A stretch of DNA of 64,000 nucleotides, from IMG/VR virus record IMGVR_UViG_3300031857_000038, positions 1-64,000 of that record. One strand, 5' to 3'. Positions 1 to 64,000 of the stretch are shown here, piece by piece. The position numbers and the translations under genes were made by a program. The notes under the pieces are model-generated. The model had not been told where the DNA came from and made no database searches. It worked only from the letters and a program-made list of their open reading frames with translations. Each line of letters starts with the position of its first letter. The stretch's first letter is position 1. This DNA comes from a virus.

Positions 1-21
1 TTCATACTTTTTAATATCCAT
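1..21 (-). CDS. 5' end of a gene running off the left edge (MDIKKYE...), possibly a head/scaffold protein
   Basis: ATG at 21-19 on the minus strand, preceded by SD-like AGGAGA and a TAAGTA motif (60-65). Only 7 codons are visible; product guessed from position downstream of the portal. Confidence 0.45.
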
Positions 22-130
22 TGAAATGTTCTCCTGATACAAATGGCTTTGTGTAGACTTACTTATGCCGTAGTCAGAAAAAGTACTCAATAACTATGTA
101 TTTTTTGAGTTTTTAGTATAGATATGTATT

Positions 131-364
131 TTAGGCTGCGGGGCCGCCGGCAGCTTGCTCAGGCTTTGCACCATATTGCTTACGAACATTTTCTAGGTAT
201 TTTTGCTTTTCGTAGTTTCTTACGTCTAGCATTCTACGAAGCTTGCGAATTTGCTTTAGAGTTAGTTTTGTTTTTCTTGATGTTCTATAGGTAGGCTTGC
301 TGTTATCAGCGTTAACATCTTGCATCCCGTTAATAGGGGCGTCAAACATTTCTAATAGATTCAT
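131..364 (-). CDS. small basic hypothetical protein (head module)
   Basis: 77-aa ORF with a basic helix (RKTKLTLKQIRKLRRM), directly downstream of the portal; TAAATA motif 5 nt before the ATG. Confidence 0.75.
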   Translation of the reverse strand: MNLLEMFDAPINGMQDVNADNSKPTYRTSRKTKLTLKQIRKLRRMLDVRNYEKQKYLENVRKQYGAKPEQAAGGPAA

Positions 365-379
365 AAAACTATTTATCTT

Positions 380-2167
380 TTAGATTTGCATTCCGCCGCC
401 ACCTACTGGGCCTGCTGCTCCACCTGGAACTGCTGCTCCGCCTGCGTCACCTACTGGGCCCGCTGCTTCTAGTCCCTCAGCGCCCATTTCTTCACTGGAT
501 TCAATCTCATCAGCAGTTTCCATATCTGCTTCAAAGTCACCAGTTGATACACCGATGTTACGTAGATCGCTGCCGCCTGGTTCTTCAGTAACTTCTTCTT
601 TGTTTTCTTCTTCCCAAAGCTTTTCGTTACGCTTGATTTCTTCTTCTGTTAGACCCAAGAATCTTTCAAGTGCAAAACGCTTTGAAATGTATGGAAGACC
701 TTCCATGCTAGTGAATGTACCAACTCTAGCATTATCTAATTCGCTTTGGCGATATGCAGCAAAGTTCTGCGGAGGATTGAATACTAATTGGAATAGACTT
801 GTATCAATATTGAAGCCTCTCCAACGCAAGAACAGTTTGAATTCTTCATCAAACTTCAATGCCATGTAGTTCTGCAAACGTTCGCAATACTGATTGAATC
901 TGAATTCTTGAATCATCGCAGTACCGACACGACCATCGCTCAACGGTGTAGTGTTGTCATCGGGGCCAGTTGGCAAGTATGATGACGGAACACGTAGACC
1001 ACGGGCAAGACGATTGTTGAAGTAACGCAAGTCGTCAATCTCGCCTAGATTCTGTCCGCCTGGAAGAACTTCAACGCTTGAACCACGACCTTCTGCTGTT
1101 ACAGGGAAGAAGTAGTCTTCGTTCATTGATAGTGGGTTATATGTAGCGTCAACGATTGATGAGCCACCGTATACTGAAGGAATTCTGCGCTGGTGAATTT
1201 CATTCTTAACACGTTCAACGAATGCCATAGCTAAGTGACTTGGCATGTTACCAACGTCAATCTTGAACATTCTACGTTCAGGAGCACGCTGTACACGATA
1301 GATTAGAACAGCGTCTTCTAATAGTTCTTTCTGCTTGTAGACCTTAAAGATATTCTCAAGAATCGACTGACCAAACGGCCAGAATCTATCAAGCCCTTCT
1401 GTCAATGACAAGTGAAGAATATGCTTACTGTCTACCGCAGACTCGCTCTGTCCTAATGTGAAACGTGATCCTGTAGTGTTGTATGGCATAGCAGGAACTG
1501 TGTATGGAGTGTTAGTTCCGCCGCCAGTGCCGCCTAAACCAGTAGCAGGGTTAGCTGCAAAGTCTGTATTCGTTTTCTGTGCAACGCTTAAGTTTTGTAG
1601 GTTGACGTTGATATCTTTCAATACATACTGTTCGGGCTTCTTGCCTTCTGATTCGTTAACGATTACTTTGATAACCTTAACCATGTCAACCCAGTAAAGC
1701 TTGAAGTTTTCTGGGTCACGAACAAATACTTGGTCGCCGTACTTAATGATGTTGCGGAAAATCTTGAACATACGAACATCAAACTCATTGAGCTTGCACC
1801 ATTGCTGCAATTGCTTAGTCAATAGTTCTACTTCATGAGGAGTAGGATCTTCTTTGAATTCAAAGCTGAATGGTGTCTTATTGTGTTCGTTACGCTGAGT
1901 AGAGAATTCTGAGATAATGTCTAAGCAAGCATTGATTTCAGCGTCAACGTCCATCATTTCATATTGGTTGTAACGCTCAATTCTGTTTGGGTGTCCTGTA
2001 TAGACTTCTGGAAGTCTGGACATATAGTTCTTGTAACCAAAATCAGTGTTGCTATAGCCGCCTGACATTGACCCATCTTGGCCGTTCCAAGCACCGCTGT
2101 TGCTGTTCATGCCAGAGATAGGGCTTGATACGCCTGACTTGTTTAAAAACTTTTTCTTATATGACAT
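380..2167 (-). CDS. gp20: portal vertex protein, T4 gp20-like
   Basis: EDAVLIYRVQRAPERRMFKIDVGNMP, SMNEDYF, VEVLPGGQNLGEIDD and GLRVPSS match hallmark T4 gp20-family segments; acidic/Gly-rich C-terminal tail. Confidence 0.93.
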   Translation of the reverse strand: MSYKKKFLNKSGVSSPISGMNSNSGAWNGQDGSMSGGYSNTDFGYKNYMSRLPEVYTGHPNRIERYNQYEMMDVDAEINACLDIISEFSTQRNEHNKTPFSFEFKEDPTPHEVELLTKQLQQWCKLNEFDVRMFKIFRNIIKYGDQVFVRDPENFKLYWVDMVKVIKVIVNESEGKKPEQYVLKDINVNLQNLSVAQKTNTDFAANPATGLGGTGGGTNTPYTVPAMPYNTTGSRFTLGQSESAVDSKHILHLSLTEGLDRFWPFGQSILENIFKVYKQKELLEDAVLIYRVQRAPERRMFKIDVGNMPSHLAMAFVERVKNEIHQRRIPSVYGGSSIVDATYNPLSMNEDYFFPVTAEGRGSSVEVLPGGQNLGEIDDLRYFNNRLARGLRVPSSYLPTGPDDNTTPLSDGRVGTAMIQEFRFNQYCERLQNYMALKFDEEFKLFLRWRGFNIDTSLFQLVFNPPQNFAAYRQSELDNARVGTFTSMEGLPYISKRFALERFLGLTEEEIKRNEKLWEEENKEEVTEEPGGSDLRNIGVSTGDFEADMETADEIESSEEMGAEGLEAAGPVGDAGGAAVPGGAAGPVGGGGMQI

Positions 2168-2202
2168 AGGTAGAATTCTTCACTTTATAATTAGTATTTA
2201 TG

Positions 2203-5200
2203 TTAAACCATACTGTTCCTTAATATTCTAGTGCGAGTAGAATTGCCGTCATCTAAGGCATCAATCATGTTATCAAGCTTTCTTGTTAGAACGTCTATCA
2301 TTTCTTTTTGTGCGAAACTCATACGGTCAAGTGCTTCTCTTGTAACATTAGATCCCAACATTCCGTCAGTTCCGTCTGCTGCGGCAGGAGTCTTGGCTAA
2401 TCTCATCAAAATTGAATCCATGTTAAGCGGAGTCACTACTTCAGTTCCGTGCAACGTTGCTGGATATCCGCTAGCAGGGCCGCTGACGATTCCGCCTTTA
2501 GCTAATTCAATGTGTAAGTGATCTTTATGATCTTCTGTTCCCCAAATTACTTCAAATTGTTGAGCCGTTAAACGGTCCCTTAAGGCATCAAATCGTGCTT
2601 TTCTAGGTGGATCATTCCATTCTGGACCTTGCCCATCTATATTAATGTCAAGGGCTCGTCCACTATAATGTAATGAACCATCCTTATGACCGCCCGTTGG
2701 ATTAAAATCTGGGTGCCCCGATACATTAAACCCTTCACCTTTTAATGTCATAGCCAATTGTCTGATTCGCTGTTGTTGAGAACCACCTAAAACACGATCA
2801 ACTTCAGAACCAAAAAATGCACTTTGTTCAGATAAATTTCTGCCACCAAATTGGCTAATGTTAGTGTCTTCGGGGTACATGCTTGGGTTGTTTCTAATAA
2901 AGGCTTCCATTGTCATATTAGGATTCGTCGTCAATTCTCGTTGAAATTTTGTGAACCCGGCAATACCTAAGTGATGTGCTCCTCTCATTTCTGCATTAGT
3001 AGGAGCTCTTCCTAATCTGCTTGTTACATCTGCGATAGCTCCTCTAGCGTGTATTCTAGCTAATAGTTCGTCAGCTTGTTCTGCTTGAGGACTCAAAAAT
3101 GCAGTACCTTCTTTATTAACAAGTTGATCTAACGTAGGTGTAGATGTAAATCCTAACCTAGCTAATTCAGCCCTTTCTTGATCAGTCGCATATTTCGTAA
3201 ATGCGTCCGATCGGGCGGCCTGACCCATACCGTATGCGCCGCCAATAGTCGGGGCGCCACCCAACTTAGTCGCCCTAAGGTGTTTTCCTCCTCCACTTTC
3301 TAGTGCTTTATTAAACGCCATCATACTTTCTACGGTAGCGAGTGAATTTGCACTGCCACCGACTGAGGCTCCTTGAAGCTGTGTCAAACTTGTTCCAATT
3401 TGATTTACAAGACCCTTCATTGCATCCTTTAAGGTTGTAACCATTAAGGCAGCAGAATCCATAGCGTCGGTAAACTTTTTGAACAATGCAGTTTGTTGCT
3501 TCATTTGTTCTTGGGAATTCTTTGATAGAATCTTACGCTGTTCGATATCCTTGATTGTTTGATCAGTACTGTTGGCGAAATTTTTAGTATTGCTAGCGAG
3601 AGCCTCGTTGTTTTCTGTGGTGGCTTCTTTACGCTTTTCTATTTCTTCAGTTGTCTGCCCGCCAGTAGACGCACTGACAATTTTTTCATAACTTTCTTTG
3701 TTAGTTTTAGCAAGTTCAGCCACCGTATTTTTGAAGTCTGCGCTAGCAGTCGCCATTCCTTCACTTGCGGTTTTATTAGTTGTTGCCGCAGTTACTTGTT
3801 TCTCAGTGGCTGCTTTTTGCTCCGGAGTACCCGTTGTGACTCCACCTGTTATATATTCACTAAGCCCAAACGTTAATCCGCTTAATGCACTTTTACCTGC
3901 ATTAGCCATTTTACCACCAAACGAAGCATTAGGATCAGCATTAAATCCTTGGTAAGCATCGTATGCTGCAAAAGCACCTGCTAAAGGCAGAGCTAACTTT
4001 CCTAATATTCTTCCCGCGCCTTTTGCTACGTTCAATATTCTAGAACCTCCGCCGCCCTTAGGTGCTTTAGCAAATCTTCCTTGAGCGTCACGATATCTAC
4101 CGTCTGCACCTTTCTTTGGTGCTCCGCCTCCGCCACCGCCGCCGCCAACTAGCCCCCTAATCCAATTAATTGCACCGCTAAGGGCATTACGTAAACCTGA
4201 AAATACTGATGTTAGACCTTTAGTACCCTTGGCTAAACCGTTAAATAGTGAAACAACAGTTGTTGCTACTTTCATTCCGATGAAAGCACCAGTAATAACA
4301 GCTAAAATAGGGGCCCATTTTTTTACTTCTCCAATAAACCAATCAAAATTATCTTTGACAGTGTTTATAATTTCAAATAATTTTTGAGTTGCCCACTCTA
4401 GTGCTCCTGCAAATTTTGGAACAACGATTTCAGCTAATGCATACATGCTGTCATAGTATAGCTTTTGTATTTCACGTTCTGATGAACGGATCTGCTCAAC
4501 TGCATCAGCCATTGCATCGCCTTCAGCTTCTTTTGCTGCGGCAGCTTTTTTAGATTTTTCTACTTCTTCTTCTAGATTTTTACCTAAATAGTTGTTACCT
4601 TTAGTAATTGCTTCAGTAGAGCCAAGCAATGCTCTAGCAGATTCCTCACCCATAAACTGGAAGGAATCACCAACTCTTTCCACCATATTGTTCTGAAGGT
4701 CTGTTACTTTTTGAGCTTGCTTTAGAGAATCCGCTTGAATATTACCAGAAGTCTTAACGATGTTACTTACTTCGGTAGCACTTACCCCTAATGTTGCTAA
4801 TCCACTTGTGAACTGGTCATATACGCCGGTTCTTGCTAAACGTCCAAACTGAGAACCTATGTCTCTACCATAAGTATCAGTCATCGTTTGGATTAACTGG
4901 GTTCTGTTGTCTTGTTCTTTCTTAATAGCATCCGCAGCTTCGTGTTCGCCGGCAGCACGAAGACGTTGAATCTGTATATTTTCTTGACGAATCTTAACTT
5001 GTTCTTCAAACTCAGCTTTAACAATTTCACGTTCTTGTTGCATCTGTTCAGCAGTTTGACCAGTAAGGTCAGACATGATGATTAAGTTTTTAGCATAGGC
5101 TAATGATTCACGTTGTAGCTGACCTTCTGTTTTTGTTCTGTTTTCTAATGCTTTACCTGAAATACCCTGCATTTGGATATACATGCCTTGCATTTCAAGT

Positions 5201-5934
5201 AATCTATCTTGGTCAACACCCAATCTACCAAATTTGCGACGAACATCATCTGTTACCGCCGCCATTTCCATAAATCTTAATGCACCCTCACCAGCAGAAC
5301 CACCTAAGCTAAGAATGTTTGTGCCGAAGCCAGACATAGTTTTGCTGAGCTTCATTATCTCTTCGCCGGAGAATCTAGCGTTAGATCCTAATTCTTGTAT
5401 GCCAGAGAGAGTTGTAGGTAAGATACCGGCAAATTTAGAAGTTTCGTCTCTAAATTGTACAACACTGTCTACTGACTTAAAGATACCAGCAGCGAAAAAC
5501 CCAAGAGCTTTTGCGGCGCCGCCTACAACCATGCCTAAAACGCCAAAGTTTTTACCAATGTCCCACGCTGCATCGCCAGCATTATCAAACGCATTGCCGT
5601 ATTTTTCTAGATTTTTTTGACCATCAATGAGAGCCTTACCAAAATTTGTAACAGCAGCCTGACCGCTGATTAGTCCTCTAGAGAAATTAGCAGCAGCTTC
5701 AGCGTATTTTTGTTGGGCAACCGCGCCGGCTTCTAATGCCTTTGTAGACCCAGATAGGACTTCAGTTTGCTTTTTAGTAGCTTCAGTGTTGCTTTTTACT
5801 GCATCCGCAGCTTTTGAGGTTGATTGTAGGGAATTCAGTAACTTTGAAGTAGCAGTGGCTTGCTGGTTGAGCAAGTCAACCATTGTTCTCATATGTTCTT
5901 CGTAGTCTCTCTGAATTTCTGGATCCATGCTCAA
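2203..5934 (-). CDS. tape-measure-like virion protein with C-terminal putative peptidoglycan hydrolase domains
   Basis: 1243 aa, Ala/Gly/Gln-rich helical body with hydrophobic segments; RDAQGRF motif; ESGG...GAYG...GRAPT..E...AHHLG (lysozyme-like); SLHYSGRALDI...HKDHLHIE (peptidase M15-like); AKGGIVSGP.SGYPATLHGTE tail motif. Confidence 0.7.
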   Translation of the reverse strand: MSMDPEIQRDYEEHMRTMVDLLNQQATATSKLLNSLQSTSKAADAVKSNTEATKKQTEVLSGSTKALEAGAVAQQKYAEAAANFSRGLISGQAAVTNFGKALIDGQKNLEKYGNAFDNAGDAAWDIGKNFGVLGMVVGGAAKALGFFAAGIFKSVDSVVQFRDETSKFAGILPTTLSGIQELGSNARFSGEEIMKLSKTMSGFGTNILSLGGSAGEGALRFMEMAAVTDDVRRKFGRLGVDQDRLLEMQGMYIQMQGISGKALENRTKTEGQLQRESLAYAKNLIIMSDLTGQTAEQMQQEREIVKAEFEEQVKIRQENIQIQRLRAAGEHEAADAIKKEQDNRTQLIQTMTDTYGRDIGSQFGRLARTGVYDQFTSGLATLGVSATEVSNIVKTSGNIQADSLKQAQKVTDLQNNMVERVGDSFQFMGEESARALLGSTEAITKGNNYLGKNLEEEVEKSKKAAAAKEAEGDAMADAVEQIRSSEREIQKLYYDSMYALAEIVVPKFAGALEWATQKLFEIINTVKDNFDWFIGEVKKWAPILAVITGAFIGMKVATTVVSLFNGLAKGTKGLTSVFSGLRNALSGAINWIRGLVGGGGGGGGAPKKGADGRYRDAQGRFAKAPKGGGGSRILNVAKGAGRILGKLALPLAGAFAAYDAYQGFNADPNASFGGKMANAGKSALSGLTFGLSEYITGGVTTGTPEQKAATEKQVTAATTNKTASEGMATASADFKNTVAELAKTNKESYEKIVSASTGGQTTEEIEKRKEATTENNEALASNTKNFANSTDQTIKDIEQRKILSKNSQEQMKQQTALFKKFTDAMDSAALMVTTLKDAMKGLVNQIGTSLTQLQGASVGGSANSLATVESMMAFNKALESGGGKHLRATKLGGAPTIGGAYGMGQAARSDAFTKYATDQERAELARLGFTSTPTLDQLVNKEGTAFLSPQAEQADELLARIHARGAIADVTSRLGRAPTNAEMRGAHHLGIAGFTKFQRELTTNPNMTMEAFIRNNPSMYPEDTNISQFGGRNLSEQSAFFGSEVDRVLGGSQQQRIRQLAMTLKGEGFNVSGHPDFNPTGGHKDGSLHYSGRALDINIDGQGPEWNDPPRKARFDALRDRLTAQQFEVIWGTEDHKDHLHIELAKGGIVSGPASGYPATLHGTEVVTPLNMDSILMRLAKTPAAADGTDGMLGSNVTREALDRMSFAQKEMIDVLTRKLDNMIDALDDGNSTRTRILRNSMV

Positions 5935-5972
5935 TTCCGGTAATAAAATAAAATAATGGGTTTTTTGCCCAC

Positions 5973-5993
5973 TAAATATCTGTTAGCTATTTA
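5973..5993. promoter_or_regulatory. overlapping divergent late-type promoters (TAAATA on + at 5973-5978, on - at 5988-5993)
   Basis: The motif resembles the T4 late promoter core TATAAATA and lies between two divergent structural genes; a gp55-like sigma factor is encoded in the window. Confidence 0.65.
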
Positions 5994-6029
5994 GTGTTAA
6001 TTAACCGCTAAAATTTTATGAGGAACAAC

Positions 6030-6866
6030 ATGGAAAACAATCCACTACGACAATACTTCAGAAGACCATCAGTCTATCTAAAATTACCCAGCGGGGGAAA
6101 AGGTTACCCCGAAGATGTGTTGGATTTGACTCCAACCGGCGAACTGCCCGTATTTCCAATGACTGCTATTGATGAAATTAGTGCTAGAACACCCGACGCA
6201 CTTTTCAACGGCACAACTGTAGCAGACTTAATCAAGAGTTGTATTCCTAACATTAAGGATCCGTGGAAAATATCAAGCGATGATATGGATGCAATTTTGA
6301 TTGCAATTCGTGCAGCTAGTGTCGGAGACGGATTAGAGGTTGAATCAATCTGCCCATCCTGTACAGAAAAAAGCAATTATAACGTAAATCTTATGGGACT
6401 ACTCAGTACTATTGTTCCCGGTAACTATGATGAAGTATTAGAAGCAGGCAATGTTAAGGTTAAGCTCAAGCCATTGACTTACAAGGACATGAACGCTGGT
6501 GCATTAAAGCAATTTGAAATGCAACGCTATTTTATGGAAATAGAAGCCGAAGAAGACATGGAGAAGAAGAATAAGATGGGAATTGAGGCACTTGAGAAAG
6601 TCACCTTAGTTACTATGGATTTGATTTCCCAGACTGTTGATTATGTTGAAACTCCCGATGGTGAGCGTGTTGATAACCCGGAGTTCATCAGCGAGTTCAT
6701 TAGAAGCTGTGATCGTACTACATTCACTGCAATTCGTGACTTCAATGCTGAACTAAAGAAAAACACCGAAATCAAACCAATTCATACTACGTGTCCATCT
6801 TGTGAACACGAATATGATCAGCCAATCACATTGAACCCAACTGATTTTTTCGGCGAAGGCTTCTAA
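6030..6866 (+). CDS. baseplate hub / tail assembly chaperone, T4 gp26-like
   Basis: NPL.QYFRRP..Y.KLPSGG N-terminus, D.D.ILIAIR.AS.G, two CPSC zinc-ribbon motifs, C-terminal DFF. Start placed at ATG 6030 because GAGGA (6020-6024) precedes it. Confidence 0.8.
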   Translation: MENNPLRQYFRRPSVYLKLPSGGKGYPEDVLDLTPTGELPVFPMTAIDEISARTPDALFNGTTVADLIKSCIPNIKDPWKISSDDMDAILIAIRAASVGDGLEVESICPSCTEKSNYNVNLMGLLSTIVPGNYDEVLEAGNVKVKLKPLTYKDMNAGALKQFEMQRYFMEIEAEEDMEKKNKMGIEALEKVTLVTMDLISQTVDYVETPDGERVDNPEFISEFIRSCDRTTFTAIRDFNAELKKNTEIKPIHTTCPSCEHEYDQPITLNPTDFFGEGF

Positions 6867-7081
6867 CTGCTAACGCCGAAAGCATCAAGAAGCTTATTGA
6901 GACTTACGAACAAGAGGTAGCTGAAATTAAAAAGTCCGCCCTCTCAATGGCCTGGTACATGAGAGGGGGAGCTTCCTACCAAGACATTATGAATATGTCT
7001 GAGACGGAACGTAGAGCAATTAACGATATTATTGAGAACAACTTAGAAATAACGAAGAAATCACAACTTCCATTCTTCTAA
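6845..7081 (+). CDS. -1-frame extension of the gp26-like gene (gp51/gpT-like), likely expressed by programmed frameshift; absent from the ORF track
   Basis: The frame is open from the heptamer T TTT TTC (6845-6851) to TAA 7079-7081 and reads RRRLLTANAESIKKLIETYEQEVAEIKKSALSMAWYMRGGASYQDIMNMSETERRAINDIIENNLEITKKSQLPFF. The first ATG (6947) lacks an SD. Confidence 0.7.
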   Translation, partial: FFRRRLLTANAESIKKLIETYEQEVAEIKKSALSMAWYMRGGASYQDIMNMSETERRAINDIIENNLEITKKSQLPFF

Positions 7082-7089
7082 AGCTTGGG

Positions 7090-7140
7090 AGTTGTTCTTC
7101 GAACAACTTAGACACTCACTACGTTCGGTCTATTCTTTTT
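7090..7140 (+). terminator. two adjacent hairpins followed by a T-tract; possible terminator
   Basis: AGTTGTTC-TTC-GAACAACT (7090-7108), TAGAC...GTCTA (7109-7132), then TTCTTTTT, right after the stop at 7081. Confidence 0.45.
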
Positions 7141-7169
7141 AACAATAAATTCATTATAACATTTAAGAG

Positions 7170-7545
7170 ATATACATTGCCGGTTTAGAAGCCATGGTAG
7201 TGCTCCTGAGGGCACTACCAAAAGCTGAGGTCCTTGCCATGGCCCGTCATCCTTTGCTGTCTTTCCCCGTCATACTAGCTTTACATGCTGTATAACGCCA
7301 CCGGTTGCCCTGTAAAGTTTACTGGGTTGTAGTGAAGCTATAAAGTGGAACTCACTCTATTCTTCGGCAACGCATGTTCTATAGCATCAAGACAGAATAT
7401 CTATAGACTCATTCAAGGTTCGCCTACCGTGCGAGAGCCTTGTCGGTGTTCCCTAGGATCGCTCCTAGGCATACTCCAGAATCCGGCCGCATTCATTCGT
7501 GGTGCAACCTCAAGGAGGACTGTAATAACAGTCATGTCGATGTAA
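7170..7545. ncRNA. candidate large structured non-coding RNA or structured DNA element, unassigned family
   Basis: At least six local stems (7195-7220, 7308-7326, 7379-7406, 7414-7442, 7452-7469, 7518-7533) plus longer-range complementarity (7175-7182/7365-7372; 7189-7195/7239-7245) in a gap between convergent genes. Confidence 0.55.
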
Positions 7546-7565
7546 AAGGGTTCTGTGTTAATAGT

Positions 7566-8114
7566 TTAAATATTGATTGTCAAGATTTCATCTGACTTGG
7601 TGTCGTTTGAGCCTGAGTAAACTTTAAGAAGGTCTTTGTTGAGTTTAAAAAAGTGTTCATGTTCCATAATAATCCACTCACCTGCTGTTTCAGAGTTGTA
7701 GTGGATGAAGTTGTCTGCAATCCAAGTAAACTTAGATTCTACAGCAACAAACTTGCCTTTTCTATTGAACTTCATGAAAAGAATAGAGCAATCGTCGGTT
7801 TCAGCAACATCCATTAGTTGCTTGATCCAGCCATCAATAACTTTACATTCACCTGTCATCAACAAGTGAAACGGAAAGTCAGCATAACTTTTGCATTCTG
7901 CGTTGAACTTAGTAAAAGACTGTCCAGGTACGATATCGCCCTTGAAGCTTCTAACTTGTCCTTCATGAAGAAATTCTTTACGAGACTGATTCTTGCCTCC
8001 CACATACGCACCACTTCCGGGCGCTCTAATAAAACTTTCGTTATACGTCTTTGTTAAGAAGGTTGCAATCTCTCTTTCAAAAGAAGAACCCTTAGCTTTC
8101 TGTGGACTTGGCAT
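7566..8114 (-). CDS. Holliday junction resolvase-like PD-(D/E)xK nuclease
   Basis: KAKGSSFEREIA...RAPGSGA...GDI...ECK motif order typical of Hjc-like phage resolvases; located next to gp46/47. Confidence 0.8.
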   Translation of the reverse strand: MPSPQKAKGSSFEREIATFLTKTYNESFIRAPGSGAYVGGKNQSRKEFLHEGQVRSFKGDIVPGQSFTKFNAECKSYADFPFHLLMTGECKVIDGWIKQLMDVAETDDCSILFMKFNRKGKFVAVESKFTWIADNFIHYNSETAGEWIIMEHEHFFKLNKDLLKVYSGSNDTKSDEILTINI

Positions 8115-8151
8115 ACTCTAATTTATATCTTTCATTCAGTCTTGTAATATT

Positions 8152-10236
8152 TTATTCTACGTCATCTGTAGCTGTGCTGTAGGTTGTGAACCCATTTTCT
8201 TTCAGCACCTTAAGAACACTCGGGACACGCCCTGCTAGTTCTTCTCTGTGACTTACTAGCCAAATAGACTTGTTGCGTCTACGTGACATATCTTTAAGAA
8301 TAGCCATTGAGTTTTCAACACCAATACTATCCATACCGCTGTCTATAAGTTCGTCAATGAATAGTGTATTGATTGAGAAATATAGATTTTCCCACACATC
8401 ACGAAACGCAAAACTTAATCCAAGAATAAGTCGGTTCCGCTCACCGCGAGATAGATTGTCAAAATCAAGCTCACGCCCGAGTTCGGTAATTTCAACCGAT
8501 AGATCGTTCTTGAAGACAACGGTATGGGGTAATCCTATTTTATCAAGATAATGAGTTAATCTTGCATTCAGATAGCTCAAGTTCTGGTCAATAATCTTCT
8601 TACGAACAAAGCTATCTTTGCTCGTGAGAATATCAAGTAAGAACTTCAAGTGATCACCATACTTACTTAGCTCGTTAATCTTGTCAAATGTAATTGTTTG
8701 CAGCGCACGACTTTCCATATCAATAATCTGTTCGTGATATGGGTCAGTTTCTTCTGCCTTAGTTGCAATAGCTTTCTCTAGATTGTCAACGACTGTGCGA
8801 TGCTCAACTGCTTCTGCCTCAGTGTCATAATGTGTGACTGGACGAATGCCTGCGCTCACACAAGCATTTTCAATCAACTGGTCTGCATAAGGATCGTCTT
8901 CGTTCTTCTTTGCTTCAATCTGTTGCTGCAATCTTTCAAGTTCAGAACTATGCTTGATTGCTTCTGCCTCAGTCTTGTAATGCGTAGTCGGCTTCTCGCC
9001 CAAAACGAAAATAGAATTTTTATTTTTTTCTAAAGAGTTTTGGGTTTGGGCAAGTTCTTCAACTGCGCTAACGAGAAGTTCACGTTTGCTATTGATGACC
9101 GAGGTATGATTCTCATCGTGGAAGTCTTGACCACAAGCGTAGCACTTGTTTTCTTCAAGGGTCTTGATTTCTTGTTCAAGCTTATCAACAAGTGCTTTAT
9201 CCTTCTTCAAAGAAGACTCAAGCGTTGTAATGGTCTTGTTTATATTTGCAAGCTCTAGCTTGTTAGCCTCATAGACCTTTAGGTCAAAGTGAGATTGCAA
9301 CTCAGCCGTAATATCAATATGGCTTAACGTATCATATTGAACCTGCAATGCAGCAACATCACTATCAAGCTTTTGTTTCCAAGCAGTTTGGCGAGCTAAG
9401 ATAGCTTCATAGCGTTCCTGCTTTTGCTTCAAGTCAAGATAGACTGCTAAATCCTTGTGCGCTTGAAGTTCGGCTTCAATATCAATCTTGCTAAGCTCAT
9501 CATAATCAAGCACAAGCTTGTTCAATGATTCGTCGTGCTGCTTCTGCCACAATCTCTGCCGGCGCTTAAGACCATCAATCTGTTCTTGAACACGCACGTT
9601 GGCATCTTCAACTGCTCTGTTTCTGAATTCTTCCTGTTGAATAGAATCCTTGTTCAATCTAATCTTTTCTTTGATTAGGTCTGCCTTTTCAGATAGCAAT
9701 GTGATACCGAGCAACTGTTCAATAACATGACGCTGGTCATTGGCTCTCATAGACAAGAAGGGTTCGCTATAGGTATTGAGAGCAACGATATGTTTAAACA
9801 TATCACTACTCATGCCAATAGCGTGTTCAATAGCTAGCTGCGTTTCTCTGTTCTCGCCCTGAGATTCGTTCTTATCTTCCTTGTTATTCTGCAAACTGTT
9901 GTTTACGTAGAAGCGAAGAACATTGGGCTTTCTACCGCGCTCAATCTTGTATTCAGTACCGTTTACGCTAAACTCTAGCGTAACCATCATACCCTTTGCG
10001 TTAGTGCGATTGATTAGATTGTCTTTACGAATCTGATTGATAGGGTTACCAAACAATACGTAACTCAAGCCTTGAATCAACGTTGTCTTACCAGTACCAT
10101 TTCTAGCACCGTCACCGCCTAAGTCAAGGTTCTCACCTAGAATAAGTGTAAGTTCTTTACTATCAAAGTTTACTGCTTGTGTTACTGCACCAATACTAAG
10201 AAAGTTTCGTAGGGTAATGTTCTTTAATACAATCAT
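8152..10236 (-). CDS. gp46: recombination ATPase, T4 gp46 / Rad50-SbcC-like
   Basis: NFLSIG, Walker A RNGTGKTT, long coiled coil with CYAC zinc hook, signature LSRGE, Walker B LFIDE, VSH. Confidence 0.93.
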   Translation of the reverse strand: MIVLKNITLRNFLSIGAVTQAVNFDSKELTLILGENLDLGGDGARNGTGKTTLIQGLSYVLFGNPINQIRKDNLINRTNAKGMMVTLEFSVNGTEYKIERGRKPNVLRFYVNNSLQNNKEDKNESQGENRETQLAIEHAIGMSSDMFKHIVALNTYSEPFLSMRANDQRHVIEQLLGITLLSEKADLIKEKIRLNKDSIQQEEFRNRAVEDANVRVQEQIDGLKRRQRLWQKQHDESLNKLVLDYDELSKIDIEAELQAHKDLAVYLDLKQKQERYEAILARQTAWKQKLDSDVAALQVQYDTLSHIDITAELQSHFDLKVYEANKLELANINKTITTLESSLKKDKALVDKLEQEIKTLEENKCYACGQDFHDENHTSVINSKRELLVSAVEELAQTQNSLEKNKNSIFVLGEKPTTHYKTEAEAIKHSSELERLQQQIEAKKNEDDPYADQLIENACVSAGIRPVTHYDTEAEAVEHRTVVDNLEKAIATKAEETDPYHEQIIDMESRALQTITFDKINELSKYGDHLKFLLDILTSKDSFVRKKIIDQNLSYLNARLTHYLDKIGLPHTVVFKNDLSVEITELGRELDFDNLSRGERNRLILGLSFAFRDVWENLYFSINTLFIDELIDSGMDSIGVENSMAILKDMSRRRNKSIWLVSHREELAGRVPSVLKVLKENGFTTYSTATDDVE

Positions 10237-10874
10237 GTTAATCCGTTATCTTCACTGAGTTGGTCACACCACTCTTTAATTTCATTATAGTTCACAATCA
10301 CCCTAGATTTATAGTTTTTTGGCAAACTTTTTGTGTGATTAGACATGGTAACTTTACCAAAGTCAAACAACTCGCAGCCAGCAACTAAATCCTCATAACA
10401 AACATCGTAGTGTTCGTATAGTGTTGCATACCTATTCCAACATTCATTCCAGCTCTTTTTAGCCATGATATAATCTTCAAGACGAGATTTTTTTATGTGT
10501 AATTGGTTCTTCTCTAACTCTTGGATTATTAATTCAAACTTTCCACTGCCTAGTCCATTTACTATATTGTGAAATTTAGTATGTTCCATAACAACAGTAC
10601 TAAGAAACTGCTCAAATATATTCTTCCTATAGCATCGTATAAGAATAGGGTTATCATAGTTCTTCATTGACGATAGTAGTCCAAAAGAATGAGTACTCAA
10701 TACTAAGCGTTCATCCCCAGGATTTGGGAACAACTCTGCACTTTCTTGTTCAAATAACTTTTTATCGTCTGTCATGTGCCATTGCCTGCCTAATTTATTA
10801 GCAAGATACACGGAGAGCCAAGTACTTCCTGACCTAGGTTCTCTAAACAACCAGACGATTCTGTTATCAAACAT
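10233..10874 (-). CDS. sulfotransferase-like P-loop protein
   Basis: N-terminal REPRSGSTWL (PAPS-binding-like), R.N..EQFLS and YEDL motifs as in Stf0-type sulfotransferases; start and stop overlap both neighbours. Confidence 0.65.
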   Translation of the reverse strand: MFDNRIVWLFREPRSGSTWLSVYLANKLGRQWHMTDDKKLFEQESAELFPNPGDERLVLSTHSFGLLSSMKNYDNPILIRCYRKNIFEQFLSTVVMEHTKFHNIVNGLGSGKFELIIQELEKNQLHIKKSRLEDYIMAKKSWNECWNRYATLYEHYDVCYEDLVAGCELFDFGKVTMSNHTKSLPKNYKSRVIVNYNEIKEWCDQLSEDNGLT

Positions 10875-11890
10875 TATAGATCCTTGTATATAGCTAGTAA
10901 TAGCTTAGGATCAAAGAAGTCACTTTCAATAGCAGAGATTTGGTCAACAATAATTTGGTCAACGCTTTCAAAGGTTACTTCGCCGGGAGCTAAGTCTTGA
11001 CTGTGTTGGTCTAGTTTCATTGGGATAAGTGACATTTCTCGTATGTTGTGCTTTGGAATCAATGTCTCACGAATGAAGTTAGCTTCTTCGTATGAGATAT
11101 CAATATCAAGATGCACTCTAACACTACTCTTAGGAAGAAGCAAGCCCTCTGGGTTATCTAGTATGTCGCTAAGCTTATATACACGAAACAGTGGTTGTCC
11201 AGGCCATGCGTGAAACTCAGGCTCTTCGCCCCATTCAAGAATCATCATGCCTCGCTGGTCATCGCCAGCATCTGCATAGTTGTGGGGGAAAGCGTTTCCG
11301 ATGTACCAAATGTTGTTACGTGCTTGACGCTTATGGAAGTGACCGCTGAATACTTTCTCAAAGCCAGCTAAGTCATTGTCGTTCACATCGCCGTGATCGG
11401 GCATCTGAACCATAGCATTCATGTAGAATGCAGGAAGCTCAAAGTGTCCAAACAAATACTTGCCTGATAGCTTAGCCAGCTTCTTATGATCTTCACCGAC
11501 TAACCAAGGAGCAATAACTACGTCATCTTGAATGAACCAGTCATTCACGATTGTTACGTTAGGTAGATGCTTCGCCCATTCAACACTATGAACATCACGC
11601 TTGTCTCTATAATAGAGGTCGTGATTGCCCGGAATGAAATAGACATGCTCAAAACTGTTGTTTAGCTTTTCTAAAGCACGAAGACCAAACTGCATAGTTT
11701 GAATATTGATACTTGCTCTATGGTGATTGTAATCACCTAAGAAAAAGCAAGTTTCGCAATTTTCTTCTTTTGCTTTCTGAATAAACCAGTCAACAAAGTC
11801 TGAACAATCTTGGTTATGTTGTACACTGTTAGACTTAAGCCCAAAGTGAATGTCGGTGAAGACTGCTGCCTTCTTGAATAGAGTTTTCAT
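10874..11890 (-). CDS. gp47: recombination nuclease, T4 gp47 / Mre11-SbcD-like
   Basis: Metallophosphoesterase motifs DIHFG, LGD, GNHD, GHFE, SGHFH. Confidence 0.93.
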   Translation of the reverse strand: MKTLFKKAAVFTDIHFGLKSNSVQHNQDCSDFVDWFIQKAKEENCETCFFLGDYNHHRASINIQTMQFGLRALEKLNNSFEHVYFIPGNHDLYYRDKRDVHSVEWAKHLPNVTIVNDWFIQDDVVIAPWLVGEDHKKLAKLSGKYLFGHFELPAFYMNAMVQMPDHGDVNDNDLAGFEKVFSGHFHKRQARNNIWYIGNAFPHNYADAGDDQRGMMILEWGEEPEFHAWPGQPLFRVYKLSDILDNPEGLLLPKSSVRVHLDIDISYEEANFIRETLIPKHNIREMSLIPMKLDQHSQDLAPGEVTFESVDQIIVDQISAIESDFFDPKLLLAIYKDL

Positions 11891-11897
11891 ACTCTAA

Positions 11898-11926
11898 CTT
11901 ATACTAGGTATGAACGTAAAAAGCAA
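11898..11926 (-). promoter_or_regulatory. sigma70-like promoter for gp47 (TTGCTT-17nt-TATAAG), apparently leaderless
   Basis: Minus strand reads TTGCTT TTTACGTTCATACCTAG TATAAG TTAGAGT ATG; no SD. Confidence 0.5.
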
Positions 11927-11939
11927 ACAGTTTGGTGAC

Positions 11940-12836
11940 CTAATCTGCGAGTCCTTGACCCAATTTCTTGCCGCTCATCTGACGGCTAAAGCTTGGATTG
12001 AACCCGTTCATTTCTAAGATATCATCACGAATGTTTTGGCTTCGCTTTTCAGTATTCAACACTCTACAGAAACTATTGTTTACTGCTGCTGTATAGTATG
12101 CGAATGGATTAGCACTCTTTGCTTCATTGAATCTAAGACCAACATATGTTAACTGTAGAATAGCACTTGCTTCCATCTCATCACGGTAAGTATAACCTCT
12201 CCAGTTAAACTTCATTGAATACTTCTCACAAAGCATCATATACATTCTCGCTAACTTATTAGTGATTTGCCCATGATCTTTGTTGAAGTGACCGTTCTCC
12301 ATACCGCCTTCCCAGTGACTCTTACCAACGCAGATGAATGAGTTAGTTTCGTCTAACTTGTAGTGCTGGAAAGGAGGGAAGTTGACCTTGACATGGACCA
12401 TATCGTCAACGTCTTTCTTAGTGGTCTTGTCTTCCAAATCAGAGAAGATATCTTCGTCATCATCTTCAAAGACAAAAATATCTTTGGCTGTTTTTTTCTT
12501 GGTTGTTTTTCTAGGTTGCTTCTGTGACATTGGAACATGCTCCCATGTCATTACACGAAAAATCAAATCAGTAGTTGGAATGTCTTCGGCTAATACTTTC
12601 TCGCCGGTTTCTTGTGTTAGCCTAATTGCTCTTGTTTCTTTTGCTTGTTGAATCTGTTCTGGTTTCAGCGCATATTCTAAACTAGTGGTTAGTTCGCTGT
12701 CGGGCATATCAATGATGATATCGTATCTATGGTACTCCGGATCTACGAATGAGCAATATGTGGTTTTGCTTTTGTGAATTTCTTTTAGAATGTCTTTGTT
12801 ATTTAGATAGTTAATTTTTTTTGGTTTAGCTGCCAT
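11940..12836 (-). CDS. gp55: late-transcription sigma factor, T4 gp55-like
   Basis: NYLNNKD N-terminus, NWRGYTY.DEM, FNEAKSANPFAYYT...NSF; gene order 55-47-46 as in T4-like phages. Confidence 0.85.
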   Translation of the reverse strand: MAAKPKKINYLNNKDILKEIHKSKTTYCSFVDPEYHRYDIIIDMPDSELTTSLEYALKPEQIQQAKETRAIRLTQETGEKVLAEDIPTTDLIFRVMTWEHVPMSQKQPRKTTKKKTAKDIFVFEDDDEDIFSDLEDKTTKKDVDDMVHVKVNFPPFQHYKLDETNSFICVGKSHWEGGMENGHFNKDHGQITNKLARMYMMLCEKYSMKFNWRGYTYRDEMEASAILQLTYVGLRFNEAKSANPFAYYTAAVNNSFCRVLNTEKRSQNIRDDILEMNGFNPSFSRQMSGKKLGQGLAD

Positions 12837-12857
12837 TGTTATTCCTTTAGAGAGAAC

Positions 12858-12887
12858 ATTATACTTACACCGTTGTAAATTTACAAC
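12858..12887 (-). promoter_or_regulatory. sigma70-like promoter for the gp55-like gene with a 16-bp palindrome over the -35 box
   Basis: Minus strand TTGTAA-17nt-TATAAT; GTTGTAAATTTACAAC (12872-12887) is a perfect palindrome; SD AAGGA downstream. Confidence 0.6.
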
Positions 12888-12921
12888 AGTTTAGGGTAAA
12901 AAATCACCAAATTTTCAGCGA

Positions 12922-12927
12922 TAAATA
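12922..12927 (+). promoter_or_regulatory. late-type promoter TAAATA at the head of the baseplate operon
   Basis: GATAAATA upstream of SD GGAG and ATG 12969. The motif recurs at 21771, 22263, 45336, 48707 and 50969 (+) and at 370 and 2195 (-), each in front of a gene. Confidence 0.65.
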
Positions 12928-12968
12928 CATGTAGACTAAACTATTTAGCTACGGAGAAAACACCAAAA

Positions 12969-14429
12969 ATGTCAGCAGAATCGGTACAAGCATATGTTAA
13001 CTGGGTTAGGCGGTCAGGCGGCATCAACTCGCAAGCCGCTAGCCAGCTAAACTCCATTACCGCGCAACTTAATGCGTTAAATCCCGGTAATCCGAATTCA
13101 ACTGCACAACTATCAGCGTTGCAAAGGCAAGCACAGGCAATTGTTAATTCCAGAGACAGTCAAATAGCAGCGTTAGGACGTCCGCCCAACCCTGCTAATC
13201 TTACTGAGAGAGAGCTAGCGCAGGTAGGAGCGCAAATAGGTCTAAATGCTGGTAATGGATTGATTGATTATCGAAACGCTTTAGACTCATTGCAATCAGC
13301 AGGCGCCGCCGCACAAAGAAATATAGGAACTACTCAATCAGCCGGTACTTCTAGAGGTCAAACTGAGCCGGTTACCACTGGCAATGGTACATCAAACCCT
13401 GTTACGAGTGTAGCAGCTTCGGCCAACACTACTACTAGAACATCAGTAACCAATACATCTAATACAACATCAACTACACCAACCGGTACACCTACTACAA
13501 TATCATCTCCTCCAACTACGACAGACCCTTCTCAGCTAGACGATATTCCATTAACGGTTACTACTCTTGGTGACGAGGCATTAACCGCACCAATATTTGA
13601 CCAAGCTGAATTAGAGGAACTTGCGGCGGAGTCGGCGATCGCTTCCCAAGAAGCAGTACTATCACAAGTTCCGTATGACGCTAGAGCAGATTGGAGAGTT
13701 AGACTTGCGCTATCAGATGATCCTAGTGTAAATTATCTTTATAAAGCGCCTAATCCCGGCATTCTTAAACCATTGAACGCTACTAGCGGAGTACTCTTCC
13801 CTTATACTCCTACTATTACTGTTAACTATGCGGCTAGCTATAGTCCAACTGAGTTAGTACACAGTAACTATAAAGCATTTCAATATTCCAGTAGCTCAAT
13901 TGATTCAGTCAGTATTCAATGCGACTTTACAGCACAAGATGAGTACGAGGCTAATTATCTACTAGCGGTGATTCACTTCTTTAGGTCTGCTACAAAAATG
14001 TTCTATGGTCAAGATCAGAATCCAAGAAGAGGTACACCACCTCCCCTGTGTTACATATATGGTATGGGAAGCTATCAGTTTGCGGGTCAGCCCTTAGCGA
14101 TTTCAGGATTTAGTTATAACTTACCCAACAACGTAGACTATATACAAACATCTATGGGAGGTCGCAACCCATCAACTGCGGCTGCTACTACCCCTCCAAA
14201 TAGAACTGACGGTACCGGAGTAGCCCCAGGAGGAGTACCACCGCCTCCCCAATTTGCCCCAGTCGCAGAACCCGGTACAATTTCTTGGGTACCTAGCAAA
14301 ATACAATTATCAATTCAGTGTGTGCCGATGATGAGTAGAAATCAAGTGTCAAATGAATTTAGTTTTGAAAAATATGCAACAGGCTCACTACTTAATGGTG
14401 TAGATACATTCCGCGGAGGATTTTGGTAA
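12969..14429 (+). CDS. baseplate/tail-tube-initiator-like structural protein with Thr-rich linker
   Basis: FPYTP...HSNY...FTAQ...HFFRS.TKMFYG...GTPPP core; first gene of the baseplate cluster. Function inferred from position. Confidence 0.55.
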   Translation: MSAESVQAYVNWVRRSGGINSQAASQLNSITAQLNALNPGNPNSTAQLSALQRQAQAIVNSRDSQIAALGRPPNPANLTERELAQVGAQIGLNAGNGLIDYRNALDSLQSAGAAAQRNIGTTQSAGTSRGQTEPVTTGNGTSNPVTSVAASANTTTRTSVTNTSNTTSTTPTGTPTTISSPPTTTDPSQLDDIPLTVTTLGDEALTAPIFDQAELEELAAESAIASQEAVLSQVPYDARADWRVRLALSDDPSVNYLYKAPNPGILKPLNATSGVLFPYTPTITVNYAASYSPTELVHSNYKAFQYSSSSIDSVSIQCDFTAQDEYEANYLLAVIHFFRSATKMFYGQDQNPRRGTPPPLCYIYGMGSYQFAGQPLAISGFSYNLPNNVDYIQTSMGGRNPSTAAATTPPNRTDGTGVAPGGVPPPPQFAPVAEPGTISWVPSKIQLSIQCVPMMSRNQVSNEFSFEKYATGSLLNGVDTFRGGFW

Positions 14430-14743
14430 TGGCAATTCAATCAACGTACCCACGCACGAGTCCGTATTATAATACTCCTGTCGTTGACAATAAGTTTTTA
14501 GACATTACAACCTATAGACCTATACCGTTTAACCCGCAGGACGTATTCATGACTATTACGCCAGTTTATCAGTTTAGACCTGATCTATTAGCATACGACT
14601 TGTATAACGATGCTAGATTATGGTGGGTGTTTGCTGCACGAAATCCTAACTTACTGGGACCAGACCCATACTTTAACATGGTAGCAGGTCTACAGATTTA
14701 TGTACCTACGCAAAACACACTACAGAGAGTATTAGGCACCTAA
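14429..14743 (+). CDS. baseplate wedge protein, T4 gp53/LysM-like
   Basis: YQFRPDLLAYDLY....LWWVFA.RNP motif; start placed at the TAATG overlap. Confidence 0.8.
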   Translation: MAIQSTYPRTSPYYNTPVVDNKFLDITTYRPIPFNPQDVFMTITPVYQFRPDLLAYDLYNDARLWWVFAARNPNLLGPDPYFNMVAGLQIYVPTQNTLQRVLGT

Positions 14744-14746
14744 TTT

Positions 14747-17605
14747 ATGTCAACAGCAAATATTACTAAAACGGTAGGCAACATACAATATGTGTATGAC
14801 CGCGACCTGGATAGTCAAGGATATACTCTTTCTGTGTATAATGCCGAAACCGGACAATTCTTAACCTCCGCTCAAGCCAACCGCAGAGACGATGGAGGCA
14901 GTATACAGGCTGCCGGGCAGGCGTTGATACTTGAGGCAATAAGTAGACTAGGGACGCTAAATAATCCTCTAGCCGCAGAAGCTAGTACCTATCTCAGCAG
15001 TCAGGGAAGATCAGATATAGCAGAACTTGATCGGAAATATGATGCACTATTTCCACCTCCACCTGCTACTCCCACAATTGATAATACCGCAGCACCAGCT
15101 AACGCTGCGCCAACCGGTACTAATACTTTATCAGGTCCCGCAAGCGACGATAGCGGCACACAACCAACGACTCCCGCCTCAGCAGCTACAACAGCGGCCG
15201 GAACTTCGACTACTCCGCCCCCAACACCGGTATTACCTGGCGGCGCACCTCCCCAGCCAGGAACTGAAAGAACAGATGCAGCCGGCACTACCCCCTCCCC
15301 AAACACTTCAGGTGATCCTCCTTACGAGAATGAAACCTTCACTAGGGTAACCGAAGAATCAATAACAACGCCTGGCGGTAGACCAGGAAGACGCCTTAAA
15401 AATCCTTTAGGATCATTAGCAAGTTATAATTACCAACTAAGCTTATACATGATTACTGCACCGGCATATGAGGCATTTGTCGCTAACGGAAGACGAAACA
15501 TAAACTTGTACGGAGAACAATTAGCGACTAGTGCTACTACGCCTGAACAAACTGCCGAAGCTGGACGGAATGGAGCATTTCTAATAGCACAGAGTGGTGG
15601 AATTGGAGGGAGTGACCAGCGCCCGCCCGGGTTTGAATATGACTATTATATAGATGGGTTATCGTTTAAACATTACGTTAACTCAACTGCAACTGGCGCT
15701 CCGGTATCTGCTACTTCTTACAAATTTCAAATTACTGAACCATATGGTTTTTCTTTATTAACCAAACTAAGAAAAGCCAAAGACACGTTGGCGGCGCCGG
15801 TGGCTGGCGCTACTGGACCAGTTGCGACTGTGCCCCGTGATCCATTGAGTCAATATTATATATTGGGAATTAGGTTTTTTGGATGGGACCAAAACGGCGT
15901 ACAAGTTACTGGTCCTGAAGTCTTTGATGGTAATCCAATTGACCCGTCTGCACCAGGTAATGGTACGTTGTTTGAAAGTTTTTATGATATCATAATCAAA
16001 GAGGTAAAATTTAAAGTAGATGGCAAGGCTACAGTTTACAACATTGAAGCTGAATCAGCATCTATTGGCACTACTATTAATGTGCGAAAAGGGATGGTAC
16101 CTCAGAGTATAACAGTATCAGGTTCTACGGTAAGAGATTATCTTTCTGGTCCTAATGGACTTTTTACTCAACTAAACAAACAACAACAAGACTTGGTTAA
16201 TAACAATACTATTACGAAGCCCGTTGTCTATAAAATTAACTGGTTGGGAGATGCAGAAAGTATTGCAAACTCAAGTATACTTTCCGACGCTAGAACCGAC
16301 AGAGGTGCCGAAACAAGCAGTACTGCGGAAACCACTACAGAAGTTAATCCAGAATCTGAAACTAGAGCATCGCCTAACAATGCCTCACGTAATTTGAGTA
16401 TTGCAAACATACCTATCGTTCAGGCTATTGATCAGATTGTTGCTATGAGCAAATACCTACAAGATTCTATAGCGTTTAATTATACAGACAGTAATCAAAA
16501 CAATCCAGAAACTGCTGCTCCTAATGCGGTGACAACGCCTAATAAGAAATTTACTTGGTTTCATATTAGTCCGGAAATATCTAACATTGAATGGGACGCA
16601 AAAATAAATGATTGGGCATACAGTATTACATATACAATTCAAACTTATCTTATTCCAAGTATAGATAATCCCTTTGTAAACAATAATACTCCATATTATG
16701 GTCCGCATAAAAGATACGATTATTGGTATACTGGACAAAATTCTGAAGTTTTGAAATTTGAACAGACAATTGATAAAGGTTTCTTCAACATTGTTGCTGC
16801 TGGTAACCCAGCAGCTAATTCCAATAATACCACAAGTACTACTGGCACCGGCGGCGCTGCTACGGGTGACGGCGCAGCGACAGGTACCCCGGGTGAAAGG
16901 ACTAATGCTGGAACACGGACAGACCCGGCAGCTGGCGGAACAACCCCTGCAGCCTCTCCCTCACTTACCACTACAGCTACTAATACTACATCACCTACTA
17001 ATAGTGATGGTTCAGGCGCAACCCTCAGTATGGAAACAATTAACAGTGTTAGAACGACATTATATGATCCTGGTGCGTATGCAAAAGCGAAAGTTGAAAT
17101 ATTAGGAGATCCTGATTTTCTTATGCAGCCGTCCCCAAATCTTGGTAATGCTATTGGCCGTGCTACTCCATTTAATAGATTTTATAGTGGAGGAGGATTC
17201 ACTATTAATCCGAACGGCGGACAAGTATTTTTTGAACTTGATTTCAAAGAAGCAGTTGACTATGATGTAGGCGGAGCTAGCGATTTACTTTCAGATGGCA
17301 GAGGGGTTACCGGTACGGGAGGTACACTATCAATTAATGATAGCATTAACTTCGTAAATTACCCAGACAGTGTTAGTGATAAAATTAACGGAGTCGTCTA
17401 TATGCTTACGGAGATTACGCATAATTTTAAGAACGGTGTGTTTACGCAGGCATTAGAGGCAAACCAACCGTTCTTAAACGGCGACATAACTCAGGTTGCA
17501 CCAACTGAACAGCAGCGTGAACAAGATGCGGCTGCTACAACTACCGCAACGCCGCCAGCAACGCCGCCAGCAACGCCGCCAGCAACGCCGCCGGCAACAA
17601 CATGA
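14747..17605 (+). CDS. putative baseplate hub protein (gp27-like position) with Pro/Thr-rich insertions
   Basis: Between gp53-like and gp5-like genes; NPL...ASYNY, ITEPYG, K.Y.Y.YTGQN, I.GDP and H.F.NG.FTQ.L motifs. Confidence 0.55.
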   Translation: MSTANITKTVGNIQYVYDRDLDSQGYTLSVYNAETGQFLTSAQANRRDDGGSIQAAGQALILEAISRLGTLNNPLAAEASTYLSSQGRSDIAELDRKYDALFPPPPATPTIDNTAAPANAAPTGTNTLSGPASDDSGTQPTTPASAATTAAGTSTTPPPTPVLPGGAPPQPGTERTDAAGTTPSPNTSGDPPYENETFTRVTEESITTPGGRPGRRLKNPLGSLASYNYQLSLYMITAPAYEAFVANGRRNINLYGEQLATSATTPEQTAEAGRNGAFLIAQSGGIGGSDQRPPGFEYDYYIDGLSFKHYVNSTATGAPVSATSYKFQITEPYGFSLLTKLRKAKDTLAAPVAGATGPVATVPRDPLSQYYILGIRFFGWDQNGVQVTGPEVFDGNPIDPSAPGNGTLFESFYDIIIKEVKFKVDGKATVYNIEAESASIGTTINVRKGMVPQSITVSGSTVRDYLSGPNGLFTQLNKQQQDLVNNNTITKPVVYKINWLGDAESIANSSILSDARTDRGAETSSTAETTTEVNPESETRASPNNASRNLSIANIPIVQAIDQIVAMSKYLQDSIAFNYTDSNQNNPETAAPNAVTTPNKKFTWFHISPEISNIEWDAKINDWAYSITYTIQTYLIPSIDNPFVNNNTPYYGPHKRYDYWYTGQNSEVLKFEQTIDKGFFNIVAAGNPAANSNNTTSTTGTGGAATGDGAATGTPGERTNAGTRTDPAAGGTTPAASPSLTTTATNTTSPTNSDGSGATLSMETINSVRTTLYDPGAYAKAKVEILGDPDFLMQPSPNLGNAIGRATPFNRFYSGGGFTINPNGGQVFFELDFKEAVDYDVGGASDLLSDGRGVTGTGGTLSINDSINFVNYPDSVSDKINGVVYMLTEITHNFKNGVFTQALEANQPFLNGDITQVAPTEQQREQDAAATTTATPPATPPATPPATPPATT
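17546..17593 (+). repeat. 12-bp tandem repeat (GCAACGCCGCCA) x4 encoding ATPP
   Basis: Three exact copies plus one with a single change, at the 3' end of the hub gene. Confidence 0.9.
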
Positions 17606-17622
17606 GCTTAATGGAAAAATAA

Positions 17623-20600
17623 ATGCCAACAGATAATTTTAAACCCCGCGGAACGAGCAAACTTAATAGACCGACCCGTGACGGAGGCGGCTCTAAAAAT
17701 TACCCAATCATTGGGGTAGTAAAAAACAATATTGATGCTAATCGTTCCGGAAAAATTTGGGTCGCACTACAAGATGGCAAGGGTCCCACTAATCCTAATT
17801 CACGAAGTGGCTGGACACCAGTGCAGTACTTACCTTCATTTTTTGGCGTAGTACAAGCCAGTGGCGGAGCAAATGATTTAGGGTCATACACGAATAATTC
17901 TAGTTCATACGGGCATTGGCAAGCTCCGCCCGATATTGGTACTGAAGTTGTGTGTATTTTTATCGGCGGCGATGTTAACAAAGGGTTTTATATCGGAGCC
18001 ATTCCCACTCCCCAAACATTGCAGATGGTTCCAGCAATTGGTGCGGTAGAAAATGTTACATTAAATTCCGGTGAGGCTTCCGGGTTTGGCGGCGCTACTA
18101 GACTGCCTGTAACTAATATCAACACCAATAATACGAACGTATCGAACAGCAATGAATTTTTAGATACCGCTAGACCAGTGCATAGCTATGCTGCTAGCGT
18201 CATGAATCAGCAAGGCATATTAAGAGATCCTATTCGCGGTCCCATTAGTACAAGTGCTAGTAGAGAACAAACAAGTAGAGTTGGATGGGGAGTTAGTACT
18301 CCGGGCCGACCTATATATGAGGGCGGATACACAGATGAAACCCTACCTGACAATTTAGAACAAGGTAACGCAGAACGACTTAATGTTATTGCACGAAGAG
18401 GCGGTCACAGTATCGTCATGGATGACGGCGACATAATTGGTCGTGATCAATTAATTCGTATTCGCTCTGCACTGGGCCATCAGATTATGATGAGCGACGA
18501 TGGACAAACATTATCAATCTTACACAGTAATGGTCAAAGCTATATTGAATTAGGTAAAGAAGGCACTGTAGATATATTCAGTACAAATAGTATTAACATG
18601 AGAACTCAGGGTGATTTTAATATTCACGCCGATAGAAATGTTAACATACATGCTATGGAGAACTTCAATCTTCAAGCGAAAAACATTCATACTAATAGTG
18701 ATGAGATAACTAAATCCAGAGCAGGTAAAGAATATAGTATTACTGCACTAAACAATTTTACTGTAAAAGCAAGTTCTGCAATTGCAATGTTAGCTGGTGG
18801 TCAAGCAAGTTTAGTTGCAGGTGCAGAAGCCTTTGTTAATGGTACAAAAGTTAATTTGAATAGCGGTAGTCCCGCACTGTTACCGCCTGATGTACCTATC
18901 ATTCCTGTAACAGCACAGACAGATACATTGTTTGATGAAGCCGTAGGCTGGGCAGCAGCGCCTGCTAGATTATTATCTATCGCTTCAAGAGCGCCGGCAC
19001 ACTATCCTTGGGTCAATGCGGGCATGGGCGTTGATATAAGAAATAGTCCAAACGCCGCTGATAACTTACCCGCACCTTCGTCACCCCCAGTGCAGCAATT
19101 AAATGCTCAAGCAGAAGCAACTATACCCACTCCTCCGGCAGTAGCTACAGTGGCCTCAGTTCCTCCTGTTCCGGCATCTTCCCCTACATTAGGTTCAGGA
19201 ACAACTAACGCTGTGCTAGCATCAACTGCAACAGCAGCGGCAGAAGGACCAGCCGCTGAAGCAACTGCTGCTGGAGCAGGGGTAGTTAAGAAGCCAGGCA
19301 GTTCATTGATTTCAGGAATCAACAGCGCATTGAAGGTTGCTGCTGCTGTGGGCGGCGGGATCGCTGCAATTAGACAGTTAACAAGCGCAAGTTCAGCAGG
19401 TCAGGCACTGGTGGCAGTCGGAGCATTTGGACAAAGTGCTGACCAACTATCACGTTCCGGCGTCTTGAAGCCTGGTTCGGAAAGTCTTGTTAATGGATTA
19501 GCCACTGCAGGAAAAACACTCACTAATACTCTTCCTACATCAGTGTTTACTGGTAAAGCCGGCGCTGAATCAGTAGAACAACTAGCAGCGAACACTGATG
19601 CACAAGCAACCGCAGCAGTTAACATAATGACAGTTGCCCAGCAGGAATTAACTCGGGCAGGAGTGATAAACGGTAGTGAATCAACAACTCAAACTGCCGG
19701 CTTAATAGCTGCTGCTGGTGCTTTAGGCACCGACGCTGTTGTTGACGCAGTAAAACAGTCTTCCGCACCTACAGAATCAGTAGAAACTGCTACAGCTAAT
19801 CTCACCGCAGCAGCCAATGCAGTCGGTATCCCGGCAGCAGCGACCGCGGCAGCGACCGCAGCAGCTGGAGCAAACCTAGTAAACAATGCAACAGCATCTG
19901 CCACAGCATTGGCAGGCGCTGCTGCTGGAGCAAAAAATGTTGCCGGCGCTATTGGAGCAGGTATATCAGCAGCTAAGCTGGCTGATAGCCTAGGTGGATT
20001 GGGAGGAATAGCAAATTCTCTCAAGGCTCTAGAAGATGCAAACAGCGAATTAACTGGACTATTAGATTCAGTTAAGGGTGTATCAGGATCTGCATTTAGT
20101 GCAGTCAAAGATGGATTTGGTAAATTAGAAGCCGGTGTACCTCAAAACTTGTCAGAAATTGCTAAAGAAAAAGCTGCTAAAACTGCTATTACTGAAAATA
20201 TTCCAGGATCGCAGCCGGCGTTTGCTAAGAGCTTGTCTGGCCTAGTAAAAAAATCAGGCGAAGCATTTGACAAGGCAGCTAAGCTATCTAGTGATCTTAG
20301 TAATTCAATTAATAGCGTGGTTGGACCAGCCAAACAAGCATTATCGAACGCGGCAGGAGCCGTTAAAGGCGCAGCCGGTGCTGTAACTAATGCAGCCGGT
20401 GCTGTAACTAATGCAGCCGGTGCAGTAGCCGGCGCAGTGAACAGCATCACGGGCCCTACCAGCAGTCTAACTAATGCAATCAATACTGTTACTGGCGGCC
20501 CCGGAACTCCCCTGATATCAGGTGGTCAAGGTGCCGACGCCACAAGGGGCAGTGCTGGCACTGATAACATCACCACTACACTGTCTTCAATTGCTGATGT

Positions 20601-21768
20601 ATCATCCGGTACTCTCCCCAACACAATTGGTGTAAGCACTGTTAACAATGCAGTGGTTAATTCTACAGAACAATTAGTAACCAGTACCGGTAGCGTTTCC
20701 GGCACCGTCAGTAACTTAGCCAACGCAGGCAACAACTTAGCAAATGCAGGGCAACAAATTACTACACTGATTGACTCAACTACAGGCAATGGTGTAGATA
20801 ATTTAGCAAATAATATTAGCGGTGCAGTTGACAACATTAACAGCTTAGTAGGAGGAGCAACGTCACTTAAGAACGGCTTGTCAGGTCTGGCTAATGCTGC
20901 TAAGAAGGCACAGGGAGGCGGACTTGCTGCTAGAGCATCTGCACTGGCTAGCGGAGTAAGTAATTTGCCCGGCGGAGTCAAAGCCTTCTCCAGTGTGTTA
21001 GATAAAGCAGATGAAGCTGCTAATCAGATACCAGGTACCGGTCAGTTAACAGGTCTGATGAATGATTTGCAGACGGGAGTTAAAAATGGACTTGGCGATG
21101 TTAACTCAGCGTTAACTTCAGCGAGTAATGCATTGAATGACGCTTCATCTGCATTGAACACAGCAAATAAACTAGTAGGAGCTACGGGCGGCGCAGCAGG
21201 AGGATTAGGTAGCTTAAGTTCAGCAGCTAGCAAAGTTGGCGGACTTACTTCAGCTATTGCAAGCAAGCTTCCAATAGGACAAGTTACACAACTTCTAACA
21301 TCAGTAAGTGCTTTGGGTGCTGGCGGCGCAAGTCCTATCAAATTGCCTAGTTTGGGAGTCAATACGACAAACAGAGACGGCATTACTGCCCAAATTAAAG
21401 GAGTATTAGGTGATGCTAGAATTCCAATACCAAATCTGTTGGGTGACATTCTAGGTGATGCTATTGATAGTATAGAAAAGAGGGCACGCACTTTAAGAGA
21501 AGAAAGACGGAGAATTCAAGCACAGCTTGATACTGCAAAGGAAGAGGAAACCGCAGCAGGTAATGAATTCATTACTGCATTTAATACTCTGCCGGCAGGT
21601 GACCCAAGTCTTGCTGCGTTGGAAAAGAAATCCAATGATGCTACGGCTAAAGTTGCAAGTTTAAGAACAGAATTAGCAAATGTAGGTAAACGACCAAGAA
21701 AAGCTGCGCCAGCAAAAGATCCGGCAGCAGCTGGTACGCCCGCACCCGGTACCGGAACCACTACGTAA
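17623..21768 (+). CDS. central spike protein, T4 gp5/VgrG-like, with a very long Ala/Gly/Ser-rich C-terminal region
   Basis: OB-fold-like N-terminus (IGVVKNNID..RSG.I.V; SYG.W..PPDIGT.V...F), GGHS.VMDDG, GHQI.M.D, beta-helix-like repeats ending VNLNSG, then ~900 aa of low complexity; followed by gp25. Confidence 0.75.
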   Translation: MPTDNFKPRGTSKLNRPTRDGGGSKNYPIIGVVKNNIDANRSGKIWVALQDGKGPTNPNSRSGWTPVQYLPSFFGVVQASGGANDLGSYTNNSSSYGHWQAPPDIGTEVVCIFIGGDVNKGFYIGAIPTPQTLQMVPAIGAVENVTLNSGEASGFGGATRLPVTNINTNNTNVSNSNEFLDTARPVHSYAASVMNQQGILRDPIRGPISTSASREQTSRVGWGVSTPGRPIYEGGYTDETLPDNLEQGNAERLNVIARRGGHSIVMDDGDIIGRDQLIRIRSALGHQIMMSDDGQTLSILHSNGQSYIELGKEGTVDIFSTNSINMRTQGDFNIHADRNVNIHAMENFNLQAKNIHTNSDEITKSRAGKEYSITALNNFTVKASSAIAMLAGGQASLVAGAEAFVNGTKVNLNSGSPALLPPDVPIIPVTAQTDTLFDEAVGWAAAPARLLSIASRAPAHYPWVNAGMGVDIRNSPNAADNLPAPSSPPVQQLNAQAEATIPTPPAVATVASVPPVPASSPTLGSGTTNAVLASTATAAAEGPAAEATAAGAGVVKKPGSSLISGINSALKVAAAVGGGIAAIRQLTSASSAGQALVAVGAFGQSADQLSRSGVLKPGSESLVNGLATAGKTLTNTLPTSVFTGKAGAESVEQLAANTDAQATAAVNIMTVAQQELTRAGVINGSESTTQTAGLIAAAGALGTDAVVDAVKQSSAPTESVETATANLTAAANAVGIPAAATAAATAAAGANLVNNATASATALAGAAAGAKNVAGAIGAGISAAKLADSLGGLGGIANSLKALEDANSELTGLLDSVKGVSGSAFSAVKDGFGKLEAGVPQNLSEIAKEKAAKTAITENIPGSQPAFAKSLSGLVKKSGEAFDKAAKLSSDLSNSINSVVGPAKQALSNAAGAVKGAAGAVTNAAGAVTNAAGAVAGAVNSITGPTSSLTNAINTVTGGPGTPLISGGQGADATRGSAGTDNITTTLSSIADVSSGTLPNTIGVSTVNNAVVNSTEQLVTSTGSVSGTVSNLANAGNNLANAGQQITTLIDSTTGNGVDNLANNISGAVDNINSLVGGATSLKNGLSGLANAAKKAQGGGLAARASALASGVSNLPGGVKAFSSVLDKADEAANQIPGTGQLTGLMNDLQTGVKNGLGDVNSALTSASNALNDASSALNTANKLVGATGGAAGGLGSLSSAASKVGGLTSAIASKLPIGQVTQLLTSVSALGAGGASPIKLPSLGVNTTNRDGITAQIKGVLGDARIPIPNLLGDILGDAIDSIEKRARTLREERRRIQAQLDTAKEEETAAGNEFITAFNTLPAGDPSLAALEKKSNDATAKVASLRTELANVGKRPRKAAPAKDPAAAGTPAPGTGTTT
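20371..20423 (+). repeat. 21-bp tandem repeat (GCAGCCGGTGCTGTAACTAAT) x2.5 encoding AAGAVTN
   Basis: Exact repeats at 20371 and 20392, partial at 20413. Confidence 0.85.
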
Positions 21769-21792
21769 ACTAAATATTAAAAAGGATAATTT

Positions 21793-22242
21793 ATGGCAAC
21801 TTACTTAGGATTCAGTACAATAAATGCGTGTAACCCAAAGACAACTAATATGACTTCGGGCAGTGCCGGCGGCCCGGGCGGAATCCGTGAAGGCATTTCG
21901 TGGGGAAATAAATTTAGTCTCGCTGATGCCCAACTAGTAGTACAGGATTTTATTAATGCTTTGAATATACGATTGGGTACTAAAGTAGGACAACCAGGAT
22001 ATGGGACTAGACTTTGGGACTTTATCTTTGAACCAAATAACGCAACTACACGAATTGATGTTGAAAATGAAATACGACGAGTAGCCAGTCAAGACCCTAG
22101 ACTTCAGCTTGCAGAGCTAGTAACTTATACATATGATAACGGAATACTATTAGAAATACAGTGTGCAATACTGCCCTTCAATCAGCCAATCGCAGCAAAA
22201 ATTTCTTTGAACCGAGCGACACAAAGAGCCGCTTTACTATAA
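21793..22242 (+). CDS. gp25: baseplate wedge subunit, T4 gp25-like
   Basis: L..QD.IN...IR.G.K...P.YGT.LWD.IFEP...I..V...DPR pattern of the GPW/gp25 family. Confidence 0.88.
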   Translation: MATYLGFSTINACNPKTTNMTSGSAGGPGGIREGISWGNKFSLADAQLVVQDFINALNIRLGTKVGQPGYGTRLWDFIFEPNNATTRIDVENEIRRVASQDPRLQLAELVTYTYDNGILLEIQCAILPFNQPIAAKISLNRATQRAALL

Positions 22243-22289
22243 AAACTGGTTTTTTTCTATGATAAATATATTATCAATAGAGAGAAACT

Positions 22290-25200
22290 ATGGCAACAAG
22301 TTCAAGACAATCAGCACTATTTGGTCCTAACGACTGGAAAACCATTTACCAGACGTTCAACCAAGCAGACTTCCGTAGCTATGACTACGAAACCCTACGT
22401 AAAGCATTCATCGACTACCTACAAATAAATTATCCAGAAACATATAACGACTATGTTGAATCAAGCGAATTTGTTGCCTTGCTTGACGTTATTGCCTTTA
22501 TGGGTCAAGGTCTTGCTTTCCGCAATGACTTGAATGCTCGTGAAAACTTTATTGATACTGCTGAACGCAGAGATAGTGTTGTTAAGCTCGCCAATCTTGT
22601 GAGTTATACGCCAAAAAGAAACATTGCTGGTCAGGGCTATTTAAAAGTCACAAGTATTAAAACTACTCAGAACCTAAATGATCTTAACGGCTTCAATCTA
22701 AGTAACGTTCCTGTATTGTGGAATGACCCTGCTAACCCAAATTGGCTAGAACAGTTCAACACTATCATCAACGCTGCCCTAGTAGACACTCAGCGAATCG
22801 GTAGACCCGGCAATGTTAGTGAAATCGCAGGTGTAAACACAAGCGAGTATAGTTTACAGATTGCTCCTAATAATCTACCTATTGTCCCCTTTAGTAGTTC
22901 GGTTGGCGGCGTCAATATGAACTTTGAATTGTGCAGTGTGTCTAGCTTAGACAGCGAATCAATCTACGAAGTTCCTCCTGCTCCTAGTGGCAGATTCAAT
23001 ATGTTATATCGTAACGACAAGTTAGGATTTGGCAGCCCCGAAACAGGTTTCTTCTTCTACTTCAAGCAGGGAAATCTACAGACATTTGACTTCTCATTGC
23101 AACAGCAAATCAGCAACCAAAATATTGATATTGATATTCAGGGAATTAACAACTCCGACACGTGGCTATACAAGATTAATCAAGACGGTACTCGTGATCC
23201 ATGGCGTCAAGTAGAAAATGTATATGCAAATGCATCACTGCAAGGCAATAGCTCATTCAAGCAGACGTTCTCCGTAAGTTCACGTTTCAACGATCAGGTT
23301 ACATATGTATTTGGCGATGGCGTATTTAGCGAAATCCCTGTAGGAAACTTTAGAGCATATGTACGTGCAGGCAATGCGCTCACATACACTATCTACCCAT
23401 CTGACATGAATGGCTTGTCAGTTACATTCACTTACATTTCACGTTTGGGTAGAGCAGAAACACTAACGGTTGGTCTAGCATTGACTCAGACAGTGACCAC
23501 TGCCCAAACAAGAGAATCACTCGCCAGCATCAAACAACGTGCGCCTACTCGTTACTATACGCAGAACAGAATGGTCAATGGTGAAGACTACAATAACTTC
23601 CCATATACATTGTACAACTCAATTGTCAAAAGTAAAGCAATCAATAGATCAAGCGTTGGCGTCAGTAAAAACCTTGACTTATTAGACCCTACTGGAAAAT
23701 ATTCTAGCACAGTGAGTTATGGCAACGACGGTGCATTGTATCAAGACGATGTTAATGGATTTTTAAATCTAACGATTAACAACACCAGCGATATTATTGC
23801 ATTCTTCACGGGTGAATTGTCTAATGTATTGTCTCTAAACAAGGCTACACAATATTATATTCAGAACTATCCTAGATATACTGTAACTGATACTGATACT
23901 CCCGCAAACGAAGTAGTATATTGGAGAACTAGTACAGTAAATGCAGACAATGAAACAGGTTATGTCTATACAGTTACTGGTTCATTAGAGCAGCCCACTA
24001 GTGTCGGCATCTTCAGCACTACTAACTTGAAATATATGACAACTGGTGCTATTATTAAATTCACTGCACCGTCAGGTTTCTATTTTGATAGTGATAATAG
24101 ACTCGTAGCAGGTATTCCAGGATCAGGCGACAGCACATTTATTTGGACTACTGTACTAAATGTAGTAGGCGACGGCTCAAATAATAACCAAGGCAGCTTT
24201 GCTAACGGCTCCGGTCCTATCAGACTTAGCGGCTATGTCCCTAATGATGTTATTGTAAGCACTATCATTCCTGTGTTCGGTAACATTATTCCTAGAGAGA
24301 TAATTCAAGAGGCAGTAATTAGAATTGAACTGAATCAAGAGTTTACACTAGTATTTGATAACTCGCTACTAATCAATCAGCCACGCTGGTCTATTAAAAA
24401 GATTACTGACCCCAATTGGTTTGTGAAGTTTACCAGCTTAGGTAATAATAGATACACTGTGACATATAGATCACTGTCTTACTATTTTGGTAGTGTCGCT
24501 GATACTAGATTTACTTTTGCTAAAGATGAATTAGTATATGATCCGTTTACTGGTAAAATTATTCAAGACAATGTTTCAGTGTTGGGTATCAATACTTTAC
24601 CATCGTCTACGACTGCAATCGGTAAGAACACCGAGATTAACATTGTTGGGCAAACAGTCGAGAGCGATGGATACGTCAACGACTTTGAAGTTGAAGTTGC
24701 AGCAACAGATGTGAACAACAATCAGTTGATTCTGAACCCAGACTTCTTTAATGAGATTACAGGGTTTGTTACTGGTAGCAATAACTTTGGTATATATGTG
24801 TTCTTTGAGACTGTGCAGGACCCAATCAATCTCACTAAAGAATTCATTGTCCCTACTAGCTCAGTAAGATTCCAATATCCTACACAAACACAAATTGAAC
24901 TAGTGAAGTATGATTATCCGGTTGGACAATTGTTCTATGCAACTAGCGAAAATAAGTTCTACAAAACAGTCCAAGATCAGACTGTAACTAATATTGTTTA
25001 TGATTTAGTAGAACAATTTAATTATAGTGTAAAGTTTGGGAGACAGGGCTTGAGCTATCAGTACAAGCACAATTCAAACAACACTAATAGAATTGATCCG
25101 GCAACTACTAATATCATTGACTTGTACGTAGTTACATTCAGTTACTTTGAACAATATCAGAGATACATTGTTGACACAACAAATACTATTCCTGAACCGA

Positions 25201-25664
25201 ATAGACCAACAATTACTGAGTTGTCTTCACAGTACACTGAATTACAAGACTATAAAATGTTGTCGGATTCTGTAATATTAAATAGTGTAGAGTTCAAACC
25301 ACTGTTTGGTCCTAAGGCAGTACCAGCACTGAGAGCGACAATTAAAGTAATTAAAGACAGTACAACAAATGCAAGTGACAGTGAAATAAGAAGTGCAGTA
25401 TTAGCAGCAATGGATCAATATTTTAATATTAACAATTGGAACTTTGGTGACACATTCTACTTCTCAGAACTTAGCGCATTTTTGCACGCCGAATGCGGAG
25501 ACTTGATTAGCTCTGCTGTATTAGTACCGAATGATCCGTCAATGAAGTTTGGAGACTTATATGAAATAAAATGCAGACCTTTTGAAATTTTCGTAAACGC
25601 TGCTACATCAAATGATGTATTAGTGATACCCGCGCTCACACCCGACGAATTACAGATAAGATAA
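22290..25664 (+). CDS. gp6: baseplate wedge subunit, T4 gp6-like
   Basis: YDYETLR, LLD.IA, E.F.DTA.RR.SV..LA....Y.P, FGDG.F..IP, ES..SIK.RAP..Y.TQNRMV..EDY. Confidence 0.85.
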   Translation: MATSSRQSALFGPNDWKTIYQTFNQADFRSYDYETLRKAFIDYLQINYPETYNDYVESSEFVALLDVIAFMGQGLAFRNDLNARENFIDTAERRDSVVKLANLVSYTPKRNIAGQGYLKVTSIKTTQNLNDLNGFNLSNVPVLWNDPANPNWLEQFNTIINAALVDTQRIGRPGNVSEIAGVNTSEYSLQIAPNNLPIVPFSSSVGGVNMNFELCSVSSLDSESIYEVPPAPSGRFNMLYRNDKLGFGSPETGFFFYFKQGNLQTFDFSLQQQISNQNIDIDIQGINNSDTWLYKINQDGTRDPWRQVENVYANASLQGNSSFKQTFSVSSRFNDQVTYVFGDGVFSEIPVGNFRAYVRAGNALTYTIYPSDMNGLSVTFTYISRLGRAETLTVGLALTQTVTTAQTRESLASIKQRAPTRYYTQNRMVNGEDYNNFPYTLYNSIVKSKAINRSSVGVSKNLDLLDPTGKYSSTVSYGNDGALYQDDVNGFLNLTINNTSDIIAFFTGELSNVLSLNKATQYYIQNYPRYTVTDTDTPANEVVYWRTSTVNADNETGYVYTVTGSLEQPTSVGIFSTTNLKYMTTGAIIKFTAPSGFYFDSDNRLVAGIPGSGDSTFIWTTVLNVVGDGSNNNQGSFANGSGPIRLSGYVPNDVIVSTIIPVFGNIIPREIIQEAVIRIELNQEFTLVFDNSLLINQPRWSIKKITDPNWFVKFTSLGNNRYTVTYRSLSYYFGSVADTRFTFAKDELVYDPFTGKIIQDNVSVLGINTLPSSTTAIGKNTEINIVGQTVESDGYVNDFEVEVAATDVNNNQLILNPDFFNEITGFVTGSNNFGIYVFFETVQDPINLTKEFIVPTSSVRFQYPTQTQIELVKYDYPVGQLFYATSENKFYKTVQDQTVTNIVYDLVEQFNYSVKFGRQGLSYQYKHNSNNTNRIDPATTNIIDLYVVTFSYFEQYQRYIVDTTNTIPEPNRPTITELSSQYTELQDYKMLSDSVILNSVEFKPLFGPKAVPALRATIKVIKDSTTNASDSEIRSAVLAAMDQYFNINNWNFGDTFYFSELSAFLHAECGDLISSAVLVPNDPSMKFGDLYEIKCRPFEIFVNAATSNDVLVIPALTPDELQIR

Positions 25665-25672
25665 GTACAACT

Positions 25673-28600
25673 ATGGCACGTATTAGAACACTAAACTTTC
25701 TTCCGGAAATCTTCCAAACACCAACAAACAGTCAGTTCCTCTCGGCTACACTTGATAGACTCGTAAGTAACCCTTCGTCTACTCGTGTGCAGGGTTATGT
25801 CGGAAGCAGATTTGGTTCGGGTATTAATGCGCTTGATTATTATGTTACTGAGCCAACCAAAACTCGTGCAGACTATCAGCTAGATCCAAGCGTGGTGTTT
25901 ACAAGAGCAGAAGAAGAAATTGCTAATGATTTTATTACATACCCAGGCATTATTGATTCACTAGAGCAACAGGGTGCGGTCACTGGTAATAACAACAGAC
26001 TATTCAACAGTCAAATTTACTCATGGGACAGCTTTACAAATCTAGATAAGCTAGTCAACTATTATGAATATTACTGGTTGCCAATTGGCGCCCCAGCGGT
26101 TACTGTTGCACCTAGCACAGTATTCATCAACCAAGATTATATCGTAACTGACTTTGCTAATAGTTACGAAATTAGTGAAGTTGGCTCAATCATAGGAACC
26201 GGAACCAATCCAACAATCTCAGTGATTCGCGGAGGAACTTATAGATTTGAAGTAAATCAAAACTCTCAGTTTTGGATTCAGACTGAGCCAGGTACTAGTG
26301 GATTTTCCCCCACACAAGAAAATCTACCCACACGAGAAGTTTTTGGTGTAGACAACAACGGTGCTGAAGTAGGCATCGTAACATTCAACGTCCCATTCAA
26401 GAATGCACAGGATCAATTTGTTTTCCCTGGCAACAATATGGTTGACGTAATTTGCAATATTCCGTTTGATGAAGTCAATGGTAGAAATCTATACACAATC
26501 AATGACATTGCAACGGGTATAAGCTATCCTGGGCTAGACAACATTGATGGCGTGACTGGATTAGACGGTCTAAGAATAATGTTCTATGACACTGGCGTGC
26601 CAGATGAGCAAGGATATGTAGCATCTTATTACGATGAAACATTTTATGATGTTAACGACCCGTTCTTTACAGAACCTAGAACTGTTACTGTTGGCAGCAC
26701 AAACGCTAGTGGTAATAGACTTTCAATGGCATTAGGTTTCACCACAGATGATCTAATTCCTAATCAAACTGTGACCTTTAGCGGAGTGCTATTAGGTGGC
26801 ATTGTTGAAGGTCAAGTATATTTTGTAAAAGACATTATCAACTCAACTGACTTCACTATTTCACAAGACCTTCAGGGCGACACTGTTACAGTGTTCACTC
26901 AGTCAGGCGCCAACATGATTGTTAACATCAATCAGGGACAGTTTCAGAACGGATTTAACACAGTAGTAAGCGAGAACTTCTACAGAATTCAATATTTGGG
27001 TGACCCCGACAACCCCATCATTAGACTATTGCCGGACGGTACTATTCCTAATAATGAAAAGATTTCTCCAAGATTTGGTACTGAGTACATCAGCAGATCA
27101 TTTTACAGAAATACTATAGGTGTCATTAGTATGATACCTATCATTACTGCACCGCTTGACGTATTATATTATCAAGACGGGACCAATCCAAATAAAGTCG
27201 GCGTAATTAAAATTAATGATTCTGATTTAGACAACTTTATTAATATTGAAACAGAAATCTTAGGCAAAACAACTTATACATCACCGAACGGCGTACAGTT
27301 TACGAACGGACTAAAAGTTCAATTTGATGGTAACGTCTTCCCTAATTCATATCGCTCAGGCGAATATTATGTTGAGGGCGTGGGCACAGCAATTGAATTG
27401 GTTCCTGTTAGTGAACTAATTGTCCCTGAGAAATTCTCTAGAGGCGACTTCATACCATACGACACTGTTGGATATGATGATACTGGCTACGACATAGAAT
27501 TATTTGTTCCTGTCGACCCCGACTACATCACTATTGCTAGAAATAGTATTAGCAAGAACGCATGGTCAAGAAGCAACAGATGGTTCCACATTGACGTTAT
27601 CAACGCCACTGCACAGTATAATGATAATCCAAATATCTTGACAGAATATGCAACTCTTGACAACAAAGCTAAGAGACCAATCATTGAGTTTTATCCTAAC
27701 TTAAAAATGTTTGATGCAGGTACTCAAGGTAAGAGACCAGTTGACTTCTTTGATACTCGTGCAACAGATGCATTGTCTCAGGTTGCAGGATTAGCAAATT
27801 ACTATCCTGACGTAGAAACTTACACTAGCAACACTGCGGTTGTTGCCAGCACACCAAATACTGTAGTAGGTGTAGCATCCATGTTGCAAGGTAACACCTA
27901 TGAGCTAGTCAATGTTAGTGGTACTTTGCAAACTTCATGGAATGATCTAGCAGGAACTTTGGGCGTTACATATTTTCCTGGTGACAAAATTGTATGCGCT
28001 AAAGACGGAAACGATTTACTAGTGCCAGGCACAGGTACTGGACGTTTAATATATGACGAAGCCACAATCACTGTACCATCAAGTGATGTTACTGGAATAT
28101 TCCAAATCGGGATGTATGTCGGTGACGTATTAGATATTATACCTACTAACGCACAGATTATCAATCTTACTGATGACGGAACAACTACCACACTTACGAT
28201 TAGTTATCCATTCCCACAAGACATTGTTGGAGGAACAACATCAATCGTTGGTACTGATACTACAGTAAGCAACTATGCAGTGTTCCCTGGATCAAGAATA
28301 ATCTTTTCTAACGACACTGACGAAGGCACGAAGCATAAGATCTATGTTGTAGATATCGTTGTTACTACTTTAGGCGGTAGCCCACAGATTGTATTGATTG
28401 AAGCTGAAGATACTAATGTTGAAGTTGACCAACAGGTTGTCATTACAAGAGGCTTCAACGAGCAAGGTAAGACATTCTACTTTGACGGTATTGAGTGGCT
28501 GCAAGCTCAGCAGAAAGTAACTGTTAATCAGGCCCCTCTGTTTGATGCGTTTGATGATAACGGCATTAGCTTCAGCGATAGCACAGTTTACAATAGCACA

Positions 28601-31600
28601 AGCTTTACTGGAACTACACTGTTTTCATACGGCATTAATCCATTAACAGTTGACGATCCTATCTTAGGATTCCCTGTAAGATTCACTGATGTGGGCAACA
28701 TTGGAGATATTAGCTTTGATGTTACTATCAATTCTGATACCTTTAATTATGTGCGCGGCATTGAATCAATAACACAGAAAGTAAACACTGGCTACGTACA
28801 CAATTACATTAGCAGAATTAATTTTACTAGAGAATTGGGCTGGGTAACAGCAGTAGAAAATAGCGTACAGTATCAAGAATTCAACTTCAGATATAATATT
28901 GCCAACCCAACAACTCAGTTTGTTTGTGATGTGGCTGCGTTGCCTGAATTACCAGTTGATGTTAAGGGTTGGCCTAGAGTAAAGGTGTACAACAATAACA
29001 CATATCTAGAACCAACCGACTACACAGTTGAGCTTTTTGATACCGTTACTAGAATTACGTTAAACACTGTTCCTGATGTAGACACTGTAATTCAAGTATT
29101 GCTCTTGAGCGACCAAGTCAGCCAGAGCGGATTCTATCAGATTCCTGACAACTTGAATAGCAACCCATTCAACGAAGACTTGACTGTAGCAGATTTGGGT
29201 GACATTCGCAATCACTATCAAGATATCTTTGTCAATGCACCAAATACTACTGGTGATATTTTTGGCTCAAACAACTATAGAGATTGCGGTGACTTAACTC
29301 CATACGGTACTAAGATTATTCAGAACAGTGCTTCAATGGTACTACCAGGCGTGTTCTTGCGTAAAACAAAATACGACCTATTAAACGCATTGATGTTTAA
29401 CGGCAATGAATATGTCAAGTTCAAGCAACTATTGGTTGATACTGTACAAAACGCTCAGTTCACTATTAGAAACACCCCAGCAGAAATCCTAGACGAAGCT
29501 ATTGAACTGATTGCAGCTAGTAAGAGTGAGATTAGCTCATTCTACTGGTCAGACATGTTGCCAAACAGATCACCTCTAGCAGTAAACACATATAACTTTA
29601 ATAGTAATACCGACGTAACTCGCTACCCGTTAAACAAAGTTTATAATTTTGAATCAGCTAACTATGATAGCGTATTGGTATACTTGAACAGAACCGTCAA
29701 TAACAATCTAGTACAAAGACAGCTTCTAAGAAATGTAGACTATACTATCAGTGCTGATAGTCCAACAGTCACCGTTACTTTAGATTTGGTACCCGGTGAT
29801 CAAATCATTGTTAAAGAATACAATCAGACATACGGTTCATATGTTCCTTATACCCCAAGTAAGTTGGGACTCTATGATCTGTACGAGCCTAGTGTTGTAT
29901 TGGATAGCAACTATTCTACACCTACATATTTCATTAAAGGACACGACGGCTCATATACAAAGCTATATGGCACTTACGTCCCTCAAACTAATACTCTGCT
30001 AGACTTCAGAGACCAAGCACTATTGGAATTTGAAAAGAGAGTTTACAACAACGTTAAGCTAAGCACAGAAGTTCCAATCAAGCTCTATGATGTATTGCCT
30101 GGCTTCTTCAGAGACAGTGACTATTCATATGATGAATGGTTGCAGATGTATTCAACTAATTTCTTGAATTGGGTTGGTCAGAACAGAATTGACTACAAGA
30201 CTCAGTTCTTCAACAGAAATAACGAGTTCACATATAACTACACCAATTCAAGCAACAAGCTAGATAATTCTCAGATCCTGCAGGGATATTGGAGAGGTGC
30301 ATATCAATATCTATATGACACTACTACTCCTAACTTAACACCATGGGAAATGTTAGGCTTTGCCAACAAGCCGACTTGGTGGGAAGAACGCTATGGCCCC
30401 GCCCCATACACAAGTGACAACTTAGTATTGTGGGGAGACCTCGAAGCCGGTAGAGTATATTCAGCAGATGGCACAAGTGTCATTGTTCCTGAGTTAGCCC
30501 GCCCAGGTCTTTTAGAGATTATTCCGGTCAATTCAAACGGCGAACTATTAAGTCCGTTGATTAGCATTGTAGGTAACTATAATCCAAATACTTTCCAGAA
30601 AGATTGGAAAGTAGGTGACGATGGCCCCGCAGAACTTAGCTATCGTCGTAGCTCAACGTATCCGTTTGACGTTATCAAGCTGTTTGCAATGACAAAGCCT
30701 GCTGAGTTCTACAACTTAGCAGTTGACCTAGACAACTACAAATACAATGCTGAATTTAATCAATATTTGGTAAACAACCGTGACCACTTGATTATTAGTG
30801 ATGTTCAAATTTACGGTGATGGTATTGCCAAGACCAGTTACATTAACTGGATCGTAGACTATGAAAAGCAGTTTGGTGTAGATGCTACACACGAAATTAA
30901 AGAGACTCTAAACAATCTAGACGTTAGATTGGCATATCGTCTTGCTGGTTATAGTGACAAGACATTGCTCAAGTTCTACGTTGAAAAGGGTTCACCAAAC
31001 ACTGCTAATGCATCGCTATTGATTCCAGATGAGAGCTATCAGGTTCTTCTTTACGATAACCAGCCATTCGACAAGGTAGTTTTCTCTAGCGTAATCATTC
31101 AGAAAACTGTTCAAGGTGGATTTACTGTTTTTGGCAATTCACAGTCCTTTGCTTACTTTAGAATTAAGGCACCTGTTAATAACGGTAGAAGTGAATTTGT
31201 TACTGTATTAGAAAAGACAGTAAAATTAGCTACGGACTATTCAGCTAAAGAAGTACTTGTCCCTTACGGAACAACATTCTATAGTATACAAGAAGTTGCA
31301 CAATTCCTAATGAGCTATAACGCATACCTAAAAGACAAGGGTATGAAGTTTAATGAAGTTGAGGCTGGTACTGAAGTCAATTGGGAATTGATGGTAAAGC
31401 AATTCATGTATTGGACTCAGATGGGTTGGGAAGACGGAAGCTTAATCACGCTAAATCCTGCTGCTACTGACCTTGTCTTTGACAAAGAAGGCAGCATTGT
31501 TCAGCCGCTAACTATTCAGCAGCAGAACTTCATTCTTAACCAAGACTTGTACCCCATTCAGATTAATACTCTTTGCGTGAATCGTGACGGCACACTGTTT

Positions 31601-34600
31601 AAACTCCATACATTGAACGAAGGCGATAGCATGGCTTTCGCACAATTTAATGTGAGTAACTTTGAGCATGGCATCGTGTTCAACAACACCACGCTATTCA
31701 ATGACGTTATCTATAATCTTGTCACTGGATTGAGACAGAATAGAATCACATTGCGCGGAACTAAGACTAGCGAGTGGAACGGTACCGTTGACGCTTGGGG
31801 CTTCATCATCAATCAGAACAATGTAAAAGAATGGTCAAAGGATATCAAGTATCCTAAGGGCTCAATTGTTCTGCATAAGAACAAGTATTACGCTGCCCTA
31901 AGATTGTCAGAACCAACAACTACATTTACCGACCTTGATTGGAAGTTAATCAATTATGAAGATGTACAGAAAGGTCTACTACCTAACTCAGCAACCCGCT
32001 CTTTCGAAAGCACTTTGTACTACAACTGCAATGAGGCTAATCTAGAACAGGACGCCGACCTACTATCATTCTCATTGATTGGTTATCGCCCAAGAGATTA
32101 TCTCGCATTAGCAGACTTGACAGACATTACCCAAATCAATGTCTACAAGAACATGATCAAGAACAAGGGTACTGTTAATGCTGTAACTGCATTTGACGGT
32201 GTTAACTTGCCTCAGGGCGGCATTGAATACGAAGTTTATGAAAACTGGGCAATCAAGTCAGGTGACTATGGTGGTTTGCTAAGTCAAAACTTTGTAGAGT
32301 TTAGAGTTGACCAAAATCTTTTGACCGGTAACCCAAGCATCGTGTCATTAACTAACGGTGTCTACACTGAAGGCGCACAGCAAGAAGTACCTATCTATAG
32401 TTTGTTTAACTACGGTGATACTATTACTGATCCAAATGTATTGGCAGTAACCACTGACCCATATAATAATCTGTACCCATCAGCCGGTTATGCTAACTTT
32501 AACGATGTGAAAATGTCGTCCTTCTACTATGGTGGATTGCCTAACGGTGTCAACAAAGAAGGCATAGTTGTTCCTATTCAGAATTTCTATGTAAGAGACT
32601 ATCTATGGTTAGCAAGCTTTAAAGAAAAGTGGGGAATCTTTTCTTGGAGCCCAATCGGTGAAGTAGTTGAAGTAGCAGCGAACCTAAATAATACTGCGAC
32701 AGTAACATTTAGTAAGCCACACAACTTGAAGAATCTAGATCCAATCGCTATCGTTAACTTTAGTGAAAACGTAGACGGTTACTATATCGTAACTCAGATT
32801 GTTAACTTGAATCAAGTAATAATCAACTTGAATGTTTCTGGTCTTGAATCAAGCGGTATCACTGGTTCAGGCATAGGTATGTTAATCTACAGTCAGCGAG
32901 TCGCACAGCCCGGTGATATTAATACTCTACCTCTTCTAGAAGCTGAGTTCACCAAGAACACTGTTTGGGTAGACGAAAATACTGACGGTGGTTGGGCAGT
33001 ATACAGAAAAGGTATCAACTACGCTAGACAGGGTGAGCTATCCACAACCACTTCAAGTACATTTGGTAATAGCGTTGCATTTACAGAAAGTGCCGGTTAC
33101 CTAGTTGCTGATTCAGCTACGGGTACAGTCTATAGATATTATTACAAAAATGCAAATTACGATCTAGCTGAAACTATTACTAACGATGATAGTTTTGGTG
33201 AGAAAATTGTACATAACAATAATACTTTTGTAATTTCTCAGCCAACTACTAATCCAGCGGTATATGTATACTCATGGAATGATACTGCCTTAGCAAACGA
33301 GTTGTTACTAGCTCAAACTATCGCCGCTCCAGGGGGAGTGACTGATTGGGGAAGTGAATTAGCTATCTCCGGCGATGGTAATTGGGTCTATATTTCAGAT
33401 ACGTTGAACACTCAAGTATATGTTTACAGAAAGAACAATCAAGAATTTTCTGCTGGTTACTTTGTCCCAACACAAACATATGTAATTACTGAGTTGGGTA
33501 CTACTGACTTTACTGCAATTGGTGCAATTGAAAACAGTGTTGGTATTACTTTTGAAGCGACAGGAATAGGAACTGGTACTGGTACAGCAATCAATACTAC
33601 ATACGAATTAGTAAACATAATTGAAAATCCTGACATTGTGACTGCCGGTTCATTTGTTATCGGAGAAGAATATAAAATCGTTTCATTAGGAAATACTGAT
33701 TTTACATTAGTTGGTGCAGCATCAAATAATGTAGGGGTAGTGTTTACTGCTACTGGTATTGGCGCTGGAACCGGAACTGCATCAGCACAAAGCAACAGCT
33801 TTGGCACTGCAATCTCTACCGATTTTGACAGTGATTGCTTGTTCATCGGTGCACCTAACAAAGATTATAGCGTGAGCGTAACTAATTGGGGAGAAGTTTA
33901 CTTCTACCAACGTTCTGTTCAAAACTTTGAATCAACTGCTGTTTCTACGTTAACGCAGCCGCAATTCTTTGCATTAGGCTGGACACCTGATACTGCAACT
34001 AAAGCAGTAACAGCTACCTCTGACAGCACTGACAGAATCACATTAGCGAACGTATCTGGAATCAGTGTAAATGATGCTATTACTTTTGAGGGCACTGGTC
34101 TAGCTGGAACAGATATTATTGCATATAAAACATATTATGTTGCTCAAGTATTTCCTATGTCCAATGCGATTACTATTAAGGAATCAAGATCAAAAGCAAA
34201 CACTGATATAGTTCAACTATCTACCGTTTCGAGCATTTCTAATGCAACGGCCCATGTTCAAAGTGAATTGTTGCTCGTAAATGTCAACGGACGTATGGTT
34301 CAGGATAATAATTATGCAGTTGTAGGTAGTTCACTAGTATATACTGGCTCACTAAATGCAGGAGACATTGTAGAAGTCAGTGGTAATGATTTTTATAATG
34401 TTCAAACGTTCAACGCTGCTTCTAATAGCGCAATCAACATTCAATTTGGATATGATTTGGACGTTACACGACAAGCCTCAGAACTATTGATTGGCAGCCC
34501 ATTTGAAATTGACTCTGAGAATAGAGAAGGTTTGGTATATAGATTTACTAATGGTGGTGCAAGATTTGGTATTGTAGCAGGTGAGAATCAATGCTTCCTA

Positions 34601-37600
34601 TCAACAACCCGCAGCATTTTAATCAACGGATATCAAGTCACATTGGCTGCTGGTACTGCCGCTGCCGTCGCCAACCAAATCGTAAATTCACGAGTACCTA
34701 ATATTACTGCATCTGCAACTACAGACAATAAACTTATCATTCAAGTAGTTGATCCAAACTTAGCAGAAATCAATAACCAGCTGATGGTCACTGCATTTGA
34801 TACTGCTACTTTAGATGAATTGGGTATCAGTGTGTATTCACCTACTCAAGTAATTCCCTGCCCTCACAAAGAAGGCCCAACTGAGTTCGGCAAGACAATT
34901 AAGTTCAATCAGTTTGACTCAGTTGTAATTGCTGCTCCTGCAGGTCCTAACTTTGTAGCCACTACGTTTGACTTCACTGATGACGAGAATCTAGACAACG
35001 ACACTGTGTTTGATAACAATGCAACTAGATTTGTTGAGAATTATCCTAACGCTGGCGCAGTCTACATGTTTGATCTATTGACAAACAATAACGGCAGCTT
35101 GTCGAATCCTGGTGCATTTGTATACGCACAGCCATCCAACAGTGCAAATCTAGATTTTGTCATCAATCCGTATTACGGTGAAGCTGTTGACTTCTACGAT
35201 AACGTTGTTATTGTGGGTGCTCCAAATCAAATAATCAATCCATCAAGCGTAGGCCAGGTAACGACTTTTGTTAATGCAACTGGTGTAAGAGACTGGTCAG
35301 AGTATCGTCAAAGCGCACCAATCGTAGATATTAACAAGATTCAAAATACACAGTTGTTTAGTGCTAGCACTAATAACACCCTAATAAATCTAGACTACAT
35401 GGATCCGTTGCAGGATAAGCTATTGGGTGCAATAAGAGAAAACATTGATTATGTTTCACCAGAAGACCCAGCCAAATACAACGTTGATCCGCTAAATGTT
35501 TCTGCTAATGTTTGGGGAAGTCTACAAGTAGGAAAAATCTGGTTCGATACATCAACTGTTAGATTCGTGAACTACCATCAGAATGATGTAGTGTACAATA
35601 GCGAGTACTGGGGAACTGTATTCCCTGGCTCAGATATCTCAGTATGCACTTGGGTAGCTAGCAATGTTCTTCCTGGTCAATATCAGGGACCTGGAACTCC
35701 AATTGATCCTACAAAGTATGCAGTCGGTAGTAGATTGAATGCGTCTAACATCGTTACTCCAGTTTATTATTTCTGGGTAAGAAATAGCGGCCTAATTGTT
35801 AAAGAGCGTGAGAAGACCCTATCAGATGCAGTACTTGCATCATACATTGCAAATCCACAGAGTTCTGGAATCGCATATATGGCACCATTATTGCCTAATA
35901 CTTTTGCGTTGTACAACTCAGCAGAATACATCAATGATATTGATAGCGTTTTCCATATCGGATTTGCTACTAACCAAGACACTGATGTTCCTCACAACGA
36001 ATTTAAATTGATTCGTCAGAATTTCCCTGATGACTTCTTACCAGGTCTGATGCCCGGTGAAGAGCCATTCTCTCTATATGCAAGAATGCTTGATAGTTTG
36101 TCAGGTACTACTATTAGTGGAGAGATTGTACCTAATCCTTTCTTGCCACTAGCTGTTCAGTCAGGCGTGCTATCAAGACCAAGACAAAGCTTCTTCTACA
36201 ACAGATTTGAAGCACTAAAGAACTACTTGACATATGCTAACGCAGTTCTTGCACAGTATCCTATTACTGAAATAAAGCCAGACATTTCGTTCGCTTTCGT
36301 TTCGGATGAATTTTACAATACCGCAGATTATTGGGAGTACATCAACTGGTGGGCACCGGGTTATAACAACAGCACTAGAGCTTTTGCACAGGTACCGTTG
36401 TACGCCGATCTAGCAGAGCTTACAGTAAACCCAGGCACTTTAATTAAAGTAGATAATAACGGCAGTGGTTCGTTTGAAATTTATCGCTATGACGGTGAAG
36501 GTGTCTGGACACGAGTTGGTCTAGAAAACGGAACAATCGCATTCAGCAGCGCATTGTGGGAGTATGCTAAGTTTGGCTTAGGATACGGAAACGATTTCTA
36601 TGATACTATACCATATGATGACTATCCAAGCGAAGCAACTAGAAATATCATTCGTCTCCTAAACGAGCAAATCTATACTCAGGAGTTGTTGATTCACAGA
36701 AACAAGAGTCTAATTCTACTCTTAGAATACATCCAAACGGAAACAATAGAGTCACAGAATTACTTACCTTGGCTTTCTAAAACATCATTGATGGATGTAT
36801 TCCACACTGTTCGTGAACTACGACCATTTGAAGTATTCAAGAGTGACAATGTTGAATTCTTAGAAGGTTATATCAACGAAGTCAAACCTTATCACGTAGT
36901 CTTAAAAGAGTTCTTGATTAAGTACGATGGTATGGAAGTCTATGATGGAAACATTACTGACTTTGATGTTCCTGCAACATACAATACTAATTTTGATCAG
37001 TATATAAGCCCGCAGCTTGTATTCACTGACCCTGATAATGAATATCAGTATGATGAAACCTCGCCTATATGGTCTACTGCCCCATATACTCAGTGGTATC
37101 AGAATTATGGTTTGTCATTGACTGGGCAAGAAAACTACCTTATAACTACACTAAAATCATATATGGATTTGGGTTCTAACGTAATGCTGGTAGATAATGC
37201 TAGCGGTTTCCCATCCAACGGTGTTATACAAATTGATCAAGAAATAATTTCTTATGCATTTGTTGACAGAAACTTAAATCTGTTGGGAGGCTTGTCAAGA
37301 GGTTTCAATAACTCACAAGTATCAGAACATATTCCTGACTCAGATATCTTCATTGATTTGCCTGCGGTGGTAGTGCTGGATGAAGGTTCCGGTTACACTC
37401 AAGTACCAAGAGTAACAGCATACGTTGATACTGCATTGTATCCTGCACCTAGAACAGAAGCAATATTACAAGCAGTAATGAGTGGCGGAAGAGTAAGTTC
37501 AGTTCAAGTTATTGATCCAGGCGAAGGCTACGTTGTTTTACCTGAAATTAGAATTGATTCTGCATACACAATTCCATTTTCGGACACTGACATTAACGCA

Positions 37601-40600
37601 AGCCTAAACACAATTAATATTAATGCTCCTTTCCTTAGAACAGGTGAGATAGTTAAATTCAATAGTGGTACCGATGGGGCAAAGCCAACTAATCTTGTAG
37701 ACGATTCTTGGTACTACGTCGGCGTTCTTGAATCACTGCCCTCAGTAATCATAGCTCTCTACACTAACTATAGTGATGCAGTAAAAGATCAAAATAGAAT
37801 TAATATTGCACCTGGTTTAGCTTCTAATGATATGACGCTTTCTCCTGGAGCTAGAGCCTCAACTATTACGAGTTCAGCTCCTACTAGAGAAAATAATATC
37901 ACATTGCGCTTTGATAGAACTACCTACAATTCTCAAGTTATTGATTGGGAATCAGGAACATTCTATGGCGCATTCTTTGCTGGCACATACTACAACAGTG
38001 ACAAGATATCAAGTTCGGCCATCACACTAGAAAATACTGAGCCAGATATCAACACTATCTTAGCAAGTGCCCAAGGCGTAGCACTACAAATTAGTGATGT
38101 TACCGATGAAGAGGAACTTGTTTGGTCTGCGTTTACTCGCTATGTCAGCGGAACCTCAAGTGTTGATAATTCTATTAGTCTGATTCCACAAGACGGAAAT
38201 AACCCTGACTTGTCAGAGTTAGAACCAAACGCTTCAGGAACAACAATCGGTTTCTACATCGGAATGCCTATTAAATTCGTTGGTACTATAGTAGGCGGCC
38301 TATCAGAAGGCGTAACATACTATGTTTCAGAAATTATTGACGAAATTAAGTTCTCTGTATCAGACACTATAAACGGTTCTACAAGAGTACTCAATAACGG
38401 AACAGTAAACGCACGATTGCTTGAGTGTTATACAGGAAACATCAACGAAACTGTTATTGTCTCAGTTGATTACCCAGGTATTATTGAAGCAACGCAAACT
38501 GAAGGCGTCATCAATGCTATTACAGCGCCGCTATCGCCGGTTGGAACAGGAGGAACAATTGGTTTCTACACGAATCTTCCTGTATTCTTTACTGGTAACG
38601 TGTTCGGCGGAATAATTGAAAACTTTAATTATTATGTAACCTCTGTAATTGATAATCAGACATTTACAATCAGCGAAACACCAAACCCAGTAACTGTCAC
38701 TGTCACACAAACTAAGGCTAGTGGAAACAGTCTAGTTGTTTCAACTATTAATGGAATCTCTAGAAATGATCCAATCATCATCACTTCTTTGACTGGTGGA
38801 TTGGCTACTAGCGGAATAGTTGCAGGTAGAACTTACTATGTAAGTCAGCTCATTAACCCAACCGAACTTACGATTTCTGAAGTAGTAAACGGTCCTGTAC
38901 TATCAGTTGCTAGTAGAGTTGGTACTGCGGTCTTGACTAACCAAAAGGACACTGTAAAGTTAACGAACGCTACTGGTTCAATGACAATGAATGTTTCTCT
39001 ACCGGTTAGCCCAGGACAAGTTGACGGACAGTTATTCACATTGTATAAAACTTCCGGACAGTTTACTGATATTACTCCTTCAGGTGCTAACTATTCAGAC
39101 CTAATTGAAAGACCAATCAGAGCTACAATTGGTACAGTAAACAAGATTGCTATCTCTGAGAACGATGGCGGAACATTCAACTTCTATGTGAACATGCCAA
39201 TTCAGGTACTCTCAAACGTAGGCGGACTAGTAACTGGTACTACGTATTTTGTAACTGAATACTCAGGAATGGTTGATCCATTAGATAGTGAACTTACGCT
39301 GCCTAATATTCAAGTTGAAGTTACTAACACATCAGATATCGGAAATGTGTTGACCTGCACAGTTGACCTTCTTAGAGGATTTGATGGCACTGACTCACTT
39401 TACGAAAAAATGCCTATTACATTCCAGGGAACTGGTTTAGGTGGCATCGTAATTGATCAAGAATACTATGTAAAAACGATAGTAAGTGCTACTCAATTTA
39501 CTGTTAGCGAAGTAGTAGATGGACCTGTCAAGGTACTAACTCTTGCTAACGGACTTATGGTCGGCACTGGCGACCCCTACATTACGGTATCAACGTCAAA
39601 GGGAGGCTCATCGGTTGCATTGACAGATGACAACAGTGCTACTTCTTCATTCACTCAGTTTATTACAGTAGACCCAGTATTTGACCTTTCATATCTGTTA
39701 GGCGGATATAACGCTATTATCTCTACTCCGGGTGAAGGGTTTGCAATTAGCAACACTATCTTAATTCCAGGAACAGCAGTTGACGGTACTTCACCAGCTA
39801 ATGACATACTATTGACAGTGAATACAATAGATGAGGATGGCGGTATTACTTCAGTAATTCGCTCAGGAACTCCACCAAGCGTTGCAAATCAGTACTACAT
39901 GCAAGTCCGTTCAGCAAACACACTTGCGGTATATAAGAACAGCCTATTAACAATTCCAGCAACTCCTGCTGAATTTGATTACGTAGGTTACACTACCGCG
40001 ACTGTAACAGAAACCCAAACATCAACCGATATTATTACCGTAAACAGCACAGCCGAGTTTGCAGTCAATGATGCGGTAGTATTCACTGGCGATGTTACTG
40101 GCGGCATGAACTTAGGTCAAACTTACTACATCCTAGACAACGGAAACTTCACCGCTACAACACTACAGATTAGCGATACTCCTGGCGGAAGTGTAATTCC
40201 TCTAAGCACTGCAACGTCACAGAATTATTCAATGGCTAAATTAGGAAGTGTCGCATTTCTTCCAGAACCATTCTTCTTCAATCAAAGTATTGTTAGATTC
40301 AATAACCGAGTATATGTCTGTGTAGTCTCTAACAACGATGACGAATTCATCTTTGGTAAGTGGGAACTGTTAGACAGCGGCGACCGTAGATTGAATGCGA
40401 TGGATAGAGTCATTGGTTACTATCAGCCAACGAGCAATATGCCCGGTGTTGACCTACAGCAGCTATTTGAGGGTACTACATATCCTAACCCAATCTATCA
40501 GGGTAATAACTTTGATCCAAACTTACAATATGGTGTTGATACTATATTGACTCCGCTTCCATTCTATCCTAGTGAAGTTGATATCAGCGGCATTATTTGG

Positions 40601-43600
40601 AACGGTGACAACTATTTGGCTAGTGCTAACTTGCCAGGATACAACGCTATCTTGACAAGCGAAGATGGTGAAACATGGACTATCAATCAACTAACAAACA
40701 ACAACATTAATACCACAAGCATTTCGCAGTTGAACGGGTTCTACTTCTTAACGTCAGCAAACCCAACTGTTCCGCTTCTTAGAAGTGTTAATGGGGTAGC
40801 ATGGTCTGCGGTATCATATTTTGTACCGTTTGGAACAACTGAACTAGAGTTACAAAATCTCGCAGCACTGAATATACCTTCACTATCACTAAATGATGTT
40901 GCATACTGCACGACCGGTGATGCATGGGTATCAGTAGGTAGAAACATTTTAAGAAGCGAAGATGGAATTGTTTGGAGAGAATTGACCGAATTCAATCCAT
41001 CGCTAGAATATAATCTTAATGCAGTATCATCTGTGACAGGAGCAAACTGTTTGGGGTTAGTAGCAGTAGGTAAGGGTAAACAACCTGATTACTCAACTGG
41101 CGTCACGCAATTGGTTGATGTTGGTCTAATCTTCTACAGTCAAAATAGTGTCAACTGGAATCAGATTCAACCTCTTACTAGCAATGGCTTGTACGGCGTA
41201 TCCAGTGACGGAACTACAGTAATTGCAGTGGGTGAGCGTCAAGTAATCTACTACACTCAAAACGGTTTTGATTGGCTTGGACTAAATGAAGTAGGATGTG
41301 TGTTTGTTGATAGCATCAACAATTACCTCAACGTCACTAACACTGCCGGATTCACTGATGGATCGCTAGGCACCCCGGTAAGATTCAATAACTCATTCTC
41401 TACTATAGTAGCAAACACTACTTACTATGTCAAGGAAATAATTTCACAAACTCAAGTAACACTATCGTCAACACTTGATGGTAGCGTACTCACGCTTTCA
41501 AGTGCTTCTATTCCTGACAATACAAGAATGTTTGTATACGATGCTAGTGATCCAATTCCAGCTACACTAAACGACATTTTGTATGCAAACAGTCTTTGGA
41601 TTACAGTTGGTAATGAGGGTACTATCAAGACCTCAACAGACGGCATCGTTTGGGAAACTCGCACTAGCAACACTACTAATAATTTAGATAACGTCACGTA
41701 TAATGAAGATCAAGGAGTGTTCGTTGTAGTAGGAGAAAACAACACAATCCTAACAAGTGCTGATGGCATCAGTTGGGAAGAGACCTCAGTGTTTGATCCT
41801 ATTGTACCGGTATATGATGTGAAGGGTGCAAACTTCCAATTCGGATATGCACCGGAAGAATTAGTAGCAGGTGTTGTAAGCGACAATCTCGCATTGATTG
41901 TAAACACTAGACCAGGATCTAACTGGCCTGTTGTTGAATATGGACACACTGGATTCAACGTCAACTCTATTGAAGTAGCACCTATCAATGCAACGCAGCT
42001 AGAGTACAGCTTTGCAAATCTAGCAAATGTTCCGGTAACACTTAGAGTACAGGTTATTAATGGTACTACTGAGTTGGGAACTACACTATCACCTGATGCT
42101 TATACTATTGATTGGATAAACAAGAAAATCATATTAGATCAGGCAATTAGTTTCTCTCCAAGACTTGATAAACTAAGAATTGATGTATACGAAGCAGGCA
42201 ATGGCGACCAGCTTGTGAAGGCAAGCACGGATACTTATCCTATCATTACTGATAGCGACTTTGGTTTTAGAGAAATCAATCTATCTTGCAACTACAGTGC
42301 TACTATCTTTGAGGGTGGTGGCGCTCTAAGACCCGGCACTGATAATGTGAACGTTAGAGTCTTTGAAACTGAATCTGTCACAAATCGTATTTTCTGCGAT
42401 GAGGTAGCAGACTTCATCATTAACAGTCCGATATCATTCCAAGGTGTTCCGTTCGGTGGCTTGCAAGAAGAAACTGTTTACTATGTCAAGACAATAAGCT
42501 TCGCAACCAATGCAATCACTGTGTCTACAGTTTTTGATTCATTGACCGGCATAGCTGGACCAACTACTGAGTTGACAGACGATACAGGCGAAATGTTTGC
42601 AAACATTCAGAATGGTGTAGCTGCTGTTTGGACAGATCCACTCGTAGAACACAATGGCGAGAAATTAGTGTTTGGTGGTATTGGTCTCGTTACTAGATCA
42701 AAATCTAGCAACAACGCACTGACCACTGGAACTACAAGCGGATTGATTGTTGGTACTCCTATCACCTTTGGTCAGGCTTCATTTGGCGTATTAGTACCCT
42801 TCCAAAGATACTATATTCAATCAATCATTGACGGTAACGAATTTACTATTTCTGAAACACAGGGCGGGCCAGTTCTAGCTCAGGATGATTTCGCAGGAAC
42901 TACTACATTCGTGACTAATGATTACTCAATTGGACTTAGAAATGGTAATAAGGCAAAGTTAGTATTTGCAAACAATACCTTTACTAACGATGTTGACTAT
43001 ATATCCTTCTCAATCTTTGGCGAAACACAGCCAGCGCAGTATGGTTATGCTGTTCCGGAAACTCAGTATTACGCAGGAAATGGTTCAACCAGTCTATTCC
43101 AGTTAGCTAACTTTGTAGGCTTAGATAACCCACAAAATGCGATTGTGGAAGTGAACGGTGTTAGACAGACTATATCACAGTATACGATTGACGCTATCGC
43201 CAACACAATATTGTTTGATAGTCCTCCTCCCGCAAACTCAGTGGTTGCGGTAACTACGTACAACGATACATTAAGACAATACCTAACCAGTCAGTATGAC
43301 ATTACTGGTAACCCAGGTTCTTCGTTGCTTAACCTAACAGTTATAGAAACAGTAAACGAGCTAGGAACATATGACCAAGACGCTCCGGTAGTTCAAACAT
43401 ATGACCAAGATACTCCTGTTATTGTTCTCTATGATGAATTCTTGAACTATCTAACTTTGGGACCAGGCGATGACACCAGTGTATTGAATGTTAACGATTC
43501 ATTGCAGTTCAGCGCACCAACATTAGGCGGAATTGTTGCAGGACAAACCTATTATGTTCTTCAAATTCTTAACTCTACCGACTTCGTAATTTCTGAAGAA

Positions 43601-45331
43601 GTAGGGGGAACTCCTTTTGTAGTGTCTGATGATACTGGGTCAATGTCACTGTTGGCAAACGGATTGACGGTTGCGCCTATCGCAAATATCAGTAATAGTT
43701 TGACTCCGCCGATAGCTATTAGCAACGCAACAAGCACAACCGCAGGATCTCCTAATCAAATCACAGCAGATAGCACTACTGGATTTATCGTAAATCAACC
43801 AGTTCAGTTCTTTGGCACATCATTTGACGCCAACATTAGAACAGACGGTGTTGTATACTTTATTAGAAGTATTGTTAATAGCACTACGTTTACTATTAAA
43901 GACGCTGCCGGTACCCAAATTGTGACTGTTGGTGGTTCAGGCAATATGCAAGTTGTAGTGGGCGGACAGCCCAGTGTGCGTGTAACTACCTCAATTGAGC
44001 ATAAGTTTGTAGAAAATACGTTAATTAGAATTGACGGTACAACTGGTTCAGTTCAGCTTAATAATAACACATATTATGCTAAGATCATTGACCCACTCAC
44101 ATTTGATATCTATAATAGTCCATATGATTCTTCAATTACTGCGGTAAATGATCCCGTAACTACTATTGAAGCGTATATCAGTGGCGGCTATACATGGCGT
44201 CAGGGTCTATTCTTCATCAGCACTACTACAGCCACTGCTACTACTGAAGCATCACCCGATGACGATTATATAACTGTAGCTTCTACTGACGGTCTGGTTT
44301 CTGGAACTCCAGTATACTTCAGTGAAATTGAAACATCAAACACTGATATTAACGGAGATCCTACTCCGCTAATGGGAGGCTTAACACAGGGTACACTGTA
44401 TTATGTGAAGGACATTGTTAACTCTACTAGATTCACTGTGTCTTCAGTGAGATATGGTCCTGCTGTTAGCTTAACCGACGATTCCGGAAGAATCAACGTA
44501 ACTCAGTGGTCACAAGAAAATGTTGATAGAATGTATGTAACAATCAACGGCTATCGTGTTCCGTCATCTAAGCTCAAAGTCAATGACTTCAACGAAGTCA
44601 GCATTTTGTCAGAGATTGTCCCCGGTGATAGAGTCATTATCTCAAGTATGATACCAACTGCAACTCCTAATGAGGAAATATACATCAATTTTGTTAACAA
44701 TGTTGGGGACGCTGAAGTTTACAGAACCAGTCCAGAAATTACAACTTGGGTAACCGAAACTGTATATCCTTTAGCAACAGAAATCTTAGTCAACGATGTT
44801 ACTAAGCTAACTCGCCAGATAGTGCAGGAAGTCACAACTCCAGCTCCAGCTATTGCTGACGGATTCTACTATATAGGATTAACCGCAGACAAGAACTTGA
44901 TTGCTAATGTTAGAATCTTCAACAAGACTACACTAAACTTCATACCACAAGAAGCAATCAGTGTTGCTCTTATTGATTTGTCTCCTAATGTTAAGATTGC
45001 GCCCGGAGTCTACATTACGGAGGACGATGAGTTGACTATCACTACCCTAGAAGGTAACTTAGTCTATATCAACGGCGAACAGATTAGATTCAATAAGGTA
45101 GACTTTGATACTAATGCGTTGCAAGAAATTAGTAGAGGCGTGAACGGTACTGGTACACAAACTATCATACCTGCTTACTCTCCTGCATATGGACTGTTGT
45201 CGATAAATCAACTACCTAATGTGTTCTATGATCAGACTTGGAATTCCAACAAATATAACACCGTTGAAGGGGATCCGTTGCAGATTAGCGACACTATTCC
45301 TGCTCAATTCCTAATTGATCCGGCTAATTAA
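25673..45331 (+). CDS. giant (6552 aa) virion structural protein at the gp7-like position, with many beta-rich repeats
   Basis: Uninterrupted 19.7-kb ORF after gp6; EVKPYH motif; ~15 GxxYYV...F.(I/V)S repeats; FG-GAP-like (FG..........IGAP) and S.DG..W propeller-like repeats. Confidence 0.8.
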   Translation: MARIRTLNFLPEIFQTPTNSQFLSATLDRLVSNPSSTRVQGYVGSRFGSGINALDYYVTEPTKTRADYQLDPSVVFTRAEEEIANDFITYPGIIDSLEQQGAVTGNNNRLFNSQIYSWDSFTNLDKLVNYYEYYWLPIGAPAVTVAPSTVFINQDYIVTDFANSYEISEVGSIIGTGTNPTISVIRGGTYRFEVNQNSQFWIQTEPGTSGFSPTQENLPTREVFGVDNNGAEVGIVTFNVPFKNAQDQFVFPGNNMVDVICNIPFDEVNGRNLYTINDIATGISYPGLDNIDGVTGLDGLRIMFYDTGVPDEQGYVASYYDETFYDVNDPFFTEPRTVTVGSTNASGNRLSMALGFTTDDLIPNQTVTFSGVLLGGIVEGQVYFVKDIINSTDFTISQDLQGDTVTVFTQSGANMIVNINQGQFQNGFNTVVSENFYRIQYLGDPDNPIIRLLPDGTIPNNEKISPRFGTEYISRSFYRNTIGVISMIPIITAPLDVLYYQDGTNPNKVGVIKINDSDLDNFINIETEILGKTTYTSPNGVQFTNGLKVQFDGNVFPNSYRSGEYYVEGVGTAIELVPVSELIVPEKFSRGDFIPYDTVGYDDTGYDIELFVPVDPDYITIARNSISKNAWSRSNRWFHIDVINATAQYNDNPNILTEYATLDNKAKRPIIEFYPNLKMFDAGTQGKRPVDFFDTRATDALSQVAGLANYYPDVETYTSNTAVVASTPNTVVGVASMLQGNTYELVNVSGTLQTSWNDLAGTLGVTYFPGDKIVCAKDGNDLLVPGTGTGRLIYDEATITVPSSDVTGIFQIGMYVGDVLDIIPTNAQIINLTDDGTTTTLTISYPFPQDIVGGTTSIVGTDTTVSNYAVFPGSRIIFSNDTDEGTKHKIYVVDIVVTTLGGSPQIVLIEAEDTNVEVDQQVVITRGFNEQGKTFYFDGIEWLQAQQKVTVNQAPLFDAFDDNGISFSDSTVYNSTSFTGTTLFSYGINPLTVDDPILGFPVRFTDVGNIGDISFDVTINSDTFNYVRGIESITQKVNTGYVHNYISRINFTRELGWVTAVENSVQYQEFNFRYNIANPTTQFVCDVAALPELPVDVKGWPRVKVYNNNTYLEPTDYTVELFDTVTRITLNTVPDVDTVIQVLLLSDQVSQSGFYQIPDNLNSNPFNEDLTVADLGDIRNHYQDIFVNAPNTTGDIFGSNNYRDCGDLTPYGTKIIQNSASMVLPGVFLRKTKYDLLNALMFNGNEYVKFKQLLVDTVQNAQFTIRNTPAEILDEAIELIAASKSEISSFYWSDMLPNRSPLAVNTYNFNSNTDVTRYPLNKVYNFESANYDSVLVYLNRTVNNNLVQRQLLRNVDYTISADSPTVTVTLDLVPGDQIIVKEYNQTYGSYVPYTPSKLGLYDLYEPSVVLDSNYSTPTYFIKGHDGSYTKLYGTYVPQTNTLLDFRDQALLEFEKRVYNNVKLSTEVPIKLYDVLPGFFRDSDYSYDEWLQMYSTNFLNWVGQNRIDYKTQFFNRNNEFTYNYTNSSNKLDNSQILQGYWRGAYQYLYDTTTPNLTPWEMLGFANKPTWWEERYGPAPYTSDNLVLWGDLEAGRVYSADGTSVIVPELARPGLLEIIPVNSNGELLSPLISIVGNYNPNTFQKDWKVGDDGPAELSYRRSSTYPFDVIKLFAMTKPAEFYNLAVDLDNYKYNAEFNQYLVNNRDHLIISDVQIYGDGIAKTSYINWIVDYEKQFGVDATHEIKETLNNLDVRLAYRLAGYSDKTLLKFYVEKGSPNTANASLLIPDESYQVLLYDNQPFDKVVFSSVIIQKTVQGGFTVFGNSQSFAYFRIKAPVNNGRSEFVTVLEKTVKLATDYSAKEVLVPYGTTFYSIQEVAQFLMSYNAYLKDKGMKFNEVEAGTEVNWELMVKQFMYWTQMGWEDGSLITLNPAATDLVFDKEGSIVQPLTIQQQNFILNQDLYPIQINTLCVNRDGTLFKLHTLNEGDSMAFAQFNVSNFEHGIVFNNTTLFNDVIYNLVTGLRQNRITLRGTKTSEWNGTVDAWGFIINQNNVKEWSKDIKYPKGSIVLHKNKYYAALRLSEPTTTFTDLDWKLINYEDVQKGLLPNSATRSFESTLYYNCNEANLEQDADLLSFSLIGYRPRDYLALADLTDITQINVYKNMIKNKGTVNAVTAFDGVNLPQGGIEYEVYENWAIKSGDYGGLLSQNFVEFRVDQNLLTGNPSIVSLTNGVYTEGAQQEVPIYSLFNYGDTITDPNVLAVTTDPYNNLYPSAGYANFNDVKMSSFYYGGLPNGVNKEGIVVPIQNFYVRDYLWLASFKEKWGIFSWSPIGEVVEVAANLNNTATVTFSKPHNLKNLDPIAIVNFSENVDGYYIVTQIVNLNQVIINLNVSGLESSGITGSGIGMLIYSQRVAQPGDINTLPLLEAEFTKNTVWVDENTDGGWAVYRKGINYARQGELSTTTSSTFGNSVAFTESAGYLVADSATGTVYRYYYKNANYDLAETITNDDSFGEKIVHNNNTFVISQPTTNPAVYVYSWNDTALANELLLAQTIAAPGGVTDWGSELAISGDGNWVYISDTLNTQVYVYRKNNQEFSAGYFVPTQTYVITELGTTDFTAIGAIENSVGITFEATGIGTGTGTAINTTYELVNIIENPDIVTAGSFVIGEEYKIVSLGNTDFTLVGAASNNVGVVFTATGIGAGTGTASAQSNSFGTAISTDFDSDCLFIGAPNKDYSVSVTNWGEVYFYQRSVQNFESTAVSTLTQPQFFALGWTPDTATKAVTATSDSTDRITLANVSGISVNDAITFEGTGLAGTDIIAYKTYYVAQVFPMSNAITIKESRSKANTDIVQLSTVSSISNATAHVQSELLLVNVNGRMVQDNNYAVVGSSLVYTGSLNAGDIVEVSGNDFYNVQTFNAASNSAINIQFGYDLDVTRQASELLIGSPFEIDSENREGLVYRFTNGGARFGIVAGENQCFLSTTRSILINGYQVTLAAGTAAAVANQIVNSRVPNITASATTDNKLIIQVVDPNLAEINNQLMVTAFDTATLDELGISVYSPTQVIPCPHKEGPTEFGKTIKFNQFDSVVIAAPAGPNFVATTFDFTDDENLDNDTVFDNNATRFVENYPNAGAVYMFDLLTNNNGSLSNPGAFVYAQPSNSANLDFVINPYYGEAVDFYDNVVIVGAPNQIINPSSVGQVTTFVNATGVRDWSEYRQSAPIVDINKIQNTQLFSASTNNTLINLDYMDPLQDKLLGAIRENIDYVSPEDPAKYNVDPLNVSANVWGSLQVGKIWFDTSTVRFVNYHQNDVVYNSEYWGTVFPGSDISVCTWVASNVLPGQYQGPGTPIDPTKYAVGSRLNASNIVTPVYYFWVRNSGLIVKEREKTLSDAVLASYIANPQSSGIAYMAPLLPNTFALYNSAEYINDIDSVFHIGFATNQDTDVPHNEFKLIRQNFPDDFLPGLMPGEEPFSLYARMLDSLSGTTISGEIVPNPFLPLAVQSGVLSRPRQSFFYNRFEALKNYLTYANAVLAQYPITEIKPDISFAFVSDEFYNTADYWEYINWWAPGYNNSTRAFAQVPLYADLAELTVNPGTLIKVDNNGSGSFEIYRYDGEGVWTRVGLENGTIAFSSALWEYAKFGLGYGNDFYDTIPYDDYPSEATRNIIRLLNEQIYTQELLIHRNKSLILLLEYIQTETIESQNYLPWLSKTSLMDVFHTVRELRPFEVFKSDNVEFLEGYINEVKPYHVVLKEFLIKYDGMEVYDGNITDFDVPATYNTNFDQYISPQLVFTDPDNEYQYDETSPIWSTAPYTQWYQNYGLSLTGQENYLITTLKSYMDLGSNVMLVDNASGFPSNGVIQIDQEIISYAFVDRNLNLLGGLSRGFNNSQVSEHIPDSDIFIDLPAVVVLDEGSGYTQVPRVTAYVDTALYPAPRTEAILQAVMSGGRVSSVQVIDPGEGYVVLPEIRIDSAYTIPFSDTDINASLNTININAPFLRTGEIVKFNSGTDGAKPTNLVDDSWYYVGVLESLPSVIIALYTNYSDAVKDQNRINIAPGLASNDMTLSPGARASTITSSAPTRENNITLRFDRTTYNSQVIDWESGTFYGAFFAGTYYNSDKISSSAITLENTEPDINTILASAQGVALQISDVTDEEELVWSAFTRYVSGTSSVDNSISLIPQDGNNPDLSELEPNASGTTIGFYIGMPIKFVGTIVGGLSEGVTYYVSEIIDEIKFSVSDTINGSTRVLNNGTVNARLLECYTGNINETVIVSVDYPGIIEATQTEGVINAITAPLSPVGTGGTIGFYTNLPVFFTGNVFGGIIENFNYYVTSVIDNQTFTISETPNPVTVTVTQTKASGNSLVVSTINGISRNDPIIITSLTGGLATSGIVAGRTYYVSQLINPTELTISEVVNGPVLSVASRVGTAVLTNQKDTVKLTNATGSMTMNVSLPVSPGQVDGQLFTLYKTSGQFTDITPSGANYSDLIERPIRATIGTVNKIAISENDGGTFNFYVNMPIQVLSNVGGLVTGTTYFVTEYSGMVDPLDSELTLPNIQVEVTNTSDIGNVLTCTVDLLRGFDGTDSLYEKMPITFQGTGLGGIVIDQEYYVKTIVSATQFTVSEVVDGPVKVLTLANGLMVGTGDPYITVSTSKGGSSVALTDDNSATSSFTQFITVDPVFDLSYLLGGYNAIISTPGEGFAISNTILIPGTAVDGTSPANDILLTVNTIDEDGGITSVIRSGTPPSVANQYYMQVRSANTLAVYKNSLLTIPATPAEFDYVGYTTATVTETQTSTDIITVNSTAEFAVNDAVVFTGDVTGGMNLGQTYYILDNGNFTATTLQISDTPGGSVIPLSTATSQNYSMAKLGSVAFLPEPFFFNQSIVRFNNRVYVCVVSNNDDEFIFGKWELLDSGDRRLNAMDRVIGYYQPTSNMPGVDLQQLFEGTTYPNPIYQGNNFDPNLQYGVDTILTPLPFYPSEVDISGIIWNGDNYLASANLPGYNAILTSEDGETWTINQLTNNNINTTSISQLNGFYFLTSANPTVPLLRSVNGVAWSAVSYFVPFGTTELELQNLAALNIPSLSLNDVAYCTTGDAWVSVGRNILRSEDGIVWRELTEFNPSLEYNLNAVSSVTGANCLGLVAVGKGKQPDYSTGVTQLVDVGLIFYSQNSVNWNQIQPLTSNGLYGVSSDGTTVIAVGERQVIYYTQNGFDWLGLNEVGCVFVDSINNYLNVTNTAGFTDGSLGTPVRFNNSFSTIVANTTYYVKEIISQTQVTLSSTLDGSVLTLSSASIPDNTRMFVYDASDPIPATLNDILYANSLWITVGNEGTIKTSTDGIVWETRTSNTTNNLDNVTYNEDQGVFVVVGENNTILTSADGISWEETSVFDPIVPVYDVKGANFQFGYAPEELVAGVVSDNLALIVNTRPGSNWPVVEYGHTGFNVNSIEVAPINATQLEYSFANLANVPVTLRVQVINGTTELGTTLSPDAYTIDWINKKIILDQAISFSPRLDKLRIDVYEAGNGDQLVKASTDTYPIITDSDFGFREINLSCNYSATIFEGGGALRPGTDNVNVRVFETESVTNRIFCDEVADFIINSPISFQGVPFGGLQEETVYYVKTISFATNAITVSTVFDSLTGIAGPTTELTDDTGEMFANIQNGVAAVWTDPLVEHNGEKLVFGGIGLVTRSKSSNNALTTGTTSGLIVGTPITFGQASFGVLVPFQRYYIQSIIDGNEFTISETQGGPVLAQDDFAGTTTFVTNDYSIGLRNGNKAKLVFANNTFTNDVDYISFSIFGETQPAQYGYAVPETQYYAGNGSTSLFQLANFVGLDNPQNAIVEVNGVRQTISQYTIDAIANTILFDSPPPANSVVAVTTYNDTLRQYLTSQYDITGNPGSSLLNLTVIETVNELGTYDQDAPVVQTYDQDTPVIVLYDEFLNYLTLGPGDDTSVLNVNDSLQFSAPTLGGIVAGQTYYVLQILNSTDFVISEEVGGTPFVVSDDTGSMSLLANGLTVAPIANISNSLTPPIAISNATSTTAGSPNQITADSTTGFIVNQPVQFFGTSFDANIRTDGVVYFIRSIVNSTTFTIKDAAGTQIVTVGGSGNMQVVVGGQPSVRVTTSIEHKFVENTLIRIDGTTGSVQLNNNTYYAKIIDPLTFDIYNSPYDSSITAVNDPVTTIEAYISGGYTWRQGLFFISTTTATATTEASPDDDYITVASTDGLVSGTPVYFSEIETSNTDINGDPTPLMGGLTQGTLYYVKDIVNSTRFTVSSVRYGPAVSLTDDSGRINVTQWSQENVDRMYVTINGYRVPSSKLKVNDFNEVSILSEIVPGDRVIISSMIPTATPNEEIYINFVNNVGDAEVYRTSPEITTWVTETVYPLATEILVNDVTKLTRQIVQEVTTPAPAIADGFYYIGLTADKNLIANVRIFNKTTLNFIPQEAISVALIDLSPNVKIAPGVYITEDDELTITTLEGNLVYINGEQIRFNKVDFDTNALQEISRGVNGTGTQTIIPAYSPAYGLLSINQLPNVFYDQTWNSNKYNTVEGDPLQISDTIPAQFLIDPAN

Positions 45332-45346
45332 GAGATAAATAAAGAA

Positions 45347-45493
45347 ATGAATACTAATATATCAACCAGTTCTACTAAAAAGGTTACTGAAAAAAAGCCC
45401 AACGAGATTGGTGGCTTCCACTTTTCCTCTGGAATTAAGATTTTTGATCCAGTAACGAAAGAAGTTCTTCTACAAAAGAGAGGCGACAACTAA
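45347..45493 (+). CDS. 48-aa protein resembling the N-terminus of the next gene; absent from the ORF track
   Basis: MNTNISTSSTKKVTEKKPNEIGGFHFSSGIKIFDPVTKEVLLQKRGDN; TAAATA 5 nt before the ATG; stop overlaps the next start (TAATG). Confidence 0.7.
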   Translation: MNTNISTSSTKKVTEKKPNEIGGFHFSSGIKIFDPVTKEVLLQKRGDN

Positions 45494-46113
45494 TGTCTAT
45501 CATCAACTTATCATATAAGGTAGAAGGCTTCCTCAAGATTTATGACCCTAACAACGGGGAAATTTTTGTAGATAAGAAAAACGCCATCAACTACGAGAAT
45601 ATGTCAGTAGCAATTGCTGATACATTGAGCAGTAGAGGATACGGTGAAATCTATCAGATGGCATTCGGTAATGGTGGAGCTAGTGTTGACCAAACTGGCG
45701 TAATCACATATCTGCCACCTAACGTAACTGGTCAAAATGCTGCATTGTACAATCAGACATATGCTAAAATTGTAGATGACACGAGCGTTTTCAATCTAGA
45801 TCCTACTAGAAACAAGATGACTGTCCTACATACAACAGGCACTGTGTACTCAGATATTCTAGTTCAATGTCTTCTAGACTACGGTGAGCCAGCTGGACAA
45901 GCAGCATTTGATAACAGTACTCAAACAGATTCAACATATGTATTTGATGAATTAGGACTATTAGCCAACTACGGTACAGATAACAATGGCAATGTAATAA
46001 CTAGATTGCTAACTCACGTTATCTTCCACCCAGTGCAAAAGTCGTTGAACAGACAAATACAAATTGACTACACAATTAGAATTCAAAGTTTAACTAATCT
46101 AGTAACTATTTAA
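45493..46113 (+). CDS. structural protein of the baseplate/fibre-attachment region
   Basis: 206 aa; M.FGNGG, LDYGEP, FDELGL and LLTHVIFHPVQKS.NR...I.YT.RI motifs; between the giant gene and the fibres. Confidence 0.65.
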   Translation: MSIINLSYKVEGFLKIYDPNNGEIFVDKKNAINYENMSVAIADTLSSRGYGEIYQMAFGNGGASVDQTGVITYLPPNVTGQNAALYNQTYAKIVDDTSVFNLDPTRNKMTVLHTTGTVYSDILVQCLLDYGEPAGQAAFDNSTQTDSTYVFDELGLLANYGTDNNGNVITRLLTHVIFHPVQKSLNRQIQIDYTIRIQSLTNLVTI

Positions 46114-46126
46114 GGGAGCGCAAGAA

Positions 46127-48367
46127 GTGTCGTATAGTATTTTCAGAACCAATGGTTCACTTTTAACAACTATTCCGGACGGTACGGTTAATACTACCAG
46201 CACTCCTTTAAGCTTGCCCGGTAGAAACTATGCCAGCTACGGTCAAATTGTAGATACCAACTTCGTTAGAGCATTAGAAAACTGGGCGGACACTGCTCCT
46301 CCTAGCAATGCTATGAAGGGACAACTATGGTATAACACAACTGCAAACATATTATATATTTGTCCTACAGACGGAGAAACTGATCCTGCTGATTGGGTAC
46401 CTATTCTAACACCAAATAATATTAGTAACATTTCAGTTGTAAACCTTACTGCATCAGCGAATATCACTGCAAATAACGCAGCTATAACCAACAATGCAAA
46501 CGCTAACGCCATCAGTACAAATTATCTAACAGTTAACGTTCAAGCAAACATTGCTAATGCAAATATTACTGGAAATGCAGTAATTGCAAACTTGCGAACA
46601 GCAAACCTAACAGCTGGCTCAAATACTACTACTGGTACTTTAACTGGAGCTTGGACAGTAAATGGCGACGCAACAGTTAGTAGCGTTGCAAACACTGCTT
46701 TGTATGTGACTGGTGGTAACCTAGTAGTTAGCACCGGAATAAAGACTAATAACTATCTATATGCTAACGGTGTCGCTGTATCATTTGACGGTACATATAC
46801 CAACAGTAACGTAGCAGCATATCTACCTACTTATGTAGGAAATGTAGGTGAGGCAGGTAATGCTACAGTGTTCAACGGTAGAACTCTATCTACCGGATCC
46901 AACGTAACTACCGGAAATATTATTGGTAACTGGACACTAACAGCCGGCTCACAGATTAACGGTCTATCAGGTATTGCAGGTGCAAACGTCACTGGTACAG
47001 TTGCTAATGCTACATACGCAGTAAGCGCGGGTACAGCAGGAAGTGCAACTACAGCAGGCACAGTAACAACAGCAGCACAGCCCAATATTACGAGCGTTGG
47101 CACACTAACCGGTCTTACTGTTTCTGGTAATGCAAACTTTACTGGACAATTGATAAGTTTGGGAGCTAACGGCAACGTATCTATAACAGGCGGTTCAGCA
47201 GGACAAGTATTGTCAACTGACGGCTCTGGAGGTCTAAGCTGGGTATCAGCCGCAGCAGCAGACACCGCAATCACTGTTACTGCTAATGCGCAGCCAAACA
47301 TTACTAGTACGGGAACTCTCACTGGATTAACAGTGTCAGGAAACGCATCCTTCAGTGGTGCAAACGTAAACTTAGGCTCCGTAGCAAATCTAAAGATTCA
47401 AGGCGGCTCTTCAGGACAAATATTAACATCACTTGGTGCTGGAAACGTAGCTTGGCAAACAACAGATCCCGTCATTCCATCTGGAACTAGAATGATATTT
47501 GCTCAGACAAACGCTCCGACCGGATGGGTAAAGGACACTTCATTTGACAACGCTGCACTAAGAGTTGTGTCAGGCACTGCTGGTTCAGGCGGCTCTGTCA
47601 ACTTTACGGCTGCATTTACTTCTCAATCAGTTACTGGTACAATAGATAATACTACCGCAGGCGGTACTGTAGGAAATGCTACTATTAGCGCAACCATCGG
47701 AGAAACTGCGGTTTCGGGTACTGTAGCAAATGCTACTGTGGGAGGAAGTGTTGGCACTAATACAATTAGCGCAAGCGTCGGAGAAACTGCGGTTTCCGGA
47801 TCAATTGGCACCACGGTTGCTAGCGGTACAGTAGGATCTACATCAATTAGTGCTAGTGTCGGAAGTACTGCGGTATCAGGAACAATTGGAGAAACTACTG
47901 TTTCTGGAACTACTTCTAGCAATCTCACCGGAATTACCCTAAACATTACTAACTCAGAGCAAATTGAGAACGAGCAAAATCAATTCTGGGTTTATCGTTA
48001 TGCAATAGATGATCCAGGACACAGTCACACGGTTTCTACAAGCCCTCACTCTCACTCGTTCTCGTCACCGTCTCACACCCACGATTTCACTCAGACGGCA
48101 CACACCCACACTTTTGCGGGTGCAGGCCACAACCACACATTTTCCTCACCAAATCACGCTCACTCGTTTACTCAAGCGGCTCACGGGCACACCTTCTCAG
48201 GCGACTCGCACAATCACTCATTTTCGTCACCGAATCACACGCACAGCTTTAGTCAGTCGGCGCACAATCACTCCTTCACTGGCTCTGCCCATAATCACAC
48301 ATTTTCGGGAACGGACATTAACTTAGCTGTTAAATATGTAGATACGATTATAGCAACAAAGAGTTAA
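46127..48367 (+). CDS. tail fibre with collar-like domain and His-rich metal-binding needle
   Basis: GTG start after SD AGGGAG; LENWA...PP.N...GQLWYNT N-terminus; two AQPNITS.GTLTGL repeats; IPSGT.M.F.Q..APTGW collar-like motif; 11 HxH motifs at 9-aa spacing. Confidence 0.85.
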   Translation: MSYSIFRTNGSLLTTIPDGTVNTTSTPLSLPGRNYASYGQIVDTNFVRALENWADTAPPSNAMKGQLWYNTTANILYICPTDGETDPADWVPILTPNNISNISVVNLTASANITANNAAITNNANANAISTNYLTVNVQANIANANITGNAVIANLRTANLTAGSNTTTGTLTGAWTVNGDATVSSVANTALYVTGGNLVVSTGIKTNNYLYANGVAVSFDGTYTNSNVAAYLPTYVGNVGEAGNATVFNGRTLSTGSNVTTGNIIGNWTLTAGSQINGLSGIAGANVTGTVANATYAVSAGTAGSATTAGTVTTAAQPNITSVGTLTGLTVSGNANFTGQLISLGANGNVSITGGSAGQVLSTDGSGGLSWVSAAAADTAITVTANAQPNITSTGTLTGLTVSGNASFSGANVNLGSVANLKIQGGSSGQILTSLGAGNVAWQTTDPVIPSGTRMIFAQTNAPTGWVKDTSFDNAALRVVSGTAGSGGSVNFTAAFTSQSVTGTIDNTTAGGTVGNATISATIGETAVSGTVANATVGGSVGTNTISASVGETAVSGSIGTTVASGTVGSTSISASVGSTAVSGTIGETTVSGTTSSNLTGITLNITNSEQIENEQNQFWVYRYAIDDPGHSHTVSTSPHSHSFSSPSHTHDFTQTAHTHTFAGAGHNHTFSSPNHAHSFTQAAHGHTFSGDSHNHSFSSPNHTHSFSQSAHNHSFTGSAHNHTFSGTDINLAVKYVDTIIATKS

Positions 48368-48373
48368 TGAAAT

Positions 48374-48706
48374 ATGAAATTAGAACCCGGAAAATTTTGT
48401 CCACTGATTAAAAAAGATTGCATAGGTCTTCAATGTTCGTGGTTTACTTTAGTAAGAGGTACGCATCCTCAAACAGGACAAGAAGTTGATGAATGGGGAT
48501 GTGCAGTAACGTGGATGCCGGTCTTAACGATTGATAACAGTCAACAACAAAGACAAACAGGCGCCGCAGTTGAAAGTTTTAGAAACGAAGTGATTAAGTC
48601 TGCTGAGAAAAGTCAACATTTGATAGCAGCAGACCTTCAGCATCGCATAGAAGAATCTAGAAGAATACAATCGTTACCCTATAACGATACAGCAAATAAT
48701 ACATGA
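48374..48706 (+). CDS. small Cys-rich fibre-associated hypothetical protein
   Basis: CPLIKKDCIGLQCSW...G.HPQTG..VDEWGC...GAAVESFRNE; lies between two fibre genes. Confidence 0.7.
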   Translation: MKLEPGKFCPLIKKDCIGLQCSWFTLVRGTHPQTGQEVDEWGCAVTWMPVLTIDNSQQQRQTGAAVESFRNEVIKSAEKSQHLIAADLQHRIEESRRIQSLPYNDTANNT

Positions 48707-48735
48707 TAAATATTCGTACACGGAGAAATTTTTAA

Positions 48736-49974
48736 ATGGCATATACAATAGTTAAAAGCGATGGTACAGTACTTACTACCATTCCAGATGGTACGATAGA
48801 TACTACTAGTACCTCTCTTGGATTACCAGGAAGAAGCTTTTCCGGTTATGGGCAAGCTCAAGATACAAACTTTGTTCACTTAACAGAAAATTTTGCTTCT
48901 TCTACTCCTCCTCCTAATCCTATTAGAGGTCAGCTTTGGTACAATACAACTACTAACACAATGCTTGTATGTCCAGCAGACGGCGAAGCAAACGCCGCAG
49001 CTTGGTTAGCACTAACTTCAACTTCTAGTGGTTCTACTACTACATTCGGTAACATTTCAGTAAGCGGGTCAATCACAACTACTGAATTGACAGTAGACAA
49101 TGAAATCTCAGCCGGCTCAGTATCAACTGATGCATTGACTGTTACTAATAACGCAAACATTGCTAACGCTACTCTATCAGGAACTACTACAGTTGCTAGT
49201 GTACAGACAGCAACCATTACGACAGGTGGAGCCGCTACAAACGGTAACTTGACCGGTACATGGACAGTATCTGGTAACGGAGTAGCTAACAGCGTTAACG
49301 GAACTGCACTTTGGATTACTGACGGTAACCTTGTAATTTCAGGCGCAGGTAGTATCGGTATACGAACCGACAATTATATGTACGCAAACGGAGTATCTAT
49401 TCCACTAGGCGGTACATATGGTAACAGTAACGTAGCAGCATACTTACCAACATATGCAGCAAACATTGGTCCCGTAGGCGGCGCAGCAGTGTTTAATGGT
49501 AGAACTTTATCTACTGGTGCAAATACAACTACTGGTAACATTACAGGTAACTGGTCACTAACAGCAGGCTCACGCCTCAATGCTACTTACGCTGACCTTG
49601 CAGAACGTTTTGCAGCAGATGAAGCGTATGAACCAGGTACTGTAGTAGAGTTAGGCGGCGAAAAAGAAATCACAATTGCAAAAGATGAACTGTCAGAGAA
49701 GATATTCGGCGTTGTTTCAAACACTGCTGCTTACTTGATGAATGCGGCTGCCGGTGATGATGATACTCACCCTGCAATTGCTCTTGCTGGACGAGCTTCA
49801 GTTAAGGTAATCGGCACTGTTAAAAAGGGTGATAGACTTGTAAGCGCCGGAAATGGAATAGCTAGAGCAGCCTCTGATGCCGAAGCAACCGCGTTCAATA
49901 CTATTGGTAGATCATTAATAAATAAAGAGACAGAAGACGCCGGCGTTATTGAAGCCGTAGTTATGATAAGATAA
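48736..49974 (+). CDS. second tail fibre, paralogous to 46127-48367, with a C-terminal intramolecular-chaperone-like domain
   Basis: First ~280 aa align with the first fibre; C-terminus YADLAE.F.AD..YEPGTVV..GG.KEI...GVVS...IAL.GR..VKV.G.V.KGD.LVS resembles peptidase-G2-type autocleaving chaperones. Confidence 0.78.
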   Translation: MAYTIVKSDGTVLTTIPDGTIDTTSTSLGLPGRSFSGYGQAQDTNFVHLTENFASSTPPPNPIRGQLWYNTTTNTMLVCPADGEANAAAWLALTSTSSGSTTTFGNISVSGSITTTELTVDNEISAGSVSTDALTVTNNANIANATLSGTTTVASVQTATITTGGAATNGNLTGTWTVSGNGVANSVNGTALWITDGNLVISGAGSIGIRTDNYMYANGVSIPLGGTYGNSNVAAYLPTYAANIGPVGGAAVFNGRTLSTGANTTTGNITGNWSLTAGSRLNATYADLAERFAADEAYEPGTVVELGGEKEITIAKDELSEKIFGVVSNTAAYLMNAAAGDDDTHPAIALAGRASVKVIGTVKKGDRLVSAGNGIARAASDAEATAFNTIGRSLINKETEDAGVIEAVVMIR

Positions 49975-49986
49975 TAAGGATTTAAG

Positions 49987-50940
49987 ATGGCCTACGCTCA
50001 ATTCGCTACAATAGATGCAGCAGACTTTAATACGCTAGTAGGCGGTAACCCCACTACGACTGTTAATACATTAAATGCGACTTGGGCAACAGGCGGCGGC
50101 ACTGCTGGTTACGGGCAAACTGCTGTAGGTAACGTTACTGTTGGGACTAATATTTTAGCCAGCACTCAATGGGCATCACTAGTAGCTAATACTGCTAGCG
50201 CAGCATCACACCAAGGGTCTAGTATTACTAGCGTTTCTACTCCGGTAGCAGGCGGAGTAATTACCTATAACGCAGCTATCCCCACTAACTTGACAACTAT
50301 CTATACCAATAGATTAAATGCAGCGGCTCAAGGTTCCACTACAACTAACACAGCTACTAGAGGATCTACTTGGTCAAACCAATTGACGTTCACTCACACT
50401 GCTACTTTTGCTAACGGCAACGCTGCCCGCTACTTCTTTAATGCTGGTGGTCAAATTAAAATGACTGTATCACATCCTGGTTCTTCTGGCATTGATTTAT
50501 TGTTTAACAATCTTGCAAGTAACGTAGGTACAGTGGTATTGTCTGCACCAACATCAGGTTCAGTATCAATTGCCGGCACATCATATAACGGCATTACTAA
50601 GATTGGTGGCGGAGGAAACGCTCCTACTATTTCTCAGAACAATGGTTACTATGCGTTGACTACATCCAACGCTAACGTATTCACTCAGACTGCTAGCACA
50701 GGCCCAAGCGGTTATCTATCATCATTCATTCGCTTCATTGTTCAAAGTAATGGTACACAGGGTTCAAACGGTGATGCTGGTTCAGTAATCACTATCTACA
50801 CTATTTGGGACGAAGTACCCGACGGTCTAGTTGTTGCGACTGGCTCAGCAACTACTATGACGCTCACGCCTCCTGCAACTACTAACATCGCTAACACTTG
50901 GGGCGCAGTCACACTGTCCGGTACTGTAACCGGTTCCTAA
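49987..50940 (+). CDS. Thr/Gly/Asn-rich virion structural protein
   Basis: 317 aa; GYGQ, A.QW..L and F.....ARYFFNAGGQI motifs; SD AAGGA; last gene of the fibre block, followed by a T-tract. Confidence 0.65.
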   Translation: MAYAQFATIDAADFNTLVGGNPTTTVNTLNATWATGGGTAGYGQTAVGNVTVGTNILASTQWASLVANTASAASHQGSSITSVSTPVAGGVITYNAAIPTNLTTIYTNRLNAAAQGSTTTNTATRGSTWSNQLTFTHTATFANGNAARYFFNAGGQIKMTVSHPGSSGIDLLFNNLASNVGTVVLSAPTSGSVSIAGTSYNGITKIGGGGNAPTISQNNGYYALTTSNANVFTQTASTGPSGYLSSFIRFIVQSNGTQGSNGDAGSVITIYTIWDEVPDGLVVATGSATTMTLTPPATTNIANTWGAVTLSGTVTGS

Positions 50941-50968
50941 CTTTTTTAATCGCATAGGGGTATCCATC

Positions 50969-50974
50969 TAAATA
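50969..50974 (+). promoter_or_regulatory. late-type promoter TAAATA heading the glycosyltransferase/radical SAM operon
   Basis: CTAAATA followed by SD AGGAG and ATG 50991. Confidence 0.6.
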
Positions 50975-50990
50975 CTCATAGGAGTTTACG

Positions 50991-51305
50991 ATGGATACTA
51001 AAACCTTAATTACCGAAGCAAAAGCTCGTTTTGCTCACAACTCAGCAAAAGATTATCTAAAAGAAAAGCACAATGCAAAGCTATTAGTAGCAGAGCAGGG
51101 TGGTCTATGGCGTGCTGACAAAGAAACTATTGCATTTTTAACTGTAATGACCAACGACTATGATGATAGGGTTGTTCTAATTGATACGTTTGACAATCCA
51201 GTATTAGTAGATCGTAGTGCGTTGCTGTCTAAGTTGAAAGAAGTATACCACAGTGTAATGCTTGAATGGTATAGCGAGTGGAAAGAACTAGAAAGCAAAA
51301 GATGA
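50991..51305 (+). CDS. hypothetical protein
   Basis: 104-aa ORF with a good SD; stop overlaps the next start (ATGA). Confidence 0.75.
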   Translation: MDTKTLITEAKARFAHNSAKDYLKEKHNAKLLVAEQGGLWRADKETIAFLTVMTNDYDDRVVLIDTFDNPVLVDRSALLSKLKEVYHSVMLEWYSEWKELESKR

Positions 51306-52108
51306 GTCGCGGTGTAATACTATTTGCTTTCAATAGTCCCAAATACAATTACTATGATATGGCTAAACACACTGCAAAGCGTGTTGAGCGTTTCTTAAAG
51401 CTGCCTGTTACGTTAGTAACAGATGAAGACTCTATGCCTGCAGGAGAGTTTGAGTATTGGGACAAAGTAGTAAAGATTAAGCCGGACAAGAATAACTTTC
51501 GTGACTGGGGCATGTGGATCAATAAAGGTCGTTATATGGCCTACGAACTTAGTCCTTATAACGAAACACTATTGTTGGACGTAGACTATATCATCAACTC
51601 AGACAAACTACTAACCTTATTTGATATTGACACAGACTTTTGCTGCCACAATAGAACTAATTTCTTAATGAACATTGGCGCCCCACAAGAGCTACTAAGC
51701 TCATATAGTTATGAAACACTATGGGCTACCGTTGTGATGTTTCGCAAGTCTGACCGCGCAGAGCAAATCTTTCAATGTTTAGAAATGGTACAAAAGAACT
51801 ATGAACACTACGCCAACATTCATCATTTTATCGCCCCTGTATATCGTAACGATTACGCTCTTACTCTTGCCCTCCGTATTGCTAACGGCCACAGTAGTGA
51901 TTCCCGCGATGTTATTCCTTGGGATTTATTGCACGTTGGAAAAAACACGCAAGTTTATCGTAATGGTGATGACCAGCTTGGCACAGAGTATACGGTCATG
52001 TTTGACAACTGGCAGCGGGGCAAAATAAGAAAAGAATATATTACAATCAAAGACCAGGACTTCCACGTGATGGATAAAGAAATATACGTGGAGATGATTA
52101 ATGAATAA
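51302..52108 (+). CDS. glycosyltransferase-like protein (GT-A fold)
   Basis: RGVILFA N-terminal strand, YELSPY.ETLLLDVDY (DxD), RNDYA, H.M.K; start placed at the ATGA overlap. Confidence 0.7.
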   Translation: MSRGVILFAFNSPKYNYYDMAKHTAKRVERFLKLPVTLVTDEDSMPAGEFEYWDKVVKIKPDKNNFRDWGMWINKGRYMAYELSPYNETLLLDVDYIINSDKLLTLFDIDTDFCCHNRTNFLMNIGAPQELLSSYSYETLWATVVMFRKSDRAEQIFQCLEMVQKNYEHYANIHHFIAPVYRNDYALTLALRIANGHSSDSRDVIPWDLLHVGKNTQVYRNGDDQLGTEYTVMFDNWQRGKIRKEYITIKDQDFHVMDKEIYVEMINE

Positions 52109-52859
52109 AGGCTTCGTCATCATGGCGCAAGGACTTGACTATGAAGTTTGCGCTGATGTTCTTAAGGACAGCATCTTAAACGTAATGCCAGATGCTAATG
52201 TGACTATCATTACTACTGAGATGCTTCCGTATGGCGACCAAGCTCCCGACACTGATTGGAAGCTACAGAATGACTGGCAAGTATACGAGGCAAGTCCGTA
52301 CGACTATACTATCAAGCTTGAGGCTGATATGTATTTGCCAAGGTCAATTGACTATTGGTGGAATATATTACAGAATAGAGACTTAGTAGTAAGCACTACA
52401 ATCAGAAACTTTAAACAAGAAGTTTCGGATGTTAAAGCATATCGTAGATTCATTACTGATAACAAATTGCCGGATACTTATAACGCTATCACATATTTCC
52501 GTAAGAGTGAGTTAGCAGAAAAGTTCTTCAACATTGTGCGTGATGTATTTGAGAATTGGGCTGAGTATAAAGCTATTCTCAAGTGTAACGTAGATGAACT
52601 CTGCACTACAGACTGGGCTTATGCTATTGCTGCACACATCCTAGGTGAAGAGAATACTACGCTACCACAATTCAAAGAAATGTCAATGATACATATGAAG
52701 CAATTCATTAACGGTTGTCCTACTCAGAATTGGACAGACAATTTGATTTACGAGAAGCTGCCTCACACTTTCAGAATCAATACTATTCCACAACTGTATC
52801 CATTGCACTATCACGTAAAAAGCCTAGCTAAAGAACTTAAGGGGAATAACAATGGATGA
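52101..52859 (+). CDS. glycosyltransferase-like protein, paralogue of the preceding gene
   Basis: KGFVIMA, YEASPYDYTIKLEADM (ExD in place of DxD), TD.A.AIA, HMK, HYH.K. Confidence 0.65.
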   Translation: MNKGFVIMAQGLDYEVCADVLKDSILNVMPDANVTIITTEMLPYGDQAPDTDWKLQNDWQVYEASPYDYTIKLEADMYLPRSIDYWWNILQNRDLVVSTTIRNFKQEVSDVKAYRRFITDNKLPDTYNAITYFRKSELAEKFFNIVRDVFENWAEYKAILKCNVDELCTTDWAYAIAAHILGEENTTLPQFKEMSMIHMKQFINGCPTQNWTDNLIYEKLPHTFRINTIPQLYPLHYHVKSLAKELKGNNNG

Positions 52860-53172
52860 AGTAGTTGTTATTTGGGAGAGTCATAAGGTTGACAAGCCAG
52901 AGTTTAGGCTGTATTATGATGACAAGGGCTGTGTTATTGACTACACCTGTGAACAACATGAGGGTAATTACATAGTCATTGACGCAACAACATTTGCTGA
53001 GGCTAGACCCGACATTAAAGTTGTTGACGGGAAGATTATTAAAAATCATTTTGGTTCGGTGATGAGTAAACTATGCAAAGACATTGATGGAGTTCTATGC
53101 GAAGTTGAAGACCTAAGCATTATCACTGAAACTGCTGGACAATATTGGAAATTAAAAACTTATGAATTATGA
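52852..53172 (+). CDS. hypothetical protein
   Basis: 106-aa ORF overlapping both neighbours (EFRLYYD..G). Confidence 0.7.
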   Translation: MDEVVVIWESHKVDKPEFRLYYDDKGCVIDYTCEQHEGNYIVIDATTFAEARPDIKVVDGKIIKNHFGSVMSKLCKDIDGVLCEVEDLSIITETAGQYWKLKTYEL

Positions 53173-54112
53173 TGACATTGTAGATATCGCAGACTTAGAC
53201 TGCATCTATCTTAGCTATGATGAACCACAGAAAGAAGAATTTTGGATCAAGATTAAGAACATGGTTCCGTGGGCTAAACGAGTTGATGGAGTTAAGGGTA
53301 GCGATGCTGCACACAAGGCAGCAGGAGAAGCAAGTGAGACAGAACGCTTCATTCTCATTGACGGTGACAATATGCCAAATGAGGACTTCTTCAATCTACA
53401 ACTAGACTTTACAGACAAAGACCCTAATTACAAATTAGCGCAGTATCGTTGGAGAGCAGTTAACGCTATCAACGGACTACGCTACGGCAATGGTGGTATG
53501 AGTTCTTGGACTAAGACTTATGTTGCCAACATGAAGACCCATGAGACAAGTGACGGAAGTGATACAACAGCGGTTGATTTCTGCATGGATTCTTCAGATA
53601 ATCTATACTGGGCAATGCACGATTGCTACTCTACAACGTATCCTAACTACACTCCCTTCCAAGCGTGGAGAGCAGGATTCCGTGAAGGTGTCAAGATGGT
53701 ACTTGATCGGGGTGCAAAGCCTAGTATAGACGAATTTCGTGAAAGAGTTGCTGGACGCAATCTAAACAATCTTACTATTTGGCATAACGTTGGCGCAGAT
53801 GTAGAGAATGGTCTTTGGGCTATCTATGGCGCTAGACTCGGCACACACATGACTATGCTTACTGACTGGGATTATAAAGATGTTGCAGATTTTGATAACT
53901 ATCCTGCATTATGGGGGAAGTATAAGAACCACCATCCGGAACTTAGCGCAGGGTTCATAGGTGAAGAGTTAGAAGATAAGCTAGGATTACCAATGTGTAC
54001 TCTTGATGCTGAACAAAGCAAGTTCTTTAAGCGTCACTATAACGCAGACAAACACAACTTGGGCCCGCTCGTTAAGGAGATGGATGTTATTCGTAGGATT
54101 GAAGGCTGGTAA
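53162..54112 (+). CDS. glycosyltransferase-like protein (GT-A fold)
   Basis: IYLSYDEP, RVDGVKG...AH.AA, FILIDGDN (DxD), YGNGG, PFQAWRAGFREGVK. Confidence 0.65.
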   Translation: MNYDDIVDIADLDCIYLSYDEPQKEEFWIKIKNMVPWAKRVDGVKGSDAAHKAAGEASETERFILIDGDNMPNEDFFNLQLDFTDKDPNYKLAQYRWRAVNAINGLRYGNGGMSSWTKTYVANMKTHETSDGSDTTAVDFCMDSSDNLYWAMHDCYSTTYPNYTPFQAWRAGFREGVKMVLDRGAKPSIDEFRERVAGRNLNNLTIWHNVGADVENGLWAIYGARLGTHMTMLTDWDYKDVADFDNYPALWGKYKNHHPELSAGFIGEELEDKLGLPMCTLDAEQSKFFKRHYNADKHNLGPLVKEMDVIRRIEGW

Positions 54113-55509
54113 TGTCAGAATCAGAAACAGACAGAATTAAAAGAATCCGCGACTTCATTGATGTGAACGCTACGCCCACATTCTGTTTGGCTAAGTGGCA
54201 GCATGTTACAATGTATCTACAGACAGGTGAGACACATAGTTGCTATCACCCACAGCCTCACAAGATTCCTTTAGCAGAATTAAAAGACAATCCAAGCGCA
54301 TTGCATAATACGATGCACAAGAAGCTTGAGCGTAAAGAAATGCTTGAAGGGAAGAAGCCAGAAGGCTGTCAGTATTGCTGGAACATTGAAGCAATGGGCC
54401 CGGACTATATCAGTGACAGACACATTCGCAACGCAAGTATTTTTACAGAGGAACGCTATGAACAAGCCAGTAAGGGAGCTTGGGACCAAAACATCAACCC
54501 AGAGTATTTGGAAATTAATTTTGGTAACGAGTGTAATTTTAAATGCGGCTATTGCCATCCGAAATATAGTACAAGATTCTACAAAGAAATAGAAGACTTC
54601 GGCCCTGTTGACAATGTAAAGAATCATCGCTGTGACGTTGATTGGATGAAGTTATTTCAACGTGAAGAAGAAAACCCATATGTTGATGCATTTTGGGAAT
54701 GGTGGCCTGAGCTACGCAAGACGCTAAACATTATGCGTGTAACTGGCGGCGAACCTACATTACACAAGTCAACGTGGACACTGTTAGATAAGATTGATGA
54801 AGAGCCTATGCCCTGGCTTGAGCTTAACATCAATAGCAATCTTGGTACTAAGAATATTCTTATCGACCGCTTAGCTAAAAAGGTTCGTAAGCTACAAGAC
54901 GAAGGCAAAATCAGAACATTCAAATTGTTCACAAGCATGGACACCTGGGGCGAACGTGCAGAGTATATTCGCACAGGTCTTGAACTAGACTTATGGGAAA
55001 AGAATTTTCACACTTACTTGTCAGTCAGCGGTGCCCCCATCACATTCATGATCACATTCAATATCTTCTCAGTGACAAGCTTCAAGAGCTTACTGGAAAA
55101 GTTCTTAGAGTGGCGCAAGCAATACGGCTGGGACGAAGAACGCAAGCAACATATCATTCGCTTCGACACTCCATATCTACGTGAGCCTATTCAGTATGAT
55201 ATGAACATTCTTCCTAAAGAAGAATTTATGCCCTATATGCACGATGCATTAAAGTTTATGGAAGACAATCTTGATGACACTCGGGCTGATGCATTCAGCA
55301 CAATTGAATATGAAAAGTTCAAGAGAGTTGTTGACTATATGGCAGAAACAGTGTATAGTGAAGACAAGCTAATTGAAGGTCGCAGAGACTTCTATAATTG
55401 GTTTAATGAATTGGATGATCGTCGTGAGAATGATTTGTTGACTGTCTTCCCAGAAATGATGGATTTTTATAAATTATGTCAACAAGTAAATTTGACGAAC
55501 CCTCTCTGA
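54112..55509 (+). CDS. radical SAM enzyme with N-terminal Cys-rich (twitch-like) domain
   Basis: CNFKCGYC, GGEP; N-terminal CLAKW...SCYH...GCQYCW. Confidence 0.88.
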   Translation: MSESETDRIKRIRDFIDVNATPTFCLAKWQHVTMYLQTGETHSCYHPQPHKIPLAELKDNPSALHNTMHKKLERKEMLEGKKPEGCQYCWNIEAMGPDYISDRHIRNASIFTEERYEQASKGAWDQNINPEYLEINFGNECNFKCGYCHPKYSTRFYKEIEDFGPVDNVKNHRCDVDWMKLFQREEENPYVDAFWEWWPELRKTLNIMRVTGGEPTLHKSTWTLLDKIDEEPMPWLELNINSNLGTKNILIDRLAKKVRKLQDEGKIRTFKLFTSMDTWGERAEYIRTGLELDLWEKNFHTYLSVSGAPITFMITFNIFSVTSFKSLLEKFLEWRKQYGWDEERKQHIIRFDTPYLREPIQYDMNILPKEEFMPYMHDALKFMEDNLDDTRADAFSTIEYEKFKRVVDYMAETVYSEDKLIEGRRDFYNWFNELDDRRENDLLTVFPEMMDFYKLCQQVNLTNPL

Positions 55510-55736
55510 GAACTAGAAAATGGGAGTGCATTGGTATTGATGGGCCTAGTCAAAATGCCATATATAATATTCGTGCGCAAGAAATTAGAGATTGGATCAA
55601 AGAACAACCTACAGACATGTGGGCGCAGTATGGTATAGATGAGATTTACGAGGGTAAACCTATATCTGCAATGTTTGGGCAGAACTATGTCTTTACAGAA
55701 GAAATGGAGGCGTGGTTCACGTTAAGATGGGTATGA
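55476..55736 (+). CDS. hypothetical protein
   Basis: 86-aa ORF filling the gap between two radical SAM genes, ending WFTLRWV; exact start uncertain. Confidence 0.6.
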   Translation: MSTSKFDEPSLRTRKWECIGIDGPSQNAIYNIRAQEIRDWIKEQPTDMWAQYGIDEIYEGKPISAMFGQNYVFTEEMEAWFTLRWV

Positions 55737-56962
55737 ACAAAGACTTTCTATTAAACGATAGCAAAACGTTTTGCATGTTCCCTTGGGTGCATCTCAATGC
55801 CACTCCTAAGGGAGATGTATATCCCTGCTGTAGCAATGACTACACAGACCCGGTTGGCAACACTAAAGATAACACACTGGAAGAAATCTTTAACAGCCCT
55901 AAGATGAAAGAACTTCGGGTTGATATGCTTAATGAGAAGAAGAATAAGATTTGTGATTTCTGTTATAAGCATGAAGAAGCTGGCCCATATAGTTTCAGAA
56001 ACTATAGCAAAGAACACTTTGGCAAATACTTTGATGAGATTGTTCCCTCTACGCAAGAAGACGGAACAGTAGACGAATTTAAAATGCGTTACTTTGATAT
56101 TCGTTTCTCTAACATCTGTAACTTTAAGTGCAGAACATGTGGCTCAGAGTTTAGCTCTAAGTGGGGCGAAGAAATGAAAAAGAACTACGACCCTAATCAT
56201 CCTGTATTAATTCACGTTGATGACAATAAGGGTACAGTTCTTGATGAAGTGCTAGAACATATTGAACATATCGACCTTGCATACTTTGCGGGTGGTGAAC
56301 CATTAATCACCGAAGAGCATTATACTATGCTTGAAGCAATGATTCGTAAGGGTCGCACTGACATTACTCTACGTTATAACACTAACGCAAGTAATATTAA
56401 GTATAAAAAACATGACGTACTTGATTTATGGAAGCACTTTAAAAAGATTGAATTAAGCTGTAGTATTGACCATTACGGCGAACGTGCTGAGTATATGCGT
56501 AAAGGCACAGATTGGGGAGTTGTAGAGAGCAATCTACTAACATTCCGTGATTTGGACTATGTTAGTTTCCAATTGAATACGGTTTTCAGCATCTACAACT
56601 ATCTCACTATAGGAGACTTTTATCAATATCTTAAGGATAAGAACATCGTAAGAACAGAAGACTGGTATCATTCGCTCTATCTTGCCGTACATCCTAATTA
56701 TTATTGTGCTAAAAGTCTCCCTAAGGAATTAAAAACAGTAGCAGGCGAAAAAGCAATGGCATGGGCTAACGCTAACATGGATGACAAGACTTGTGTGCCT
56801 AGACTCGTAGTAGATGCAGTGAACTTTGCTAACGATACGGATCAGTGGGGTGAAGTCAGAGATAAGTTCTTGATGCACACTAGGTCAGTTGACAGAATTA
56901 GAGGCGAAAACTTCTGGGAGACATTCCCCGAATTAAATAGATTGCAGGACTTAATGGAATGA
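55733..56962 (+). CDS. radical SAM enzyme with N-terminal twitch-like domain
   Basis: CMFPW...PCC...CDFC, then CNFKCRTC and FAGGEP; start placed at the ATGA overlap. Confidence 0.9.
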   Translation: MNKDFLLNDSKTFCMFPWVHLNATPKGDVYPCCSNDYTDPVGNTKDNTLEEIFNSPKMKELRVDMLNEKKNKICDFCYKHEEAGPYSFRNYSKEHFGKYFDEIVPSTQEDGTVDEFKMRYFDIRFSNICNFKCRTCGSEFSSKWGEEMKKNYDPNHPVLIHVDDNKGTVLDEVLEHIEHIDLAYFAGGEPLITEEHYTMLEAMIRKGRTDITLRYNTNASNIKYKKHDVLDLWKHFKKIELSCSIDHYGERAEYMRKGTDWGVVESNLLTFRDLDYVSFQLNTVFSIYNYLTIGDFYQYLKDKNIVRTEDWYHSLYLAVHPNYYCAKSLPKELKTVAGEKAMAWANANMDDKTCVPRLVVDAVNFANDTDQWGEVRDKFLMHTRSVDRIRGENFWETFPELNRLQDLME

Positions 56963-58236
56963 TTGATAAAAATAAAGTAGAAAAATTAGTTACAGAAGGT
57001 AAGCACTTTTGCGTATTACCCTGGGTGCATTTTCATGCATGGCCCGACAAGCGAGTAATGCCTTGCTGCGTTGCTGACAGTAACATGCCAGTAGCTCAAA
57101 TTGAGGGCGATCAATCTATTATTGAAATGATGAACAGCGACCGCTATAAGGAAATTCGTGAAGCAATGCTTGACGATATTGAAGTTCCTGAATGTAAGCG
57201 TTGCTTTGACCTTGAGCTTATGGGTACATGGACTATGCGCCAATCACATAATCGTCGCAGAGGTCTTGACTATGTAAACTATATTGCTGAGAACACACAA
57301 GAAGACGGCGCCCTCTCAGAGTTTGAAATGAAGTATATGGATATTCGTTTCAGTAATTTATGTAACATGAAGTGCCGCAGTTGTGGCCCAGACTGTTCAA
57401 GTCAGTGGGCGCAAGAGTTTGTTGACAAGCGCGGTAAAGAAATGTGGGACGAACATTTCCCTAATCGTAAAATAGTCATTAACAATAACGATGACCAAAA
57501 GTTTATGGTTAAGTTAAAGCCATATCTTGCTGATGTATCTGAAGTATATTTTGCTGGTGGCGAAATCATTATTACGCCAGAGCATTATGAATGCTTAGAT
57601 TATTGGATTGAAAATGGTCAAGCAGATACAATTGAATTAAACTATACTACGAATTTCTCAACGCTGCACGGATATAAAGACAAGAACCTACTTGAGTATT
57701 GGAAGAAGTTCAAGAATATTCAAGTGTGGGCTTCATTAGATGCACACGGTGACTTAGCAGAATGTATTCGTAAGGGTACAGACTGGGACAAGACTGTTGC
57801 TAATATCAAGAAGCTGCGTGAAGAACTACCGCATATTCAGTTTCAGATTACTCCTACTATTAGTATTTGGAATATCTTTAAGTTCCCTGACTTCTTTGAT
57901 TATATGGTAGAAAACAAGCTGATTGATTTGACAATTAGTCCTAGATTTAATCTTGCTACAAGCCCCTGGTACGCTAACGTGATGATTCTTCCGAAACACG
58001 TAAAGAACAGACTGATTGAACTGTATAGAGTTTACCAAAACAAATACGGTAAAGACAATATGGATATCTATAATGGCTTCAAGATGATTATCTATAATCT
58101 AAGCGTCGGCGACGAGAATAAGGGAGGAATCCTAGAGTTCAAGAAATTCAACGATGAGCTAGACGAATTCAGAAAAGAAAAGTTTGAAGACCTAGTTCCG
58201 GAAATTAAGGAAGTGTATGAGTGGGCCGCAAGTTAA
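56959..58236 (+). CDS. radical SAM enzyme with N-terminal twitch-like domain
   Basis: CVLPW...PCC...CKRC, then CNMKCRSC and FAGGE. Confidence 0.9.
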   Translation: MIDKNKVEKLVTEGKHFCVLPWVHFHAWPDKRVMPCCVADSNMPVAQIEGDQSIIEMMNSDRYKEIREAMLDDIEVPECKRCFDLELMGTWTMRQSHNRRRGLDYVNYIAENTQEDGALSEFEMKYMDIRFSNLCNMKCRSCGPDCSSQWAQEFVDKRGKEMWDEHFPNRKIVINNNDDQKFMVKLKPYLADVSEVYFAGGEIIITPEHYECLDYWIENGQADTIELNYTTNFSTLHGYKDKNLLEYWKKFKNIQVWASLDAHGDLAECIRKGTDWDKTVANIKKLREELPHIQFQITPTISIWNIFKFPDFFDYMVENKLIDLTISPRFNLATSPWYANVMILPKHVKNRLIELYRVYQNKYGKDNMDIYNGFKMIIYNLSVGDENKGGILEFKKFNDELDEFRKEKFEDLVPEIKEVYEWAAS

Positions 58237-59183
58237 TTGCAATTGAAGCTCCAGAACCCTATCTAGCGGTTACATGGCAGGTAAACAATTTTTGTAACTT
58301 TAGTTGCAGTTATTGTAATCCTGGCAACTGGGCTGGGGCTAATCCCAACAACGGCAATCTTGATATCTACTTAAATAACTTGCGTATCATTATCAACAAG
58401 TATGAAGATGCAGGCTATAAACACTTTAAGTTCTTTTTCAGCGGCGGCGAACCAACAGCATGGCGCAACTTTATTCCTATCTGTGAGTTTCTACGAGCAG
58501 AAACAGAATGTACTATCGCAGTCAACACTAATCTATCACGCCCGCTAGCATGGTGGGAAAAGCATCACCATTTGTTTGATGATATCGTAGCATCTTTTCA
58601 CGTTGAACAAGCGAAGAAAGACCGCTACATTGAGAATTCATTGTACCTATGCGATAAGGTTAACTACATATCAAGTAAGATGCTAATGCATGATGAACGC
58701 TTTTGGGAAGTAGTTGAGTTTGGTAATAGTCTAAAAGAAATACTACCTAATTACTTCATTGAATGGACTCCTTTATACGATGAGTTAAGTCACGTTACTG
58801 GCCCATGGAAGTATAACGACCCTGCTAAAGAAGAATTCTTTAAGACGCATACTATTGAAATGCAACAGACCATTCCAAAGCCCAATAAAAGAGCAGAGAC
58901 AAGCAGTTATAATAGATATAGTGACGGCACCACTAGCTCGTGTAATGCTAATGAATTGATTGTTAACAATCAGAATTACTTTAGCGGCTGGCAATGTAGC
59001 GTCGGTGACTGCATCTTTATTAATCCTATAGGTGAAGTTAGTTTAGCAAGCTGCGGATTAGGTGGAAACATTGGACATATATTAGACGATATCAGTAAAG
59101 TAGGTCCAAAGAAAATCATGTGCTACAAAGAAATGTGCATGTGCGGTACTGATATTATCATTCCAAAAATTAAGGTAAACTGA
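58221..59183 (+). CDS. radical SAM enzyme with C-terminal Cys cluster
   Basis: CNFSCSYC, SGGEPT; C-terminal WQC...ASC...C....CMCGTD; GTG start after AAGGA. Confidence 0.88.
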   Translation: MGRKLIAIEAPEPYLAVTWQVNNFCNFSCSYCNPGNWAGANPNNGNLDIYLNNLRIIINKYEDAGYKHFKFFFSGGEPTAWRNFIPICEFLRAETECTIAVNTNLSRPLAWWEKHHHLFDDIVASFHVEQAKKDRYIENSLYLCDKVNYISSKMLMHDERFWEVVEFGNSLKEILPNYFIEWTPLYDELSHVTGPWKYNDPAKEEFFKTHTIEMQQTIPKPNKRAETSSYNRYSDGTTSSCNANELIVNNQNYFSGWQCSVGDCIFINPIGEVSLASCGLGGNIGHILDDISKVGPKKIMCYKEMCMCGTDIIIPKIKVN

Positions 59184-60514
59184 TGGATAAAACTAAAGTA
59201 GTATATAGTTGGATTGGCCCAAGAGGACCTATTTGGAATACTGAGTTACCCAATATATTGTCCCTCACTTGCGTATCGTTTAATGCTCAAGTTGACTCAA
59301 GGTTCTTTGGAGCAGATGACACGTGGCTAATGTTTTTCTCTCAGGCTACGGATCAATATGAAATGTACCCATCAGTAAATATTGAACGTGATGATGAAAG
59401 ACATTTTGTAATACCCTTTTCTTTAGTTTGGCGTACTGGATTTGAAAACTACTTCGTAGGTAGAACAGGTATATTGGAATATAGTCATGTTGACGTTAAG
59501 CTGATTAACTTAGTCAGACAAAAAAATGGATATATCTTTATTGATTACAGTGTAGAAGCATTTGTTGAACCTAGACATTTAAACGCATTGCACTCTTATT
59601 TTAGACACATACACGGTATCCCGCTACACAAGATTATATATCTTACTGGGGCAATCAACGCTAAACAAGTATACGAAGCTTATTGCACACGAAATAATAT
59701 ACCTGATGATCCAGCTGAAAGGCTGACAATCATTCCATATGCTGCTAGTGAACATCTCTTTCTTAGAAATGCGGAAGAATGTTCTAACGAACCAGAGTAT
59801 AATACTGAGATTGTTCCTGAAAAATTACTGCTGATGTGGAATCGCAGATATAGACCACATAGGGTGCAACTAGTAGCATTGCTAGAAAAAAATAATCTAA
59901 TTGACAGAAGCTATGTCAGTTTCCCCAACTGTCATGTTGAAACACCTACCATCACGTTCAGAGAAGAAGTTGAGCATATGGATTTGATTTATCAATTTGC
60001 ACATATGGGCTTGAAACAAGAACATGTTGACACTCTAGCTAGTAAGTTGCCATTAGTACTAGATGACGAACAAAACATTGTGCAAATGTGCAGCGATGAA
60101 GGCAACGTCAGCCGACCTTACTATCAAAATAGTTTAATCAGTCTAGTAACTGAAACTAATTTCAATAGCAATGAAGTTACCCTTACTGAGAAAAGCTTCA
60201 AGCCATTAAAAGAAAAGCATCCGTTTATTTTAGTTGGTGCACCTGGCTGCTTGCAGGGTCTCAGAGACTTAGGCTATCAAACGTTCGGTGAGTTTTGGGA
60301 TGAGAGCTATGATGATATTCTTGAACCAATTCCCAGAATGCGTAAGATTGATGAAGTACTACAAAGCATTGGTGAGTGGGATAATAATCAGATATTAGAC
60401 TTCAAGCGTAGAGTAAAACCTATCATAGAACACAATTATCAGTTATTAAAGAATAGCTCAAGACACGACATAATGACAAAAATCAATAACGTCATCAGAG
60501 GAAACAATGCGTAA
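59183..60514 (+). CDS. hypothetical protein, possibly a GT-B (fucosyltransferase/GT10-like) transferase
   Basis: NRRYRPHR, ISLVTET...LTEKSFKP...HPFILVG...L..LR.LGY.TF...WDESYD; the TEK motif recalls GT10-type enzymes. Confidence 0.5.
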   Translation: MDKTKVVYSWIGPRGPIWNTELPNILSLTCVSFNAQVDSRFFGADDTWLMFFSQATDQYEMYPSVNIERDDERHFVIPFSLVWRTGFENYFVGRTGILEYSHVDVKLINLVRQKNGYIFIDYSVEAFVEPRHLNALHSYFRHIHGIPLHKIIYLTGAINAKQVYEAYCTRNNIPDDPAERLTIIPYAASEHLFLRNAEECSNEPEYNTEIVPEKLLLMWNRRYRPHRVQLVALLEKNNLIDRSYVSFPNCHVETPTITFREEVEHMDLIYQFAHMGLKQEHVDTLASKLPLVLDDEQNIVQMCSDEGNVSRPYYQNSLISLVTETNFNSNEVTLTEKSFKPLKEKHPFILVGAPGCLQGLRDLGYQTFGEFWDESYDDILEPIPRMRKIDEVLQSIGEWDNNQILDFKRRVKPIIEHNYQLLKNSSRHDIMTKINNVIRGNNA

Positions 60515-61490
60515 GACAATATTAGTTTGTGGAGCCGGCGGCTTTATTGGAAATTACTTAGTAGACAGTTTAAAAAGTCAAGGACATTATGTTGTTGGCA
60601 CTGACTTAAAGAAGCCAGTATATAACGAAACTTCAGCGGATGAATTCTATATTAAAGATTTGAGAGACAAGGATAGCGTAGACTATCTATTGTACCTGCA
60701 CAATTATGACGAAGTATATCAGTTAGCAGCAGATATGGGCGGCGCCGGATATATCTTTACTGGCGAACATGATGCCGATATCATGCACAACTCAGTTACT
60801 ATCAATTTGAATGTACTACGAGCAATGATTAAATCAGGCTGCAAGAAAGTATTCTATAGCTCAAGCGCATGTATGTATCCAGAGCATAATCAACTTGACC
60901 CAGACAACCCTGTACTAAGTGAAGACAGCGCATACCCTGCTAACCCTGATAGTGAGTACGGTTGGGAGAAACTATTCAGCGAACGACTATACATGACTTA
61001 TGCTAAGAACTATGGCATAGATGTTCGTATCGCACGTTTTCATAATATATTCGGCCCTAATGGAAGCTGGGACAACGGCAAAGAAAAAGCGCCAGCCGCA
61101 CTGTGTAGAAAAGTGGCACTTGCTGATGACAACGGTGAAGTAGAGATTTGGGGCCCGGGTAATCAGACACGAAGCTTTCTATACATTGATGAGTGTATAG
61201 AAGGTATTCATCGTATTATGAATAGTAACTATAATAAGCCAATTAATTTGGGTAGTGAACGAATGATTTCTATTAATGACCTCGTATTATTAATTGCTAG
61301 CCTGACTAATAAGAAAGTCACTATTAAGAATATTCCAGGACCAATGGGAGTTATGGGTAGACGAAGTGACAATGCCTTAATTAAGAATGTCACTGACTGG
61401 AAGCCTGACGAAGATTTAGAAACTGGATTGATTAAGACTTATCGCTGGATTAACGAACAGATTATGTTAGGTAAAAAGGACGATGAGTAA
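60507..61490 (+). CDS. NAD-dependent nucleotide-sugar epimerase, GDP-mannose 3,5-epimerase-like
   Basis: GAGGFIG, LAADMGGAGYI, YSSSACMYP, YGWEK, RFHNIFGP, EKAPAALCRK, QTRSF. Confidence 0.88.
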   Translation: MRKTILVCGAGGFIGNYLVDSLKSQGHYVVGTDLKKPVYNETSADEFYIKDLRDKDSVDYLLYLHNYDEVYQLAADMGGAGYIFTGEHDADIMHNSVTINLNVLRAMIKSGCKKVFYSSSACMYPEHNQLDPDNPVLSEDSAYPANPDSEYGWEKLFSERLYMTYAKNYGIDVRIARFHNIFGPNGSWDNGKEKAPAALCRKVALADDNGEVEIWGPGNQTRSFLYIDECIEGIHRIMNSNYNKPINLGSERMISINDLVLLIASLTNKKVTIKNIPGPMGVMGRRSDNALIKNVTDWKPDEDLETGLIKTYRWINEQIMLGKKDDE

Positions 61491-62352
61491 CAAGTATATC
61501 ATTGGTCTAGGCTGTAGCTGGACGCAAGGCGAAGGCGGCTACCCTGAGCATATTTGGGAACAGTATAATGGTCGCCCTCAGATTAGTTTGCGCGGACAAT
61601 GCGACTATCATATACGACATTATGAACACGAGAACAGTTGGGTAAACGTATTATGCCGCGACCACTTTCCTGACTACACGCCCATTAATTTAGGCGTTAA
61701 GGGTATTGGCAATCGTGCTGCTATTGAGCAATTATATTTCTGTGATAGAGTAGACTTTGATAATAGTGAAGTCATTATAGTATTAATGCTTAGTGGCTTT
61801 GAGAGACTAGACTTACCCGCTACATTTAGCGACGGTGATCAACTAGACGATGGATATAGTAACGGAGATTATCGTCACTATAAATGGAATACAGCATGGC
61901 CCCACGATTCTGCAAATCTGTTTTGGAAAGCATATGCTAAAGAACTATACTCAGAAAAATTCGTTGCTACTGGGCAGTTGTTAGCGTTGTTACATTTGCA
62001 AGATTTCTGCAAAGCACATAACATTAAACTAGTTGTTGCCAATGCGTTTAATCAACGTAATCAAGGCATACTTGAATATCTGAAAGAAGAAACTACTTCA
62101 CTGTTTGACAAGTTCGATTGGGAATGCTATCTACACAATACTACAGACTATGTTGCATTCGTAGAGAAATTAGTTGAGCTAGACGGTGTCATACCAAAAG
62201 AACAATGGCAAGGCTTTCATCAAGCATATTTTAATAGAACATGGCCAGCAAAATATCTTACAAATTGTGAGGGCGCACACCCTACTATCGACGGTTACAA
62301 AGTAATTGCAGACGAGCTTGCAAAGTTCATTAAATATAAGAACTATGCATAA
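61483..62352 (+). CDS. SGNH/GDSL-hydrolase-like protein (possible acyl transferase/esterase)
   Basis: GCSWTQG block I, NLGVKG.GN, C-terminal HP...GY..IA. Confidence 0.65.
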   Translation: MSNKYIIGLGCSWTQGEGGYPEHIWEQYNGRPQISLRGQCDYHIRHYEHENSWVNVLCRDHFPDYTPINLGVKGIGNRAAIEQLYFCDRVDFDNSEVIIVLMLSGFERLDLPATFSDGDQLDDGYSNGDYRHYKWNTAWPHDSANLFWKAYAKELYSEKFVATGQLLALLHLQDFCKAHNIKLVVANAFNQRNQGILEYLKEETTSLFDKFDWECYLHNTTDYVAFVEKLVELDGVIPKEQWQGFHQAYFNRTWPAKYLTNCEGAHPTIDGYKVIADELAKFIKYKNYA

Positions 62353-64000
62353 GAGAAAAATAAGCTTCGTAAATCCTAATTTTAATCAGGGTCCTAAGGA
62401 ATTTAATGCCTATTATTTACCTTATACTTCCGCAGTGCTGTGGGCATACGCTAGTCAATTTGAACATATCAGTACTCACATTGAATTGGGTGAGTTTATT
62501 TGGCATAGAGAACCTATTGAAGACGTAGTTGAAAGATTAAAAGACCACGATATTGTTGCTCTATCAACATATATTTGGAATAGAAACTATAATCACGTAT
62601 TGGGTCGGGCACTTAAACTAGCCAATCCAGACATACTGATACTCAGTGGTGGCCCAGAGCCTCCCATTACTAATCCTAAATTCTTTGAGCTATTCCCTTA
62701 TATTGATATCTGTTCTATTCAAGAAGGTGAGAAATCTTTAAAAGCTATTCTAGAGCATTATCTTGATGGCAACACTGACTATACAGATATCAAGGGATTG
62801 TTAATCAATGTCGATGGTAAAGCAGTCAACACGGGCAATCCAGATCGTATTAGTGACCTTGATACTATCCCCAGCCCATATCTCGTTGGCATGTTTGACC
62901 ACTTGTTTGAGAAGCATCCTGAAGTACGATGGAACGTTACATTAGAAACTAATCGCGGCTGTCCATATATGTGTACCTTCTGTGACTGGGGAAGCCTCAC
63001 ATATAGCAAAGTCAAGAAGTTTGATGAGACACGAGTATATAAAGAGCTTGAGTGGATTGGACAAAAGGGCTGCGACTTTGTAAGTATCACTGATGCAAAC
63101 TTCGGTATCTTCCCTGAGCGTGATATGGCTATCGCCCGCAAGCTTGTCGAAGTGCAGCAGCAATATAATAATCCAAAAGCGTACACAATATCTTGGGCAA
63201 AGAATCAAAAGAAAGAAGTAGTTGACATTGTTAAGATGTTGATATATGAAGGCGGTAGTAAGATTGGGCTTAATCTCTCAGTGCAGAGTATGGACGAGCA
63301 TACATTAGAGGTCATCAAGCGTAAGAATCTTGACACTAATAAGATTGAAGAAGTCTTTGATATGTGTGAAGAAAACAATATTCCATTGTACACTGAGTTG
63401 ATTCTTGGCTTGCCCGGCGAAACACTGGATACGTGGAAAGAGAATTTCTATAGACTGTACAAGGCTGGTAACCACACTGGCATCACTGTCTATCAGGCAC
63501 AGTTGCTTGAGAATGCTGAAATGAACTTGACCCAGCGTGAAAAATATCAACTAAAGGGCCAAATCGTATATGACTACTTGGTAGGAACATATAACGAGCA
63601 TGAAGTTCGTGAGGGTATCGAAGTTGTTACTTCAACTATTGATTTACCTATAGAAAAGATGAACGAAGCGCAAGTATTCAGTTGGTTTCAAAACACATTT
63701 CACATTAATGGTATCACTAATTACATTAGTCGTGTACTATGCAAAAAATATGGCATTGAGTATAGCCAGTTCTATACTGACTTACTTGAATATATTAAAA
63801 CAGATGAGTGGCTCAACAGCGAACTCGAACGTATCAGTGAGCATTATGCAAATTGGAATACTGAGGGTGCGATTGACCATGTTCCTATTCAGGGAATTGA
63901 GATACATGGCTGGAACTTGATACATAGCACTATCATTAATTTAGCTAACCTAGATATGCACGACCATGTATTCAATGTGCTTGAAGAATTCTTAAAGACT
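62345..64000 (+). CDS. cobalamin-binding radical SAM enzyme (class B methyltransferase-like), truncated by the window end; absent from the ORF track
   Basis: ATG 62345 (MHKRKISFVNPNF...YYLPY...STYIWN...GGP...EGE...IPSPY); LETNRGCPYMCTFCDWG in frame at 62942; DANFG, ELILGLPGET; no stop seen before 64000. Confidence 0.88.
   Translation, partial: MHKRKISFVNPNFNQGPKEFNAYYLPYTSAVLWAYASQFEHISTHIELGEFIWHREPIEDVVERLKDHDIVALSTYIWNRNYNHVLGRALKLANPDILILSGGPEPPITNPKFFELFPYIDICSIQEGEKSLKAILEHYLDGNTDYTDIKGLLINVDGKAVNTGNPDRISDLDTIPSPYLVGMFDHLFEKHPEVRWNVTLETNRGCPYMCTFCDWGSLTYSKVKKFDETRVYKELEWIGQKGCDFVSITDANFGIFPERDMAIARKLVEVQQQYNNPKAYTISWAKNQKKEVVDIVKMLIYEGGSKIGLNLSVQSMDEHTLEVIKRKNLDTNKIEEVFDMCEENNIPLYTELILGLPGETLDTWKENFYRLYKAGNHTGITVYQAQLLENAEMNLTQREKYQLKGQIVYDYLVGTYNEHEVREGIEVVTSTIDLPIEKMNEAQVFSWFQNTFHINGITNYISRVLCKKYGIEYSQFYTDLLEYIKTDEWLNSELERISEHYANWNTEGAIDHVPIQGIEIHGWNLIHSTIINLANLDMHDHVFNVLEEFLKT

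Follow-up and report, generated by a model that had tools for sequence, protein, structure and literature searches.

In the genome of an uncultured T4-type virus, a gap between two convergent genes harbors no gene of its own and is packed with potential stems. Does this gap give rise to an RNA, from which strand would the RNA be read, and what would it do? We analyzed a window of 64,000 nt (positions 1 to 64,000 of IMG/VR record IMGVR_UViG_3300031857_000038; positions refer to this window unless a locus is named), which belongs to a viral record of 118,793 bases with a CheckV completeness of 34%. The original prediction, made without database searches, had considered an unclassified large phage non-coding RNA or a structured origin or packaging element and had left the strand open.

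The genes of the window were of the T4 type (Table 1). A recombination-gene operon runs leftward with gp47, gp46 and a PD-(D/E)XK nuclease gene, and the RNA described below is located at the 3′ end of this operon. No gene follows downstream of the RNA on the same strand. An ORF of 80 or more amino acids covering positions 6867–7565 was not present, and the true gap comprises 484 nt (7082–7565) and separates convergent genes that are both complete and have their stops at 7081 and 7566. In agreement with the original prediction, no other ORF-free stretch in the window was as long as this gap, the runners-up among the internal gaps spanning 161–202 nt. The G+C content of positions 7150–7524 was 0.45–0.50 versus 0.32–0.39 in the flanks. 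The stretch was found in 20 sequencing data sets from 11 studies, mostly of freshwater or lake metagenomes and none of them recorded as RNA.

With the nuclease protein as bait, 79 related viral loci were collected. The gap was recognizably homologous in 40 of these (identity 67–91%), and it measured at least 397 nt in all 58 bait loci containing both flanking genes. Viral stretches were scanned with a 16-nt word taken from the best-conserved box of the core, which resulted in at least 119 matches, and the RNA was present at nhmmer E<1e-30 in at least 101 of these word-matched stretches. Near-full-length copies were detected by nhmmer at no fewer than 129 loci, representing at least 91 distinct sequences. 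Dropping pairs with >95% identity left a non-redundant set of 78 homologs, which is the basis of alignment A2. More than 100 T4-like giant phages, all of them uncultured and predominantly of freshwater origin, share the RNA. When the whole 118.8-kb record was searched with a covariance model built for the 5′ domain (R1; 152 positions, 36 pairs), a single copy was found. Among 50,697 phage records, there was no DNA match to cultured relatives. The nuclease family itself is common in cultured phages (61 records), with the best homologs in the PA5oct group (43% identity), SCTP-2 (43%), and Phosso (40%). Prokaryote genomes gave at least 120 matches to the word; no true homolog was among the matches listed, and nhmmer recovered just the word itself in seven.

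The minus-strand fold of positions 7170–7545 had an energy of −122.9 kcal/mol (z −3.57), and none of 100 dinucleotide shuffles was as good. The plus-strand fold reached −115.2 kcal/mol (z −2.08), and 5 of 100 shuffles were as good. Among the pairs called by RNAalifold on a 28-sequence alignment, the minus-strand reading gave 176 G-U against 44 A-C combinations. Several pairs were predominantly U-G (e.g., in 25 of 28 sequences), which the plus strand would read as A-C mismatches. The apex of hairpin H3 was a GNRA tetraloop (GUGA, GCGA, GCAA, GUAA) in 28 of 70 members, and the complement of such a loop was seen in 2 of 70. Because of the excess of G-U pairs, the strand-specific GNRA loops, and the better z-score of the fold, we assigned the RNA to the minus strand. 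We are highly confident that a real structured RNA is present on this strand, extending from about 7534 down to 7176; the 5′ end of the core lies near 7534, and the last conserved box ends at 7176.

A model of 92 base pairs was counted on the 78-sequence MAFFT alignment A2, which is sequence-based and was partly guided by the model, the model in turn being partly derived from the same sequences. Standard pairs made up 91.2% of 6988 cells, compared to 79.2 ± 0.3% after shuffling, which keeps the relatedness (reached in 0 of 500 shuffles), and to 34–41% when partners were slid by 1–3 columns, which removes it; the phylogenetic signal is not fully removed by these controls. Both sides had changed in 64 of the 92 pairs (shuffled mean 48.4, reached in 0 of 500), and the covariation score was 0.382 versus 0.164 for shuffled and 0.057–0.084 for slid partners. 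As judged from this alignment, strong selection acting on the RNA strand, both purifying and compensatory, has preserved the sequence and its pairing in no fewer than 78 distinct relatives. The predicted fold consists of eleven helices, ten of which are well supported, and two of these ten are pseudoknots (Table 1). Covariation among homologs and folding better than dinucleotide shuffles had been named as checks in the original prediction, and both were observed, the former also for the two pseudoknots.

Table 1. Genes around the gap and predicted parts of the RNA, the latter listed from its 5′ to its 3′ end.
Feature	Position	Strand	Evidence or remark
Portal gp20	380–2167	minus	
gp26-like baseplate hub gene (gp26/gp51-like)	6018–6866	plus	
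Start-less ORF in the −1 frame after the hub gene	ends at 7081		
PD-(D/E)XK / RusA-like nuclease	7566–8114	minus	PF24608 (PDDEXK_15) at 6e-23; phrog_244
SbcC/gp46-like gene	8152–10236		co-oriented with the nuclease gene
SbcD/gp47-like gene	10874–11890		co-oriented with the nuclease gene
Late sigma factor gp55	11940–12836		
Mini-hairpin GAC-ACCAA-GUC	7594–7604	minus	in the last nuclease codons
CACAGAACCC box	7548–7557	minus	between nuclease stop codon and H1; in part of the family only
RNA core, ~360 nt	7176–7534	minus	conservation limits in A1 and A2; nhmmer; covariation
H1, 6-bp hairpin, variable sequence	7518–7533	minus	82% paired; 5/5 tested pairs changed on both sides; G-U pairs frequent on the minus strand
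H2, CUCC/GGAG closing helix and inner hairpin	7474–7517	minus	97.9% and 88.8% paired; 8/11 pairs changed on both sides
H3, variable hairpin, often GNRA-capped	7452–7469	minus	7/7 pairs changed on both sides
Helix A, 5′ strand CACCG	7444–7448	minus	pairs with 7299–7303; 97.7% paired
H4, hairpin	7414–7442	minus	99.7% and 100% paired; 6/8 pairs changed on both sides
H5, hairpin	7374–7412	minus	99.5% paired; 10/10 pairs changed on both sides
Pseudoknot 1 (PK1), 5′ strand CUGUCUU	7389–7395	minus	in the loop of H5
H6, 5′ strand GUUGCC	7366–7371	minus	pairs with 7304–7309; 95.5% paired
H7, variable hairpin on a GAAG/CUUC base	7334–7365	minus	3/4 base pairs of the GAAG/CUUC base changed on both sides
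Pseudoknot 2 (PK2, H8), 5′ strand CCC	7324–7326	minus	pairs with 7265–7267; 96% paired; 4/4 pairs changed on both sides
H6, 3′ strand GGCAAC	7304–7309	minus	
Helix A, 3′ strand CGGUG	7299–7303	minus	
H9, hairpin	7268–7297	minus	90.4% paired; 10/10 pairs changed on both sides
PK2 (H8), 3′ strand GGG	7265–7267	minus	
PK1, 3′ strand AAGACAG	7257–7263	minus	
H11 (tentative), 5′ strand	7239–7244	minus	within the conserved GGAUGACGGGCCAUGGCAA box
H10, hairpin GGUAGUGC/GCACUACC	7196–7219	minus	93.9% paired; 2/8 pairs changed on both sides
H11 (tentative), 3′ strand	7190–7195	minus	pairs with 7239–7244 across a 19-nt bulge; 84.7% paired; 1/6 pairs changed on both sides
Conserved 3′ box CCGGCAAU	7176–7183	minus	conserved in A2

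The best helices by pairing frequency and by changes on both sides were H4, H5, and H9. As an example, one pair of H4 occurred as GC in 41, CG in 31, and UA in 4 members. H3 was paired in 75–79%, a value taken from a region where the MAFFT alignment is poor. The internal loops UUGAG and GGAU of H2 were nearly invariant, and its closing helix CUCC:GGAG was replaced by CCCA:UGGG or UCCA:UGGA in distant loci, as seen by eye. Since this helix covaries by these changes, we rejected the reading of the invariant CCUCCUU (7518–7512) as an anti-Shine-Dalgarno element or mimic of the 16S 3′ end; its CUCC pairs with GGAG at 7477–7474. Four pairs of helix A were invariant, and the fifth was found as UA (38), CG (18), UG (10), AU (3), or other combinations (9). 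Base 7299 also covaried with 7316, in competition with helix A. H10 was nearly invariant in sequence, and so was the weak H11.

The loop of H5 would form the first pseudoknot. Six pairs of PK1 (7395–7390 with 7257–7262) were paired in 97–100% with up to three pair types each, including UA47/CG28/AU3, GC51/AU26/GU1, and CG58/UA19/UG1. A seventh pair would presumably be 7389–7263, while 7396–7256, which had been counted within the 92-pair model, was wrong (paired in 0 of 78). Four pairs of H6 were also invariant, with compensatory changes at 7367–7308 (UA in 2) and 7366–7309 (UA21, AU1, GC1). These changes contradicted a GCAA-tetraloop hairpin at 7301–7312. At the base of H7, pair types such as AU39/GC25/GU13 were counted, and the length of this hairpin differed among members. 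The outermost pair of PK2 is absent from the window's own copy and was UA35/CG23/AU8/GC5 in the family. Besides the helices, invariant unpaired junctions, including ACUACAG, UUACAGGGCAACCGGU, GGAUGACGGG, and GAAYACCGA, characterized the core.

Five of the six local stems originally proposed reappeared in the comparative model: 7518–7533 corresponds to H1, 7452–7469 to H3, 7414–7442 to H4, 7379–7406 to H5, and 7195–7220 to H10, the last one being frequently paired but poor in two-sided changes (Table 1). Two further proposals failed. A hairpin at 7308–7326 showed no covariation, its two parts being paired in 55.8% and 88.8%, and a long-range helix of 7175–7182 with 7365–7372 was paired in 77.3% with changes on both sides in 1 of 8 pairs. 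Jointly, both were paired in 71.3% versus 71.5% after shuffling (reached in 433 of 500), with covariation of 0.066 versus 0.069; the covarying H6, PK2, and helix A take up their bases instead. The twice-repeated CCCGTCAT was indeed present (7243–7253 and 7266–7276), but the second copy was not conserved in sequence; it is the 3′ arm of the covarying hairpin H9.

Where the RNA resides in other genomes bears on its function. Both neighbors were visible at 58 of 101 word-found loci (among the matches listed), and their order was constant: the nuclease gene upstream on the same strand, the RNA, and the ORF in the −1 frame of gp26 on the opposite strand. At the other 43 loci among the matches listed, nearly all flanks were too short to judge the order; L141 and L142 were the sole loci in this list with enough room and yet no match. 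In locus L048, the nuclease gene and the RNA are set apart by an ORF of 261 aa (3504–4289 in that locus), but the RNA is retained (R1 match at 4332–4482, 30.3 bits). R1 scored 20 bits in L043, and in both loci, the RNA is about 800 nt away from the nuclease gene. Since the RNA persists in L048 despite the intervening ORF, we concluded that it is tied to the convergent junction and not to the nuclease gene. For L043, L048, and L049, nhmmer recovered part of the 5′ domain only. Three loci with a nuclease of about 60% identity (L041, L044, L050) contain a diverged element of similar length, in which neither nhmmer nor R1 detected the RNA. By eye, H1, H2, and the UACAG..CAACCG box could be recognized in this element, as could a helix similar to H6 that shows compensatory changes. 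The diverged form may point to an old, essential role of the RNA in the phage lineage.

Signals for the start and the end of a transcript were scarce. A consensus scan of positions 6800–7800 gave no terminator-like site on either strand and no U-tract on the RNA strand, and the 3′ flank of the core was A/U-rich, variable, and without a hairpin. We rejected an intrinsic terminator or mRNA 3′ stabilizer on the basis of the missing terminator-like site and the hairpin-free flank. The lone promoter-like site on the minus strand within the gap (7546–7519) was weak, and its second hexamer was inside the covarying H1. In many members, an A/T-rich TA(A/C)A(A/T)(A/T) box was noticed by eye 8–12 nt upstream of H1; this box is weak in the window.

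The RNA could be transcribed as the tail of the recombination-operon transcript or from the A/T-rich, −10-like box upstream of H1. It would then be released or stabilized by its own compact, double-pseudoknotted fold and accumulate as a stable RNA. Rather than simply regulating a neighboring gene, the RNA would have a role in trans comparable to that of ornate RNAs such as GOLLD and ROOL and serve as a self-organized scaffold, an RNP component, or a ribozyme. By analogy to these classes, we consider a stable, trans-acting ornate RNA with one of these functions probable. Taking the structured minus-strand RNA as real, an autonomous role in trans is reasonably likely. This reading is favored because no gene lies downstream on the RNA strand, because the size and the invariant unpaired junctions exceed the needs of a terminator or stabilizer, and because the RNA survives separation from the upstream gene. 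More tentatively, it may represent an undescribed ornate RNA class, specific to T4-like giant phages of mostly freshwater origin, that has catalytic or self-assembling activity of its own, as a new ribozyme or an RNA-only or RNP machine, and is made at the boundary of recombination and baseplate genes.

The operon-end position facing the gp26/51-like gene at the loci that show both flanks (58 of 101 among the matches listed) could also mean that the RNA is a cis-acting 3′-UTR module of the recombination operon. Such a module would block 3′ exonucleases or RNA polymerase and insulate the convergent units from each other, that is, early/middle recombination genes from late baseplate genes. The fixed place at the convergent junction fits a role in cis; the RNA also stays at this junction despite the ORF inserted in L048, and the promoter scan gave only a weak site that overlaps H1. 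However, conservation extends over about 360 nt and includes two pseudoknots as well as many unpaired bases that are invariant, and neither a U-tract nor a terminator-like site is found on the RNA strand. The stabilizers and terminators known to us are single hairpins. We, therefore, regard a module in cis as unlikely.

That the RNA is a missed member of a described class, such as a divergent group I-like ribozyme, an RNase P-like RNA, or a candidate of a 2023 IMG/VR survey, appears quite improbable. None of the 4227 models of Rfam 15, which include GOLLD, ROOL, HEARO, OLE, and raiA and also span RNase P, tmRNA, group I/II introns, and riboswitches, matched the 64-kb window at the gathering score. 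With E up to 10, nothing near a threshold was found in positions 6700–7900: seven weak matches all had ≤21 bits versus thresholds of 40–70, and one of them touched the edge of the element. The Rfam search, also proposed originally as a check, was extended to 20 family members and returned five weak matches that were unrelated and not recurrent. ARAGORN found no tRNA or tmRNA gene in the window.

A missed class would be favored by the strand order H6-H7-PK2(5′)-H6′-H9-PK2(3′), which, as we assume, loosely resembles the P3/P7 pseudoknot of group I introns. However, even at E up to 10, neither the Intron_gpI nor the RNase P model matched the region of the element, and H7, in the place of P4–P6, is a variable hairpin. 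A group I intron inserted in a gene was rejected, as the element is intergenic between complete convergent genes and has no flanking exons. Bacterial RNase P RNA was rejected as well; no model matched, and the sole resemblance is the box at 7548–7557, which we take to resemble CR-V and which lies outside the core and is missing from much of the family. The IMG/VR survey lists candidates beside RusA genes (DNAVirus_124 (20) and DNAVirus_1256 (1)) and beside PDDEXK_5 genes (DNAVirus_6063 (41)), with no function given in these entries (PMC10690425, supplement file 5). The RNA may already be one of these unnamed candidates. No description of it was found in print, including passages of PMC10690425, bioRxiv 10.64898/2026.09.22.753630, and PMC7318152, the candidates of the survey being compared by their listed neighbors. 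The element has the features of an ornate large RNA: about 360 nt (>300), a covarying multi-helix fold with two pseudoknots, and no conserved ORF. The initial view of an unclassified large phage non-coding RNA is thereby supported, with strong covariation and neither an Rfam match, a tRNA or tmRNA, nor a conserved reading frame.

Of 60 members whose flank was long enough, 57 had the mini-hairpin of the last nuclease codons no more than 200 nt upstream of H2, and its match is unique within the 64-kb window. The variants GUC..GAC (counted) and GAG..CUC (by eye) preserve the 3-bp stem, and at the middle codon, the amino acid varies while the third base G is kept. The mini-hairpin is possibly a leader or processing signal. 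A pairing of its loop ACCAN with UUGGU before H10 was rejected, the two variable bases being uncorrelated. Such a conserved hairpin would fit an RNA that associates with the neighboring PD-(D/E)XK (RusA-like) nuclease as its scaffold, inhibitor, or guide, and so would the arrangement in the main clade, where the RNA immediately follows the nuclease gene and is read from the same strand. In TnpB systems, the 3′ end of the nuclease gene overlaps the omega-RNA. Despite this analogy, we consider a partnership with the nuclease very doubtful. The RNA is distant from the nuclease gene in L048 and L043, and L048 has an ORF in between and lacks the mini-hairpin. PA5oct and SCTP-2 carry the nuclease, but R1 had no match in their genomes, and the gene order at the nuclease locus differed from that of the window in both of these two genomes examined. 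Furthermore, all variable parts of the conserved core are covarying hairpins, and it has no guide-like variable single-stranded segment.

An element that functions as DNA, be it an origin of replication, a site for packaging, or a cruciform as the substrate of the neighboring junction-resolving nuclease, would account for the many inverted repeats and the adjoining recombination genes. DNA hairpins are strand-symmetric, whereas the wobble pairs were 4-fold biased to one strand and the GNRA loops occurred on the same strand only. The pseudoknots between loops and single strands covary, no iterons were found (only 2-copy repeats of 10–12 nt), and the core contains no A/T-rich unwinding block. 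We regard a DNA-level element as highly improbable, and the G-U strand bias, the GNRA loops on one strand, and the lack of iterons disfavor the structured origin or packaging element suggested originally. A small protein gene (a 66-aa plus-strand ORF at 7345–7545 or a 40-aa minus-strand ORF at 7413–7535) has practically no likelihood: stop-free plus-strand stretches are long (median 69 aa; ≥60 aa in 53 of 78 members), but they differ in start, end, and frame among members, with identical conserved bases falling into two or more frames, the hairpins vary in length by numbers not divisible by three, and conservation tracks base pairs. As judged from the frames, the RNA is not protein-coding.

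For a stable RNA that acts in trans, several known systems may be compared. PA5oct, a Pseudomonas jumbo phage, has four unclassified non-coding RNAs of 236–619 nt that were defined by RNA-seq (PMC7318152, Table 1). It resembles our case as a jumbo phage with non-coding RNAs and a nuclease gene of 43% identity; however, its RNAs are located at 8.3, 22, 103, and 246 kb (PMC7318152), away from its resolvase at 75 kb. The candidates of the IMG/VR survey share the data source and conserved intergenic structure, and some of them lie beside RusA/PDDEXK genes, but its main text is silent on any baseplate, T4-like, or jumbo context and describes no function or architecture for them (PMC10690425).

The group I introns of T4-type phages are likewise phage RNAs that have a comparable size and contain a pseudoknot in their core. 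The RNA of the window differs from them by its intergenic position without exons, by the lack of an Intron_gpI match at E up to 10, by the variable hairpin in place of P4–P6, and by a 14-nt junction where J7/3 would be. As in the omega-RNA of TnpB and the HEARO RNA of IscB, a large structured RNA is co-oriented with a nuclease gene and starts in or just after it. In contrast to these systems, the nuclease is a small PD-(D/E)XK/RusA-like resolvase and not a RuvC or HNH enzyme, and the RNA has no variable guide, is separable from the gene (L048), and has no HEARO match.

The nearest analogs in kind appear to be GOLLD and ROOL, which are also several hundred nt long and phage-borne, with many helices, pseudoknots, and invariant junctions and no obvious cis target; membership fails, as no model matched. 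Both of these RNAs occur close to tRNA genes and assemble into multimers. The RNA described here is shorter (about 360 nt), has no Rfam match, and is not beside tRNA genes, none of which occur in the window; it is fixed at a convergent junction in T4-like giant phages.

To our knowledge, few RNAs longer than 300 nt have a conserved tertiary structure, and those known from bacteria and phages fall into just a handful of classes. These comprise RNase P, group I/II introns, tmRNA, OLE, GOLLD, ROOL, HEARO, and raiA. As far as we know, each of them proved to be a ribozyme, the core of an RNP, or a striking RNA-only assembly. Because it is conserved in >100 phages and matches no Rfam family, we consider the RNA a strong candidate for a novel class among the large functional RNAs; the comparative evidence for it is unusually clean and includes two pseudoknots. 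Its strand and borders are defined, >100 variants occur in nature, and its place in the genomes of a widespread group of uncultured giant phages is fixed; it is, therefore, directly testable in vitro without a cultured host. Giant T4-like phages would thus carry conserved RNA genes that have been overlooked by protein-centered annotation.

The gp26-like hub gene, which is convergent with the structured RNA, is probably subject to a programmed -1 frameshift. Beyond the stop of the hub frame at 6866, an ORF without a start codon continued in the -1 frame of the plus strand up to 7081, and a slippery heptamer was present where both frames overlap. An overlap of about 19 nt between the two frames was also found in related loci (e.g., at 3034/3052 in the viral locus L001). 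Directly 3' of the stop at 7081, two conserved hairpins were located on the plus strand (7091-7140 including the adjacent sequence TTCTTTTT). Together, the hairpins and TTCTTTTT probably act as a plus-strand terminator at which the mRNA of the hub gene ends. The stem variants seen in both hairpins were Watson-Crick without exception and therefore do not fix the strand.

On the opposite side of the RNA, the end of the nuclease gene harbored a mini-hairpin that was retained in 57 of 60 relatives despite differences in the middle amino acid that it encodes (K, T, M, A, or E). Some relatives had two copies, and the motif gave a single match across the 64-kb window.

Features of the surrounding region in the window and in related viral loci (L-numbers, own numbering)
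Feature	Position	Strand	Remark
1243-aa ORF	2203-5934	-	between portal and hub genes
gp26-like hub gene with -1 frame extension	6018-7081	+	hub frame stops at 6866; extension to 7081
Slippery heptamer T_TTT_TTC	6845-6851	+	within overlap of both frames
First hairpin	7091-7107	+	7-bp stem, UUC triloop (opposite strand: GAA/GUA)
Second hairpin	7109-7132	+	covarying 5-bp stem, conserved 14-nt loop
TTCTTTTT	7133-7140	+	immediately 3' of second hairpin
Mini-hairpin GAC-ACCAA-GUC	7594-7604	-	within last codons of nuclease gene
305-aa ORF	L048 2091-3008		upstream of nuclease gene
261-aa ORF	L048 3504-4289		between nuclease gene and the RNA
PA5oct interval	L320 1979-3491		within hub-to-resolvase gene spacing
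Gaps with diverged element	L041 3520-3973; L044 3520-3916; L050 3517-3920		

The 1243-aa ORF had no match in PHROG and only a weak one to Peptidase_M15_4 (residues 1083-1143, E 0.0012, below threshold). Its product may be a large protein of the virion or baseplate that carries a cell-wall hydrolase domain. The 261-aa ORF next to the RNA was an insertion in one clade (L048). From its cysteine motifs, we guess that the product of the 305-aa ORF of this locus could be radical-SAM-like.

In the Pseudomonas jumbo phage PA5oct, about 2.2 kb separates the baseplate-hub gene from the resolvase gene. Annotation of this spacing is limited to five very small ORFs of 38-150 aa, and one stretch of some 660 nt carries none. 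The covariance model of the 5' domain of the RNA (R1) gave no match in this interval, and none of the four ncRNAs published for PA5oct (PMC7318152) lies within it.

In three more distant relatives (L041, L044, and L050), the gap that corresponds to that of the RNA contained a structured element, about 300-400 nt long, that had diverged. This element had conserved boxes of its own, two of which read GGAUGA(U/A)G, a sequence that we take to resemble C-box or kink-turn motifs.
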